Shown here: positions 1-64,000 of the stretch, in pieces
How the letters are laid out: every line of letters begins with the position of its first letter
How positions within the stretch are numbered: position 1 is the first letter of the stretch
Assembly (NCBI GenBank): GCA_019828565.1
Contig: JAHDYR010000064.1
Coordinates: forward strand, 851,162 to 915,161
DNA from: Carpediemonas membranifera BICM
Taxonomy: Eukaryota; Protista; Fornicata
Direction of reading: 5' to 3'
Length of the DNA: 64,000 bases
Position numbers and translations under genes: made by a program
The notes under the pieces: generated by a model
What the model was told of the DNA's origin: nothing
Database searches by the model: none
The model's input: only the letters and a program-made list of their open reading frames with translations

Positions 1-2
1 AC

Positions 3-2499
3 TTCCCCCTGCCTAACACGCGCGAGTTTGTAGACCGAGCATCAGGCTGCAAATACTTTGCAGGCCTAGACCTCAGACAAGGCTACTACCAGATGCGGAT
101 GCACGAGGAAGATATCCCCAAAACCGCTTTTGTCACTCCAGACGCATACTGCGAGTTCACCAGATGTCCATTCGGCCTGATGAACGCCCCGGCGAGATTC
201 CAACGCGCCATGCAGAAGGCGTTCGCCGAGGTCCTCCACAAAGGGGTGGACATCTATCTTGACGACATCTTGATTTACGCCAAGACCGAGGCCCAGTTTC
301 TCACCCTGATCAAAACCGTCTTCAGGATCTGTAGACATTATTCACTGCGCCTTAAAGGCCCGAAGTGCACGATAGGCTCAGCACACGTCGAGGCCGTCGG
401 GTATATTGTCTCGGAGAAGGGGAAACAACTTGCCCCAGAGAAGGTAGAGGCGGTAAACGCCATACCGCTCCCGTCCACCGCAAAGGAGCTTCAGAGGACA
501 CTGGGATCATTCAACTATGTCGCCCAGTTCGTCCCGGACTCATCACGAATCCTCAAACCTCTCAACGAGATGCTAACGGCACAGGAGAACTCAAAGAACA
601 TAACTTGGAACCCCAAACAAGAAGAGGCGTTTACAACGTTCAAGGAGAGACTCAGCTCAGACACAGTCCTCCATTTCCCCGACTTCTCAAAGAAGTGGAC
701 CCTCGAGACGGACGCGTCGAACGACGGACTAGGGGGCATTCTGTTCCAAGAAGACGACTCCGGCAACCGAGAGATCGTCTCGCTCTTCGCAAAGTGTCAT
801 ACGCCAACCCAGACTAGGTGGCCGACCTACGAACAAGAGCTTCATGCTATCATCTTTTGTCTCACGAGACCTGACATGGCTCAACTTTTCCGCCTCAAGG
901 ACAACATACAGATCCGCACCGACCACCAGAATCTGGTATATCTCATGCAGAGGAAGGAGCTTTCCAAGAAACTCCTCAGGTGGACGTCTGTCTTGTCGGA
1001 CTACAACATTACGATCGAGCATATTGCTGGAGAGACAAACAAGATGGCAGACATGCTGTCGCGTATCCTTCCCCGAGGGGGACCTCGGGCCGCAGCTGAA
1101 CCTGCTAGAGGCGGAGGACGCCGGCCCAGGGCTGACCCTTGAGTTGATCCAGGCTGCCCAGGCCATGGCACCTGGAGTCAACTCGAGTCGGCTGGGAGAA
1201 ACTAGAGGGAGTATCCATCGAAAACTCGATCTACTTCAAGGACGGAGTGCCGATTATCCCCAAGGGAGAGACACGCGACAAGGCCCTTCGGACCGCTCAC
1301 CAATTTCATACGGGAGCAAATTCAACGTTCCAAGCACTCGCCACGTCTGCATTTTGGCCGGGGATGCTCTTGGACGTCAAAAAGCACATCAAGACGTGCC
1401 CCATTTGTCTGAAGACTCGCATCAAGGACTACTTTATCGCCCAAAAGGGCCAGACAAGACGCACCAGACCATGGGAGACAGTGGCAGTCGACACAATTGG
1501 CCCTCTCCCAACGGATTCGCTGGGCGCTCGCTACATCATTGTGGCTGTAACTGTGACATGTTTACAAGATACACCGAGCTCGTCGCAGTCGCATCGATCG
1601 ACGCCGAGACCTCCGCCAGGGCCCTATGGGACCACGTTTTCACGCGACACGGGATACCGGCGGAGATTCTGTCCGACGGCGGCCCGGAGTACGCGAACTC
1701 GATAGTTGAACAACTCACAACGTCATTGAAAGTCGCACACCACTTCACCATCCCGTTTCATCCACAGAGCAATGGTCTCGTGGAGAGAAGGAATGCGGAG
1801 ATTGGAAGACACCTACGGTGGCTTGTCCTGGCAATAGCCTACAAAGACCAGTGGTGCGGACTCTTACCGACGGTCCAGATGATTATCAACGGCACGACAC
1901 ATACGGCCACGAAGTTCTCCCCGCACGAGCTGATATTTGGCCATGAGCACAACATGTTTACAAGCTGGTGGACGAACGACAACAACTCTCCGATCAGAGA
2001 TTTCCCAGAGTTCAAAAAGGACCTGGAGCTGGCCCTTAACGCCCTGGAGACCACTGCCAGAGAGAGTGTGGGCCCGGGCCAAAAGACAATTATCAACACC
2101 GAACTGAAGCCGGGTGACTACGTCCTCTGGAAAGATGAGGCCCCTCAGAAGCTAGACGCGCGCAACAGGGGCCCATGGAAGGTACACGATGTACTTGATA
2201 ATAACAGAATAGTCCTGCAGTCGATACTCGACGGATCGACCAGATCAACCCACATTGAAAAACTCATGATGTTCGACACGGATGCCGTAACGGACACGAT
2301 GATGCTTCAACTTGCAAGCTTCGACCAGAAAAAATGGGAGGTAGAGCGAGTAGTATCGGTAGACTGGAAAGAAGGGACAGCCGCCATCAAGTGGGTAGGA
2401 TTCGAAAACATAACGGAAGAACCACTCTCGGGAGTGAAACACCTCGAGGAGATGAAGAGGTTGGCCCGTAAGGCGAGGAAGAACCTGAAACTCTACTAA
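3..2499 (+). CDS. pol: Gypsy A Pol (RT, RNase H, integrase, chromodomain), frameshifted
   Basis: CPFGLMNAP and YLDD; TDAS..TDH; H..H..CPIC; AVDTIGP, SDGG, GLVERRN; chromodomain WEVERV..IKWVGF; split over ORFs 93-1142, 1247-1705 and 844-2499. Confidence 0.92.
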
Positions 2500-2543
2500 C
2501 CATCTTTTTCCCCCGTTCCTTGCAGGTTGGGGGTTTTCTCATC

Positions 2544-2557
2544 AAAAAGGGAGGTAG
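2544..2557 (+). promoter_or_regulatory. Polypurine tract of Gypsy A
   Basis: AAAAAGGGAGGTAG immediately before TGTCA. Confidence 0.8.
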
Positions 2558-2639
2558 TGTCACCGGTCTATAAACTGCTCCGTCCAGTTTTGACCACTTT
2601 TACCCCGCTGCGGTTTACTGTAAATGATTTCAACCGACA
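2558..2639 (+). repeat. 3' LTR of Gypsy A (82 bp)
   Basis: TGTC...GACA inverted termini; Gypsy B integrase coding sequence starts right after. Confidence 0.7.
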
Positions 2640-3276
2640 CCGCAGTCGCTAGAATCCTCCGACCGAGCGAAAATGACTCGCCTCTTGCCTCAGCCTCAGC
2701 CTACATCACTTTACTTCGAGCCCACCTCTCCAAGTTGACCTCTAGGGCGGCCGAGAAGCAGCGCGAGACTGTAGACAAGCGCCTCGCCAAGGCCAACGCC
2801 GACCGCCAGCCGACTAGCTTCAAGGAAGGCGACCTCGTCCTGCTCAACCGGACGAAGACCCCAAAGCTGCATGGCTTCGCCGGCCCGTTCAAGATTCTCC
2901 CCATCAAGGACAACAACACCCTTCAGCTGGTCGACCTTTTCGAGAGCGCCCCCTTCATGGCTCACGTAGACCAGGTCCTTCCTTTCAACACCAAGTCGGG
3001 GCTCAGCCGCCTGAAGAACCTCGCCGCCTCCGACGAGCAGACGTACGTCGTGCAAGGCATCGAGAAGCACCGTCGCCGCAACGGCACACTGCAGCTCCTC
3101 GTCTGCTGGGAGGGCGACTACGATCCCACATGGGAACCCGCTGACGGGCTCCGCCACGTCACTGCGGCACGTGACTACCTCAAGTCCCACAAGCTCAAGC
3201 TTAAGGGGGGTAGGATGTCATAAGGCATCCACGTCCGCAGTTTATGTAAATGTTCCAATCTCTTCGCCCCGGCACA
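2640..3276 (+). mobile_element. Gypsy chromovirus family B 3' end (integrase C-terminus, chromodomain, PPT, LTR)
   Basis: FKEGDLVLL..GPF and YVVQGIEKHR..VCWEG..TWEP; stop at 3223; PPT AAGGGGGGTAGGA at 3203-3215. Confidence 0.88.
3216..3276 (+). repeat. 3' LTR of Gypsy B (61 bp)
   Basis: TGTCA directly after the PPT; ends GGCACA where family C sequence begins. Confidence 0.6.
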
Positions 3277-3731
3277 GGTCGACTGTGTCGGGTACACTTG
3301 GGTGAGCTTAGAGAATGTGTCAACTACGACTAGTGCGTGCCGGAGTGAGGGGTGACCATCTGTAGTGCGTTTAATTGATATTTTAGTTTTAACCCTTTTC
3401 CCCACCGAGGGTTGACTCTTTAAATCACTTCCTCTTCATCTGGGTTGCACCACACCATCTAGCGGACCAATGTGGTCCATTTGTACCACTTGGAAGGGGT
3501 ATGTCCCAGCCAATGCATGCGGGTGCTGGCCGACGGGTTGAACGTTCAGACGGGTGAGCTGACAGACTGGGCACTCACTTACCCATTGTTGGACGTCTTT
3601 GTGGAGACCCGGCCAAGATTGTCCCGCATTCGCGATGCGACGGCAGGTGGCGCGAACACCGAGGTGTCCTGCTGAACCGCCATGGTGTGCCTTGAACGTC
3701 TCGCGCTTGTTGAGCGATGCTTCTGCAGTGC
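3277..3731 (-). mobile_element. Integrase fragment of Gypsy family C
   Basis: Essentially identical to about 26613-26968, apart from the solo LTR inserted in it. Confidence 0.92.
3361..3454 (+). repeat. Solo LTR (94 bp) with CCATC TSD
   Basis: TGTAGTGC...GCACCACA flanked by CCATC at 3356-3360 and 3455-3459; absent from the other family C copies. Confidence 0.9.
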
Positions 3732-3772
3732 AGGTAAGGTAAGGTAAGGTAAGGTAACCTTACCTTACCTTA
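3732..3772. repeat. Head-to-head (GGTAA)5/(CCTTA)3 telomere-like junction
   Basis: Pentamer tracts joining two truncated, unrelated retroelements. Confidence 0.85.
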
Positions 3773-5713
3773 CTACGCATCGGTCCTGGCGCCCATCGTC
3801 GACCTCACCAAGGCAAAAGTGCCGTTCGTCTGGGGCAAAGCCCAACAGCAGGCCTTCGAGGAAGTGAAGCGCCTCATCATGCGCCGACCGATCCTCGCGT
3901 ACCCCGACTACTCCCGGACGCTCATCGTGCGTACCGACGCCTCCACCGCCGGTTGCGGCGGTGTTCTCCTGCAGGAGAAGGACGGTGAGGAACAAGGTAA
4001 CAAGTCATCGCCTACACCTCCCACCGTTTCACTGAGGCCGAGCAACGCTGGAGCACCATCGAACAGGAGCTCTTTGGCGTGTTCCATGCCATCATCAGCT
4101 TCGAGCATTTCATCCTAGGGCACCCCTTCGTTGTCGAGACGGACCATCGGAATTTGACCTATCTTGAGTCCACCACTACGCCTAAGCTCGTCCGCTGGCG
4201 CCTTCGCCTCTCCGAATACGACTTCACGGTCCGTCACATCGCCGGAGTCAGCAACGAGGTGGCCGATTGCCTTTCCAGATGCCTGACGATTCGCTCACAG
4301 CGCGTGGCATCCCCGGTGGACATTGCCGACCAGGTACGGCAGCTTTTTGGCAAGTGCCACAACGCCCGTGTTGGACACATGGGCGCCCGCATCACGACGG
4401 ATCGGATCGCCGCCCAGCTACCTTCGTTTGCCCGCAAGGCGATCGAGAAACACGTCAAGCCCCTAGTCCGTACATGCCCGGTGTGCCAGCTCACGCGACA
4501 GCGCGCCAAGGCCAGTGTAGACCTCCCTCGCCAGCCCACAATGGCACCGTACCCCATGCACACCTGGGCCGTGGACTTTATTGGCCCGTTCCCGGAAGAA
4601 CACGGTTTCCGTCACATCCTAGCCGCCGTTGACTGCTTCTCCCGGTTCGTGGAGCTAGTTCCCACGCCCGATTGCACCGCGCAGTCAGCGGTCACGGCCA
4701 TCATGCAACTGGTGGGCCGCTACGGATGCCCGGCACACATTCGCTCTGATCAGGGCCCCCACTTTACCGCCCACCTGTTCGCTCAGCTCTCGCGCATCCT
4801 GAACATTCAGCACGACTTCACGCTCCCGTACCATCACCAGTATAACGGCATCATCGAGCGCCGCAACAAGGAAGTGAACCGCCACCTCCGCGCCGCCATG
4901 AACGAGCTGACCGATGATTTAGCCGACTGGGTTGCCTGTCTCCCGCTTGTACAGCGCACTCTGAACTGCACGCCGTGTGCAGCCACCGGCAACATACCCC
5001 CGGCCAACATCATGTTCGGTAACCTCACCGACACGGACCGAGTACTGCTACACAACCCGGTGGAGGGGGTGGGCGACGTCGCATTGTACTACGACAACCT
5101 GCTTGAGGCACAGAGACAGCTTGTCAAGGCCGTGCCAGTTCCTAGGCCACGTCCGGTCACCCAGACCACTTTCACTGTCGGCCAAGCTGTTGTGGTCACC
5201 AGGCCCGACAATGCCCGTGGCCCCTCTCGTCTGAGCCCCATCTATATGGGCCCCTACACCGTAGCCTCCCTCGACGGCACACTCGCCACCCTCACGAATC
5301 TTCGAACTCGTGCCGAAGAGACGTATGATCTCCGCCGCCTCGTTCCCTTCCTCGGCGACTACACCCCCGACGACCTCACCGCCTTCGCTGCCGCCGGTGA
5401 GCAAGAATACACCGTCGAAGACATCATCGACCACCGCTCTGGTCGTACCAAGACCCGTTTCCGTTTCCGTGTCCGCTGGGCCGGCTACGGTCCCGATGAC
5501 GACACCTGGCTTCCCTATGCCGAGGTCCGTGACCTCGAAGCCCTCGACCGGTACTTGTCGAAGACCGGCATTCAGCTGTAATAGAGAGGGTAGTGTGGTG
5601 AGGCGCAGTTTAAGGTTTTGGTTTTTGACCATTTTTCACCACTGCGGTTTCCAGGAGTAAATCAGTTCTCATCCATTAATTGGAAAGTTCCCTTCAAGGC
5701 CAAACCAAGCACA
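3773..5713 (+). mobile_element. Gypsy chromovirus family D, 3' half (RNase H, integrase, chromodomain, PPT, LTR)
   Basis: TDAS, ETDH, GHMG..CPVC, AVDFIGP, SDQG, GIIERRN, YTVEDIIDHR..VRWAGY; stop at 5581; PPT AGAGAGGGTAG at 5583-5593. Confidence 0.93.
5594..5713 (+). repeat. 3' LTR of Gypsy D (120 bp)
   Basis: TGTG...CACA after the PPT; family C sequence resumes at 5714. Confidence 0.8.
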
Positions 5714-6922
5714 GCGGAAGTAGTTTGCCAGGCCTAGCACCGAGCGGGCTTCAGTCAGGTTGGTGGGGGGCTTGATGTCGCGAATCGCCTGGAGGCGATC
5801 AGGAGCGATCCTGCGGCCTCGTGCATTGAGTCTCCATCCTAAGTAGTCGATTTCTTCGACACCGAGGACTGTCTTGGCAGCGTTAAGGCGGAGACCCGCC
5901 GCGTGAAGCTTGTGCAGAACGTCCCGGAGGTTCTTCAAGAAGGTGTTCCTATCCTTCCCATATATGATGACGTCGTCCACGTACGCTAAGGCCTGAGTGT
6001 ACAGGCTGTCACTGAGAACGGCTTCGAGAGCCCGTTGACACTGGATAGGGGCATTCTTCATTCCAAACGGCATGCGGCAGTACTCAAATTTCCCCAGGCC
6101 ATCCACTGTGAAGGCAGTATACTTGCAACTATCACTAGCCATGGGAACTTGATGAAAAGCCGATTTCAGGTCTAAAGCCGCGAAGAATTTTGCTCCCTCG
6201 AGGTGATCCAGGAGGTTGTCTATCAGTGGCAGGGGGTGACTGTCGGGCGAGGTGATGAGATTGAGGGCTCGGAAATCTAGGCATAGTCGTAGGGCTCCGC
6301 CCCGCTTCTTAGCCATGACTATCGGGTTGTTGAATGCCGATGTGGATCTCCGGATGATACCCTGGGCCTCTAGTTCATGGACTTGGCGCACAATCTCGGT
6401 CCGTACAGGTGTGGAATAGCGGTAGGGGTAGACGTTAATGACTTTGTCTGGGTCTTCGGTCTTGACCTTGAAGGGGGGCAGAGTTGATGTCACGGACAGA
6501 TCTTCCTCGAAGAGGCCAGGTAGATCTTGCAAAATTCGCGATATCTGCTCCTCGAACTTCATGATCGTAGGTGTGATGGTCTCAGTTGCGTCATGTAGGG
6601 CATCCACATCGAACATGTCGTCGTAATCATCCCCAACCTCCACAATGAGGTCGTCAGCGGGGAATTTAATCAATCCGGCGGACACGAGCAAGGGGAACCC
6701 AATGACTGTGGGAGCTGGGAGCTTTTCGCGCATGATAATGAACTTTGTCTTGATCGTGAGCTTGTGGCCAGTGGCGGAGGGGAACTCACAGTCAGCCGTC
6801 ATTACATGGGTCGTATTAACCTTCTGTCCAGTGAACAACTGGACCTGATGGGACTCGAGTGAAGGTTCAATGGGCAGCGAGGAAGCTAGCTCTTCTGAGA
6901 TAAAGTTGGCCGTGGCGCCAGT
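5714..6922 (-). mobile_element. Protease-RT fragment of Gypsy family C
   Basis: Near-identical to about 27489-28697 (YVDD). Confidence 0.93.
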
Positions 6923-7369
6923 TTCGTTGCCTCGAAGGCGTCCTGGTGAGCACTGGTCCATTTCCAGGCGTGTTTTCCTGAGGTCAACTCGTACAGAAGC
7001 GCAACAGTAGTTCCTAGTCGGGGGACAAAGCGTCTAAAATAGTTGACCGCTCCCAGGAAGGCACGCGTCGTGGTGATATCGGACGGCGGGGCCATATCCA
7101 GGATCGCTTTAGTCCTCTCGTCGGACATTCTGACACCCTGGCCAGAGGCAATATGGCCCAAATAGTCGATCTCCGTGGCATACAACTTGCACTTTACTGG
7201 GTGGAGGACGAAACGGTAGTCAGCCAGTCGGGCGAGGACCTTATCGAGGTTCGCGGCTAACTCCTCCACAGTGGAACCGTGGACGACAATATCATCGATG
7301 AAAACTTCGCACACAGTCCCAACCAGGCCTGAAAGGACCTGTCGCATGGTCGCCTGGAAGAAGGCAGGG
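6916..7369 (-). mobile_element. Gypsy family E, RT C-terminal part (continues 18133-20029 across the LINE insertion)
   Basis: PAFFQATMRQ..FIDD..YLGH..FLGAVNYFRRF; joins family C at an ACTGGCG junction, possibly a microhomology. Confidence 0.88.
7347..7369 (+). repeat. Left TSD of the giant LINE (23 bp)
   Basis: TGGTCGCCTGGAAGAAGGCAGGG repeated at 18133-18155. Confidence 0.93.
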
Positions 7370-7903
7370 TCCCAGTTGAAATGTCCGGTATGGGAAGTTG
7401 ACGAAACCAACCGGAAAAAGGCCAAAAGCTGGCAATCGGGATTTATCGGATCTCATTGAAAGCCATTCGAGCTCGAAGCGAGCGACGGTGCCCCGCGGCG
7501 CCAGCATCCACCAAATGGTAATTTCAGGACCAAGAGTTCGTCTGCTCTGGGGCACGAGAGCAGAAATGGGAAGTATTCTCCTAACCCACTAGCCATAGGG
7601 CACATTGGGGAAGCAAATTGCTCCCCGGAGGAGATCGCCCGTTGCGAAGCAGGTTAGCGCCAGAGCGGGCCGGCAGAGGACAACTGGCTGCTCCAGGTGA
7701 GGTGCGCACCACCTCACCTGGAGCCCACTCCCCTGCCCTGTATACCTCGCCGTGCGCCAAGCTATGTCGAGCAACAGATGATCGTCCTCGTGTGCCCAAA
7801 AATGCACAGAGGCAAAAACCACCCAAAAGGGAATAAGTTAGCCTCGGTAGGAAAGCGTTGACAGAATACACAGTACTCTAACAACAAACAAAACCTACCG
7901 CCC

Positions 7904-10900
7904 ATGCTCCTGGGACCCACAAGGGGACCAGACGCAACTAAACGCTCCTCGCACAAACCCACAAGGGAAATCAACGCGAACAAGCGTACTGCGCCACCTT
8001 TATGATTGAAACCCCTACCGTAACCGGTACCCGCAGTAGGCCCCAGAGGCACTGCGACACGATTGCCTCAGACAACTTAACTGGGGCCATATGGCAAAGT
8101 AACCCGAGAGCACCGGGACCGGCGGCCAATAGGCTCTCACTGGGAGGCCACTGGGCCACACTACTCCGGCGCCCGTGCTCTCATGCCGCCCAAGACCGGG
8201 CTTGTGGACGTCATCGCCACGAGAGCCGGGATCGCCGCCCGCCGCCGGCATAGGCAACAGGGCCACCACAACAGGCCCCCAGTACACCAGCCATACCGGA
8301 CAACAGACCGGGAGCGCTGAGGGCCCCGTCCACAGCCCCACAAGAAACGCCCAGCCGAAGCCAAAAGGCATAAACCATCACGGTGTTTACCAGGACTCAC
8401 AACCTCTTGGGAGTGACGCGACCCAGGAAGGAAACAACCGGGCTGCGACCACAAGATACAGGACGAGGGGCGTGAATGGCAACCAGCTGGTGCAGCCGGG
8501 CGTCTATGCGAGCACGAAGGCGCTTATAGACCCGCATTTGGCCCCTCAGCTCAGCGTCGAAACCCCGAGCCGACTTAGACTCGTGGGGACTCAGGTCCTC
8601 GTCACGGTAATTCTGAGCCAGGTAGGAAAAAGCAGCGGCACGCTCCCGCCACCGGCTGGCCAGGACGTCCACCTGGGCAAAATCGTCAGCTATGGTCCGC
8701 AGGAAATGCGCCTCCCAACCCCGAGGAGTCGCCGGGCCAGGAGTCGGGGACTCCCGAGAAGGAGCGGTGAAGCCCCTGCCGCCACAAGGCAAGGGACTAC
8801 CCTGGGGCCCGGAGGGGAATATGGGATCCCCCGTCGGAGTGCGAAGAGGGCCCTGCTTCCTGGGAAAGAGGCGGCGCCCCCGAAATCGGAGTCCAGGCCG
8901 TACTCGGGCCAAGGACTCGATAGGGATCGGAGTGCATAACCCCTGGTAATGCACCTCCCCCTCTGGGGACCGCTGGGCAGCGGAGGCGCCGGCCGAATGG
9001 CCAGGAGGAGGCGTGAAGGTGGAAGGAGAGATGGAACGGACGCATGGGGAATAAGGGACAGCAGCCCCGTGTGGGGCGATGCTCCCTGTCCCTGCAATAA
9101 GGTTCCCTTTTGGGTTTTCGCCAGACATGTTTTTGTGTGGAAACAAGGTCCGCAACAAACCTCGCATACCTCGCCCCTGAACCATCCGCCCTGAGGAAGG
9201 GAAAGGAGCCATACAAGACCAGGACATCGCTGGCTGGCGCCCCTTGGAACCTCCACCAAACCTCCTCAAGCCCCTCCAAGAAGCTGGCAAAAGTGCACTT
9301 CCCGCCTTTTGCCACTCCAAATGGAAACAGGGGAATATCCCAACAGGGACATGCCAGATAGGGAAGAAAGCATGATTTATGGCTTATTCGCCCTTAAGGC
9401 TGCACCCAGAAGGGATCTCAGGAAAACCAGAAGGGAAAAAGCAAATACGTCCATTATCCAGCTCGGCAACGCGATAGGATACGACAAGATTGTAGACCCA
9501 GAACAGGGAAGCTTTACAGCAAAGGAAGGCCCAGGGGAGCTCCGGAAAAGCCGGGCCAAGAAGCTGTTTGCATCACTTCCCCTCCTGAGACGGTACACAA
9601 AAGCCGCCCAACAGCCATACTGGCTATTCATTGAAGGGAACCGGCTGGACCTAGAGCAGGCGGAGACACTAAGCCGGCTTCGCCCAGGGTCCCCCAAATT
9701 TGTGTTCTACCCCAGAGTCCAGGCGGACTACTCCAAGTACGTAGCACATCCCCACCGGACGAGCCAGACGGCACCAGCTAGTGAGCAACACACCCCATCA
9801 CTTCTCCCCGTGGAGGAGGGCCTTGATCTCAGCCGAATCCATAACCGGGACTTTTCGAGACCACGCCACACAATGACCCCTCGAACAGCTCCCAAAGCGT
9901 CCCAGACGCCTTGGATTGCGCAAACACCACCCCAAATGGGATCAAGGAGTCGTTAACGCCACTGGGCAAGCAACTGGCCACACCGGACGAATGGGACTGC
10001 ATCAGAGCCTCAGCAGATGCGGCTATTCCCACAAGGGACGTTGCCATGGTCTTCACCAGAGATGACGCAACGGACTTCACTGCCCGAACGGGAAAGGTCG
10101 CAAGGACGCTCCTCCTAGAGCTCGTGGCAACATCGCTGCAAGCTGCAGGACATTCTTCGATCTCAGGCAACGGCATCCAGACCAAGTACGGGATGGAGGC
10201 TGCAATGTGGCTCCTCCATGCCGCCGGACACGCCATCTCCGCGGGAGCTGCAGCCAGAGGGCTCCCCCTCACTAGGACGCGAAAACAAGAAGCTCTGGGC
10301 CGATCTAGGCCGGGAACTAGCCAAAGGGCAAGGCTACCACGCCCCTCACCCCCCGGAGGGAGGTTTCCGCAGACCAGACGGCACGCCCATCCAGATTTGG
10401 ACCCAGGGCCCCGTCGAGGAGATCCTCATCTACAGCAGAACCGAGGGTGTGATGAGGCCAGTCTTCCCACCCCCACCCCTGGAAGAAGAGCCTTCGGCAG
10501 CAGAGGCAGACCTGAGGGAGGAGGTCAGAGACCTCATCCAACGGTGGTCAGTCCCCGGCTTCCCCGAACTCTGGTCGGCATGGGATAAGACCAGGCGTCT
10601 CTGGCCCCCACCCGCGAGGATTGCCCGCCAACTGGTGTCTGCCTCCTTTCTGACGCGCAACATCACTAACTACTGGCTCACAACGGGGCAGACCCAAGTT
10701 ATAGAGCCCGTACGGGACGGGGCATCTCATGGAGCCCTGGGTACTAACGAAGAAGAAAACCCCCCTGGGCCCGAGCGGCAGCAGGACTTCCGGCCCTGAT
10801 GACACACCCACCACGCCAAACAAGGGCACATGCGGGCCCAGCATGGGAGCTAGCCCGCCTCGTTCCAATATCACCCAACGAGCCAACACCACCAGGCAGT

Positions 10901-13166
10901 TGATCGCTATGGTGGACTTTGAGGAAGGAAGAGCCAGATCCAACCAAGGAGACGAGGCCATCATTTGCGAAGGGGCGGCACTGATTTTCGACCCAGCTAA
11001 CGAGCAAATCCTCTACTACATGCACGGGATGCTTGGGGAAGACATCACAGTGGATGCCCTGGACCAATGTCTGTGGGCCACGCACTACATCCATGGCTGC
11101 CCACCAGCTACGTTTGTCGACGTCACCACGGGCAAAGCCCCCAAGGGATACGAAGCAGACTTCCCCCACGCCAAGCGATGGTGCACCGAGATGGCTACAG
11201 AGCTGAAGAGACTGGAAGACGACTCGGGGCCACAGAAGACCCACGTCCACATCGTGGCTAAGGGAGTCGAGGCTGAGAGAAGCATCCTGACCAGTGAGAA
11301 GTTCGTCCCAGACGGGAACCTCCGCACCTGGCTAAGCTTACGCCTCATGGATGAAACTGACCTCAACACGATCTTCCCCAACATCCTCGACACGCTGACC
11401 TGGTTCTACCCCAATAGTGGGGAGAAGAGCCTCACCGGCCTCCCCTCCCGACCCCAGTCCGAACTGGGCCGGACCTGGACCAGAAGGTACCAACAGCGCC
11501 CGGAGGCAAAATTGGTGTGCCCCCTATCACAAGCACGCACCCCACCACTGCCACTGCGCCCTAGCAGATGTCTCCATATTCTACGCCAGATTAGCAACAG
11601 CGTTCTGGATGAGAGACAACCCAGGCTGGGACTGGGGGGCAGGTAGAAGCCCACCTCACAGCCCTAGGAAGCATGCTCATGGGCAGGGGAGTCGCCGTAC
11701 CATGATGAATACAAGGACCTGGCGACCAAAGTCAACGCCAGACACGGCCTCGGCACCGTGGCGGCCGGTCGCCTAACCCCATTGTCCCAACAAGTCAACC
11801 TCTTTGGCACCAAGAACCCCAAACGGGGCCAGATTATCATGACCAACTGGGAGGAAAACGATTTCAGCTCCGGAAAGGGTATCACCAGAGCCCTGGAAGG
11901 AACAGCCGTGATCATCGGAAACCCAGAATCGCTCGCGAGAGTAGGCGAACCAGCGCGACCCATCCTCCTGGAAATCCACTCGGAGTGGAACGGGCGCCGC
12001 CGCGCTGTCCAAGACGGTTTCCCTTGGGCGAACCTGAGGGGGAGCCCACGGAAATAGACGCGGAAAAGATGCTTACTCTAGACGTCAGCGACACCAAAAC
12101 GATGACCCTATCCCAAGCGGCGTCTTTGATGCCCGTCCACAAATTCGACATAGCTGGAGGCCACATGGGCAGAGAAGCCAGGAAGAAGATCTTCAACTAC
12201 TTCACGGAGGTCCCAGCCGACGATCGAGAACTCCCTGGCCAACATGTGTGTCGACCCGGAGACAGGCTCCATCAACTTCCTCCCCTCGTTCCTCCCCCGG
12301 GACTGGGGTATCACGGATGAACCAGCAGAAAGAGGGAAGAGGCGAGTGGGCACCGTGAGGAGCGCCTCCTGGATAGGCAAACTCGCCCTGGCGGGCTCAG
12401 GCGTGGAACACCCAAAAGGGGGGAAGCCATGGGACACGCTGAACTGTGTTTTCCCGGAAGGCGCCAGCACTAACGCCAAGAACAGACTGAGGACCGAGAG
12501 GAAGCAGGCGCTTCGAACAAAGGTGAGACGAAGGGCTACTGAACTCGCCAAGATGCTCCACAGGAGGACGGAGGTCTACCTGCCGAATGGCGGCATAGGG
12601 GGCCTATATGGCCCTCCACGCGGGCAAATTGTCACTGAACAACCGCAAAGTAGCAGGACAGAGCGAACAGAGCCCGGGCCCCCTCCAACTAAGAGCTGTG
12701 CCCCCCCATACCCCCCAACCCATCAGCCAAGACCCGCCAGGTCAGACAGGTGGACCAAGAGGACCTGCAGCCCAAAAAGAGCACGACAGGAGGACACCGA
12801 CCTGGGCAGAGGCATAGCGGCCCTGCTGGACCAAGCCATGGCCCGGCGAGAAGCAGAGGTCAGACAACAGCTGGAAGAAGCTGCAGCCAGAACCATCAAC
12901 GAGCTCAAGGCCAAAAAGCCAGGAGCTGGAGGAAGAACGGGAAGCCCGGAGAGCAGCCCAAGCTGCGTTGGACGAGATGCGGAAGGACCTCAGGGAGACA
13001 ACGGAGAAGTGCTCGTCTCTAACCGAAGAGAACGAGGACTTACTCAGCCGCGCGGCCCGACTCTCGGCAACCAACGAAGCCCTCAGCTTCACCCCTAGCA
13101 GCCAAGATGGATAACTTCAGGTCTGACCTGAGAAGGAAGAGAGGCGAGGAGAAGGAAGGAGAGTAG
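7904..13166 (+). CDS. Putative giant ORF1 (up to about 1700 aa if homopolymer frameshifts are corrected; start uncertain)
   Basis: Chain of overlapping + ORFs; where copy 2 overlaps (from about 9931), several frameshifts differ between copies and complement each other. Confidence 0.55.
10890..11600 (+). CDS. Maelstrom-like / DEDDh-ECHC nuclease domain within LINE ORF1
   Basis: IAMVDFE, IICEGA, ATHYIHGCP, IVAKGVEAE, WCAPYH..HCALAD (frame joined using copy 2). Confidence 0.72.
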
Positions 13167-13739
13167 AAACAATCATAAGTAAGAGGTGCAGAGGGTAGTG
13201 TGATATAAGTCTGAGCTAAAAGTGTATATATGAACCAGCAAGTATGGCCAGGCTGTGACTAGTAGGGCCTTAAAGTCCAAATGGACACCGGCGAACCATT
13301 CCGGCGGGAGCAAAAATGCAACACATTCTTTTTCAACAAACCCCTGTGCCCCCACAGGGGCCGGGGGCAGGGTTACCAAAAGGTAAAAGAGCCCTGCCTG
13401 TCCGGCAGGCTGTAACTCCAGCCTTGGGAGGGGCAACAACCACTGTCGCTCCCACCTAAGCTCGTTAGGTAATGGTCCTGCCATGCGGCGAGGAAGGAAG
13501 CTAAGCGGAGACCGGCAGCAATGCCGACAAGCATCGTGAGGCCCCGACTGTGAAAGGGAATGGTATGCCCTAGGCCGGGAACTAAGGGAATACAGGCACA
13601 AGCCTGCCCAAAAAGGAAACGACTGCTCGGTTAGAGGCCTCAGCAACCCACCAAAAGGTACGCCCAAAAAGGGAATGTCTACAAAGAGCAGATTAGTGCG
13701 CGCAGGGTAACTCCCGCAGTTTATGTCAGAACAACCTGA

Positions 13740-16700
13740 ATGAGAATAATATCGCTAAACAGCGAAGGGCACCTAGCGGGCGCAAACGATTACAGCGGAT
13801 CCATAGCTTTATCCATCCGCAAGAGGATAAGGACTGATGCGATCCTCCTCCAGGAAACCAAGCGGTACGGTAATACCACCATCCCTTGCTGGGTAGATCT
13901 CCAGTACGCCTGTGCAGGAGAGGTCAAGCCATTAGAGGCAACGCGCAAGCGACCCACAAAGGGACTGGCCACACTGATTAGCCCGCACTCCAAAGCGGAA
14001 TGGGACGTAGGCGTGTCCGACGGGACGAACCCACGAATCCAAGTAAGCATCCTCAAAGCATCGAGGGCCACGGCAGTCATCAATATCTACGCTCCCGATA
14101 GTGGATGTGCGCGACCCGAGATTGAGGAGTTCGACCGGATGCTAGAGCAAACCGTCGCGAACTATGAGGGGTGTGACATCATCATCATCGGGGACTGGAA
14201 CAGGAGGCCAGGGAAACTCAGGCAAGCAACTGCGATGACCCTCCAGCGATGGAACCTCACCCCAATAGCACCAACTGCACCGACGTACGGGACTAACTCC
14301 CGAACGTCCACAATAGACTATGCAGCGGTAACAGGGGGTATCCAAAACCCGGTTGTTAGGGTAATAGACAAGACCACAATCGGGCACTGGGGGTCGGCAC
14401 ACAAAGCCATAGAGCTCACCTGGGATAGCAACCCGACAGGGAAACCAGAGATATCAAAGAGACTGGAAATCCCACGGATCGATACGTGGCTGGTCAAACC
14501 CAGGAGAACAGGGCCCAAGCTAGAAGAGTGGCCACCACTAGACAGCAAAATACCAGTGGACGAGATGGAGACTCTCATAAGGAAATGGTTGTCCACCGGG
14601 TTTGCTACCTCCAGAAGGCACCCATTCGCTGTAGAAAACCAGGAACGTATCCCTAGTGAGGTATGGGAACGGCTGGCCAAAGCCTCCACCTGGAGCAAAA
14701 ACCGCCGCCAAAGATATCAAAAAGTCCCTCAACGGAGCACTGAGCAGATCATGGAGGACCTTCCAACATGACTGGAATGAGCAGGTTGAGGTTGGATCCC
14801 GTGATGGGTACAAAACGACAAAAAGGATCCTCGCAAACCAAGTGTTCCGCTTCTGGAACGAGAAGCAGCACGCCGGTCTCCCCGGTGATGCTGAAGGCTG
14901 GAAACAAGATTCTAGCAAGGCAGAGGGAGATTGCAGACTCCCTCCAGGAGCAGTACGCGAAGGTAAGCTCCGGGAAGGAACCCACCTGGGAACCCACCTG
15001 GGAAACCGAGCCGGAAACGGACATGGAGGACCATCCGCCATCGCTTGAAGAAGTGACAGCGGCGGTCAAGTCCATAAGGAAGTCCTCGGCCGGAGGCCCG
15101 GACGGGATTATTGGAGATTGTCTGAGGGACCTCCCCGAGTCAGCGTACGAGGCAATCACAATCCTGCTCGCGAAAGTATACGACAGCGGGACCATGCCAA
15201 CCACATGGAAGTATGCAGCGGTGTCGCCTATCCACAAGGTTGGGAAGGACAAGCTCACGCCCAGCTCGTACAGACCGATCTCCCTCACCCCCCTCCTATA
15301 CAGAGCCTACGGGAGGATACTGAAATGGCGCCTCAGGCCGACGGTGGAGAAGTTCATCCCCAGAGAGCAAGTTGGGTTCATGAAAGGGAAAACTGTAGTG
15401 GATCACATAGCCCTCCTAGCCCAACTCCACCAGTCCGGAAACCGTACCAGCGTCCTACTTGACATAGCAAAAGCATATGATACGGTCCCAAGGGACCTGC
15501 TGGTGAACAAGTTGACGCTCATGGGGGTACACCCAAGACTGACGAGGGCCATCCGAAATACACTTACAGAAACGTACATCTCGGTACGAGGGGCAAGCAC
15601 ATGGTCCAGAACAAACATGGGGGTCAAGCAAGGATGTGTGGTGGCCCCCACTCTGTTCATTCTCTTCACAGCTAACTGGCTAAGCCAGGCGGCACTGTAC
15701 CTCCGGCATAGAGAGATCCCGGACCCCTGCCTCCCTCCAACGGACGATAGGCCCAAAAACTGCCTCATTGCAATGTTTGTAGATGATACAAGCATCTCAG
15801 TCGAGACCCCGCAGCTCGCCGAAGAAGGCACAGACGCAGTGGTCAGGGTAATTGAAGCCCATGGACTCCAGACCAGCCCAGGCAAAAATGTGGTGATAAG
15901 TACCGACGTAACTGCAGCGGTCAGCATCCAAGGAACTCCCACACTGGCGTCAGACTCAGCAAGGTATCTGGGACTCTGGCTAGCCAGCGGGAAGAATCCG
16001 TTGGCAGCATGCATCAAAATGAAGACGTCACAATCCCGGAAATACCTAGCCCTGGCAGGAGAGCAGGGTGGACCAAAGGATCCACCCCGGCCGCCACCTC
16101 GGAATCCATCCTCAGAACCTTCCTCTGGCCCAAGATCGAGTTCGGGATCGAGATCTGGGGCCAAGCGCCAGGGGAAGAGCCATCCGGAACAACTGGCGCG
16201 GCCTAATGGCAGGCACAGGACCAGGGGGAGGAGGAGCCGCCCGTGTACTAATGGGATGGATGTGCTGGGAGGCAGATATGGGGCAGAGAGCGGTGAGGCT
16301 CTATGAGTCTGCGCACGACCCGGACCGTCCGACCCCCCTAGGGAATCTGGACTGGGCGACAGCGGAGAGAGGATCGGTCTTACATCGCCTCTACCAATGG
16401 CGACGGAGCGTCCTCCAGGGCACACAGGAGGAGATGCCCGCCAGGGAAAGAGCAAAGAGGGGAGGCTGGACCCTCACAGCAGAAGAACTACTGCACACCG
16501 GGAGCCGAACGGCCAAAGGGGTGGCAACAGTACTAGCCCCGGAAGTCATCCTCAGCATGCAGCAAGGGAAGAGACCCAAGAAACCAGGAATGATCAAGGG
16601 TGAGATGATAACCAGACGGGAAGTCAAGAGAGTAATCATGACTGCATCCAACACACTCCCCTCCCCCAGCAACAGTGGCAGAAGCAGAGCCATACTTGGG

Positions 16701-17112
16701 AGCGCGATCGGCCAGCCCCAGGCCCTCCTGAGCAGGATCAAGCGGTGTTGCCCCCTATGTACCCTGGACTCAGAAGGTGACACCATTTACTCGCCTGTAC
16801 ACTGTCACCAGAACCGCGGCGGAAACCACCAAAATCCTCTCAGAATGGGCATACAACCAGCCCCTGGGAACACAAAGCCACATCATCTGCCAATGCAAGG
16901 CGGTAGAACGCCCAGAAGGATGGAATGACATCCTGGCGGAGGCGCATCTACGCACACAGTACCACGCCCGAAGGCAAGGGCAGGAGGCGGAGTGGTACAA
17001 CTCAAGGGCAATCCTGGAAATGCTCTGGCTCCTCCGCAGCGAGGACCATACCGTCAGAGAGGGACTGCAGAACGGCAGACGTGCCCTTCTGAACCTCCGG
17101 AAAGACGGGTAA
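13740..17112 (+). CDS. LINE ORF2: AP endonuclease, reverse transcriptase, C-terminal Cys/His motif (frameshifted)
   Basis: SLN, LQET, NIYAP, GDWN, TIDY, SAH; YRPISL, LDIAKAYD, GVKQG, FVDD, YLG; CPLC..HIICQC. Confidence 0.93.
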
Positions 17113-18114
17113 GTACACCATCCCAGAATCCTATGACCTCTGGGACCAGGGTCAAACTGGGACCCAACCCCCCGCCTCAACCGAAGCGGAGCGCTCCTGG
17201 GATCAGCGGGGGACGCAAGCCCACGTATCCCGGTAGCACCCAGCCGCGGAAGGGGGACTCAACCCCGAACACTAATCTCGCTAACACACAAACGCTCACC
17301 CATACTGGGAACGTAGACAACATTCAGCCGGCAGAACCGGCACACTCTTCACACGTATAAGAAATAACCCAGAGCCATAGGGCGGGGCACGTATGCACAT
17401 GTATACACGTACGTGCGAGGTATCGGGGCGCAGCAGCCAAACAGGAGGGTAACCATAAGGCAACAATACCACCTGGGCGGCACCTGGACCAAATCAGAGC
17501 TGCGCCGAACGGCCCGGCACCCAAAACTTGGAACTAGCCGGAAGCTAGGAAGAAGCCCTATAGGGAACAAATCCTTGAGGAGGGGATCCATGCCGGAACG
17601 GAAAGTGTGGAAGAGCCCGAACGCAGCCGTGAATCATATAGCTACCCAGCGATGATCGGTGGGTTTCATAACTGGCCCAATTGCGTGGTACGGCAAACGC
17701 CAAGCCCGAAACCGCTTCGGCGGGTGCCTGAAAAATTGCAAACTGGGTCGAATGGTATGGAGAACATATCCCTGAGAGGAGCCCTGTAGGGGAAACCGAG
17801 CAGAAGGCCCCGGTGGCGGGTGTGCAGGGCAAGGCCTTGCGGGTGCCAGGCAGAACGGGGGCCCGAAGGACCCCCAAGAGTAAGACCTGGGTTATCCCGA
17901 CTTTGGGGGTATCGGGCCAGCCAGTTGATAGGTCAACATGCAAGGGACTACCCAGCCTTACCAGCTGGACCCTGACGGTGATGGTGCTAACGCCCCCAAC
18001 GTAGTATCAGGCTCGCTCACGAAGGGAAGTCAACACGCTAAGGCGTTCCCGGGGACATGGGGTGGTGCAAACTGGTAATTCCCTGATTTACACAGGTGTA
18101 CAGGATACGTTAAA

Positions 18115-18132
18115 TTTCTTTCTTTCTTTCTT
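18115..18132 (+). repeat. (TTTC)n 3' tail of the LINE
   Basis: TTTCTTTCTTTCTTTCTT before the right TSD; same tail on copy 2. Confidence 0.88.
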
Positions 18133-20029
18133 TGGTCGCCTGGAAGAAGGCAGGGGCTGTCTTGATGCCAAAGGGGACCCGTGTGAACTGGAATAGGCCT
18201 TCCGCCGTGGCAAAAGCCGTCATAGGGCGGGAATCAGGATCCAGGGGTATTTGGTGGTACCCAGACACAAGGTCGAGAGTGGCAAAGCAAGTCTTGCCTC
18301 TCAGGCGAGCCAGGATCTCATCGGGGTTGGGGACAGGGTGGGCATGGTCCTTGACCGTCTCGTTCAAGAGGCGATAGTCGATCAACATTCTGCGGAGACC
18401 ACCCTTCTTCGCAACCGTAAAGGCTGGGGCGCTCCAGGGACTTGTAGAGGGCTCTATAATGCCCTTCTCGAGGAGTGAAGCTACCTCAGCATCGATTTGT
18501 TCGCGAACTGCAGGGCTCTGGCGACGAGGCGGAACAGACACCGGGACAGCGTCTGGTAGCAGTTCGATCACCATGGGCGGTACGTCGGCGCCCTCGGGGT
18601 GTACCTGGGCCGTAAAGAGTGAACAGTACTTTGCCTTAACCTGCGCGATCATTTCTGGCACGTCTTCGACACGAGCAGCACGGGGAGGTGGTGACGACGG
18701 ACGCGGTTCGTGAGCGTCCGGAACGATGAAAAGATCTTCGTCATCGCCCCAATCGTCAAGGCGGCTCGTTGATACGTTCTCATCATCGTCGATGTTATCC
18801 GTAGCGTCGAAAGCGAGGTGGTGGAGCAGATCTAGCTCCTTCATCGTGTTGTACGAGATAACTGCACCCTTAACATCGTCCGAAATGTAGAAGGGCATCG
18901 TTGTCTGCAAGTCGCCTACGGTCATAAGCAGGAAGGCAACTCGTTCGATTTTGGCGGGGCCGTTAGCGGTGTCGATCATGAGATCGGCTTTGGCGATGCG
19001 AACAGGCCCCACTTCATCGAGTACGTCCTCGTTTAGGATGTCAATGGAGCTCCCGCTATCGAGAAGCGCGAGGACGTCAGCAGTCAGTGTGCGGTCCGTG
19101 GGCGAGCTAATCTGGACTGGGATCATCGGAAGATCCTCGTGGACGTTTGCCTCGTAGACGGCAAACTTAGCCGCTGGACGGCGACGCTGAGCGTTCGGGT
19201 GAATACCTGTCTCGAGGAAACCGGGTTGGCCCCGGTTGGGACATACTTCGCGCCGATGGCCAGCCTGGCCGCACCCAAAACAATGGATGCTGGCAGGATC
19301 GCGCTTGACGGCACGAGGACGTGGCTAGGCGGCCGGTGCTACTGGGGCACCTGGGGCAGCCTGACGTTCGGCAAGCTGAGGGCGAGGGGGTCGTACGCCA
19401 GCCAAGGGGTCGGGTACGATGGACGCACGGTCCAGTAAATCATCAAGCTCGACCATGGTGGCGTTGGCCAAAACTGCGAATCGTTCAGCAGTTGTGCCGT
19501 CGCCGAAGTTCGGATCGCTCAAACGCACCATTTGAGCGAGAGTAGTGGGAATTGAAGATAAAAAGAGTTTCTTGAGCATGCTGAAGGGGGGAATTGTCTC
19601 GTTGTCCAGGCTGTTAATGAGGGAAGCAACCTTTTGGACGTATTCCAGCAGATGCGGCATGGAAGGCGAAACACCACGGTAGTTCGGGAACCGGATGCGT
19701 TCAAAGGCTCTCATCGCCGCAGCCTGCGACCTCGGGGTGTAGAACGCCTGTTCCACCCGCCGGAGAAGTTCCTCGCTCGTGAGGCCGTCGAGATCGGGAA
19801 TCCTCATACGAAGAACAGTGAGCGTGTCCGGAGCGATCATCTCACGGACATGACGCGCTTCATGGGCCGGATCGGCAGCCCAGAAGGCCCGCACGGCGTG
19901 GACAAAGTCGTACCACGCGCCTTGGTTTCCAAGCCAGGCAAACCAAGGCCTCTGAGCGTCTTGAGGGTGGGCAAAACGGCGCTCTCGCATACCCAAATGA
20001 TCATTGTAGGGTTCTCGTCGGTTAAACAT
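18133..20029 (-). CDS. gag-pol: Gypsy family E Gag-protease-RT N-terminus
   Basis: Gag-like ORF; CCHC knuckle CFGCGQAGHRREVC near 19240-19283 in frame with LLDSGS protease and LDLVSGYHQ..VPFG RT. Confidence 0.9.
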
Positions 20030-20368
20030 GTTGTTGTATCGTTGTGTTTATTGAGTTCGTAAGCTAGGTCCGCAGACCCGGGTTCGCAGGCCCAGGGTTC
20101 GCACCCTGCTGCCTGGACCCGACCTCAGGAGCTTACTGGCTGCGTCTTGCTCGTCGTCAGCCATTTCCAGGGATGTGCCGAACAGGGGAGGTTTTCCCCC
20201 TTGGTTAAATTGGCTTAAACGTCCCAGGTCACCAGCCGAATATTTTCCACGAATCTAGAAGATTCTCCCGAATCTTTTGGGTTTGGGTCCAGGTGATCGG
20301 CACCCCACTCGGACCCTTGTGGACCGCGCCCCAAGGCGCACTGTGTCTACGTCTACGACGGTACGCCA

Positions 20369-20441
20369 GCTTCCATAGCTCAGTCGGTAGAGCGGCAGAC
20401 TGTTAATCTGTAGGTCGTTGGTTCGAGCCCAACTGGGAGCG
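20369..20441 (+). tRNA. tRNA-Asn(GTT)
   Basis: 73 nt; acceptor GCTTCCA/TGGGAGC, D arm, CAGA-CTGTTAA-TCTG anticodon arm, GTTCGAG T-loop; no T4 terminator just downstream. Confidence 0.95.
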
Positions 20442-20651
20442 CAGTATGTTTAAGTTTAGCCTGCTTGTTGCTGACTACAGGCAGCTCGTGTCGCTAGAGT
20501 ATCCTAGCATCCTAACTCATATCCAAATGGGAAACCGACCAATCCCGTCCTCCTCAGGGAGTTAGCTGCACTATGCAAGCTTCTGTGCCAGCGGCTCCTT
20601 GCCGCCTCGGCTCACCGGACGTCGCCATGACGATCCTCGGTGCGATGGTGT

Positions 20652-21570
20652 TTAATGGGATGAGAACAGTGTCTCAGCAGTTTTTCTTAACTGCGACGGA
20701 TGATTTCTGATGGCCTCGCCGATGTAGGGGCGGAGTGAGTTGCCATTGGCCCATGTGCCCAGCTGTAGCAGGGTCTCGAGGGGTGTCCCGGCGAGGGCTA
20801 ACTCGGAGGCGGCCCCCTTGCGGAAGCTGTGGAGGCCAACGCGGTCGTCGTTGAACGTCCTCCGGAGCTCATCTCGCATGTACCGCATGGAGGCCGCCTT
20901 CCGTCGGCTGATTGTACGGTCGGAGGTGATGACTCTCCAGATGCCGACATCTGGCGGCAAGCGGAGGCCGAGAACCCATCTCTTCAGCGCGAATGCGGGG
21001 TTGAAGGGACCCAGTAAGACGTTCGGCAGGGATTTTGACACCTTAGTCTGAGTCTTGGTCTGGCCGATGAGGAGTTGGACGTCTCCGTTGGCTTTGAAGA
21101 CGATGTCGTGAGGAGTGAGGCGGAATATCTCTGCCCCACGGCTGACTGTTAGGTATGCGATCGCGGCGAACAGGGTCGCCTGGTAAGCCGAGACGCTGTC
21201 GTTCCGACGAGTGATTGCGCGCAGCATGTCCTCCTTGAGTATGGGCGCCGAGCCACCTGTCATGCCGTCCGTCGAGGCGTGGGCGGCGATGCCGCGTCGA
21301 ATCTGAGAGCAGTAAGGACTGGGAAGCCAGTCGGAGAACAGGGGCGCGGCTCGCTCTATCCAGTAGCCCTTGCGCTCTACGGTGGCTGGGGCGTTATGCT
21401 CTGCCTCCTCCTCGAGGAAGGCTCGGTATACTTCGGTGTCGTCTAAGTCCTGGCCTCGGAACTCTATAAAAGCGGTGATCCAGCCGGCTACTGCTCGGCG
21501 CGTCTCGTGTCTGCGCATGTGAGCGAGTATTGGGTGGTTGACGATGCTGGTGAACAGGTCTGGAAGGCGA
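20652..21570 (-). CDS. Tyrosine recombinase of YR element 1 (frame open upstream to 22733)
   Basis: SRGAEI (R), TKT (K), HSFRKG, GTW, LRPY. Confidence 0.92.
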
Positions 21571-23410
21571 GGGCCATGAAGCGGATATTCCCGTTCGGCT
21601 TGGCCAGGCGCTCTACGAGAGGGAGGTCGTCGGACGCGAAGTCGCTCCTGGGGATGGAGAAGGCGATCTTGCAAGTTGCCTGTGATTTGAGGAGTCGGAG
21701 CTCGGGCGATGTGATGTCTGGGACGACGAGGAAGACGGCTGAGGTCCAGGTTGACGGAGGGGATGTAGTCCGGGTCGCGAGGATCGAATTCAGGACTCGA
21801 CAGACCCGACCCAGTATCATCGGCGACGGGGGTGGTGCCGCATAGATCCGGTGTCCGCGCCAGTCCCGGTCCATCCCGTCTTGCCAGGAGGTGGAAGCGA
21901 ACCCTGGGAGGAGTAGACTGTGGTCTGGGTATGGAGTTACGTCTACGTCCACCGGACCCCAGCTGGACAGGATCTGCTCGAGGACGTGGGGTGGTGTGAG
22001 CAACCCCCGAGATAGGCGGTCTGCAGCTAGATTGAGATGACCTGGAGTGTGATGGGCGCTGATGAGCAGTCTCTTCGCGCTCATCTCGCGGTAAAGGGAG
22101 TGGAGGATCTGCAGGGCCATTGGCGGAGCCTTCGAGCTGCCCTCCTTGTTGATCCAAGCGACACACGTGGTGTTGTCGGAATACACGGTCAGGCGTCTCG
22201 TCTGAGGCTGTGTTGGCACCAGGCGCGAGCCGAAGAGTACGGCTGCCAACTCCTTCACGTTGATTGACTGATTGGCTAGCGCGCCATTGAAGGAGCCGTG
22301 GCTGCTCTGCGTGGTGGCTGCCCACTGGGCGCCCCAGCCCGAGCCTGAGGCGTCGGTTGATATGACCAGCTCGAGGGTCTGGTCGTTCTGCCACATGTTC
22401 TTCAGCTCCACGAAGGGGCGGCTTGGACGGCTGGACAACAGCTCTTGCCATTCTCGAAGTTCTGAGGCGTAGGGTGTGATGTCGATCCAGTCCGAGGGAG
22501 CCCTTGGCAGTGACCGGAGCTTTAGTGTGGCTCTGTGGGCGGATGTCGCGAAGAAGGACAGCTTGCCGACCAGCTTCGCCCAGTCCTCCGCCTTCATGCG
22601 GCGTTGAGCGAGGGCGTCGGTAATGCACGCTTGGTATTTCTCCGCCTTGTCGACTGGAAGGCGAAGGGTCTGGTCTTCCGAGTTCAGAAGCAGACCAAGG
22701 AACTCGATGCACTGGCAAGGAACCAGAATGCACTTCTCTAGAGATGGTATTAGTCCGAGGGCGTCCAGAGTTTGCATGGCCCGTGGTAGCTCTGCTTTGA
22801 GGTGGGCCTGGCTCTCGGCGGAAAGAAGAAAGTCGTCTAGGTATACGTTGACTGTCACGTGGTGCCGCAGGGCGATTATCTTCGCTGCCTGGATCATGGT
22901 GGACTGGAAAAGAAGGGTGCCGCCGTCCACCCGAATCCGAGGGTGCGGTAGCGAAATGCTCGCCCGTCTGGAAGTACGATCCCCAGGAGAGGCTTGTCGC
23001 TGTCCTTGATGCCGAGCTGTGAATATCCAGACCGGAGGTCTATCTTGGCCATCCAGGCATTCTTGCTGAGCGTGTTGATGGCCCGTCTGATGCCGAAGAG
23101 TCGGAAGGAGCGACGTTCTTTCGAGACGCGGTTGAGACGCGTGAGGTTGTGTATTACACGAATGTCCTGCCCCTTGGCCACGGCGAACAGAGGGGCGCTG
23201 TGGCGAAGTTCTGAAAGTCGTGTCGGCTCGATGATACCATCTTCCTGCATCTTGGAGAGTTTGGGTAAGATACGCGGGTCGATCGAGTTTTGTGGACGCG
23301 CCGGAGGGGGGAGGATGCGTGAGCTCGACCGGGATCCCTTCTCTGATCCAGCCCACGACTTGCTGAGAGGCCTTGAATCTTTCCCACACCCACCATCGCT
23401 TTTTGAGTGG
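21488..23410 (-). CDS. DIRS-type RT-RNase H-methyltransferase-like ORF (frameshifted)
   Basis: KIDLRSGY, LGFGW, YLDD, STDAS, INVKEL, SDN, ADRLSR, DW..IYAAPP. Confidence 0.9.
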   Translation of the reverse strand, partial: PLKKRWWVWERFKASQQVVGWIREGIPVELTHPPPSGASTKLDRPAYLTQTLQDAGRWYHRADTTFRTSPQRPSVRRGQGAGHSCNTQPHASQPRLERTSLLPTLRHQTGHQHAQQECLDGQDRPPVWIFTARHQGQRQASPGDRTSRRASISLPHPRIRVDGGTLLFQSTMIQAAKIIALRHHVTVNVYLDDFLLSAESQAHLKAELPRAMQTLDALGLIPSLEKCILVPCQCIEFLGLLLNSEDQTLRLPVDKAEKYQACITDALAQRRMKAEDWAKLVGKLSFFATSAHRATLKLRSLPRAPSDWIDITPYASELREWQELLSSRPSRPFVELKNMWQNDQTLELVISTDASGSGWGAQWAATTQSSHGSFNGALANQSINVKELAAVLFGSRLVPTQPQTRRLTVYSDNTTCVAWINKEGSSKAPPMALQILHSLYREMSAKRLLISAHHTPGHLNLAADRLSRGLLTPPHVLEQILSSWGPVDVDVTPYPDHSLLLPGFASTSWQDGMDRDWRGHRIYAAPPPSPMILGRVCRVLNSILATRTTSPPSTWTSAVFLVVPDITSPELRLLKSQATCKIAFSIPRSDFASDDLPLVERLAKPNGNIRFMALAFQTCSPASSTTQYSLTCADTRRAEQ

Positions 23411-23419
23411 AGGGAAAGG

Positions 23420-23905
23420 CTAGGACCTCGAGCGGCGGCCGTTGTGGCCGCCCTCCGGTTGAAAATTACGCCTCTTGCGCTTACCTTTCATCTTGGCGCG
23501 GGCTATGATGGCGTCGATGTCTAGCTCTGACTCAATGACGGATGCCTTGAGGGCAGCAGCTGCATAGTCGGTTGCCGCGTCATCGTAATCGTCCTTGAGG
23601 AGCAGTAGCTTATAGCGGCCGAGGAGTCGGAGGCGAAGTGTGTTGGCATCGAGCATGTCGGTGGCGATGTCCCTTAGAAGCTCTTTGATGAATCTGGCTT
23701 CATCGCGGGGACCAAAGCGTTGCGGAAGTTCTAAATCGGCGAGCGTGTTGAGGAATGAGCGGTTTCTTGCATTGACTGGCTCGTCGTAATCGGGCCCCTG
23801 CGCGATGTTCGCTTCAACCGAAGCTAAACGGCCAGAAAGCTCGCCTAGAACCCTTAGTATCTCCTCTTGTTGCGGATTGGGCGTGCCCGTGTCTTCTTCG
23901 GGCAT
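23420..23905 (-). CDS. Gag-like ORF1 of YR element 1
   Basis: Homologous to the other ORF1s (LP.RFG.RDEA, LLLLKD, AKxKG). Confidence 0.8.
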   Translation of the reverse strand: MPEEDTGTPNPQQEEILRVLGELSGRLASVEANIAQGPDYDEPVNARNRSFLNTLADLELPQRFGPRDEARFIKELLRDIATDMLDANTLRLRLLGRYKLLLLKDDYDDAATDYAAAALKASVIESELDIDAIIARAKMKGKRKRRNFQPEGGHNGRRSRS

Positions 23906-25296
23906 CTTTCGAATTCTGCCATATCCTGCACATCTGGTCGAATCAATCCAACGATCAATAGTCTCCGGCCCGCGCTCCCCGCGGGACCATCCGACCCTCA
24001 GCACCCCGGGTGCCCTGGTCGAGTGCTGCTCACCTCGGCGTGACGGCCGTGCCATATAACATGGCCAACTAACATATAATCACCAACCCAGAGGGAACCA
24101 CTCACCCAGAGGACACACTACTACCGCTACTCTCACACTACAATAACCTCGCATTGTTATAGCGGGAGCGGATCAAGGCGCCAGCGAAACCATTTCGCTT
24201 CGACGAACGCGTTTAAAGATTGTTTGGAATGATTAGGAGCGCAGCGTTAAAGACGCTTCGCGCTAGGCCGCAGCAGACTCCTTGTCGCTTCGCGGACGAA
24301 GAGAGGCTCGTTGCGCATAGCCTGTCCGATGTAAGAGCGCAAACTACGAACCTCCCGCCAGGTACCCATGGCGAGCAGAGCCTCCAGAGGCGTGCCACAT
24401 AGGGCAAGCTCCGAGGCGGCACCCTTGCGGAACGAATGCCAGCCCGACCTTGGGCCGAATAAGCGCTTCACGTCCTGCAGCAAACCCCTAGCTGACCGTG
24501 GGTTGCGACGACTGAGCGTATTGCGGGGAGTCACCTCCCGCCACATGCAGGCATCGTCCGGAAGAGATAGGCCAGTCAGTCAGCGCTGTAAAGTCTTAGC
24601 TGGGTTAAAACCCTGGATCCAGACGTTAGGGAGTCTCTTAGCCACCCCTATCATGGTCTTGGTACGAGGGATGCCGAGCGTGGCGTCACCGTTAGGCTCG
24701 AAGGTGATGCGCCCGGGCGTTAGCGTGAAGATCTCCCTTCCTCGACTGACTGTCAAGTAGCACATGGACGCAAACAGGGTTGCCTGGTATGCCCTGATAG
24801 AACTGTTGCGGTTCGCGATGGCGTCGCTCATCTCGATCCTGTAGACTGGGCGTGACCCTCCGGTGAGACCCTTCAGGGTAGCTCTCTTGCGGGCTTCTTT
24901 CTGGATCGCCTGCGCGTCGAGAGGAACTCTCCAGCTAGACCATCGCGGGGCTGCTTGGATGACCCAGTAAGCCTTGCGGCCGACCGAGTCCGGCCCTGAG
25001 TTCCTTCCCTCTTTGAGCAGGAATGCCCTGAACTGGGCTGCGTGGGACAGCTTCGGATCTCTACTCTCGATGAACTTGGTAACCCAGCCGGCGACCGCTC
25101 GCCTTCCTTGCTCCTCGAGGTGCGAGAGCTGATCAGATAGTCTGATTCCTTCGAACAGGTTGGAAGGGCCAGACCGATGTACCTCGACTTCATGCCGCTC
25201 TGGGGCTCGGTGGTCGAGAAGTAGCGCTTCAGGCGAGCTGCCTGCTTGAGGAGGCGCAACTCTGGCGACATAGTGTCTTTCACGAGGAGGAATATC

Positions 25297-25413
25297 TGTG
25301 ACGGGCAGGGGACAGGAACACCGAAGGGAAACGATGAACTAACTTTAAATTGACTTTGACGATCATTGACCAATCATAAAAGAACTGATTGGGACAGCTA
25401 ACACAACGTGACA
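25297..25413 (-). repeat. Gypsy C 3' LTR (117 bp)
   Basis: TGTCAC...GTCACA, preceded on the minus strand by a short purine tract GGAGGCAG. Confidence 0.93.
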
Positions 25414-25718
25414 CTGCCTCCATGAGTGGGCATAGGCCGTCTATGTTCGTAGGGGGTTCAATTGGGGTCGCCATTCGGCCCCTCATCAATTGATTCAGAA
25501 GGATGGTGGTGAACTCGCATGGTGGAAAATCTGTCCGGATACACGCAAAATCATACAACGAACCGCTAAGTAACTAATCAACATCAATATTCTTGAACGG
25601 CGTCGTGTTCCGCATCATTCTCAACGCAAAGCACACAATACAAGAGCCGCACTTGCAAATCTGCGGTTTCTGCCTCCGCAATGAGAGATGTGGAGTATTA
25701 TTAAGTAGATGACGACAA

Positions 25719-28700
25719 CTAGAGAGCTTTACGGGCGCTCTTCATCTTCTTGAGCAATTGGGGATGCTCAGCAAGATAGTCGTCAAGGGCAGCGAGCTTG
25801 TCGAGGTCTCGGGTAAAAGGCTCCCAAGTTGCCTCACTATCGTCGTAGCCGTGCCAGAGCACGTGGAATTGGAGGTTCCTCTGCCTGCAGCGGTGGGCGT
25901 CAACTCCTCGGACGACATACTCGTTGTGCAGGCGGGCGGCCCATCGTTGCAGCTCAGCATCTGTATATGACCCCTTAAACGTATAAAGAGAGTCTGCGTG
26001 CGCTGTGACGGTTGCAAGAGTTGTCAGGTCCTTGAGGGTGTAGACGTTAGGGTGGTCGCCAGGTGAGAGGACTCGCATAGGGCCTCGGATGATAGGGCCA
26101 ACGGGCGTGTCTCGCCGGAGTAGAACCGCTGCGCCAACGATTGGTGCGTGCGTCTCCGAAGGGGGCTCGCGTGACACTGCTGATCCTTGGTGGGCCTGAA
26201 GGGCGAGGAGGGATGAGCGGAAGTGGTCGAGGGAAATAGGGGAGTCATCGGTCGCGTTGTTGGTCGTGTGGAGCTGCTTACCGAAGAGAGCTGCATTGGC
26301 CGAAAGGCCGCTGTACTCATAGGGGATGTCGTTGAGCAGAATCACTGTGTTGGGGACTTCCTCAGGCCAGCTCCTGCCTGATTCAAGGGTAAAAGCCTTC
26401 AAATGGCGCTTGATCTCGGCGTTGCGTCTTTCAACTACACCACGGCCTGCCGGGTGATAAGCTGTACCGAGTTCATGCCTAATGCCATTCTCGGCCACGA
26501 ATGACTTGAATGCCTGGGAAGAGAATCCGGATGCGTTGTCAGAGACGATAGCTTCGGGTATTCCATAGTGTTTGATCCAGTGTTCTAAAGAGTTGATGAC
26601 CTCTGCTGTCGAGGTCGACTGTGTCGGGTACACTTGGGTGAGCTTAGAGAATGTGTCAACTACGACTAGTGCGTGCCGGAGTGAGGGGTGACCATCTAGC
26701 GGACCAATGTGGTCCATTTGTACCACTTGGAAGGGGTATGTCCCAGCCAATGCATGCGGGTGCTGGCCGACGGGTTGAACGTTCAGACGGGTGAGCTGAC
26801 AGACTGGGCACTCACTTACCCATTGTTGGACGTCTTTGTGGAGACCCGGCCAAGATTGTCCCGCATTCGCGATGCGACGGCAGGTGGCGCGAACACCGAG
26901 GTGTCCTGCTGAACCGCCATGGTGTGCCTTGAACGTCTCGCGCTTGTTGAGCGATGCTTCTGCAGTGCTCACATGGACTAGGCGAGATAGCGTGTCAGCA
27001 ACGGTGTTCTCTTGACCAGGGATATGGACGAGGTCGAAGTCGAACTCATTCATCGCTAGTCGCCAGCGAATGACTTTGGCGTTGGTGGATTTGTGGGCAA
27101 ATAACAGGTTGCGGTGGTCAGTATGTGTTACGAAGTGGCGTCCGGCGAGATATCGCTTCATCTTCGTCATTCCAAAGTAAAGACCGTAACATTCCTGTTC
27201 AGTGGTGGACCAGCGGCGCTGGGTTGGGTTCAAAGTGTGGGAGAAGAAGGCGATGGGGTGCCCTTCCTCGTTCGCGAGCATGCCGCCAACGGCGACGTCC
27301 GAGGCGTCGGTGTACAGATGGAGTGTCTCATCAGGTTGTGGGTGTCGTAGCACCCTTTCCGTTAGTAACTCTGTCTTGACTGCCTCAAGGGCTCTTTGTT
27401 GACTGGAACCCCAGGCGAAGGGGCCTGCGGTGGCTCTGGTGAGCACAGTGATTGGCTCTGTGATGTCGGCATACCTCTCGATGATGGGGCGGAAGTAGTT
27501 TGCCAGGCCTAGCACCGAGCGGGCTTCAGTCAGGTTGGTGGGGGGCTTGATGTCGCGAATCGCCTGGAGGCGATCAGGAGCGATCCTGCGGCCTCGTGCA
27601 TTGAGTCTCCATCCTAAGTAGTCGATTTCTTCGACACCGAGGACTGTCTTGGCAGCGTTAAGGCGGAGACCCGCCGCGTGAAGCTTGTGCAGAACGTCCC
27701 GGAGGTTCTTCAAGAAGGTGTTCCTATCCTTCCCATATATGATGACGTCGTCCACGTACGCTAAGGCCTGAGTGTACAGGCTGTCACTGAGAACGGCTTC
27801 GAGAGCCCGTTGACACTGGATAGGGGCATTCTTCATTCCAAACGGCATGCGGCAGTACTCAAATTTCCCCAGGCCATCCACTGTGAAGGCAGTATACTTG
27901 CAACTATCACTAGCCATGGGAACTTGATGAAAAGCCGATTTCAGGTCTAAAGCCGCGAAGAATTTTGCTCCCTCGAGGTGATCCAGGAGGTTGTCTATCA
28001 GTGGCAGGGGGTGACTGTCGGGCGAGGTGATGAGATTGAGGGCTCGGAAATCTAGGCATAGTCGTAGGGCTCCGCCCCGCTTCTTAGCCATGACTATCGG
28101 GTTGTTGAATGCCGATGTGGATCTCCGGATGATACCCTGGGCCTCTAGTTCATGGACTTGGCGCACAATCTCGGTCCGTACAGGTGTGGAATAGCGGTAG
28201 GGGTAGACGTTAATGACTTTGTCTGGGTCTTCGGTCTTGACCTTGAAGGGGGGCAGAGTTGATGTCACGGACAGATCTTCCTCGAAGAGGCCAGGTAGAT
28301 CTTGCAAGATTCGCGATATCTGCTCCTCGAACTTCATGATCGTAGGTGTGGTGGTCTCAGTTGCGTCATGTAGGGCATCCACATCGAACATGTCGTCGTA
28401 ATCATCCCCAACCTCCACAATGAGGTCGTCAGCGGGGAATTTAATCAATCCGGCGGACACGAGCAAGGGGAACCCAATGACTGTAGGAGCTGGGAGCTTT
28501 TCGCGCATGATAATGAACTTTGTCTTGATCGTGAGCTTGTGGCCAGTGGCGGAGGGGAACTCACAGTCAGCCGTCATTACATGGGTCGTATTAACCTTCT
28601 GTCCAGTGAACAACTGGACCTGATGGGACTCGAGTGAAGGCTCAATGGGCAGCGAGGAAGCTAGCTCTTCTGAGATAAAGTTGGCCGTGGCGCCAGTGTC

Positions 28701-29541
28701 GTACAACGCAGATGAGGGGCACTGCAGGAGGCGGATCGGGAACAGGGGACGAGCAGAGGCTTGGCTAGGCTTACCTTGGGTCAGAGCTGCGAGGAGAAAG
28801 TCAACGTATGCCTGCCCTTTACTCTTGGACCGGCGACCTTCTCTCTCCGCTTGCTCAGCCTTTCTGGCTTGCGCAATAGCTGCCTGAGCCGTTCGTTCAA
28901 ACGATCGCTTGTCCTTGTAGGTGGCGCAGCGCTCACGTAGACGGTCTCCGCGCACGTTGGTCAGGAACTTCTGAACTAACGAAGACTCCTTCGGACGGAC
29001 ATGCGCGCAGTTCATAATCATCCGCGAGTAAAGGAACACATAGGTTAGCATGGACTCGTAGAGGTTACCGTCGGGGAACTTGATATCGTCGAACCGGTCG
29101 AGAGCATCTTGCTTATCAAGGGGGGCGAAGATGCGGTTCACGCGATCAATAAAAAGCCTCATTCCAGTCTTCGGGAGGGGGAGCCAGCTCATTGTCATCA
29201 TCGGAAGAGGATGAGTCGGAGTCGTCAGACGTGTCTTCGTCCTCTTCTTCTTCTGCAGGCGCGGCGGCGACCATAGCGATCTGGCCTACATTCTCCTCGG
29301 CCACTTCAGGCACATGAGGAGATTCAAGTGCCGCGCGCGCTTCTGCGATAAAGGCATGGAGCTCAGGATCACTCAGCTCCAGGAGCTGAATAACAATGGG
29401 GCTAATGAGACTGAAGATCGGAATTTCGGAGTTCGTGCGGGCGTTAAAAGAACGGTAATTGTCTCGGAACGAGTACCATGATTTCGGCTTAGCCGAATTC
29501 AACCATGGGGCCAAAAAGTTAGACAGGGCGTCAATGTTCAT
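25719..29541 (-). CDS. gag-pol: Gypsy C Gag-Pol (gag, protease, RT, RNase H, integrase, chromodomain); one frameshift near 29150
   Basis: LYDTGA, YVDD, TDAS, HH..GH..CPVC, SDN..ERRN, VLWHGY..TWEP. Confidence 0.95.
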
Positions 29542-29574
29542 CGGGAAAGTAGCCTTAATCGAAAGTTATATAAC

Positions 29575-29691
29575 TGTGACGGGCAGGGGACAGGAACACC
29601 GAAGGGAAACGATGAACTAACTTTAAATTGACTTTGACGATCATTGACCAATCATAAAAGAACTGATTGGGACAGCTAACACAACGTGACA
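29575..29691 (-). repeat. Gypsy C shared middle LTR
   Basis: Identical to 25297-25413 as far as can be read. Confidence 0.93.
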
Positions 29692-29996
29692 CTGCCTCCA
29701 TGAGTGGGCATAGGCCGTCTATGTTCGTAGGGGGTTCAATTGGGGTCGCCATTCGGCCCCTCATCAATTGATTCAGAAGGATGGTGGTGAACTCGCATGG
29801 TGGAAAATCTGTCCGGATACACGCAAAATCATACAACGAACCGCTAAGTAACTAATCAACATCAATATTCTTGAACGGCGTCGTGTTCCGCATCATTCTC
29901 AACGCAAAGCACACAATACAAGAGCCGCACTTGCAAATCTGCGGTTTCTGCCTCCGCAATGAGAGATGTGGAGTATTATTAAGTAGATGACGACAA

Positions 29997-32874
29997 CTAG
30001 AGAGCTTTACGGGCGCTCTTCATCTTCTTGAGCAATTGGGGATGCTCAGCAAGATAGTCGTCAAGGGCAGCGAGCTTGTCGAGGTCTCGGGTAAAAGGCT
30101 CCCAAGTTGCCTCACTATCGTCGTAGCCGTGCCAGAGCACGTGGAATTGGAGGTTCCTCTGCCTGCAGCGGTGGGCGTCAACTCCTCGGACGACATACTC
30201 GTTGTGCAGGCGGGCGGCCCATCGTTGCAGCTCAGCATCTGTATATGACCCCTTAAACGTATAAAGAGAGTCTGCGTGCGCTGTGACGGTTGCAAGAGTT
30301 GTCAGGTCCTTGAGGGTGTAGACGTTAGGGTGGTCGCCAGGTGAGAGGACTCGCATAGGGCCTCGGATGATAGGGCCAACGGGCGTGTCTCGCCGGAGTA
30401 GAACCGCTGCGCCAACGATTGGTGCGTGCGTCTCCGAAGGGGGCTCGCGTGACACTGCTGATCCTTGGTGGGCCTGAAGGGCGAGGAGGGATGAGCGGAA
30501 GTGCTCGAGGGAAATAGGGGAGTCATCGGTCGCGTTGTTGGTCGTGTGGAGCTGCTTACCGAAGAGAGCTGCATTGGCCGAAAGGCCGCTGTACTCATAG
30601 GGGATGTCGTTGAGCAGAATCACTGTGTTGGGGACTTCCTCAGGCCAGCTCCTGCCTGATTCAAGGGTAAAAAGCCTTCAAATGGCGCTTGATCTCGGCG
30701 TTGCGTCTTTCAACTACACCACGGCCTGCCGGGTGATAAGCTGTACCGAGTTCATGCCTAATGCCATTCTCGGCCACGAATGACTTGAATGCCTGGGAAG
30801 AGAATCCGGATGCGTTGTCAGAGACGATAGCTTCGGGTATTCCATAGTGTTTGATCCAGTGTTCTAAAGAGTTGATGACCTCTGCTGTCGAGGTCGACTG
30901 TGTCGGGTACACTTGGGTGAGCTTAGAGAATGTGTCAACTACGACTAGTGCGTGCCGGAGTGAGGGGTGACCATCTAGCGGACCAATGTGGTCCATTTGT
31001 ACCACTTGGAAGGGGTATGTCCCAGCCAATGCATGCGGGTGCTGGCCGACGGGTTGAACGTTCAGACGGGTGAGCTGACAGACTGGGCACTCACTTACCC
31101 ATTGTTGGACGTCTTTGTGGAGACCCGGCCAAGATTGTCCCGCATTCGCGATGCGACGGCAGGTGGCGCGAACACCGAGGTGTCCTGCTGAACCGCCATG
31201 GTGTGCCTTGAACGTCTCGCGCTTGTTGAGCGATGCTTCTGCAGTGCTCACATGGACTAGGCGAGATAGCGTGTCAGCAACGGTGTTCTCTTGACCAGGG
31301 ATATGGACGAGGTCGAAGTCGAACTCATTCATCGCTAGTCGCCAGCGAATGACTTTGGCGTTGGTGGATTTGTGGGCAAATAACAGGTTGCGGTGGTCAG
31401 TATGTGTTACGAAGTGGCGTCCGGCGAGATATCGCTTCATCTTCGTCATTCCAAAGTAAAGACCGTAACATTCCTGTTCAGTGGTGGACCAGCGGCGCTG
31501 GGTTGGGTTCAAAGTGTGGGAGAAGAAGGCGATGGGGTGCCCTTCCTCGTTCGCGAGCATGCCGCCAACGGCGACGTCCGAGGCGTCGGTGTACAGATGG
31601 AGTGTCTCATCAGGTTGTGGGTGTCGTAGCACCCTTTCCGTTAGTAACTCTGTCTTGACTGCCTCAAGGGCTCTTTGTTGACTGGAACCCCCAGGCGAAG
31701 GGGGCCTGCGGTGGCTCTGGTGAGCACAGTGATTGGCTCTGTGATGTCGGCATACCTCTCGATGATGGGGCGGAAGTAGTTTGCCAGGCCTAGCACCGAG
31801 CGGGCTTCAGTCAGGTTGGTGGGGGGCTTGATGTCGCGAATCGCCTGGAGGCGATCAGGAGCGATCCTGCGGCCTCGTGCATTGAGTCTCCATCCTAAGT
31901 AGTCGATTTCTTCGACACCGAGGACTGTCTTGGCAGCGTTAAGGCGGAGACCCGCCGCGTGAAGCTTGTGCAGAACGTCCCGGAGGTTCTTCAAGAAGGT
32001 GTTCCTATCCTTCCCATATATGATGACGTCGTCCACGTACGCTAAGGCCTGAGTGTACAGGCTGTCACTGAGAACGGCTTCGAGAGCCCGTTGACACTGG
32101 ATAGGGGCATTCTTCATTCCAAACGGCATGCGGCAGTACTCAAATTTCCCCAGGCCATCCACTGTGAAGGCAGTATACTTGCAACTATCACTAGCCATGG
32201 GAACTTGATGAAAAGCCGATTTCAGGTCTAAAGCCGCGAAGAATTTTGCTCCCTCGAGGTGATCCAGGAGGTTGTCTATCAGTGGCAGGGGGTGACTGTC
32301 GGGCGAGGTGATGAGATTGAGGGCTCGGAAATCTAGGCATAGTCGTAGGGCTCCGCCCCGCTTCTTAGCCATGACTATCGGGTTGTTGAATGCCGATGTG
32401 GATCTCCGGATGATACCCTGGGCCTCTAGTTCATGGACTTGGCGCACAATCTCGGTCCGTACAGGTGTGGAATAGCGGTAGGGGTAGACGTTAATGACTT
32501 TGTCTGGGTCTTCGGTCTTGACCTTGAAGGGGGGCAGAGTTGATGTCACGGACAGATCTTCCTCGAAGAGGCCAGGTAGATCTTGCAAGATTCGCGATAT
32601 CTGCTCCTCGAACTTCATGATCGTAGGTGTGGTGGTCTTCAGGCACATGAGGAGATTCAAGTGCCGCGCGCGCTTCTGCGATAAAGGCATGGAGCTCAGG
32701 ATCACTCAGCTCCAGGAGCTGAATAACAATGGGGCTAATGAGACTGAAGATCGGAATTTCGGAGTTCGTGCGGGCGTTAAAAGAACGGTAATTGTCTCGG
32801 AACGAGTACCATGATTTCGGCTTAGCCGAATTCAACCATGGGGCCAAAAAGTTAGACAGGGCGTCAATGTTCAT
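29997..32874 (-). pseudogene. Second Gypsy C unit with an about 950-bp deletion removing most of gag and the protease
   Basis: Junction near 32638 joins the equivalents of about 29305 and 28358. Confidence 0.9.
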
Positions 32875-32907
32875 CGGGAAAGTAGCCTTAATCGAAAGTT
32901 ATATAAC

Positions 32908-33024
32908 TGTGACGGGCAGGGGACAGGAACACCGAAGGGAAACGATGAACTAACTTTAAATTGACTTTGACGATCATTGACCAATCATAAAAGAACTGAT
33001 TGGGACAGCTAACACAACGTGACA
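32908..33024 (-). repeat. Gypsy C 5' LTR
   Basis: Same LTR, abutting the TSD. Confidence 0.93.
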
Positions 33025-36000
33025 ATATCGACGAGGTCCAGGTCCTCGGATGGGACGTAGGTGCTGTCGGAGCTGTAGCCTTGAGACATAGACTCGTCAC
33101 TGCTCTCGTCACTGCTGTATTCACCACCAGAACTCGACGACCGCGCCAGACCTTCGGGCCGTCGCCCTCCCAGATGGTGTTGGCCGGCCCCCACAGAGCT
33201 AGGAGCTGCTCTGTCAGTGTCGGAGGCACCTCTATGTTGCGAGACAGCCGGTCTGCGTGGATGTTGGCTCGACCCGGCGTGAACTCGGCCTTGATGATAA
33301 GGTTGCGGCTTGCGAGCAGAGTGTGAAGCTCCTGCACAAGATCCATCGCAGCTTGGGGCGCGTGCGTAGAGCCCCTGACGGTTGACCCAAGCCTGGGCTG
33401 TGGAGTTGTCCGTGAAGACGGTGAGCACCCTGCGCTCCTTGAAGCTTGGAAGGGATTCGACGGCACGGACCACGGCATACAGCTCTCGAACGTTGATGGA
33501 CTCCGTCGCAATGTTGGCTGGGAATGTGCCCTGAATGGAAGAGTCGCTTGTGCCGGGGTTGAAGATGACTGCTCCCCAGCCCTCGTCCGAGGCATCCGAG
33601 GTCACGCACAGGTCGAGATCGCACGAGGGAAAGAGATCTGCGAACGGTCTTGTTGGGCATGAGAGTAAGAGGGCTTCCCACTGTTCGAGCTCGGCTCTGT
33701 CTGCCGGTTGAAGGACTAGCTCGGATGATGGACGGAGTGCTTGTAGCCGACGCAGCTTGTGGACGAGCCTCGACGTGTAGGCGAAGAAGCCCAGGCGGCC
33801 TATCACTGACGCCCAGTCCTGTGCCGTGATCTTGTTGGAGGATAAAGCGGCCCTGATGGTGTTGCGGTACTTCTCTGCTTTGTCCTTGGGAAGGCTGATG
33901 GTCATGGAGCGTTTGTCGAGCAGAACTCCCAGGTATTGGATGAGCTGGACGGGCTCGAGCTCGCTCTTTCGGACGTTCACGATGATGCCGAGAAGCTGAA
34001 GGGTCCTGAGCACCTCTGGCCCTATCGATCGGAGGTAGGCTTGATCTGCATGGGCCAGCAGGAAGTCGTCTAGATACACACTCACCTTGACCTTGAAGCG
34101 CAACGCTAGGATCCTCGCGGCTTGTACCATCACCAGCTGGAAGAAATATGGAGCCGCTGTCCACCCGAACGACAGGCCTGTATAGTGATAAGCCTGGCCG
34201 TTGGGAAGAACCACTCCCAAGAGCGGAGCGTCTTGGGGCTTCACGCCTAGCTGATGATAGCCGTCCGAGAGGTCTATCTTTGCCATATAGTCGCCCTGAG
34301 CGAGAAGGCCCACCGCTCGTCGTACGCCGAATAAGCGAAAGACCCGACGCTCCTTGGTGATGGCGTTGAGGTGCCGCAAGTCGTGGATGACACGGATATA
34401 CGGTCTCGCCCTTGGCTACAGAGAAGAGGGGGGCGCTGTGACGGAGCTTGCGCATGGATGACTTGATGAGAGCCCCCGAGGCGAGCTGGTCCTTGAGCTT
34501 GTCCAGGATCCTGCGGTCGATGCTGGCCTGGTGATGGGGGTGAGGGCAGGCGGTTGAGCTGTATGGGAACGCCCTCGCGTAAGAGATTGCAGACTTCTAG
34601 GGACGCACCGAACCTTTTCCAAACGAACCATCGCGCGTTCATCGATGGGAGCTTGGTAGCTAATTGCGGTGAGTCCTTCTGCCCCCCCTTTCGCGAAAAT
34701 TGTCACGCTTCTTGATGCCCTTGATCTTAGCCTTAGCCACCAAGATGTCGACGGCGGCCCGAGTGCGGGGAGGAGCGGACTTGAAGAGGTTGGAGCAGCG
34801 CTCGGAGGTTGCGTCGTCCCAACTGTCCTTGAGGAGGAGGAGTTGCTGGCGTCCGTAGATCTTGACCCTCAGAGCAGGAATGGTTGCAAGGCGGCCAGCG
34901 ATGAGATCACGTTCCATGGCGTAAAGCCACTTAGCCTCATCTCGAAGGCCGAACCGGTTAGGAAGGTTCACAAGAGCCTCAAAGGGATCAAAGATGTCGT
35001 CGACAGCGTCCTGCTGTTCGTCTTCGATGCTTTCTTGGTCCTGAAGCTGCTGATCATCGTTATCCTCTACGTTGAGGGCGATATCATCGGGGTTATGCTG
35101 TTCTTCAGCACTTCTGGCCTGAAGAGCGCGTTCTACAACTTCTCTCAGTTCTTGGAGGTCCTTCTGGGTGACCGGCTCGTTTTCTTCGGCCGGATCAGCC
35201 ATTCTCGTTCTTCTGAAGAGGATCGAGACGATCCTTGAAATTTGCGCGCCCATCGAATCCGATCGAATCGGATCAGGCAGCACGACCCGACACTCCCGGG
35301 TGTCAACTGTGACCCATGTGGTCCACAATATTTACACAGCTCAAAATATATGATACGATCCTGATCCGGTCCCGGCAAGTCGTGTAATCAAATCAGGATG
35401 GCCAGTTCGAATGGCCGACGAGACTTCGGACGCGGGGCGCCTACCTCATTCTCAGATCGCGGCCGGAAACCGCGAATTACAAATATTTGATCGGAGAATA
35501 GATATTTGCCCCCCCTTGGAATAGAGTAGGGGTATAGGTAGGAGGAGCACTGTTAGTGTGCCAGATTGTCGGGTAGTACCCCAGCTCATTGTCGCAAGGG
35601 CGACGGGACGTGGGCGAGGCCGGCAATCGCCGGATGCCCGCGTCATTGGTCAAGATTGGTCGGCGCAGTTTATGCGGCCAGATGACGAACGATTCGCAGC
35701 CGGTGGCTGTAAGAACGCGCTCGGGAGAGCGTCCCTCGTCGGTACGCGAGGGAAACCCAAGACTTACTTAGGAGCCGAAGGCGCGTAAGTCTTCGAATAT
35801 TGACGCGGCGAAACAACGGGGTTTCTTGCGTAAATATTCTTTCCCCCCGTTGGATCTACAGAGTTCCTGTCACAGGACCATCACTGGCACCTGCGCGCGC
35901 CGATCAATGTGCACTTTAGGTCACACTTCGAAACGCATCGGCAGGTGTCGGAGCCGTTTCGGACCTGACCGGATCGCGAGACGAGGATTTACCCGGGTCT

Positions 36001-36270
36001 GTCATAAGAGCTCGGGGAAGCCACCCGAAGTAAATACTCGCCCCCCCCATTTTGGTTGGATTTAAGAGGAGGGCTCTCTGTTATAGAGCCACACTTTGTG
36101 GAGTAGAGGGTCAGGTGGCCCGCGAGTCGGGCCTGGCTGTTTTCATCTGGCGTTACATCGCGCTGACAGGTTACCTCGGGTAACGGGCCGTGAGCGGAGG
36201 GCAATGAGATCGCCTCGCTCCGGCATGGTGATGCGCCGACCAGGCGAGCCGCGCAGTTTATGCGGGCAGA

Positions 36271-36797
36271 ATGGTAGAAAATTCGGAACATCCAGATCCG
36301 ACGGCAACGAGGCTCAATAACCTAGAAGCCTCAATCGCTACCATCTCGCAACAGCTTGCAAAGCTTAATCCGCCTCCTCCGCCGCCCGAGACCGAGCCGC
36401 CGAAGGAATCTCAAATTGATTTCTTCCCTGAACAAGATGAAGCGGATATTGACCAAACACTGGCAGAGATGGATGCATACGGCGAGCTTCCGACAAAGAG
36501 ACCACTTAAGGCGGAAGCAAAGTGGCTTCGCCGCGTGATGGTGATCGTCAACGCCCTCGACGACGAGCCGCTCAAAGCAAGACTCCTGGTGGAACTCCAA
36601 GCACGCCGTACCCTTCTGGACCTCAAGGACGACAACTGGTCGGACGCAACCTGCGAACTGTTTCTCGACTTGTTCAACACGTCCCAGACCAAAACCCCCG
36701 TGCCATCTCCTACTGCGCAGCCAAAGCCAGAGCCAAGGGTAAGAGAAAGGACCAGCCCCAGAACAAAGGGGGGTTTCACAAGAAGCACAAGAAGTAG
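36271..36797 (+). CDS. Gag-like ORF1 of YR element 3 (frameshift near 36695)
   Basis: LLDLKD..W; the homologous C-terminus AKARAKGKRK lies in another frame. Confidence 0.78.
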
Positions 36798-36826
36798 CCC
36801 TTGCCACAGATGTTCAGTTCCCGTCA

Positions 36827-38845
36827 ATGAACAAAAAGTGGCCGGTGTGGGCAAGACTCGGTGCCTCCCCCGAGGTAGTAAGCTGGCTGCGGGATGGCGT
36901 CCCTATCCACCTCACCTCTGCGCCCCCTCCACCAGAACCGCAAAGGCGAGTGGACCCCCGCCTACTCCCGAAGATCGAAGAGCTAGTCGCCAAGGGCGTC
37001 CTCTCCCCGTGCCCGATAGACGAACTGCGTCACAGCGCACCCCTGTTCGCGGTGTCGAAGGGCAAAGACGATGTCCGCCCCGTGCACGACCTCCGAGCCC
37101 TGAACGAGTTGACAGCAGAGCTGAGGGTGTTTCGTCTGTTCGGCATCAGACGGGCGGTCCGCAATCTGCACAAGAACGACTACATGATCAAGATAGACCT
37201 AGCATCGGGATACCACCAACTTGGCGTCGCCTCGCGAGACTCCCCCCTCCTAGGCGTGGTCCTACCGGACGGCCGCGCATTCAGGTACAACACACTCGGC
37301 TTCGGATGGACAGCGGCGCCGTACGTGTTCCAGAGCACGACCATACAGCTTGCAAAGATCATCGCACACAGGTTCGGGGTGACCATCGCGGTCTATCTCG
37401 ACGACTTCTTAGTGTCCCATGCCTCCCCATCGTACCTAGCTTCGGTCACCCCGCAGATCATCGACCTCATGCTATCGCTGGGGGCGATACCGGGCCTCAA
37501 CAAGTGCGTCCTCACGCCGACCCAGCAGGTAGACTACCTAGGTGTCCACATAGACACCGCAAGCGAGTCCCTAAGAATCTCAAAAGACAAGGCCGAGGCC
37601 TACACGGCCACGATCTCCAAGGCCCTCCGGGTCGGGTCCATCACAGCTTCAGACTGGCAGAAGCTCCTAGGCCGTCTGTCATTCTTCGCAGGGACCACAC
37701 AGTTCGCCCGCCTCGCACTCAGACCACTGCAGGCCACCCCTACGACGGAGACCGTCCACCTCTCCAGCCAAATCCGCAGGCAGCTGGCGGCGTGGCAAGT
37801 CCTCCTCCGCGATCGCCCACCCAAGAGGTTCGCCGAAGCAAGAGCGGACTGGGAAATACGCGATACGCTCCAGATTTCTGTCACCTCAGACGCATCAACG
37901 TCCGGCTGGGGAGCATGCCTGTTCAATGGGGAGAAGGGAGCGGCATCACAGGGTGCCTTCCCCCTCATCTCAAGGGGGGAACACATTGGCGTCAAGGAGC
38001 TCTTCGCGATCGCTCAGGCGATCAATCTCGTGCCCCAGCAGGAGTCACGCTCCTCTCTCACAGTCTTTGCCGACAACTCAGCTGCCATCAGCTGGGTAAA
38101 CAGACGGGGATCGCCGAACCTCCCCCCAGCCGCACACCAGATCCTACAGGACATCTACAACACGGCAGAAACCAAGCGCCTCGACGTCCACTGCTTCCAT
38201 ATTGCCGGACACCTGAATGTCCAGGCGGACAGGCTCTCCAGGTTCGCCAAGCTCGACTGGTCGTCACCCCGAGAAGTCTTGGAAACCATCATGCGCAAGT
38301 GGGGGCCGGTCGAGATCGACGTCACAGCACGCCCCGACAAGGTTCTGGCCTTACCAGGCTTTGCAGAAATAGCCTGGTCAATCCACGACAACGGCTTCCA
38401 GATGGACTGGAGGGGAGTCAGGATTTATATAGCTCCTCCTATAGCCCTTCTTGGAGTGACGTGTCGTCGCCTCCAGACAATACGCGCCTCGACCCAGACT
38501 GGGAACCCTCGACACTGGAGATCAGCGGCGATAGTCCTGTGCCCGGACCTCAACTCGCCCGAGGTCCGAGCCATCAAACGTTTGACACCCCTCAAGTTGT
38601 ACCTCAGAGTCCAGGCGAAACACCTCCTGCAGTCCGAGCTAGCCTGGACAGCGACAGACAAGGGCAAGATCCGCTTCGTGGCGCTTATCCTGAAAACCCG
38701 TTCCAAGCCCTCCTCGCTGACGACCGACTATCACATTTCAGAAACGAATCGTCGCGCCGCACAGCAGCGGGCTGGGTCGCCAAATTCCTCCAATCCCGCA
38801 ACGCGAGCCACTCACACGCGCAACAGCTCAAAGAGTTCCTTCTGA
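36827..38845 (+). CDS. RT-RNase H-methyltransferase-like ORF, intact (672 aa)
   Basis: KIDLASGY, LGFGW, YLDD, SDAS, KEL, ADN, ADRLSR, DW..IYIAPP. Confidence 0.93.
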   Translation: MNKKWPVWARLGASPEVVSWLRDGVPIHLTSAPPPPEPQRRVDPRLLPKIEELVAKGVLSPCPIDELRHSAPLFAVSKGKDDVRPVHDLRALNELTAELRVFRLFGIRRAVRNLHKNDYMIKIDLASGYHQLGVASRDSPLLGVVLPDGRAFRYNTLGFGWTAAPYVFQSTTIQLAKIIAHRFGVTIAVYLDDFLVSHASPSYLASVTPQIIDLMLSLGAIPGLNKCVLTPTQQVDYLGVHIDTASESLRISKDKAEAYTATISKALRVGSITASDWQKLLGRLSFFAGTTQFARLALRPLQATPTTETVHLSSQIRRQLAAWQVLLRDRPPKRFAEARADWEIRDTLQISVTSDASTSGWGACLFNGEKGAASQGAFPLISRGEHIGVKELFAIAQAINLVPQQESRSSLTVFADNSAAISWVNRRGSPNLPPAAHQILQDIYNTAETKRLDVHCFHIAGHLNVQADRLSRFAKLDWSSPREVLETIMRKWGPVEIDVTARPDKVLALPGFAEIAWSIHDNGFQMDWRGVRIYIAPPIALLGVTCRRLQTIRASTQTGNPRHWRSAAIVLCPDLNSPEVRAIKRLTPLKLYLRVQAKHLLQSELAWTATDKGKIRFVALILKTRSKPSSLTTDYHISETNRRAAQQRAGSPNSSNPATRATHTRNSSKSSF

Positions 38846-39603
38846 CCGAGGGTACCACGTCGGGCCCACAGTCGATACACAGGAAAGGCTACTGGATTTG
38901 CGAGGCCGCCCCACTCGTGTCTGACTGGCGCCCCCCGATCGCTGCCAAGCAGATAATCGCCGCCGCCCGGAACGTCGCCTCTGTAGAAGGCCTGACCGGG
39001 GGTGCGAAGCCTGTCACGTCCGCGAGAGTCCGCAGGGTCATAGACAGACGTCGGAAGTCACCCCAAGCCTTCCAGGCCGCCCTCTTTTCTGCTCTCTGCT
39101 TTATCACCGTGAGTAGAGGCGCAGAGATCTTTGGGCTCAGACGAAGAGACGTCGAGTTCGACGCTGATGGCAATGCCCTCCTTCTGTTCGCGAGAACTAA
39201 GACTGCCACAGGCGTCCGCAAGCTGGTACCAAACCAATCGTGGGCCCGCTTTAACCCAGCAAGGGCCCTGAAGGCATGGGTCCCCACGGCAACGCGCCGC
39301 GACGACGACCTCATCTGGCGGGCGATCACCTCAACCGGTGGTATTTCACTATCGAAGCCGCTACCGGCGTCAACCCTCCGCCACTGGATCCACCAGGCGT
39401 ACGGCACCGACATTTCGTGGCACTCATTCCGCAAGGGCGCCACCACGGAGTTGGCGGTAGCCCACACGAGTACCGAAGTCCTCCTGTCCATGGGGACGTG
39501 GGCCTCCACGAAAAGCATGCTGAGATATATGGGCAACGGGGTCCGCACACACCCGGGGGTCCAGGGACACCTGGCCTCCATCCTTCTCCAACCACCACTT
39601 TAA
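38680..39603 (+). CDS. Tyrosine recombinase of YR element 3 (start uncertain)
   Basis: SRGAEI, RTKT, HSFRKG, GTW, LRY. Confidence 0.92.
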   Translation, partial: GAYPENPFQALLADDRLSHFRNESSRRTAAGWVAKFLQSRNASHSHAQQLKEFLLTEGTTSGPQSIHRKGYWICEAAPLVSDWRPPIAAKQIIAAARNVASVEGLTGGAKPVTSARVRRVIDRRRKSPQAFQAALFSALCFITVSRGAEIFGLRRRDVEFDADGNALLLFARTKTATGVRKLVPNQSWARFNPARALKAWVPTATRRDDDLIWRAITSTGGISLSKPLPASTLRHWIHQAYGTDISWHSFRKGATTELAVAHTSTEVLLSMGTWASTKSMLRYMGNGVRTHPGVQGHLASILLQPPL

Positions 39604-40146
39604 ATCTCTGACGGGAGCTAGTGGCTGGGAGAGCTAGGTAGGGTGGGGCTGACACGCGTTACAACGGCAGATGTAAGCCACAACAGACATTCTTTGACGC
39701 GGTCTCTCGAGGAGACGGTCGGTTTGGGCTCGCAAGCGTGCCTGCAAGCCATTCCACTATGCTCGTTGCCGGTGGGATATCCCCGTTGGGTAGAGCAAGT
39801 ATGTCTAGAGGCTAGGACAGCTAGCTGGCGTTACATCGCGCTGACAGGTTACCTCGGGTAACGGGCCGTGAGCGGAGGGCAATGAGATCGCCTCGCTCCG
39901 GCATGGTGATGCGCCGACCAGGCGAGCCGCGCAGTTTATGCGGGCAGAATGGTAGAAAATTCGGAACATCCAGATCCGACGGCACGATACTGGTCAAGAC
40001 CGGTATATCCGCCCAGTAGGTAAGCTGGCCGGAGTCCCCTGATCGTTTACACTAGCTCTCTTCTTTAATAAACGATCGCCCCCCGTTGGGTAGAGCAAGT
40101 ATGTCTAGAGGCTAGGACAGCTAGCCAAGCGAATCAAAAGAAAATG

Positions 40147-40219
40147 TGGACGAGCTGGGATTTGAACCCAGGGCCTCGTGCATGCTAAGCACGCGCTCTA
40201 CCAACTGAGCTACACGCCC
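40147..40219 (-). tRNA. tRNA-Ala(AGC)
   Basis: GGGCGTG..CGTGC-TTAGCAT-GCACG..GTTCAAATC..CGTCCA, G3:U70 pair, TTTT terminator. Confidence 0.95.
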
Positions 40220-40220
40220 T

Positions 40221-43200
40221 TTAATCATCTGAAAGAACGTTCTTACCGCGCGCAGAGGGTCAGCAAGGTGGGGGTCCCTAGTAGAGCTCGTGGGTTATGT
40301 AGTCGGAGTCGTAAGCCTCGGCGGGGTCGCTTTCGGGAAATCGAAATTTTGCACATGTGCAAAAATCTCGGATGTCTCGACTGGCTCGACTACGACGCCT
40401 CTCTCACACGCGAAGGGCACACCACAGTTAGAGCTGTGCCACGCGGCACTGCTCGCGGTAGTCACGGATGACCGCCGCGTTCCCAGCCCACACAGCCAAG
40501 ACGACCCGACTGCGCAGGTCCCGACGGACCTCCGCGCTCAGACCGAGCCTCTCGCACAGACGCCACACCCAGCACGACTTGCGGTCCTCGGGGTCAGCTC
40601 TCGTGTTGCCAACGAGGTCACAGCTGGCCGCGATGAGCTCGCAGTCGAACCTCGAGTACTGAGCGGCCTTGTCACGGATCCCATCCTTGATCGACTGTGA
40701 GACGACCACATCGACGATCATATCGCCGTGGAGGGGCGTTCCATCAGCTGACGTTGCCGCTAGCATGAGCAGATCGGCCTTCACCTCCGTCGGGCCCGTC
40801 CCGTTGGGCATGTAGGCCATACTGGTGTGATCCAGCGGAACCTCGCGCCGTTTGGGGACGAACTGCTCCGAGCAAACGTCGTAGATGGCGTCTCTGACGC
40901 CGTTATGACGCTCGATCCGGGCACCGCCCTTGAGGCGAACACAAGAGAGTCCATGAGACCAATCCGCAACAGATCTGCCGCACAGGGGGCATGGTTTGGC
41001 TTTGTCTATCACGTAGGGGTCAAGAGACAGGTGTAGGCGGAGAATTGCAGTTGCCAAATCGGAACCCGAAAGAACGGGATCGAACGGCGTCAATGTGGAC
41101 ACTGCACGCACATAAGGCTCAGAAATAAACGATCTCTTCGCCGTAAGCTCCTTCTGCTTGAACTCCCGCACTTTCGTCGTCAGTTCAAACTGCGGAGTCG
41201 AAGTCTTCCACTTCTTCAGGGCATCCACGTCCTGCGGACCACCAGCAGCACCAACCGCCTGAAATGCCTCATTGGGCACGTTCAGTGAGATGTTTTGGTC
41301 AAAGAGCTGCTTCACGGCACCGAGATATGCCGCCGGCCACACGATGGACGGAATTCCCCATCCAAGACCTCCCTGCGTGATGCTAAGGCCCGCTCTTTCG
41401 AGCGTACCAATCACTGCATCGGCACCAACGAGGTTGGAGAGCAATGGAACGAGCGTCTCCTCCTCAAAGCGACGCCCAACGCCGACGAGGTCGGACGTCG
41501 GGCACACATTGCGGTAGAGGTGCGACAGTTTGGGCAGCAGGCACGCACGCGTCATGTTGTTAGCGACGATGATAGACGTGGGCCCTACGTCTGCCACCAT
41601 GTCGCTCACGCGTCCAGCCTGCTCGCTGACGCCTTCGAACTGCCTGCAGACCTGCTCCTTGACGTACGCAGCCGGCCCCACCGGCGTGCCCAGGACCTTG
41701 AAAGCCTCGCCGCGCGGCGCAAGCGAGGATTCACTGGCCACTAGGCCCAGCCCGGCGATGACAGTCTTCTTCTCGTTGACCTTCAACCCGACTCTGGCGA
41801 AATTGGACGTCGCGGTCATGATGACCGTGTTCGTCTCACTCTCTGTAGCGTCCTTGGGCATCAGGCAGTAGACATCATCCTGATAGGCATAAAATGCGTA
41901 GTTTGGAAACTCGGTCCGAAGATCGTCCAAAAGGGGCTTCATGCCGCAACTGAACAGCAGCGGGCTCGTAGGATCCCCTTGCGGAATTCCTTCGAGTGAT
42001 CTGAGGACCATCCCGGTTGCTGAGAACAGCATTGGATCAAGCAACATCAGTTCGAGGTACTCGGAAAGCGACGGGCAGTATGCAGCTGTCGCATCGCGAA
42101 GGTGAGATCTACTCATGCATCCATATGCGTTGGTAAGATCCAAAGCGATCACCTGACCGCCGCCACGATGATGCTCCCTCACAAGATTGGTTAGCTCCTC
42201 GAGCCCGCACTTCTCGCCGAGGCCATACTGACCCGGCAACGCCTTGTCGTCCCGCAGCCGGGCAGCAGCCTGACGAACTGCCACCTTCGCTGCGAGACGA
42301 CGAAGGCTGTCGCCTATTGAGACGGGGCGCGGCTTGCCATCCTTCTTCGGGATCGGCACAAGGATGCAGTGGGAAAATGGCTCCAGGCAGGCGACGCCCT
42401 CGAGCATATCCTCGAGCAGGGGCACAAGAGCCGCGGCGAGTTCATTCCACCCGATGGCCCGGCCCATCGCCTTCAGATGAAGGTAAGATAGGCCTGAAGG
42501 ACCCGGTGCGGACTCGGCGTTGAGGCTCTTAAGTGCCTTCTTCACCGCAGGGACAGTCATTTGGCAGTGGTTCAGTGTGGACGCGGGACCCGACACTGCT
42601 GCCAGCCGACTACCAGACGGCTGCACCTGGCTCTCACAGAGCCTGGCCTCCACCCACGCGCGATCCCCAGCGAACTCTCCGGCGGAGAGAGCTTGCGTGG
42701 CGCGAGAATAGAAGCCTCGTTGTCCCAACCTGAGTGCGCGCGCACTGGCTTTCAGCCGGGGCTGCTCGGTGGTCCGCTCCGGAGGAGCATAGAGACCCTG
42801 CGCGAAGGTCAAGATGCGGCGGACAACGTCGGGCTTCCCGTGGGCCGGGGCTGCGGCGTACTCATTGAGCAGCGCGACAAAGCTCTTCGCCCATGCCAGT
42901 CTGGCCCTCTTCGCGGGGAGCAACTTCCCCACAAACATGGCGCTGTGAGCTGGCAAGAACGGCTCGGGGACACTGCGCTGGCGTGCGGCCCCATCAGGTA
43001 CCCAGGTCACCCGGGGCGCCGGCTGCGGGACTGACCCGAAGCAGGCCTGGGCGATCTTGGCAACCACCGGGGGCAGCTTGGTGAAGATCCTACCGCCGTT
43101 GGGCAGGACTGGCAGTGTCGACCTGACGGTCTCGGGGACAAAGCCCCTCAATGCCTCACAGAGCTGCCGGAGCCGACTCTGGCTGAATCGACCCGTGGCC

Positions 43201-44225
43201 GACCCACGGTTGGACTCGTCCATAAGGGCCCGGACGAGGGCTGGGTCGCACAGGGTGGCCGTCACCTGCTCTGGAGTGGTCCAGTGGTCGGCGCGCATGG
43301 CGTCGGGGACCCACTCGTCAAAGGTGGCCCTGATGACAGCAGCAGGGCTGCTGTCCGAGCTCGAGCTCGGTTGCGTGGGTGCCGAGGTATCCTGACTAGA
43401 GGCCTCGCCCCCCGGTGCCGTAAGGTGACTCAACACCTACAACTCTGTCGACCAGGGCAACGGCACCACCCGCCTCAGATGTCTGGCCGCCTGCACGTGG
43501 TGGCTCCGGAGAGCGCACAATCACTGCGGCTGGCCTCGTCTGAGACGGGCTGGGCGAGGCATTCTCCGGCCCGGCCAACTCGGCGGGAACGGACGGCGGG
43601 GAGTCCGGCACGGCCAACGATGCCTCCTGGGGCACACTAACCGGTTCGGCCTGAGTTCCGCTGGCATCAGTCGGACTATCCGACGGCAGGAGGCCCATTG
43701 TGTTGATTGGGCACCCCATGGAAAGCAACTCGTCGATCAAATCGTCTCTTTTACTCTCATGAAGAACGCTCTGTGTGCCAGAGGAGTCCAGCAGCACTCG
43801 CGTGTCGAGCTTGAGAATAAGGAGACGAAGAGATGTCGGAGAAAGCTTCATCTGTTCAACGTGAAGGCAGATGCGCTCCAGACCAGCGGATATCCGGTCA
43901 ATGGAGTCCTTTTTGTCGAACAGGACAGGATGAGCGTTGAATAGCGGCGACAGGAAGTACACGATTTCGTTCGCGACGGCGACGTTGAAACGCTTGCTCT
44001 TAGCGCTGGCATCAGCAGTAAATAGCATCGAGATAACGTTCTTCGAGCACAATGCTCGTTTGAAACGCTGTCTTGTCGACGCATGTTCCCGCATTAGCGA
44101 CGGCGGCACATATCGAAGCAAAGTCGCACGGAGGAACGCGAAAATCGCGTCTGACGGCTCTTGAAGGGTGCTTACAACGCCTCCGGAAGCTAAAGCGTCC
44201 TGGATTGCGCTTTTGGCAAACTTCA
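40221..44225 (-). mobile_element. CRE-like non-LTR retrotransposon (RT + REL endonuclease) inserted at the tRNA-Ala 5' end
   Basis: 15-bp TSD TGAGCTACACGCCCT at 40206-40220 and 44226-44240. Confidence 0.9.
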
Positions 44226-44226
44226 T
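40428..44226 (-). CDS. Single ORF (about 1265 aa if the G6 run near 43410 is G5): RT, CCHC, restriction-like endonuclease
   Basis: SAPGPSG, RPVSIG, QYGLG, LDLTNAY, GIPQGDP, YQDD, GGLG, CPLC..HGLSC, RHN, KADL..VDV..K..Y. Confidence 0.9.
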
Positions 44227-44240
44227 GAGCTACACGCCCT
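44226..44240 (-). repeat. TSD = duplicated tRNA-Ala positions -1 to +14
   Basis: AGGGCGTGTAGCTCA on the minus strand. Confidence 0.9.
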
Positions 44241-44259
44241 GCATATCATCGATATGTAA

Positions 44260-44929
44260 GCTATCACGCCTCGGGCGTGGCTCACGCCCCTGACACTGCT
44301 GGGTCAGGGTGTGTCAGAACAGGATTCCGGGGACACGAGAAAGATGGCCAAAATATTTAGAAAATCTCGAAAGATATGATTGTGGATACGGTCTTGATCC
44401 GTCCCGATCGCGAGCAGATCGTATCCCTCCAGCAGAAACCGTGAGGATGGCCGAAGGCGACGCGGATAACGCTGATCCGCCGCCTGTCACCATGGAGAGC
44501 CTTGCTGAGCTCATACAACAGCAGCAGAACGTCATTACGGCACTCCGTTCGGAGGTTTCATCGGTTAAGGACAGTACACGGGACCCGAGACGCCCGTCTC
44601 GGATAGGAGCCGTTGCTAAGGAGTACGACCACCTCCGCGAGACACTTGCCGACATCAGAGGTATCCTCAACAACCCGGAGATGACGCGCGTCAACCAGAT
44701 CGAAGCCGCGATCGAGGCGGTCTTCGAGCGCAGACTCGAGTTCCTACGGCTATATGACAGCCACTCCGACACCGCTGCGCGCTACTTCATGGCTATTTCG
44801 AGAGAAGAACGAGACGCGCAACGCTTCGTAGTGCTGGCGGCCAAGGCCACTCCACCGCCTCCTCGACCCAAGCGGTTCCAGAGAGGCTTCGGCGGCTTCA
44901 GCCGCAACTCTCCCCGCTTCAACAAAAAG
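44260..44929 (+). mobile_element. 5' part of YR retrotransposon 4 (gag-like ORF from 44447), cut by LINE copy 2
   Basis: ORF resembles the other gag-like ORFs (E..HL, RRLEFLRL.D, AAKA, basic tail); left boundary approximate. Confidence 0.65.
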
Positions 44930-45057
44930 AAGAAAGAAAGAAATTTAACGTATCCTGTACACCTGTGTAAATCAGGGAATTACCAGTTTGCACCACCCCA
45001 TGTCCCCGGGAACGCCTTAGCGTGTTGACTTCCCTTCGTGAGCGAGCCTGATACTAC
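44930..45057 (-). mobile_element. Extreme 3' end and tail of LINE copy 2
   Basis: Reverse complement of about 18001-18128. Confidence 0.93.
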
Positions 45058-45113
45058 CATGCAGTCAATTCTGGTACCTTTTCTGGAACAAATGGTTCCA
45101 GAATTGGTTCCAG
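45058..45113 (+). repeat. Left TIR (56 bp)
   Basis: CATGCAGTCAATTCTGGTACC...GGTTCCAG. Confidence 0.95.
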
Positions 45114-46222
45114 AATGCCAGAAAAAATGGCATTTGCAAGAAAAACTAAACGCGTTCAAACAATTTAGCGACGCCTTGCCACGGGGTGTAAAGCAATATG
45201 CAACTAATACTGGGCCCAAGGAACGTTGATACGTACTGCTCTCATGAACTCACTCACTTTTCAGCAGAGCTCGACCAAAAACTAACAGAGGCTTGCCCGA
45301 GGTGTGCTTAAGCCAGCTCCAACTCTCTCTCAGTCTGTGACAGCTCCCCCAAAAAATTATTCTTGCTCAAAGTTGAGGGTTTTCGGGAAATACTGCCAAA
45401 AAAGTTTGCTTCTGCTCAAGAACGGGGGATGCGCGTTGGATACCGACACCGTTACGTAACAGTTTAACATTCATTATAACAGCGCTAGCCTCCAGATTTC
45501 CTTGCGCACGCCTTTATCTGGAGAAAATAGCACAAACTTTCGCAAGCAAACGCAAATCGATAGAAAAATATGTTTCATGTCCAACGGAGCTAAAACTGAG
45601 CACAGTGTTATTCATCCTTCTATTCTACTAGTTTATCACTTCAAAAGGATCTGAACTTCAGTATTGATGGTGTTATAGGCACTGGTTCGGTTCGAGTCAA
45701 AACTGACTAAACTGTGACGACGGCTAGGTGTTGAAACATGCCATACTCACTCGTAGCGTGGCGCTTAATAGTGCCAGAATTGCTTCACTGCCACAAATCA
45801 ATGGAGGTTCATGTTTGTGCATAAAGTACACAAACATGAGAAGACACGAATTCGTCACTGAATTAGAGACGATGCGCATAAGAATCAAAGATTTGGTTCA
45901 AATAGAGGAATACTACCTCTTTGCAGACGATATCGCGAAGGAATACCTTGATGTTGCGTCCATATACCTGATGAAGGCAATCCTACGTTCTCAGTGAGGC
46001 AACTAGCAAACATGAACCGTATCAAGAGACAAATATTGACGCACTCCCCGTCCACATCATGTTTGATAAATTTTCTGGTGTCATTCTGCTGTTAATATCA
46101 GACAAGCAAACAACGTAGTGATGCGGAGAGACCGCGTGGCAGGGCATGATGCACCTGTTGATACCAGGAGCGCTGTCTGGTATGATGATTAATTGCAACG
46201 AACGCGATCACCGGAAATTACA

Positions 46223-46237
46223 TTACCTTACCTTACC
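46223..46237. repeat. (TTACC)3 telomere-like tract
   Basis: Same pentamer and same TGCAGGTAAGG context as at 3732. Confidence 0.55.
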
Positions 46238-46355
46238 TGCAGGTACCATGGGTGTTCGTTTTCGTCTCTAAACGCCATCGTGTAAGAGCATAAAGAGCAT
46301 TTTCTGTTTACTGTGCCGTTGGGGGATTGATGGCGCTGGCGTAGGGGTGTTGTGT

Positions 46356-47843
46356 AGGCGCCAGGGATGAGGCGCCAGGGATGAGGCGCCAGGGATGAGG
46401 CGCCAGGAATGAGGCGCCAGGATGAGGCGCCAGGATGAGGGCGCCAGAGATGAGGCGCCAGAGATGAGGGCGCCAGGATGAGGCGCCAGGATGAGGGCGC
46501 CAGAGATGAGGCGCCAGGGATGAGACGCCAGAGATGAGGCGCCAGGAATGAGGCGCCAGGATGAGGCGCCAGGATGAGGGCGCCAGAGATGAGGCGCCAG
46601 GGATGAGACGCCAGGGATGAGGCGCCAGGGATGAGGCGCCAGGGATGAGGCGCCAGAGATGAGGCGCCATGAATGAGGCGCCAGAGATGAGGCGCCAGGG
46701 ATGAGGCGCCAGGATGAGGGCGCCAGAGATGAGGGCGCCAGGAATGAGGCGCCAGGATGAGGCGCCAGGGATGAGGCGCCAGGATGAGGCGCCAGGGATG
46801 AGGCGCCAGAGATGAGGCGCCAGGGATGAGGCGCCAGGGATGAGGCGCCAGGGATGAGGCGCCAGGGATGAGGCGCCATGGATGAGGCGCCAGGGATGAG
46901 GCGCCAGGATGAGGCGCCAGGATGAGGGCGCCAGAGATGAGGCGCCAGAGATGAGGGCGCCAGGATGAGGCGCCAGGATGAGGGCGCCAGAGATGAGGCG
47001 CCAGGGATGAGACGCCAGAGATGAGGCGCCAGGAATGAGGCGCCAGGATGAGGCGCCAGGATGAGGGCGCCAGAGATGAGGCGCCAGGAATGAGGCGCCA
47101 GGATGAGGCGCCAGGATGAGGGCGCCAGAGATGAGGCGCCAGGGATGAGACGCCAGGGATGAGGCGCCAGGATGAGGCGCCAGAGATGAGGCGCCATGAA
47201 TGAGGCGCCAGAGATGAGGCGCCATGAATGAGGCGCCAGAGATGAGGCGCCAGGGATGAGGCGCCAGGATGAGGGCGCCAGAGATGAGGGCGCCAGGAAT
47301 GAGGCGCCAGGATGAGGCGCCAGGATGAGGGCGCCAGAGATGAGGCGCCAGGGATGAGACGCCAGGGATGAGGCGCCAGGATGAGGCGCCAGAGATGAGG
47401 CGCCATGAATGAGGCGCCAGAGATGAGGCGCCATGAATGAGGCGCCAGAGATGAGGCGCCAGGGATGAGGCGCCAGGATGAGGGCGCCAGAGATGAGGGC
47501 GCCAGGAATGAGGCGCCAGGATGAGGCGCCAGGGATGAGGCGCCAGGATGAGGCGCCAGGATGAGGGCGCCAGAGATGAGGCGCCATGGATGAGGCGCCA
47601 GGGATGAGGCGCCAGGGATGAGGCGCCAGGGATGAGGCGCCATGGATGAGGCGCCAGGATGAGGGCGCCAGGATGAGGCGCCAGGATGAGGGCGCCAGGA
47701 TGAGGCGCCAGGATGAGGGCGCCAGAGATGAGGCGCCAGGGATGAGACGCCAGGGATGAGGCGCCAGGATGAGGCGCCAGAGATGAGGCGCCATGAATGA
47801 GGCGCCAGAGATGAGGCGCCAGGGATGAGGCGCCAGGATGAGG
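46356..47843. repeat. Minisatellite, 13-15-bp unit GATGAG(G)GCGCCAG(G/A), about 100 copies
   Basis: Uninterrupted tandem array of variant units. Confidence 0.97.
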
Positions 47844-47855
47844 AGTACAGTATTA

Positions 47856-48201
47856 GAACCCCGAAAACACCATAATACCAACACCAATGAGCTTCATCAA
47901 AGAAAAGATATGCTCACTGGCGCCGGTTATGGCGTTTTCGGGGTTCGTCGACCATTCTGCTCCCAAATCTGCACCTGTATTTTCGTGAGCATGCCCGGGA
48001 GCTGGGCCTGACGAGTGATACCGCAGGGACCACGCTCAGATGCTCAGGCTCTGCCAGGCGGCACTCGTCAGAATTCTGCACGAAAAAATTCAGACGACGA
48101 ATGATGGGCAAAGGGCCGCGAAAACGCTGAAGTACCAGCGCAAGTAGAGCGGTTTGCAATAAAATAGCTTACTTGCGCTGGTGCTGGCGTTTTCGGGGCC
48201 C
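47856..48201. repeat. Two homologous about 90-bp imperfect inverted repeats
   Basis: 47856-47946 and 48113-48201. Confidence 0.8.
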
Positions 48202-48210
48202 TGAATTGCC

Positions 48211-48525
48211 TCCGGGCGCTCTCCCGGCGCTCTATCCCCCGGGCGCTCTCCCGGGCTTCTCTCTCCAGGGCTCTTCTCCCGGGCTTCTCTCTCCCGAGTT
48301 CTTCTCCCCCGGGCGCTCTCCCGCCGCTCTATCCCCCGGGCTCTTCTCCCCCGGGCGCTCTCCCGCCGCTCTATCCCCCGGGCTCTTCTCCCCCGGGCGC
48401 TCTCTCGGGCTTCTCTCTCCAGGGCTCTTCTCCCGGGCTTCTCTCTCCCGAGTTCTTCTCCCCCGGGCGCTCTCCCGCCGCTCTATCCCCCGGGCTCTTC
48501 TCCCGGGCTCTATCCTCCGGGGCTC
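48211..48525. repeat. Degenerate CCGGGC(G/T)CT(CT)n minisatellite
   Basis: Pyrimidine-rich tandem units. Confidence 0.85.
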
Positions 48526-48721
48526 CTGTCCCCAGCGCTGTTTCCCAGGCGCTCTGCTCTCCAGCGTCCTCACTCGTAAATTTACGTTGCTGTCTTGTCC
48601 TGTACTGCCCTAAAGTGTTCGGCCATGTGGCTTTCATCAACAGGCCCGTCACATCAGCCATATCAGGGTGACTAGTAAGGCAAGCTAAGCACATATTCAG
48701 CTGCATGAATGCCGCCACTTG

Positions 48722-49484
48722 CCCCGAATTGTTCTGATTTCATTTAGTGTGCACTTTAGGGGATAGTTTCATTGCAACGCCAAAATGGCGAGTTCAGGTT
48801 GTAGCAATGATCTGATGCGCGGAACGTACTAGAAAACATTGCAATTACAACGCAAAGCAGCGAAAAGCGGAGAAATCAACATCAATAACAACATCAACAC
48901 CAAAAAGAACAGTATCCCAAAGAATTGTGGGCGTTGCTGCGCCAAAGAGCAATAAATGACCACAAAGCATTCGCTTATGCACAATTAGCTGCCAGAAAGA
49001 ACACTACACCGTTACTTTGGATCATTCCAGTTCGCCGGAGATGACGCAGGTCCAGAACGCTGCCTTGGAGGGCTGGTGAAGCGGTAGTGTAGCGCTTACT
49101 CGCCAAGCGGGCGATGGTCTCGACGGGACGGTTGACGGTCTCAAGGTGGCCCTGCTCTTCGACGTACCAGGCGGACATGCCGATGACGGAGCGGCGCTGA
49201 CCCTGGCGGACGTTATCCTCGCCCTGGGTGAAGCTGTTCTTGCCGCAGTACACGTCGATACCGATGGTGAGGCAGGGCTGTAGCATGGAGGCCGAGAAAC
49301 CATAAACTGCACGGATCCACAAACGTGGATTGGCCTGAACGACAGCGCTGATGCCCAGACAGTCAGATATACATTCATTTATTCCTGTCTCGCTCTCTTG
49401 CCTGTCGGATCGCGACGCTTGACCCACTCAAATGCCTCATCTGTGAGGTAGACAGACATGCCGCTGTCCTTATCCTTCCGAGTC
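48722..49484. repeat. About 762-bp direct repeat, copy 1
   Basis: Near-identical to 54006-54767. Confidence 0.95.
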
Positions 49485-49613
49485 AGGCTCCTCCTCGTCT
49501 GCCTACTTACCCTTCTTCTCCTCTGTCTCCACCTCCTTGTCCTCCTTCTTCTCCGTCTCAGCCTTCTCCTAAACGTACACAGTCGAACGCACTACAAAGG
49601 CATATCCAAATCT

Positions 49614-51332
49614 TTATTCAATCTCAACGACCTCGCACTTCTTCTGGTACAGCGTGGCGTGAGCCGGATCGCCTTCGATGACAATAGCGAAATTATCTGT
49701 CAACCCCCACAAGTCTGCATCGGGTGCAAGCATGGTGGTGCCATCAAACAGGTATAAGATGGCGGAGATGCCTTGCATGCCGTTGTATCCGTCGTATGAC
49801 TGGACAACAAGGATGTTCCGCTTCTGCTTCCTCGCCCAGACTCGGATGGCGTTCGAGTTATAGTAGCCGGAGTCCGGATCTGTCAGGCTACGCTCCGTGA
49901 CATTCTTCTTAGACCAGTACTTGGCCTTCACTGACTGGCAGAGGCCACGCTGCCACCTTTCGAAGTCGCCATCAACTCTGCCACCCAACTCAATGGCTTG
50001 GAGACAATATGCAACGCAGTTGCCGTCACTCTTGACATGAATCGCGGTACAGTTAGTCGTGAGAGCCTCCACGTTGATGCACGTCTGCACCGCGGCCTCA
50101 GAGGCGATGCGAGTCTGAGTCTCCGGCTCAGTCTGGATGCAGGCGTCGCATGTGTTCACCGTCTCCTCTTCTGCCTCACCCCTCTTCTCCTTCGCCTCCT
50201 CCTGCTCCTCCTCTGTCTCCTCCTCTGAGTCCTCAGGCCTGGCCTTCTCGGGCGTGATGAAGAGGGCCTTGCGCTTCACAGACATGGAGGCCTCGGGCTC
50301 GTCCGTAGTGCGTCGGGGGCAGGAAGTCCTGGAGAGCGTGCCAGACTGTGGCGGCATGGGGCTGGCGGCGAACGAAACATCGCAGGAAGCAAGGTACCCA
50401 ACGTCATGCTCATGATGGATACGCCTGCACTCAAGAAAGTGGTCTCTTCTCTCGTCGGTCACCTGCTTCGTCAGCCGCTCGACCTGCTCCTTGAGAGATT
50501 GGATCTCCGTCTTCTGGGCAGAGATCAGACTGGCTGTCACGCGACGTACGACTCGAGCTTCAGCAGGGAGTCTCGTGGTCAACGTCTTCTCGCCAGTAAG
50601 CGCCTGAGTATCGATCTGGTCGGCCCAGAGATAGCGCTGAAGCACGTGGTCGGCGTGATCCTCGCCGGGACAGGGGGCGTTATCCCTGCGGGCCCGCACA
50701 CGACGAGTACCGCAGATCTCATCGTACACTCGCTCCCATACCACGTCATACTTGGACTCGCGCGTGTATTCCATCTCCTTTTCCAACTCCTTTCGGTCTT
50801 CCTCATCGGCCAGCTTCATCATCTGAACCCGAGTACAATCCCTGATGTCCTCGTCCTCCTCCTTCGCGAGTTCACACTCAAGCCTAGCGTTTGTCTTCTT
50901 TCTAGCCTCACGAATGCTCTTCTTCACCCGAATACGCGCGCTCTCCACCTCGCCGTCGTAAAGGTGCGTGAAGGTATCCCCGCCGAGGACCTGCTTCAGT
51001 GTTTTCTTGTGTTCCCCTGTGACCCTTTCACCCTCATTCAATTTCATCGTCGCCATAAACTGCGCCTTAAGGTCCTTCTTCATATCTTCCGTCTCCTGGC
51101 ACGTGAGACGGAAGAACGTGGCAATACGCTTGAGATTAACACCTGTTTAAACAATTTCGCTCAGTAACGTACGTTCCTTGATCACAGTAGCGAGTAAATC
51201 GCGCCTAGGCAGCAAAAGCGCGCGAAGGGCGTCGCATTTGCCTTTAGCGCTTGCAGCTGCATTGATCTTGGTCATTAGCTCCTTCTTATCGAACTCAGTG
51301 GCTTCTTCCAGCCAAGTGAACAAGTCTAGCAT
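49614..51332 (-). CDS. Coiled-coil/acidic protein with C-terminal OTU-like cysteine protease; probable 30-nt intron at 51143-51172 (562 aa spliced)
   Basis: VKSDGNCVAYCL, YYNSNAIRVWA..NILVV, PAHAT; a GTACGT..ACAG intron removes the in-frame TAA. Confidence 0.68.
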
Positions 51333-52574
51333 CGTATATCGCCAAGAGACGTTAAATGGTTACTAAAAGTTTATGTATATCGCCTGCGGCTTGTAAGCAC
51401 TCACACTGTGACTGCCACCAGCCGTCATCACACCCCTAGCCCTACCCACACGTCCATTCTCGCCGATGCTGATTAAATCGTCCGGCCAGCGAGCCAGGGC
51501 CTTTCGCAAATTTAATATGGCCAAGAGACGTTATCTGCGGCTGAAAAGAGCCCCATATAACCCCCTATGACGTTATACGGAGAAATCATCGCCGATTTTC
51601 ACGTTTCGGCGAGCTCCGGCCAAGGGGTCCAGGAGTCAGCTTTTGGGGGAAGGTCTGTGGTGCTCTAACGTACCTCGGGACGCACTGTGGAGGCCCCTAG
51701 AGTGCTCGGTCATGGCATGTCAGACCAAGGGTCCCTCAAATCTGGCCCCATTCAGGATGCACCCCCTAAATGTTCCGTTGCAAGCGTCTGACGGGCGTTC
51801 TCTGGATACCGACCAAGATGGAGGTCACGTGGATCAACGGACGAGTATTGCGGTATTCTGGCCATGCCTGGTACTCTCAAATCATCTATACTGCTCTGTG
51901 GTTCATTTATTGTTCATATCGTATGGTCCTGATGGACTTATGGTACTTGATGTTGTTTAGAGATAATTGGTGCTTGACTGATGCTCTGCGCCCGCCAACT
52001 GATGTTTCTTAGTGATATTCATGTGTCTGCATCTTCAAATCCGCCAGTATTCTTTCTATTCTTCAGATCCTCATTTCAGTCTCGTTGCGAGCATAAAAGT
52101 GCACATTGTGAAAGGAAAGTGGGTGGTTATCTAATGGATATATGGCAGGACAAGGTACACGAATGCCGTCCTGAGGTTTGGCATGGGATACTGATCTCAT
52201 ACGTCAAAAATGGGCGGTGGTATTCGAATTTCAGAATTTCGGCATGTCCGAATTCCGAGGCAAGCGGGTAGGGTGTACAAAAACCTGGCCTGGGTACCTA
52301 TTAGAGCGAATAGAGAATGGCAGCACCATGGATTCGGTTTTCAGAATAATAATTGCATTTGGATCGCCATTTCAGAATTACTTCCAGTACCGGAGATTAT
52401 CATTAAATCTGGGAGTGTAACAACACTTTTAAAAATGAAAGGTCCCCATTCACCCACTCAGGCCCCAGATCACGTATCTGAGCTCAGTTTGGGTCAATTC
52501 CCAATACTTTAGAATTTTTGTATGGTCGAAATTCTGAAATAGCAATCCAAATTGAAGCAGCAAAAACTCATCCC

Positions 52575-53936
52575 ATGGAGGCTGTAGCGGCAATAGACGA
52601 AGATATCATGAAGCGTTGGTTGAGGAATGTTCCAACCAAATCGCGTACGAACTACAACAAGCTTCTGAAAGACGTTTTGGCCAGAATTTGTCAGAAAACC
52701 GCCACAGATATCCAGAAGGGCATCGAGATTGTCCGTAGTGACGAGCTGGTAACCCATTTGCGCCGGTACCTCGCTGAGAAGCCTCTGGGGACGCAGAAGA
52801 AGATCGTTTCGGCTGTTCAGTCTTTCCGGAACTTCGACTTGCCACACCCCGCGAAGCCGTTGTCCTGGAAAGAGGAGGAAGAGGTGTCGCCTGCATCAGT
52901 TGAGAGTCTCCCCAGCCCGTATGGCGCCATTGCCATTCTGCTCAACCAGACGGGCTGGAAGTATTCGTATCTCCAAGGTAATCTCCCCGATGCGATAGAC
53001 CTTACCTCGTGCCCGAGCTGGATGGGCTTTGGTACGCTCAAATCGGGATTCCCGCAGGCCAGTGCTGTATCGGAGGCGCTCAAGGTTCAGGGGTTGACGG
53101 TTCGCATGCTTCGCTTTGCGCAGCGGATCGACGTGTCCACCGATAGGATGCAGTCTATCGGCACGCTAGAGCGCCGCGGCAGACCGCAGGAGAAGCCTCA
53201 GAAGGTCATTAAGGACAAGCGCATCAGCCTGACCGATGAGCAGTTCAGGCACCAGTTGGCGTCCAGTCACTTAACGACCACGCGGCGCCCAACGATCCTC
53301 GATCTCAACCCGGAGATCCGAAGCTCTGCCGACCTTGTGCCGCCGACGCTCGATAACTGGCTTTACAACAAGCTCAGGATTAGGATGGTCCAGCTCCACG
53401 ACCAGCGTAAGCCCGAGGGGGGCGACACGGGGGAGGATGAGTCTGACGATGAGGCGCTGTTTGACGAGACAGCTGGCGAGGCAGAGATGCCGGAGACCGC
53501 AGTGGAGGGCGAGTTTGACGATGAGGCCGGGTTGGAGATGCTGGAAGGAGAGTGGGAGGATGAGGAGAGTTCAGACAGCGATGCCGAGGATAGCCTCGTC
53601 GACAACCTGTCATTTCTTCAGTCACAACAGGTTGAGTGTGATATGTCTGAGAGAGATACCGATGAGGGTGTCCGTAGCGGGGCCAATGGAAGTGGGCTCG
53701 CTCCGCTCTATGACTCTATGAAGACCAGGGTGCCCAGCAGACGCATTCGCCTTCGCCGCTATCACGAGAGCGAGTCAGACTTGGGCAGCAGCAGCGACAG
53801 CGAGGACGGGATGCCGAAGCTGCCCGATGAGGCCTTTCAGCACATCCGTGATGCCGGAATGACAACTGTGAGGCTGACGAGGGCCGAGTATGACGACCTG
53901 ATGGAGAAGAGAGAGCAGGAAAAGCATCAGAAGTAA
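52575..53936 (+). CDS. Degenerate tyrosine-recombinase-like protein with acidic tail (453 aa)
   Basis: SRTNYNKLL..TQKKIVSAVQSF (core-binding-like), ILLNQTGWKYSYL (box I-like), LTVRMLRF (box II-like). Confidence 0.5.
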   Translation: MEAVAAIDEDIMKRWLRNVPTKSRTNYNKLLKDVLARICQKTATDIQKGIEIVRSDELVTHLRRYLAEKPLGTQKKIVSAVQSFRNFDLPHPAKPLSWKEEEEVSPASVESLPSPYGAIAILLNQTGWKYSYLQGNLPDAIDLTSCPSWMGFGTLKSGFPQASAVSEALKVQGLTVRMLRFAQRIDVSTDRMQSIGTLERRGRPQEKPQKVIKDKRISLTDEQFRHQLASSHLTTTRRPTILDLNPEIRSSADLVPPTLDNWLYNKLRIRMVQLHDQRKPEGGDTGEDESDDEALFDETAGEAEMPETAVEGEFDDEAGLEMLEGEWEDEESSDSDAEDSLVDNLSFLQSQQVECDMSERDTDEGVRSGANGSGLAPLYDSMKTRVPSRRIRLRRYHESESDLGSSSDSEDGMPKLPDEAFQHIRDAGMTTVRLTRAEYDDLMEKREQEKHQK

Positions 53937-54005
53937 AATGAACGAAGTAAATATGTCGTGGGAATGACTCAAACACTGACTAAGCCATCGACTTGGCGCA
54001 GCTGA

Positions 54006-54767
54006 CCCCAAATTGTTCTGATTTCATTTAGTGTGCACTTTAGGGGATAGTTTCATTGCAACGCCAAAATGGCGAGTTCAGGTTGTAGCAATGATCTGAT
54101 GCGCGGAACGTACTAGAAAACATTGCAATTACAACGCAAAGCAGCGAAAAGCGGAGAAATCAACATCAATAACAACATCAACACCAAAAGAACAGTATCC
54201 CAAAGAATTGTGGGCGTTGCTGCGCCAAAGAGCAATAAATGACCACAAAGCATTCGCTTATGCACAATTAGCTGCCAGAAAGAACACTACACCGTTACTT
54301 TGGATCATTCCAGTTCGCCGGAGATGACGCAGGTCCAGAACGCTGCCTTGGAGGGCTGGTGAAGCGGTAGTGTAGCGCTTACTCGCCAAGCGGGCGATGG
54401 TCTCGACGGGACGGTTGACGGTCTCAAGGTGGCCCTGCTCTTCGACGTACCAGGCGGACATGCCGATGACGGAGCGGCGCTGACCCTGGCGGACGTTATC
54501 CTCGCCCTGGGTGAAGCTGTTCTTGCCGCAGTACACGTCGATACCGATGGTGAGGCAGGGCTGTAGCATGGAGGCCGAGAAACCATAAACTGCACGGATC
54601 CACAAACGTGGATTGGCCTGAACGACAGCGCTGATGCCCAGACAGTCAGATATACATTCATTTATTCCTGTCTCGCTCTCTTGCCTGTCGGATCGCGACG
54701 CTTGACCCACTCAAATGCCTCATCTGTGAGGTAGACAGACATGCCGCTGTCCTTATCCTTCCGAGTC
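54006..54767. repeat. About 762-bp direct repeat, copy 2
   Basis: Near-identical to 48722-49484. Confidence 0.95.
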
Positions 54768-55399
54768 GAAACCTTCTGTTTCGAAACCTTCCGAATCAAG
54801 GTTCGGCAAGGGTCTTTGGGTCTCGTTGTTGACATGCGACGGCAAGCCCACTCTGGGGTCTCGCATGAGCCCCCGCACACGATGCAATGCCCTGACAGGA
54901 CAAGCGGGGGTCATTTGTATCGGCCATATCTGTCTTAAGCTGCTCCACCTGGCTAGGAGTCAGGTTGCGGGCCTTGATCGTACCCCCGGGTCTTGCCTGT
55001 GTCTTCGGGCCTGGGCCTCGGCTCATCCTGGTCTCTGACGTCCGAAGTCGTCATCGTTGCCTGCTCCAAAGTGGTGGGCTCCGGCTGAGACCTGACGCCT
55101 GGCAGCCTGCGCATGGTCTTACGGCCGCCGCTACGCAGCCTCTCAATATCCTTCTCAAGACTGTTGACCTTCGTCGTCAGCGCATGATGTTCACTTGTCG
55201 CGAACGAGCGACACTGGCGACTTAAGTAGCGCGATGAACGTCTTGCCTGTGTCTTCTGGCCTGGAAGAATAGCCCAAATGACCTCAGATGCAGCAAGTTC
55301 CATACATTCGATGCTTTCTGGAGTAAAATAGAAGCAAGCTGCCATAATCGCTGCAACAATCTTCCGCAAAAGGTCTCTGTCACGTGTATTATCAGCCAT
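54258..55399 (-). pseudogene. Possible fragmented coding region of unknown function
   Basis: Chain of overlapping minus-strand ORFs; no recognisable motif. Confidence 0.25.
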
Positions 55400-55848
55400 C
55401 GTACTGTCACACCATTTTGAACTCATCAAATATTGAGCGTACAATATCACGTAAAGGGGGCGTTTTGGAGGAAATGACGCACAATACCGTTGCTTTAGCA
55501 CTAGTTTGATATTGAAGGTTCACTTTCAAGACTTTTTTGCGTGGTCACCTTTGGAAGGTGACAGTGCAACACCCGAAATTTTGTCTATACACGTCATATA
55601 CAAGGTCTAATGCATCTTTGCCAACCACTTTTAGCGTTTGTATGTGTCAGACGATCGAGTTCTGAAGAGCGACTTTGGCCAAGTCATGCGACCTTATCCT
55701 GCACTGACGATACGAAAACCGATCATAAATATTTATTGAGACATCTGCATGCAGTATTAATGTGTCCAGAGGTGAAGCTAGGTCTATAGAGTACGCACAC
55801 CAACTTTAGAACTGATCCGCGAGATTCGATCAAAATCGATCAAAGAAA

Positions 55849-55904
55849 CTGGAACCAATTCTGGAACCATTTGTTCCAGAAAAGGTACCAGAATTGACTG
55901 CATG
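55849..55904 (-). repeat. Right TIR (56 bp)
   Basis: Exact reverse complement of 45058-45113. Confidence 0.95.
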
Positions 55905-58900
55905 ACGTTGGGGGCGTTAGCACCATCACCGTCAGGGTCCAGCTGGTAAGGCTGGGTAGTCCCTTGCATGTTGACCTATCAACTGGCTGGCCCGATACCC
56001 CCAAAGTCGGGATAACCCAGGTCTTACTCTTGGGGGTCCTTCGGGCCCCCGTTCTGCCTGGCACCCGCAAGGCCTTGCCCTGCACACCCGCCACCGGGGC
56101 CTTCTGCTCGGTTTCCCCCTACAGGGCTCCTCTCAGGGATATGTTCTCCATACCATTCGACCCAGTTTGCAATTTTTCAGGCACCCGCCGAAGCGGTTTC
56201 GGGCTTGGCGTTTGCCGTACCACGCAATTGGGCCAGTTATGAAACCCACCGATCATCGCTGGGTAGCTATATGATTCACGGCTGCGTTCGGGCTCTTCCA
56301 CACTTTCCGTTCCGGCATGGATCCCCTCCTCAAGGATTTGTTCCCTATAGGGCTTCTTCCTAGCTTCCGGCTGGTTCCAAGTTTTGGGTGCCGGGCCGTT
56401 CGGCGCAGCTCTGATTTGGTCCAGGTGCCGCCCAGGTGGTATTGTTGCCTTATGGTTACCCTCCTGTTTGGCTGCTGCGCCCCGATACCTCGCACGTACG
56501 TGTATACATGTGCATACGTGCCCCGCCCTATGGCTCTGGGTTATTTCTTATACGTGTGAAGAGTGTGCCGGTTCTGCCGGCTGAATGTTGTCTACGTTCC
56601 CAGTATGGGTGAGCGTTTGTGTGTTAGCGAGATTAGTGTTCGGGGTTGAGTCCCCCTTCCGCGGCTGGGTGCTACCGGGATACGTGGGGCTTGCGTCCCC
56701 CGCTGATCCCAGGAGCGCTCCGCTTCGGTTGAGGCGGGGGGTTGGGTCCCAGTTTGACCCTGGTCCCAGAGGTCATAGGATTCTGGGATGGTGTACTTAC
56801 CCATCTTTTCGGAGGTTCAGAAGGGCACGTCTGCCGTTCTGCAGTCCCTCTCTGACGGTATGGTCCTCGCTGCGGAGGAGCCAGAGCATTTCCAGGATTG
56901 CCCTTGAGTTGTACCACTCCGCCTCCTGCCCTTGCCTTAGGGCGTGGTACTGTGTGCGTAGATGCGCCTCCGCCAGGATGTCATTCCATCCTTCTGGGCG
57001 TTCTACCGCCTTGCATTGGCAGATGATGTGGCTTTTGTGTTCCCAGGGGCTGGTTGTATGCCCATTCTGAGAGGATTTTTGGTGGTTTCCGCCGCGGTTC
57101 TGGTGACAGTGTACAGGCGAGTAAATGGTGTCACCTTCTGAGTCCAGGGTACATAGGGGGGCAACACCGCTTGATCCTGCTCAGGAGGGCCTGGGGCTGG
57201 CCGATCGCGCTCCCAAGTATGGCTCTGCTTCTGCCACTGTTGCTGGGGGAGGGGAGTGTGTTGGATGCAGTCATGATTACTCTCTTGACTTCCCGTCTGG
57301 TTATCATCTCACCCTTGATCATTCCTGGTTTCTTGGGTCTCTTCCCTTGCTGCATGCTGAGGATGACTTCCGGGGCTAGTACTGTTGCCACCCCTTTGTC
57401 CGTTCGGCTCCCCGGTGTGCAGTAGTTCTTCTGCTGTGAGGGTCCAGCCTCCCCTCTTTGCTCTTTCCCTGGCGGGCATCTCCTCCTGTGTGCCCTGGAG
57501 GACGCTCCGTCGCCATTGGTAGAGGCGATGTAAGACCGATCCTCTCTCCGCTGTCGCCCAGTCCAGATTCCCTAGGGGGTCGGACGGTCCGGGTCGTGCG
57601 CAGACTCATAGAGCCTCACCGCTCTCTGCCCCATATCTGCCTCCCAGCACATCCATCCCATTAGTACACGGGCGGCTCCTCCTCCCCCTGGTCCTGTGCC
57701 TGCCATTAGGCCGCGCCAGTTGTTCCAGATGGCTCTTCCCCTGGCGCTTGGCCCCAGATCTCGATCCCGAACTCGATCTTGGGCCAGAGGAATGTTCTGA
57801 GGATGGATTCCGAGGTGGCGGCCGGGGTGGATCCTTTGGTCCACCCTGCTCTCCTTGCCAGGGCTAGGTATTTCCGGGATTGTGACGTCTTCATTTTTGA
57901 TGCATGCTGCCAACGGATTCTTCCCGCTGGCTAGCCAGAGTCCCAGATACCTTGCTGAGTCTGACGCCAGTGTGGGAGTTCCTTGGATGCTGACCGCTGC
58001 AGTTACGTCGGTACTTATCACCACACTTTTTGCCTGGGCTGGTCTGGAGTCCATGGGCTTCAATTACCCTGACCACTGCGTCTGTGCCTTCTTCGGCGAG
58101 CTGCGGGGTCTCGACTGAGATGCTTGTATCATCTACAAACATTGCAATGAGGCAGTTTTTGGGCCTATCGTCCGTTGGAGGGAGGCAGGGGTCCGGGATC
58201 TCTCTATGCCGGAGGTACAGTGCCGCCTGGCTTAGCCAGTTAGCTGTGAAGAGAATGAACAGAGTGGGGGCCACCACACATCCTTGCTTGACCCCCATGT
58301 TTGTTCTGGACCATGTGCTTGCCCCTCGTACCGAGATGTACGTTTCTGTAAGTGTATTTCGGATGGCCCTCGTCAGTCTTGGGTGTACCCCCATGAGCGT
58401 CAACTTGTTCACCAGCAGGTCCCTTGGGACCGTATCATATGCTTTTGCTATGTCAAGTAGGACGCTGGTACGGTTTCCGGACTGGTGGAGTTGGGCTAGG
58501 AGGGCTATGTGATCCACTACAGTTTTCCCTTTCATGAACCCAACTTGCTCTCTGGGGATGAACTTCTCCACCGTCGGCCTGAGGCGCCATTTCAGTATCC
58601 TCCCGTAGGCTCTGTATAGGAGGGGGTGAGGGAGATCGGTCTGTACGAGCTGGGCGTGAGCTTGTCCTTCCCAACCTTGTGGATAGGCGACACCGCTGCA
58701 TACTTCCATGTGGTTGGCATGGTCCCGCTGTCGTATACTTTCGCGAGCAGGACTGTGATTGCCTCGTACGCTGACTCGGGGAGGTCCCTCAGACAATCTC
58801 CAATAATCCCGTCCGGGCCTCCGGCCGAGGACTTCCTTATGGACTTGACCGCCGCTGTCACTTCTTCAAGCGATGGCGGATGGTCCTCCATGTCCGTTTC

Positions 58901-61900
58901 CGGCTCGGTTTCCCAGGTGGGTTCCCAGGTGGGTTCCTTCCCGGAGCTTACCTTCGCGTACTGCTCCTGGAGGGAGTCTGCAATCTCCCTCTGCCTTGCT
59001 AGAATCTTGTTTCCAGCCTTCAGCATCACCGGGAGACCGGCGTGCTGCTTCTCGTTCAGAAGCGGAACACTTGGTTTGCGAGGATCCCTTTTTGTCGTTT
59101 TGTACCCATCACGGGATCCAACCTCAACCTGCTCATTCCAGTCATGTTGGAAGGTCCTCCATGATCTGCTCAGTGCTCCGTTGAGGGACTTTTTGATATC
59201 TTTGGCGGCGGTTTTTGCTCCAGGTGGAGGCTTTTGGCCAGCCGTTCCCATACCTCACTAGGGATACGTTCCTGGTTTTCTACAGCGAATGGGTGCCTTC
59301 TGGAGGTAGCAAACCCGGTGGACAACCATTTCCTTATGAGAGTCTCCATCTCGTCCACTGGTATTTTTGCTGTCTAGTGGTGGCCACTCTTCTAGCTTGG
59401 GCCCTGTTCTCCTGGGTTTTGACCAGCCACGTATCGATCCGTGGGATTTCCAGTCTCTTTGATATCTCTGGTTTCCCTGTCGGGTTGCTATCCCAGGTGA
59501 GCTCTATGGCTTTGTGTGCCGACCCCCAGTGCCCGATTGTGGTCTTGTCTATTACCCTAACAACCGGGTTTTGGATACCCCCTGTTACCGCTGCATAGTC
59601 TATTGTGGACGTTCGGGAGTTAGTCCCGTACGTCGGTGCAGTTGGTGCTATTGGGGTGAGGTTCCATCGCTGGAGGGTCATCGCAGTTGCTTGCCTGAGT
59701 TTCCCTGGCCTCCTGTTCCAGTCCCCGATGATGATGATGTCACACCCCTCATAGTTCGCGACGGTTTTGCTCTAGCATCCGGTCGAACTCCTCAATCTCG
59801 GGTCGTGCACATCCACTATCGGGAGCGTAGATATTGATGACTGCCGTGGCCCTCGATGCTTTGAGGATGCTTACTTGGATTCGTGGGTTCGTCCCGTCGG
59901 ACACGCCTACGTCCCATTCCGCTTTGGAGTGCGGGCTAATCAGTGTGGCCAGTCCCTTTGTGGGTCGCTTGCGCGTTGCCTCTAATGGCTTGACCTCTCC
60001 TGCACAGGCGTACTGGAGATCTACCCAGCAAGGGATGGTGGTATTACCGTACCGCTTGGTTTCCTGGAGGAGGATCGCATCAGTCCTTATCCTCTTGCGG
60101 ATGGATAAAGCTATGGATCCGCTGTAATCGTTTGCGCCCGCTAGGTGCCCTTCGCTGTTTAGCGATATTATTCTCATTCAGGTTGTTCTGACATAAACTG
60201 CGGGAGTTACCCTGCGCGCACTAATCTGCTCTTTGTAGACATTCCCTTTTTGGGCGTACCTTTTGGTGGGTTGCTGAGGCCTCTAACCGAGCAGTCGTTT
60301 CCTTTTGGGCAGGCTTGTGCCTGTATTCCCTTAGTTCCCGGCCTAGGGCATACCATTCCCTTTCACAGTCGGGGCCTCACGATGCTTGTCGGCATTGCTG
60401 CCGGTCTCCGCTTAGCTTCCTTCCTCGCCGCATGGCAGGACCATTACCTAACGAGCTTAGGTGGGAGCGACAGTGGTTGTTGCCCCTCCCAAGGCTGGAG
60501 TTACAGCCTGCCGGACAGGCAGGGCTCTTTTACCTTTTGGTAACCCTGCCCCCGGCCCTGTGGGGGCACAGGGGGTTTGTTGAAAAAGAATGTGTTGCAT
60601 TTTTGCTCCCGCCGGAATGGTTCGCCGGTGTCCATTTGGACTTTAAGGCCCTACTAGTCACAGCCTGGCCATACTTGCTGGTTCATATATACACTTTTTA
60701 GCTCAGACTTATATCACACTACCCTCTCCACCTCTTACTTATGATTGTTTCTACTCTCCTTCCCTTCTCCTCGCCTCTCTTCCTTCTCAGGTCAGACCTG
60801 AAGTTATCCATCTTGGCTGCTAGGGTGAAGCTGAGGGGCTTCGTTGGTCGCCGAGAGTCGGGCCGCGCGGCTGAGTAAGTCCTCGTTCTCTTCGGTTAGA
60901 GACGAGCACTTCTCCGTTGTCTTCCTGAGGTCCTTCCGCATCTCGTCCAACGCAGCTTGGGCTGCTCTCCGGGCTTCCCGTTCTTCCTCCAGCTCCTGGC
61001 TTTTTGGCCTTGAGCTCGTTGATGGTTCTGGCTGCAGCTTCTTCCAGCTGTTGTCTGACCTCTGCTTCTCGCCGGGCCATGGCTTGGTCCAGCAGGGCCG
61101 CTATGCCTCTGCCCAGGTCGGTGTCCTCCTGTCGTGCTCTTTTTGGGCTGCAGGTCCTCTTGGTCCACCTGTCTGACCTGGCGGGTCTTGGCTGATGGGT
61201 TGGGGGGTATGGGGGGGCACAGCTCTTAGTTGGAGGGGGCCCGGGCTCTGTTCGCTCTGTCCTGCTACTTTGCGGTTGTTCAGTGACAATTTGCCCGCGT
61301 GGAGGGGCCATATAGGCCCCCTATGCCGCCATTCGGCAGGTAGACCTCCGTCCTCCCTGTGGAGCATCTTGGCGAGTTCAGTAGCCCTTCGTCTCACCTT
61401 TGTTCGAAGCGCCTGCTTCCTCTCGGTCCTCAGTCTGTTCTTGGCGTTAGTGCTGGCGCCTTCCGGGAAAAACACAGTTCAGCGTGTCCCATGGCTTCCC
61501 CCTTTTGGGTGTTCCACGCCTGAGCCCGCCAGGGCGAGTTTGCCTATCCAGGAGGCGCTCCTCAAGGTGCCCACTCGCCTCTTTCCCTCTTTCTGCTGGT
61601 TCATCCGTGATACCCCCAGTCCCGGGGAGGAACGAGGGAGGAAGTTGATGGAGCCTGTCTCCGGGTCGACACACATGTTGGCCAGGAGTTCTCGATCGTC
61701 GGCTGGGACCTCCGTGAAGTAGTTGAAGATCTTCTTCCTGGCTTCTCTGCCCATGTGGCCTCCAGCTATGTCGAATTTGTGGACGGGCATCAAAGACGCC
61801 GCTTGGGATAGGGTCATCGTTTTTGGTGTCGCTGACGTCTAGAGTAAGCATCTTTTTCCGCGTCTATTTCCGTGGGCTCCCCCTCAGGTTCGCCCAAGGG

Positions 61901-64000
61901 AAACCGTCTTGGACAGCGTGGCGGCGCCCGTTCCACTCCGAGTGGATTTCCAGGAGGATGGGTCGCGCTGGTTCGCCTACTCTCGCGAGCGATTCTGGGT
62001 TTCCGATGATCACGGCTGTTCCTTCCAGGGCTCTGGTGATACCCTTTCCGGAGCTGAAATCGTTTTCCTCCCAGTTGGTCATGATAATCTGGCCCCGTTT
62101 GGGGTTCTTGGTGCCAAAGAGGTTGACTTGTTGGGACAATGGGGTTAGGCGACCGGCCGCCACGGTGCCGAGGCCGTGTCTGGCGTTGACTTTTGGTCGC
62201 CAGGTCCTTGTATTCATCATGGTACGGCGACTCCCTGCCCATGAGCATGCTTCCTAGGGCTGTGAGGTGGGCTTCTACCTGCCCCCAGTCCCAGCCTGGG
62301 TTGTCTCTCATCCAGAACGCTGTTGCTAGTCTGGCGTAGAATATGGGAGACATCTGCTAGGAGCGCAGTGGCAGTGGTGGGAGTGCGTGCTTGTGATAGG
62401 GGCACACCAATTTTGCCTCCGGGCGCTGTTGGTACCTTCTGGTCCAGGTCCGGCCCAGTTCGGACTGGGGTCGGGAGGGAGGCCGGTGAGGCTCTTCTCC
62501 CCACTATTGGGGTAGAACCAGGTCAGCGTGTCGAGGATGTTGGGGAAGATCGTGTTGAGGTCAGTTTCATCCATGAGGCGTAAGCTTAGCCAGGTGCGGA
62601 GGTTCCCGTCTGGGACGAACTTCTCACTGGTCAGGATGCTTCTCTCAGCCTCGACTCCCCTTAGCCACGATGTGGACGTGGGTCTTCTGTGGCCCCCGAG
62701 TCGTCTTCCAGTCTCTTCAGCTCTGTAGCCATCTCGGTGCACCATCGCTTGGCGTGGGGAAGTCTGCTTCGTATCCCTTGGGGGCTTTGCCCGTGGTGAC
62801 GTCGACAAACGTAGCTGGTGGGCAGCCATGGATGTAGTGCGTGGCCCACAGACATTGGTCCAGGGCATCCCACTGTGATGTCTTCCCCAAGCATCCCGTG
62901 CATGTAGTAGAGGATTTGCTCGTTAGCTGGGTCGAAAATCAGTGCCGCCCCTTCGCAAATGATGGCCTCGTCTCCTTGGTTGGATCTGGCTCTTCCTTCC
63001 TCAAAGTCCACCATAGCGATCAACTGCCTGGTGGTGTTGGCTCGTTGGGTGATATTGGAACGAGGCGGGCTAGCTCCCATGCTGGGCCCGCATGTGCCCT
63101 TGTTTGGCGTGGTGGGTGTGTCATCAGGGGCCGGAAGTCCTGCTGCCGCTCGGGCCCAGGGGGTTTCTTCTTCGTTAGTACCCAGGGCTCCATGAGATGC
63201 CCCCGTCCCGTACAGGCTCTATAACTTGGGTCTGCCCGTTGTGAGCCAGTAGTTAGTGATGTTGCGCGTCAGAAAGGAGGCAGACACCAGTTCGCGGGCA
63301 ATCCTCGCGGGTGGGGGAGCCAGAGACGCCTGGTCTTATCCCATGCCGACCAGAGTTCGGGGAAGCCGGGGACTGACCACCGTTGGATGGGGTCTCTGAC
63401 CTCCTCCCTCAGGTCTGCCTCTGCTGCCGAAGGCTCTTCTTCCAGGGGTGGGGGTGGGAAGACTGGCCTCATCACACCCTCGGTTCTGCTGTAGATGAGG
63501 ATCTCCTCGACGGGGCCCTGGGTCCAAAATCTGGATGGGCGTGCCGTCTGGTCTGCGGGAAACCTCCCTCCGGGGGAGTGAGGGGCGTGGTAGCCTTGCC
63601 CTTTGGCTAGTTCCCGGCCTAGATCGGCCCAGAGCTTCTTGTTTTTCGCGTCCTGAGTGAGGGGAGCCCTCTGGCTGCAGCTCCCGCGGAGATGGCGTGT
63701 CCGGCGGCATGGAGGAGCCACATTGCAGCCTCCATCCCGTACTTGGTCTGGATGCCGTTGCCTGAGATCGAAAGAATGTCCTGCAGCTTGCAGCGATGTT
63801 GCCACGAGCTCTAGGAGGAGCGTCCTTGCGACCTTTCCCGTTCGGGCAGTGAAGTCCGTTGCGTCATCTCTGGTGAAGACCATGGCAACGTCCCTTGTGG
63901 GAATAGCCGCATCTGCTGAGGCTCTGATGCAGTCCCATTCGTCCCGGTGTGGCCAGTTGCTTGCCCAGTGGCGTTAACGACTCCTTGATCCCATTTTGGG
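55905..64000 (-). mobile_element. Giant LINE copy 2 (runs off window end); MAEL-like domain at about 62330-63030, ORF2 at about 56797-60177
   Basis: Near-identical reverse complement of about 9931-18001. Confidence 0.95.

Follow-up and report, generated by a model that had tools for sequence, protein, structure and literature searches.

A putative R2-type retrotransposon sits at the 5' edge of every tRNA-Ala(AGC) gene of Carpediemonas membranifera and leaves each gene intact

Background

Can a site-specific retrotransposon enter every copy of an essential gene without destroying any of them? Work on RNA-templated gene insertion at safe genomic sites now takes site-specific R2-type retrotransposons as its models, and those studied in depth destroy whichever gene copy they enter. 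A locus in Carpediemonas membranifera, a free-living, deep-branching and little-studied eukaryote, raises this question. In a 64,000-nt stretch of its genome (hereafter the window), the original prediction had placed a CRE-like retrotransposon inside a tRNA-Ala gene, which the element was thought to regenerate and from which it might draw its start codon. We asked whether the junctions, the other copies in the genome and the encoded protein bear this out, and how the tRNA gene survives.

Results

Junction reading in the window delimited a non-LTR retrotransposon of 4,005 nt on the minus strand, bracketed by an exact 15-nt repeat which, by the tRNA calls of ARAGORN and Rfam, corresponds to positions -1 to +14 of tRNA-Ala(AGC) (Table 1). 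As predicted, an intact tRNA-Ala(AGC) gene (called by both programs; 67.4 bits in Rfam) follows the 3' end, a stub holding its first 14 nt precedes the 5' end, and poly(A) is lacking: the element ends in ...GATGATTAA, directly against the duplication. The junction is uncertain by 1 nt on each side (the element's first base is A or T, and its last ones are ...TTAA or ...TTAAA); the duplication therefore measures 13-15 nt, and the ATG that opens the ORF across the 5' junction need not take a base from the target. Thus the predicted ATG does span the junction, but its A may be the element's own and a 5' leader of up to one base is allowed; dependence on a start codon supplied by the target became an unnecessary assumption, all the more as a sister element described below carries its own ATG.

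The idea that the 3' end mimics the native upstream flank was ruled out, because that flank, GATGATATGC, proved to be where a different dispersed repeat ends, one with at least 40 copies at 97-99% identity. The 3' UTR fold was not unusually stable (z = -0.88), and an Rfam search of the element ends for HDV-like or other known ribozymes and RNAs returned tRNA only. The motif GATGAT is common to the element's 3' end and the adjoining dispersed-repeat flank.

Table 1. Features of the tRNA-Ala(AGC) locus, in window coordinates
Feature	Position	Strand	Basis or remark
Dispersed-repeat end, outside the element	44241..44931	.	repeat copies; abuts tRNA position -2
Upstream 15-nt duplication copy, tRNA-Ala(AGC) stub (-1 to +14)	44226..44240	-	precedes 9/9 5' ends
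Retrotransposon body, 4,005 nt	40221..44225	-	copy alignment; ends uncertain by 1 nt
First ORF piece, 276 aa, junction-spanning ATG	43396..44226	-	no Pfam family
G6 run with private extra G	43408-43413	-	G5 in the other eight copies
Second ORF piece, 1,002 aa: N-terminal extension, RT, thumb/linker, CCHC, restriction-like endonuclease	40428..43436	-	
RT core, Pfam RVT_1, aa 362-583	41688..42353	-	E = 6e-17
YQDD of RT	41874-41885	-	
CCHC zinc knuckle, C-x2-C-x8-H-x3-C	40941..40991	-	aligns with R2 knuckle
Restriction-like endonuclease motifs RHN, K-A-D, D-V-V-V, S-I-K	40683..40910	-	alignment A1
3' UTR, 207 nt, no poly(A)	40221..40427	-	ends ...GATGATTAA
Downstream duplication copy (first 14 nt of tRNA-Ala(AGC) and the base before)	40206-40220	-	
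Intact tRNA-Ala(AGC)	40146..40219	-	ARAGORN, Rfam; same as five other genes

Across the whole genome we collected nine copies at 99-100% identity, eight of which match element nt 1-4005, and the full-length copies all agree in their 5' end and in their junctions. The 15-nt stub precedes all nine 5' ends, and after 11 of 12 3' ends comes either the tRNA start or a stub with the next copy, the exception (contig C63, position 20872) running into another repeat; thus the predicted 15-nt duplication is not a chance match. It was seen at every copy, and no full-length copy is without it. Moreover the last 21 nt are common to the 12 3' ends, barring one A/T variant. Two copies are 5'-truncated, beginning at element nt 82 and nt 3446, and both have precise 3' junctions; with the absence of terminal repeats, this precise 3' junction and 5' truncation are the hallmarks of target-primed reverse transcription (TPRT). 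Neither a copy longer than 4,005 nt nor a full-length copy at a random site away from a tRNA gene, either of which would have told against the original prediction, is present in the genome. The window copy is therefore not a 5'-truncated one with a chance ATG: eight copies begin at one and the same base and none is longer.

Insertion was specific for one tRNA gene family. All six tRNA-Ala(AGC) genes are occupied, identical and intact, as expected of a sequence-specific insertion that spares its target, whereas the two tRNA-Ala(CGC) genes and the single tRNA-Ala(TGC) gene are all empty (6/6 vs 0/3); the CGC gene differs from the AGC target at one position within the first 14 nt. No empty tRNA-Ala(AGC) site was found in the genome for comparison. 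Four of the six occupied genes carry arrays or partial arrays, whose copies are spaced by exactly 15 nt, i.e., by one stub. Beyond the terminator the flanks differ at 5/6 loci, the first ~20 nt being common to loci C6 and C26.

In the window copy a G6 run holds one G too many, which splits the ORF into pieces of 276 aa and 1,002 aa. Because this G is private to one copy and the other eight read through, the ancestor had a single ORF of roughly 1,280 aa, and a programmed +1 frameshift between two ORFs was ruled out. The G may be either a true mutation or a fault in the assembly, which was built from Nanopore R9.4 and Illumina data (PMC8516963). None of the assembled copies is free of frameshifts, and since many of these fall in homopolymers, they are possibly errors. 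The private differences among copies are likewise mostly homopolymer indels.

The protein was searched as two separate ORF pieces, and natural copies served in place of a consensus or repaired ORF. Pfam returned nothing besides RVT_1, and no AP endonuclease. The family profile matched R2Tg at 1e-50, with the RT and the CCHC/endonuclease aligned separately and the endonuclease domain at the R2Tg C-terminus matched at E = 4.9e-13; it also matched the RT domain of LINE-1 ORF2p. In the family alignment A1, C816, C819, H828 and C832 are almost invariant, and the CCHC, RHN, K-A-D and D-V-V-V motifs are conserved. The top seven PDB fold matches of the AlphaFold model (pLDDT 82) were all R2 proteins, over 890-990 alignment columns at 14-17% identity. 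By profile and model, then, the protein is predicted to have an R2-type architecture of RT, CCHC knuckle and restriction-like endonuclease (RLE): a non-LTR-type RT is followed, on its C-terminal side, by the CCHC and then a PD-(D/E)xK-type endonuclease. The original identification as a retrotransposon was upheld by the RT and the R2-type endonuclease; the two-ORF appearance of the window copy comes from the private G.

On the other hand, neither an R2-type N-terminal zinc finger nor a Myb domain was found by Pfam. The N-terminus (about aa 1-170) was modelled as all-alpha, followed by a Pro/Ser/Ala-rich linker; the single-sequence AlphaFold model of this domain is of low confidence (pLDDT 45), and a Myb-like fold is possible. 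A language-model look-up gave only generic helical-repeat proteins as its neighbours, and N-terminal domains 27% identical to it are present in other tandem arrays of the genome. In all, further paralogous arrays were seen on C65, C52, C54, C26, C11, C47, C39, C44, C24 and C7.

A sister family, 35% identical, targets the last base of tRNA-Thr(AGT), lies antisense to the gene and duplicates 12 nt; it is present at 5/5 tRNA-Thr(AGT) genes found. It is thus the mirror image of the Ala element, at the 3' end of its tRNA gene instead of the 5' end. Its own ATG lies 2 nt inside the element, and its 3' UTR fold was not specially stable (z = -0.11). A paralogue is named after SLACS in the genome annotation. 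Outside Carpediemonas, the contigs of the two closest relatives (P0005 and P0006) carry no tRNA and offer only a short flank; word-index searches and cluster look-ups for a clade name among annotated relatives returned almost only unnamed environmental proteins.

Could the present copies instead derive from one old insertion, spread by segmental duplication, unequal crossing-over and gene conversion with no recent retrotransposition? The near-identity of copies that each carry a frameshift in the assembly, the wealth of shared repeats around them and the capacity of unequal exchange to lengthen arrays would fit such a history. However, the loci differ both upstream of the stub and beyond the tRNA terminator (the ~20 nt of C6 and C26 apart), the two truncated copies begin at different points, the private homopolymer indels are what Nanopore errors would give, and other families in the same genome show equally precise geometry on other tRNA genes. 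We therefore regard this history as very improbable. Judged by its sequences, the element has been recently active in C. membranifera, and some array growth could still have come from unequal crossing-over in place of new insertions.

Marginally less credible again is that the tRNA is cargo, a read-through transcript of stub, element and tRNA up to the TTTT terminator having been retrotransposed whole so that the six genes are products of the element: all six are identical and attached to an element, and similarity between loci stops at the stub on one side and directly after the terminator on the other, but array copies are parted by the 15-nt stub and not by whole tRNA genes, the composite unit has no outer duplication, the 7 nt GGTCCGC close both the C8 stub's flank and that of a tRNA-Ala(CGC) gene without an element (a likeness which suggests that the C8 stub lies in an old tRNA-Ala upstream region), and the Thr sister is antisense to its tRNA, so that carriage of the gene in a sense transcript is impossible there.

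Discussion

Very probably the element is an autonomous non-LTR retrotransposon that encodes an R2-type protein, had a single ORF in its ancestral form and targets only the 5' edge of tRNA-Ala(AGC) genes. With the observed junctions, gene occupancy, arrays, 5'-truncated copies and protein architecture in hand, we infer the order and position of the nicks, the part of the tRNA gene that is recognised and the transcription of the element. In the TPRT scheme that we propose, the element protein would recognise the tRNA-Ala(AGC) gene and nick its antisense strand at -2/-1 or -1/+1, right beyond the gene's edge; the 3'-OH of this nick would prime copying of the element RNA from its ...GATGATTAA end. 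A second cut, made in the sense strand 14-15 nt deeper into the gene (after C13 or A14), would fall within the A box, where the D-loop begins. Such staggered cuts would duplicate the first 14 nt of the tRNA gene: the precise 3' junction would then carry a complete gene again, and all that remains at the 5' junction would be a dead stub of 14 nt. The rebuilt gene is a target again, hence the head-to-tail stacking with exactly 15 nt between copies. Since the 5' leader is at most one base, transcription would start from the element's own first bases or be read from upstream. Pol III read-through of the whole element is unlikely, as its sense strand has five runs of at least four T.

A broader reading, which we hold to be possible but rather unlikely, is that entire sets of tRNA genes now have these element families as their permanent sequence surroundings, with host tRNA expression and element survival co-adapted. 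The upstream sequence of every tRNA-Ala(AGC) gene would then be supplied by the element's 3' end, and the TTTT terminator of every tRNA-Thr(AGT) gene by the element's antisense tail; in the sense-oriented Ala family, RNase P cleavage of an element-tRNA co-transcript at +1 could set the 3' end of the RNA.

The target, a tRNA gene, is short and universal in kind. Under the TPRT scheme, an edge cut with staggered nicks rebuilds the gene, so every copy of an essential tRNA gene can be occupied without cost. The Ala element and its sister families, on other tRNAs and at the opposite gene end, form a natural series for retargeting of an R2-type protein, in which one can ask how nick spacing is set and whether the host comes to depend on Pol III flanks supplied by the element. 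A full-text literature search found no paper describing this transposon group.

Among known systems R2, on which the structure and mechanism of this class are modelled, is the closest in protein, being both the best PDB sequence-profile match and the best fold match. It shares with the Ala element the single ORF, the lack of poly(A), a CCHC and a PD-(D/E)xK-type endonuclease on the C-terminal side of the RT, and a precise 3' junction. However, R2 interrupts and inactivates its 28S rDNA target, whereas here the tRNA gene is kept whole; R2 has an N-terminal zinc finger and Myb where the Ala element has a predicted, apparently unrelated all-alpha domain in which Pfam found neither; and, unlike in R2, no HDV-like ribozyme was found by Rfam.

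Dictyostelium TRE5/TRE3 and yeast Ty3 land harmlessly beside tRNA genes, multicopy Pol III genes that serve as a "safe haven" and stay functional. Their enzyme is an AP-type endonuclease or an integrase; Pol III transcription factors guide them to tRNA genes, and they land outside the gene at distances that vary. The Ala element, in contrast, would use a restriction-like endonuclease and cut at a fixed base inside one tRNA sequence.

tRNA-gene-specific RLE non-LTR elements are on record: NeSL-1_TV (tRNA-Pro, Trichomonas), LIN15_SM (tRNA-Arg) and LIN25_SM (tRNA-Glu) (Kojima & Jurka 2015, PMC4640811). Like the Ala element they have an RLE and enter one kind of tRNA gene, and one of them comes from another metamonad. 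Yet the 3' junctions of LIN15_SM lie inside the tRNA-Arg body and leave the remaining gene truncated (S6 Fig, PMC4640811), whereas those of the Ala element lie at the gene edge and restore the full gene. Moreover NeSL elements reportedly delete target bases instead of duplicating them (PMC3636483), in contrast to the duplication seen here at every copy; these likenesses and differences are judged by published descriptions.

In the CRE clade, CRE1/CRE2, SLACS and CZAR reside in spliced-leader RNA genes, and GilM/GilT of Giardia, a relative of Carpediemonas, were placed in the clade by RT (PMC12278014, PMC10088271); all known CRE elements make target-site duplications (PMC3636483) and they generally have a poly(A) tail (PMC12278014). 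Several traits are held in common with the Ala element: i) a mostly single ORF with RT and restriction-like endonuclease; ii) insertion always at one position, close to where a small-RNA gene begins; iii) a target-site duplication. On the other hand, the Ala element targets a Pol III tRNA gene rather than spliced-leader genes or telomeres, has no poly(A), and rebuilds a working gene with its duplication. The predicted CRE-like nature is plausible; CRE was compared by published descriptions, and our RT tree is one of unnamed relatives. tRNA-specific RLE elements were already known; the Ala element differs in lying at the gene edge, where its duplication restores the full gene.

Junctions and genomic distribution of the Ala element

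The Ala element, a 4,005-nt non-LTR retrotransposon at the 5' edge of a tRNA-Ala(AGC) gene, is bounded in the window by two copies of the same 15 nt (tRNA positions -1 to +14), the second of which continues into a complete tRNA, so that the target duplication and the restored gene of the original prediction were both borne out. This places the insertion point after A14, where the D-loop begins and within the A box. The predicted absence of poly(A) was likewise found, as the element terminus runs straight into the 15-nt repeat. The tRNA retains G3:U70, and its U6-U67 mismatch is, by sequence comparison, common to the unoccupied tRNA-Ala(CGC) genes.

The base following the repeat is T at the upstream copy (element base 1) and G at the downstream copy; the A preceding each can be assigned to either side, and the same ambiguity exists at the element 3' end, so the duplication length is 13-15 nt. 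Thus the proposal of a start codon formed at the junction stood in part: the ORF does open at the junction ATG, but with the A ambiguous all three bases of this ATG may come from the element, the target base not being required.

Positions of the Ala element and associated features (window positions unless a contig, C, or extracted locus, L, is named)
Feature	Position	Strand	Remark
Dispersed repeat	ends at 44241	read on minus	directly before the 15-nt stub
15-nt repeat, upstream copy (stub)	44240-44226	minus	
Ala element body, 4,005 nt	44225-40221	minus	terminus ...GATGATTAA, without A-tail
15-nt repeat, downstream copy	40220-40206	minus	continues into complete tRNA-Ala(AGC)
tRNA-Ala(AGC), complete	40219-40146	minus	ARAGORN and Rfam (67.4 bits)
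Ala-element locus	C63 (window)		one copy
Ala-element locus	C48		one copy
Ala-element locus	C26		one 5'-truncated copy (from nt 82), without stub
Ala-element locus	C8		two copies
Ala-element locus	C6		5'-truncated partial (from nt 3446) and one copy
Ala-element locus	C68 and C4		four copies
Relatives of the N-terminal domain, arrays/sites	C39 757-813 kb; C44 14-27 kb; C24 282-340 kb; C7 403-408 kb; C6 1.26 Mb; C42		
GCTAGCTGTCCTAGCCTCTAGA repeat end	40080-40145		also in tRNA downstream flanks in L007, L028, L030, L034

Across the Carpediemonas membranifera assembly (24.2 Mb, 69 contigs), a DNA search identified nine Ala-element copies that are 99-100% identical; eight span element nt 1 to 4005, and fragments were found as well. 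The genome holds exactly nine 5' ends, each preceded by the 15-nt stub, and exactly 12 3' ends. At 11 of the 3' ends the 15 nt come next and lead into the remainder of tRNA-Ala or into another copy; the same junction with the tRNA 5' end recurs, as originally predicted. The 12th 3' end (C63 position 20872) is missing its final A and lies directly against another repeat's terminus (40 matches genome-wide), and its copy is itself interrupted by other insertions.

A tRNA search of the genome returned six tRNA-Ala(AGC) genes identical to that of the window, all six with the Ala element in front; no element is present at two tRNA-Ala(CGC) genes, whose first 14 positions differ from AGC at only one, or at one tRNA-Ala(TGC) gene. 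The DNA 3' of the tRNA terminator is distinct at five of the six loci (the first ~20 nt are common to C6 and C26), indicating separate tRNA genes and not one segment copied. The array on C68 stops at element nt 2699, where it meets one end of a DNA transposon with CATACTGT termini (L010 position 4198), and that on C4 begins at element nt 2698 after the transposon's other end (L012 position 1500); therefore the two appear to be a single locus, split in the assembly by this transposon.

One C8 copy (215775-219769, L009) is rich in substitutions and indels over nt 562-767 (~200 nt, in the Pro/Ser-rich linker) and ~99% identical elsewhere, and a separate fragment (C67 243410-243735, L018) is 83% identical over element nt 634-937. 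Both stretches hint that a second subfamily exists and that some copies are mosaic.

Coding capacity and protein

The window copy has two overlapping frames, one of 276 aa opened by the junction ATG and one of 1,002 aa. The sixth G of the run at 43408-43413 is found in this copy only among the aligned copies, and without it both frames fuse into ~1,280 aa. No assembled copy is free of private indels, many of which fall in homopolymers; since the assembly was made from Nanopore R9.4 and Illumina data (PMC8516963), these indels and frameshifts may be assembly errors. The two ORF pieces were searched separately, with natural copies by reference and without a consensus or repaired frame.

Pfam identified RVT_1 (E = 6e-17). 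A library-wide HMMER search returned two full-length relatives outside the genome (P0005 and P0006) at 35-36% identity and C. membranifera paralogues, ahead of thousands of distant RTs. Several results point to an R2-type protein: i) a CCHC, an RHN, the D of a K-A-D motif and the D of D-V-x-V are conserved after the RT in a 26-sequence alignment; ii) the profile of this alignment matched R2 proteins in PDB (R2Tg 1e-50), R2Tg aligning in separate parts over the RT (1.3e-33) and the knuckle/endonuclease (4.9e-13), while the match to LINE-1 ORF2p was limited to the RT; iii) the seven best PDB fold matches of a good AlphaFold model from the same alignment (pLDDT 81.9, pTM 0.78) were all R2 proteins (890-990 alignment columns, TM 0.47-0.58).

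The N-terminal ~170 aa are helical, followed by a disordered Pro/Ser-rich linker, and were assigned to no family by Pfam or other look-ups. Relatives of this all-alpha domain at 27% identity occur in further tandem arrays (period ~3.98 kb), which are probably additional site-specific families.

Other repeats at tRNA genes

What had been taken for the native upstream flank of the stub is actually the end of a dispersed repeat (44241-44931 being part of it) present in no fewer than 40 copies, 97-99% identical; its ORF at 44309-45025 (+ strand) matched no Pfam family. At three of the four visible array heads this repeat ends exactly at tRNA position -2. The base before the repeat end is T in 10 copies, G in 16 and C in three, and because it varies, the A at -1 lies outside the repeat. 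The fourth head (C8, L009 1486-1500) has a different flank, ending GGTCCGC; the same 7 nt precede a tRNA-Ala(CGC) gene that lacks the element (L028, tRNA at 1572), relative to which the C8 stub has one additional A between GGTCCGC and G+1.

The second repeat terminus (C63 20844-20871, L015), which abuts the sole Ala-element 3' end without a tRNA, directly adjoins the first dispersed repeat at two checked sites (C54, C11). The site immediately 5' of tRNA +1 seems to be used by another mobile element as well. Several different tRNA genes share one repeat end, which contains GCTAGCTGTCCTAGCCTCTAGA and is found a few dozen bases 3' of them. In this genome, tRNA genes act as hubs for transposons of several classes.

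Sister families

A protein search of the genome revealed many paralogous families at 32-36% identity, often arrayed. In a quick tree containing only unnamed relatives, without named reference elements and with an arbitrary root, the Carpediemonas families, P0005 and P0006 formed one clade (SH-aLRT 100) with a long branch and deep internal splits. The contig of P0006, the closest relative from outside this genome (GCA_002919055.1), also has an ORF (L037 3291-4853) beside a Ty3-type polyprotein. This ORF matches RVT_1 and, weakly, Dam methyltransferase, and is reminiscent of the retrotransposons with Dam described in a 2026 preprint in which Carpediemonas is listed.

The Thr family is antisense to tRNA-Thr(AGT), inserted at the last tRNA base and tandemly stacked; its array at C39 29000-38999 (L038) is made up of units of 3,434 nt with one uninterrupted 1,070-aa ORF from nt 3. 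Each unit ends ...ATAAAAGTT and is followed by a 12-nt target duplication, reverse-complementary to the final 12 nt of tRNA-Thr, after which another unit begins or the tRNA continues. In all five tRNA-Thr(AGT) genes found (L031-L035 among the loci), the tail directly follows the discriminator base and provides the TTTT run. As for the Ala element, this arrangement argues for a priming nick exactly at the gene boundary and a second cut inside the gene, which would be rebuilt beside the element 3' end.

Mechanism and transcription

The junctions are best read as target-primed reverse transcription of the R2 type, with a stagger of 14-15 nt between the nicks. Harmlessness would be set by geometry: the precise 3' junction falls at the gene boundary, and the duplication would restore the part of the gene that insertion otherwise severs. 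Reinsertion into the rebuilt tRNA gene would then yield arrays, explaining their exact 15-nt spacing; unequal exchange may contribute to array growth.

Leaders are 0-1 nt long in the Ala element and 2 nt in the Thr family, the upstream sequence varies from one array head to another, the Ala-element sense strand has five T-runs of at least four, and an Rfam search found no ribozyme in the element. The simplest idea seems to be an internal transcription start that yields an mRNA almost without a leader. In Giardia, a relative, very short leaders are the norm.

Comparison with known systems

RLE elements specific to tRNA genes include NeSL-1_TV (tRNA-Pro), LIN15_SM (tRNA-Arg) and LIN25_SM (tRNA-Glu), the published LIN15_SM junctions lying within the tRNA body (PMC4640811). 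CRE and R4 elements generate target duplications, whereas NeSL elements generate deletions (PMC3636483). CRE elements are mostly single-ORF and usually poly(A)-terminated (PMC12278014), and Giardia GilM and GilT were placed in the CRE clade by their RT (PMC10088271). Full-text searches on Carpediemonas retrotransposons and on site-specific RLE elements at tRNA genes found no paper on these Carpediemonas elements.
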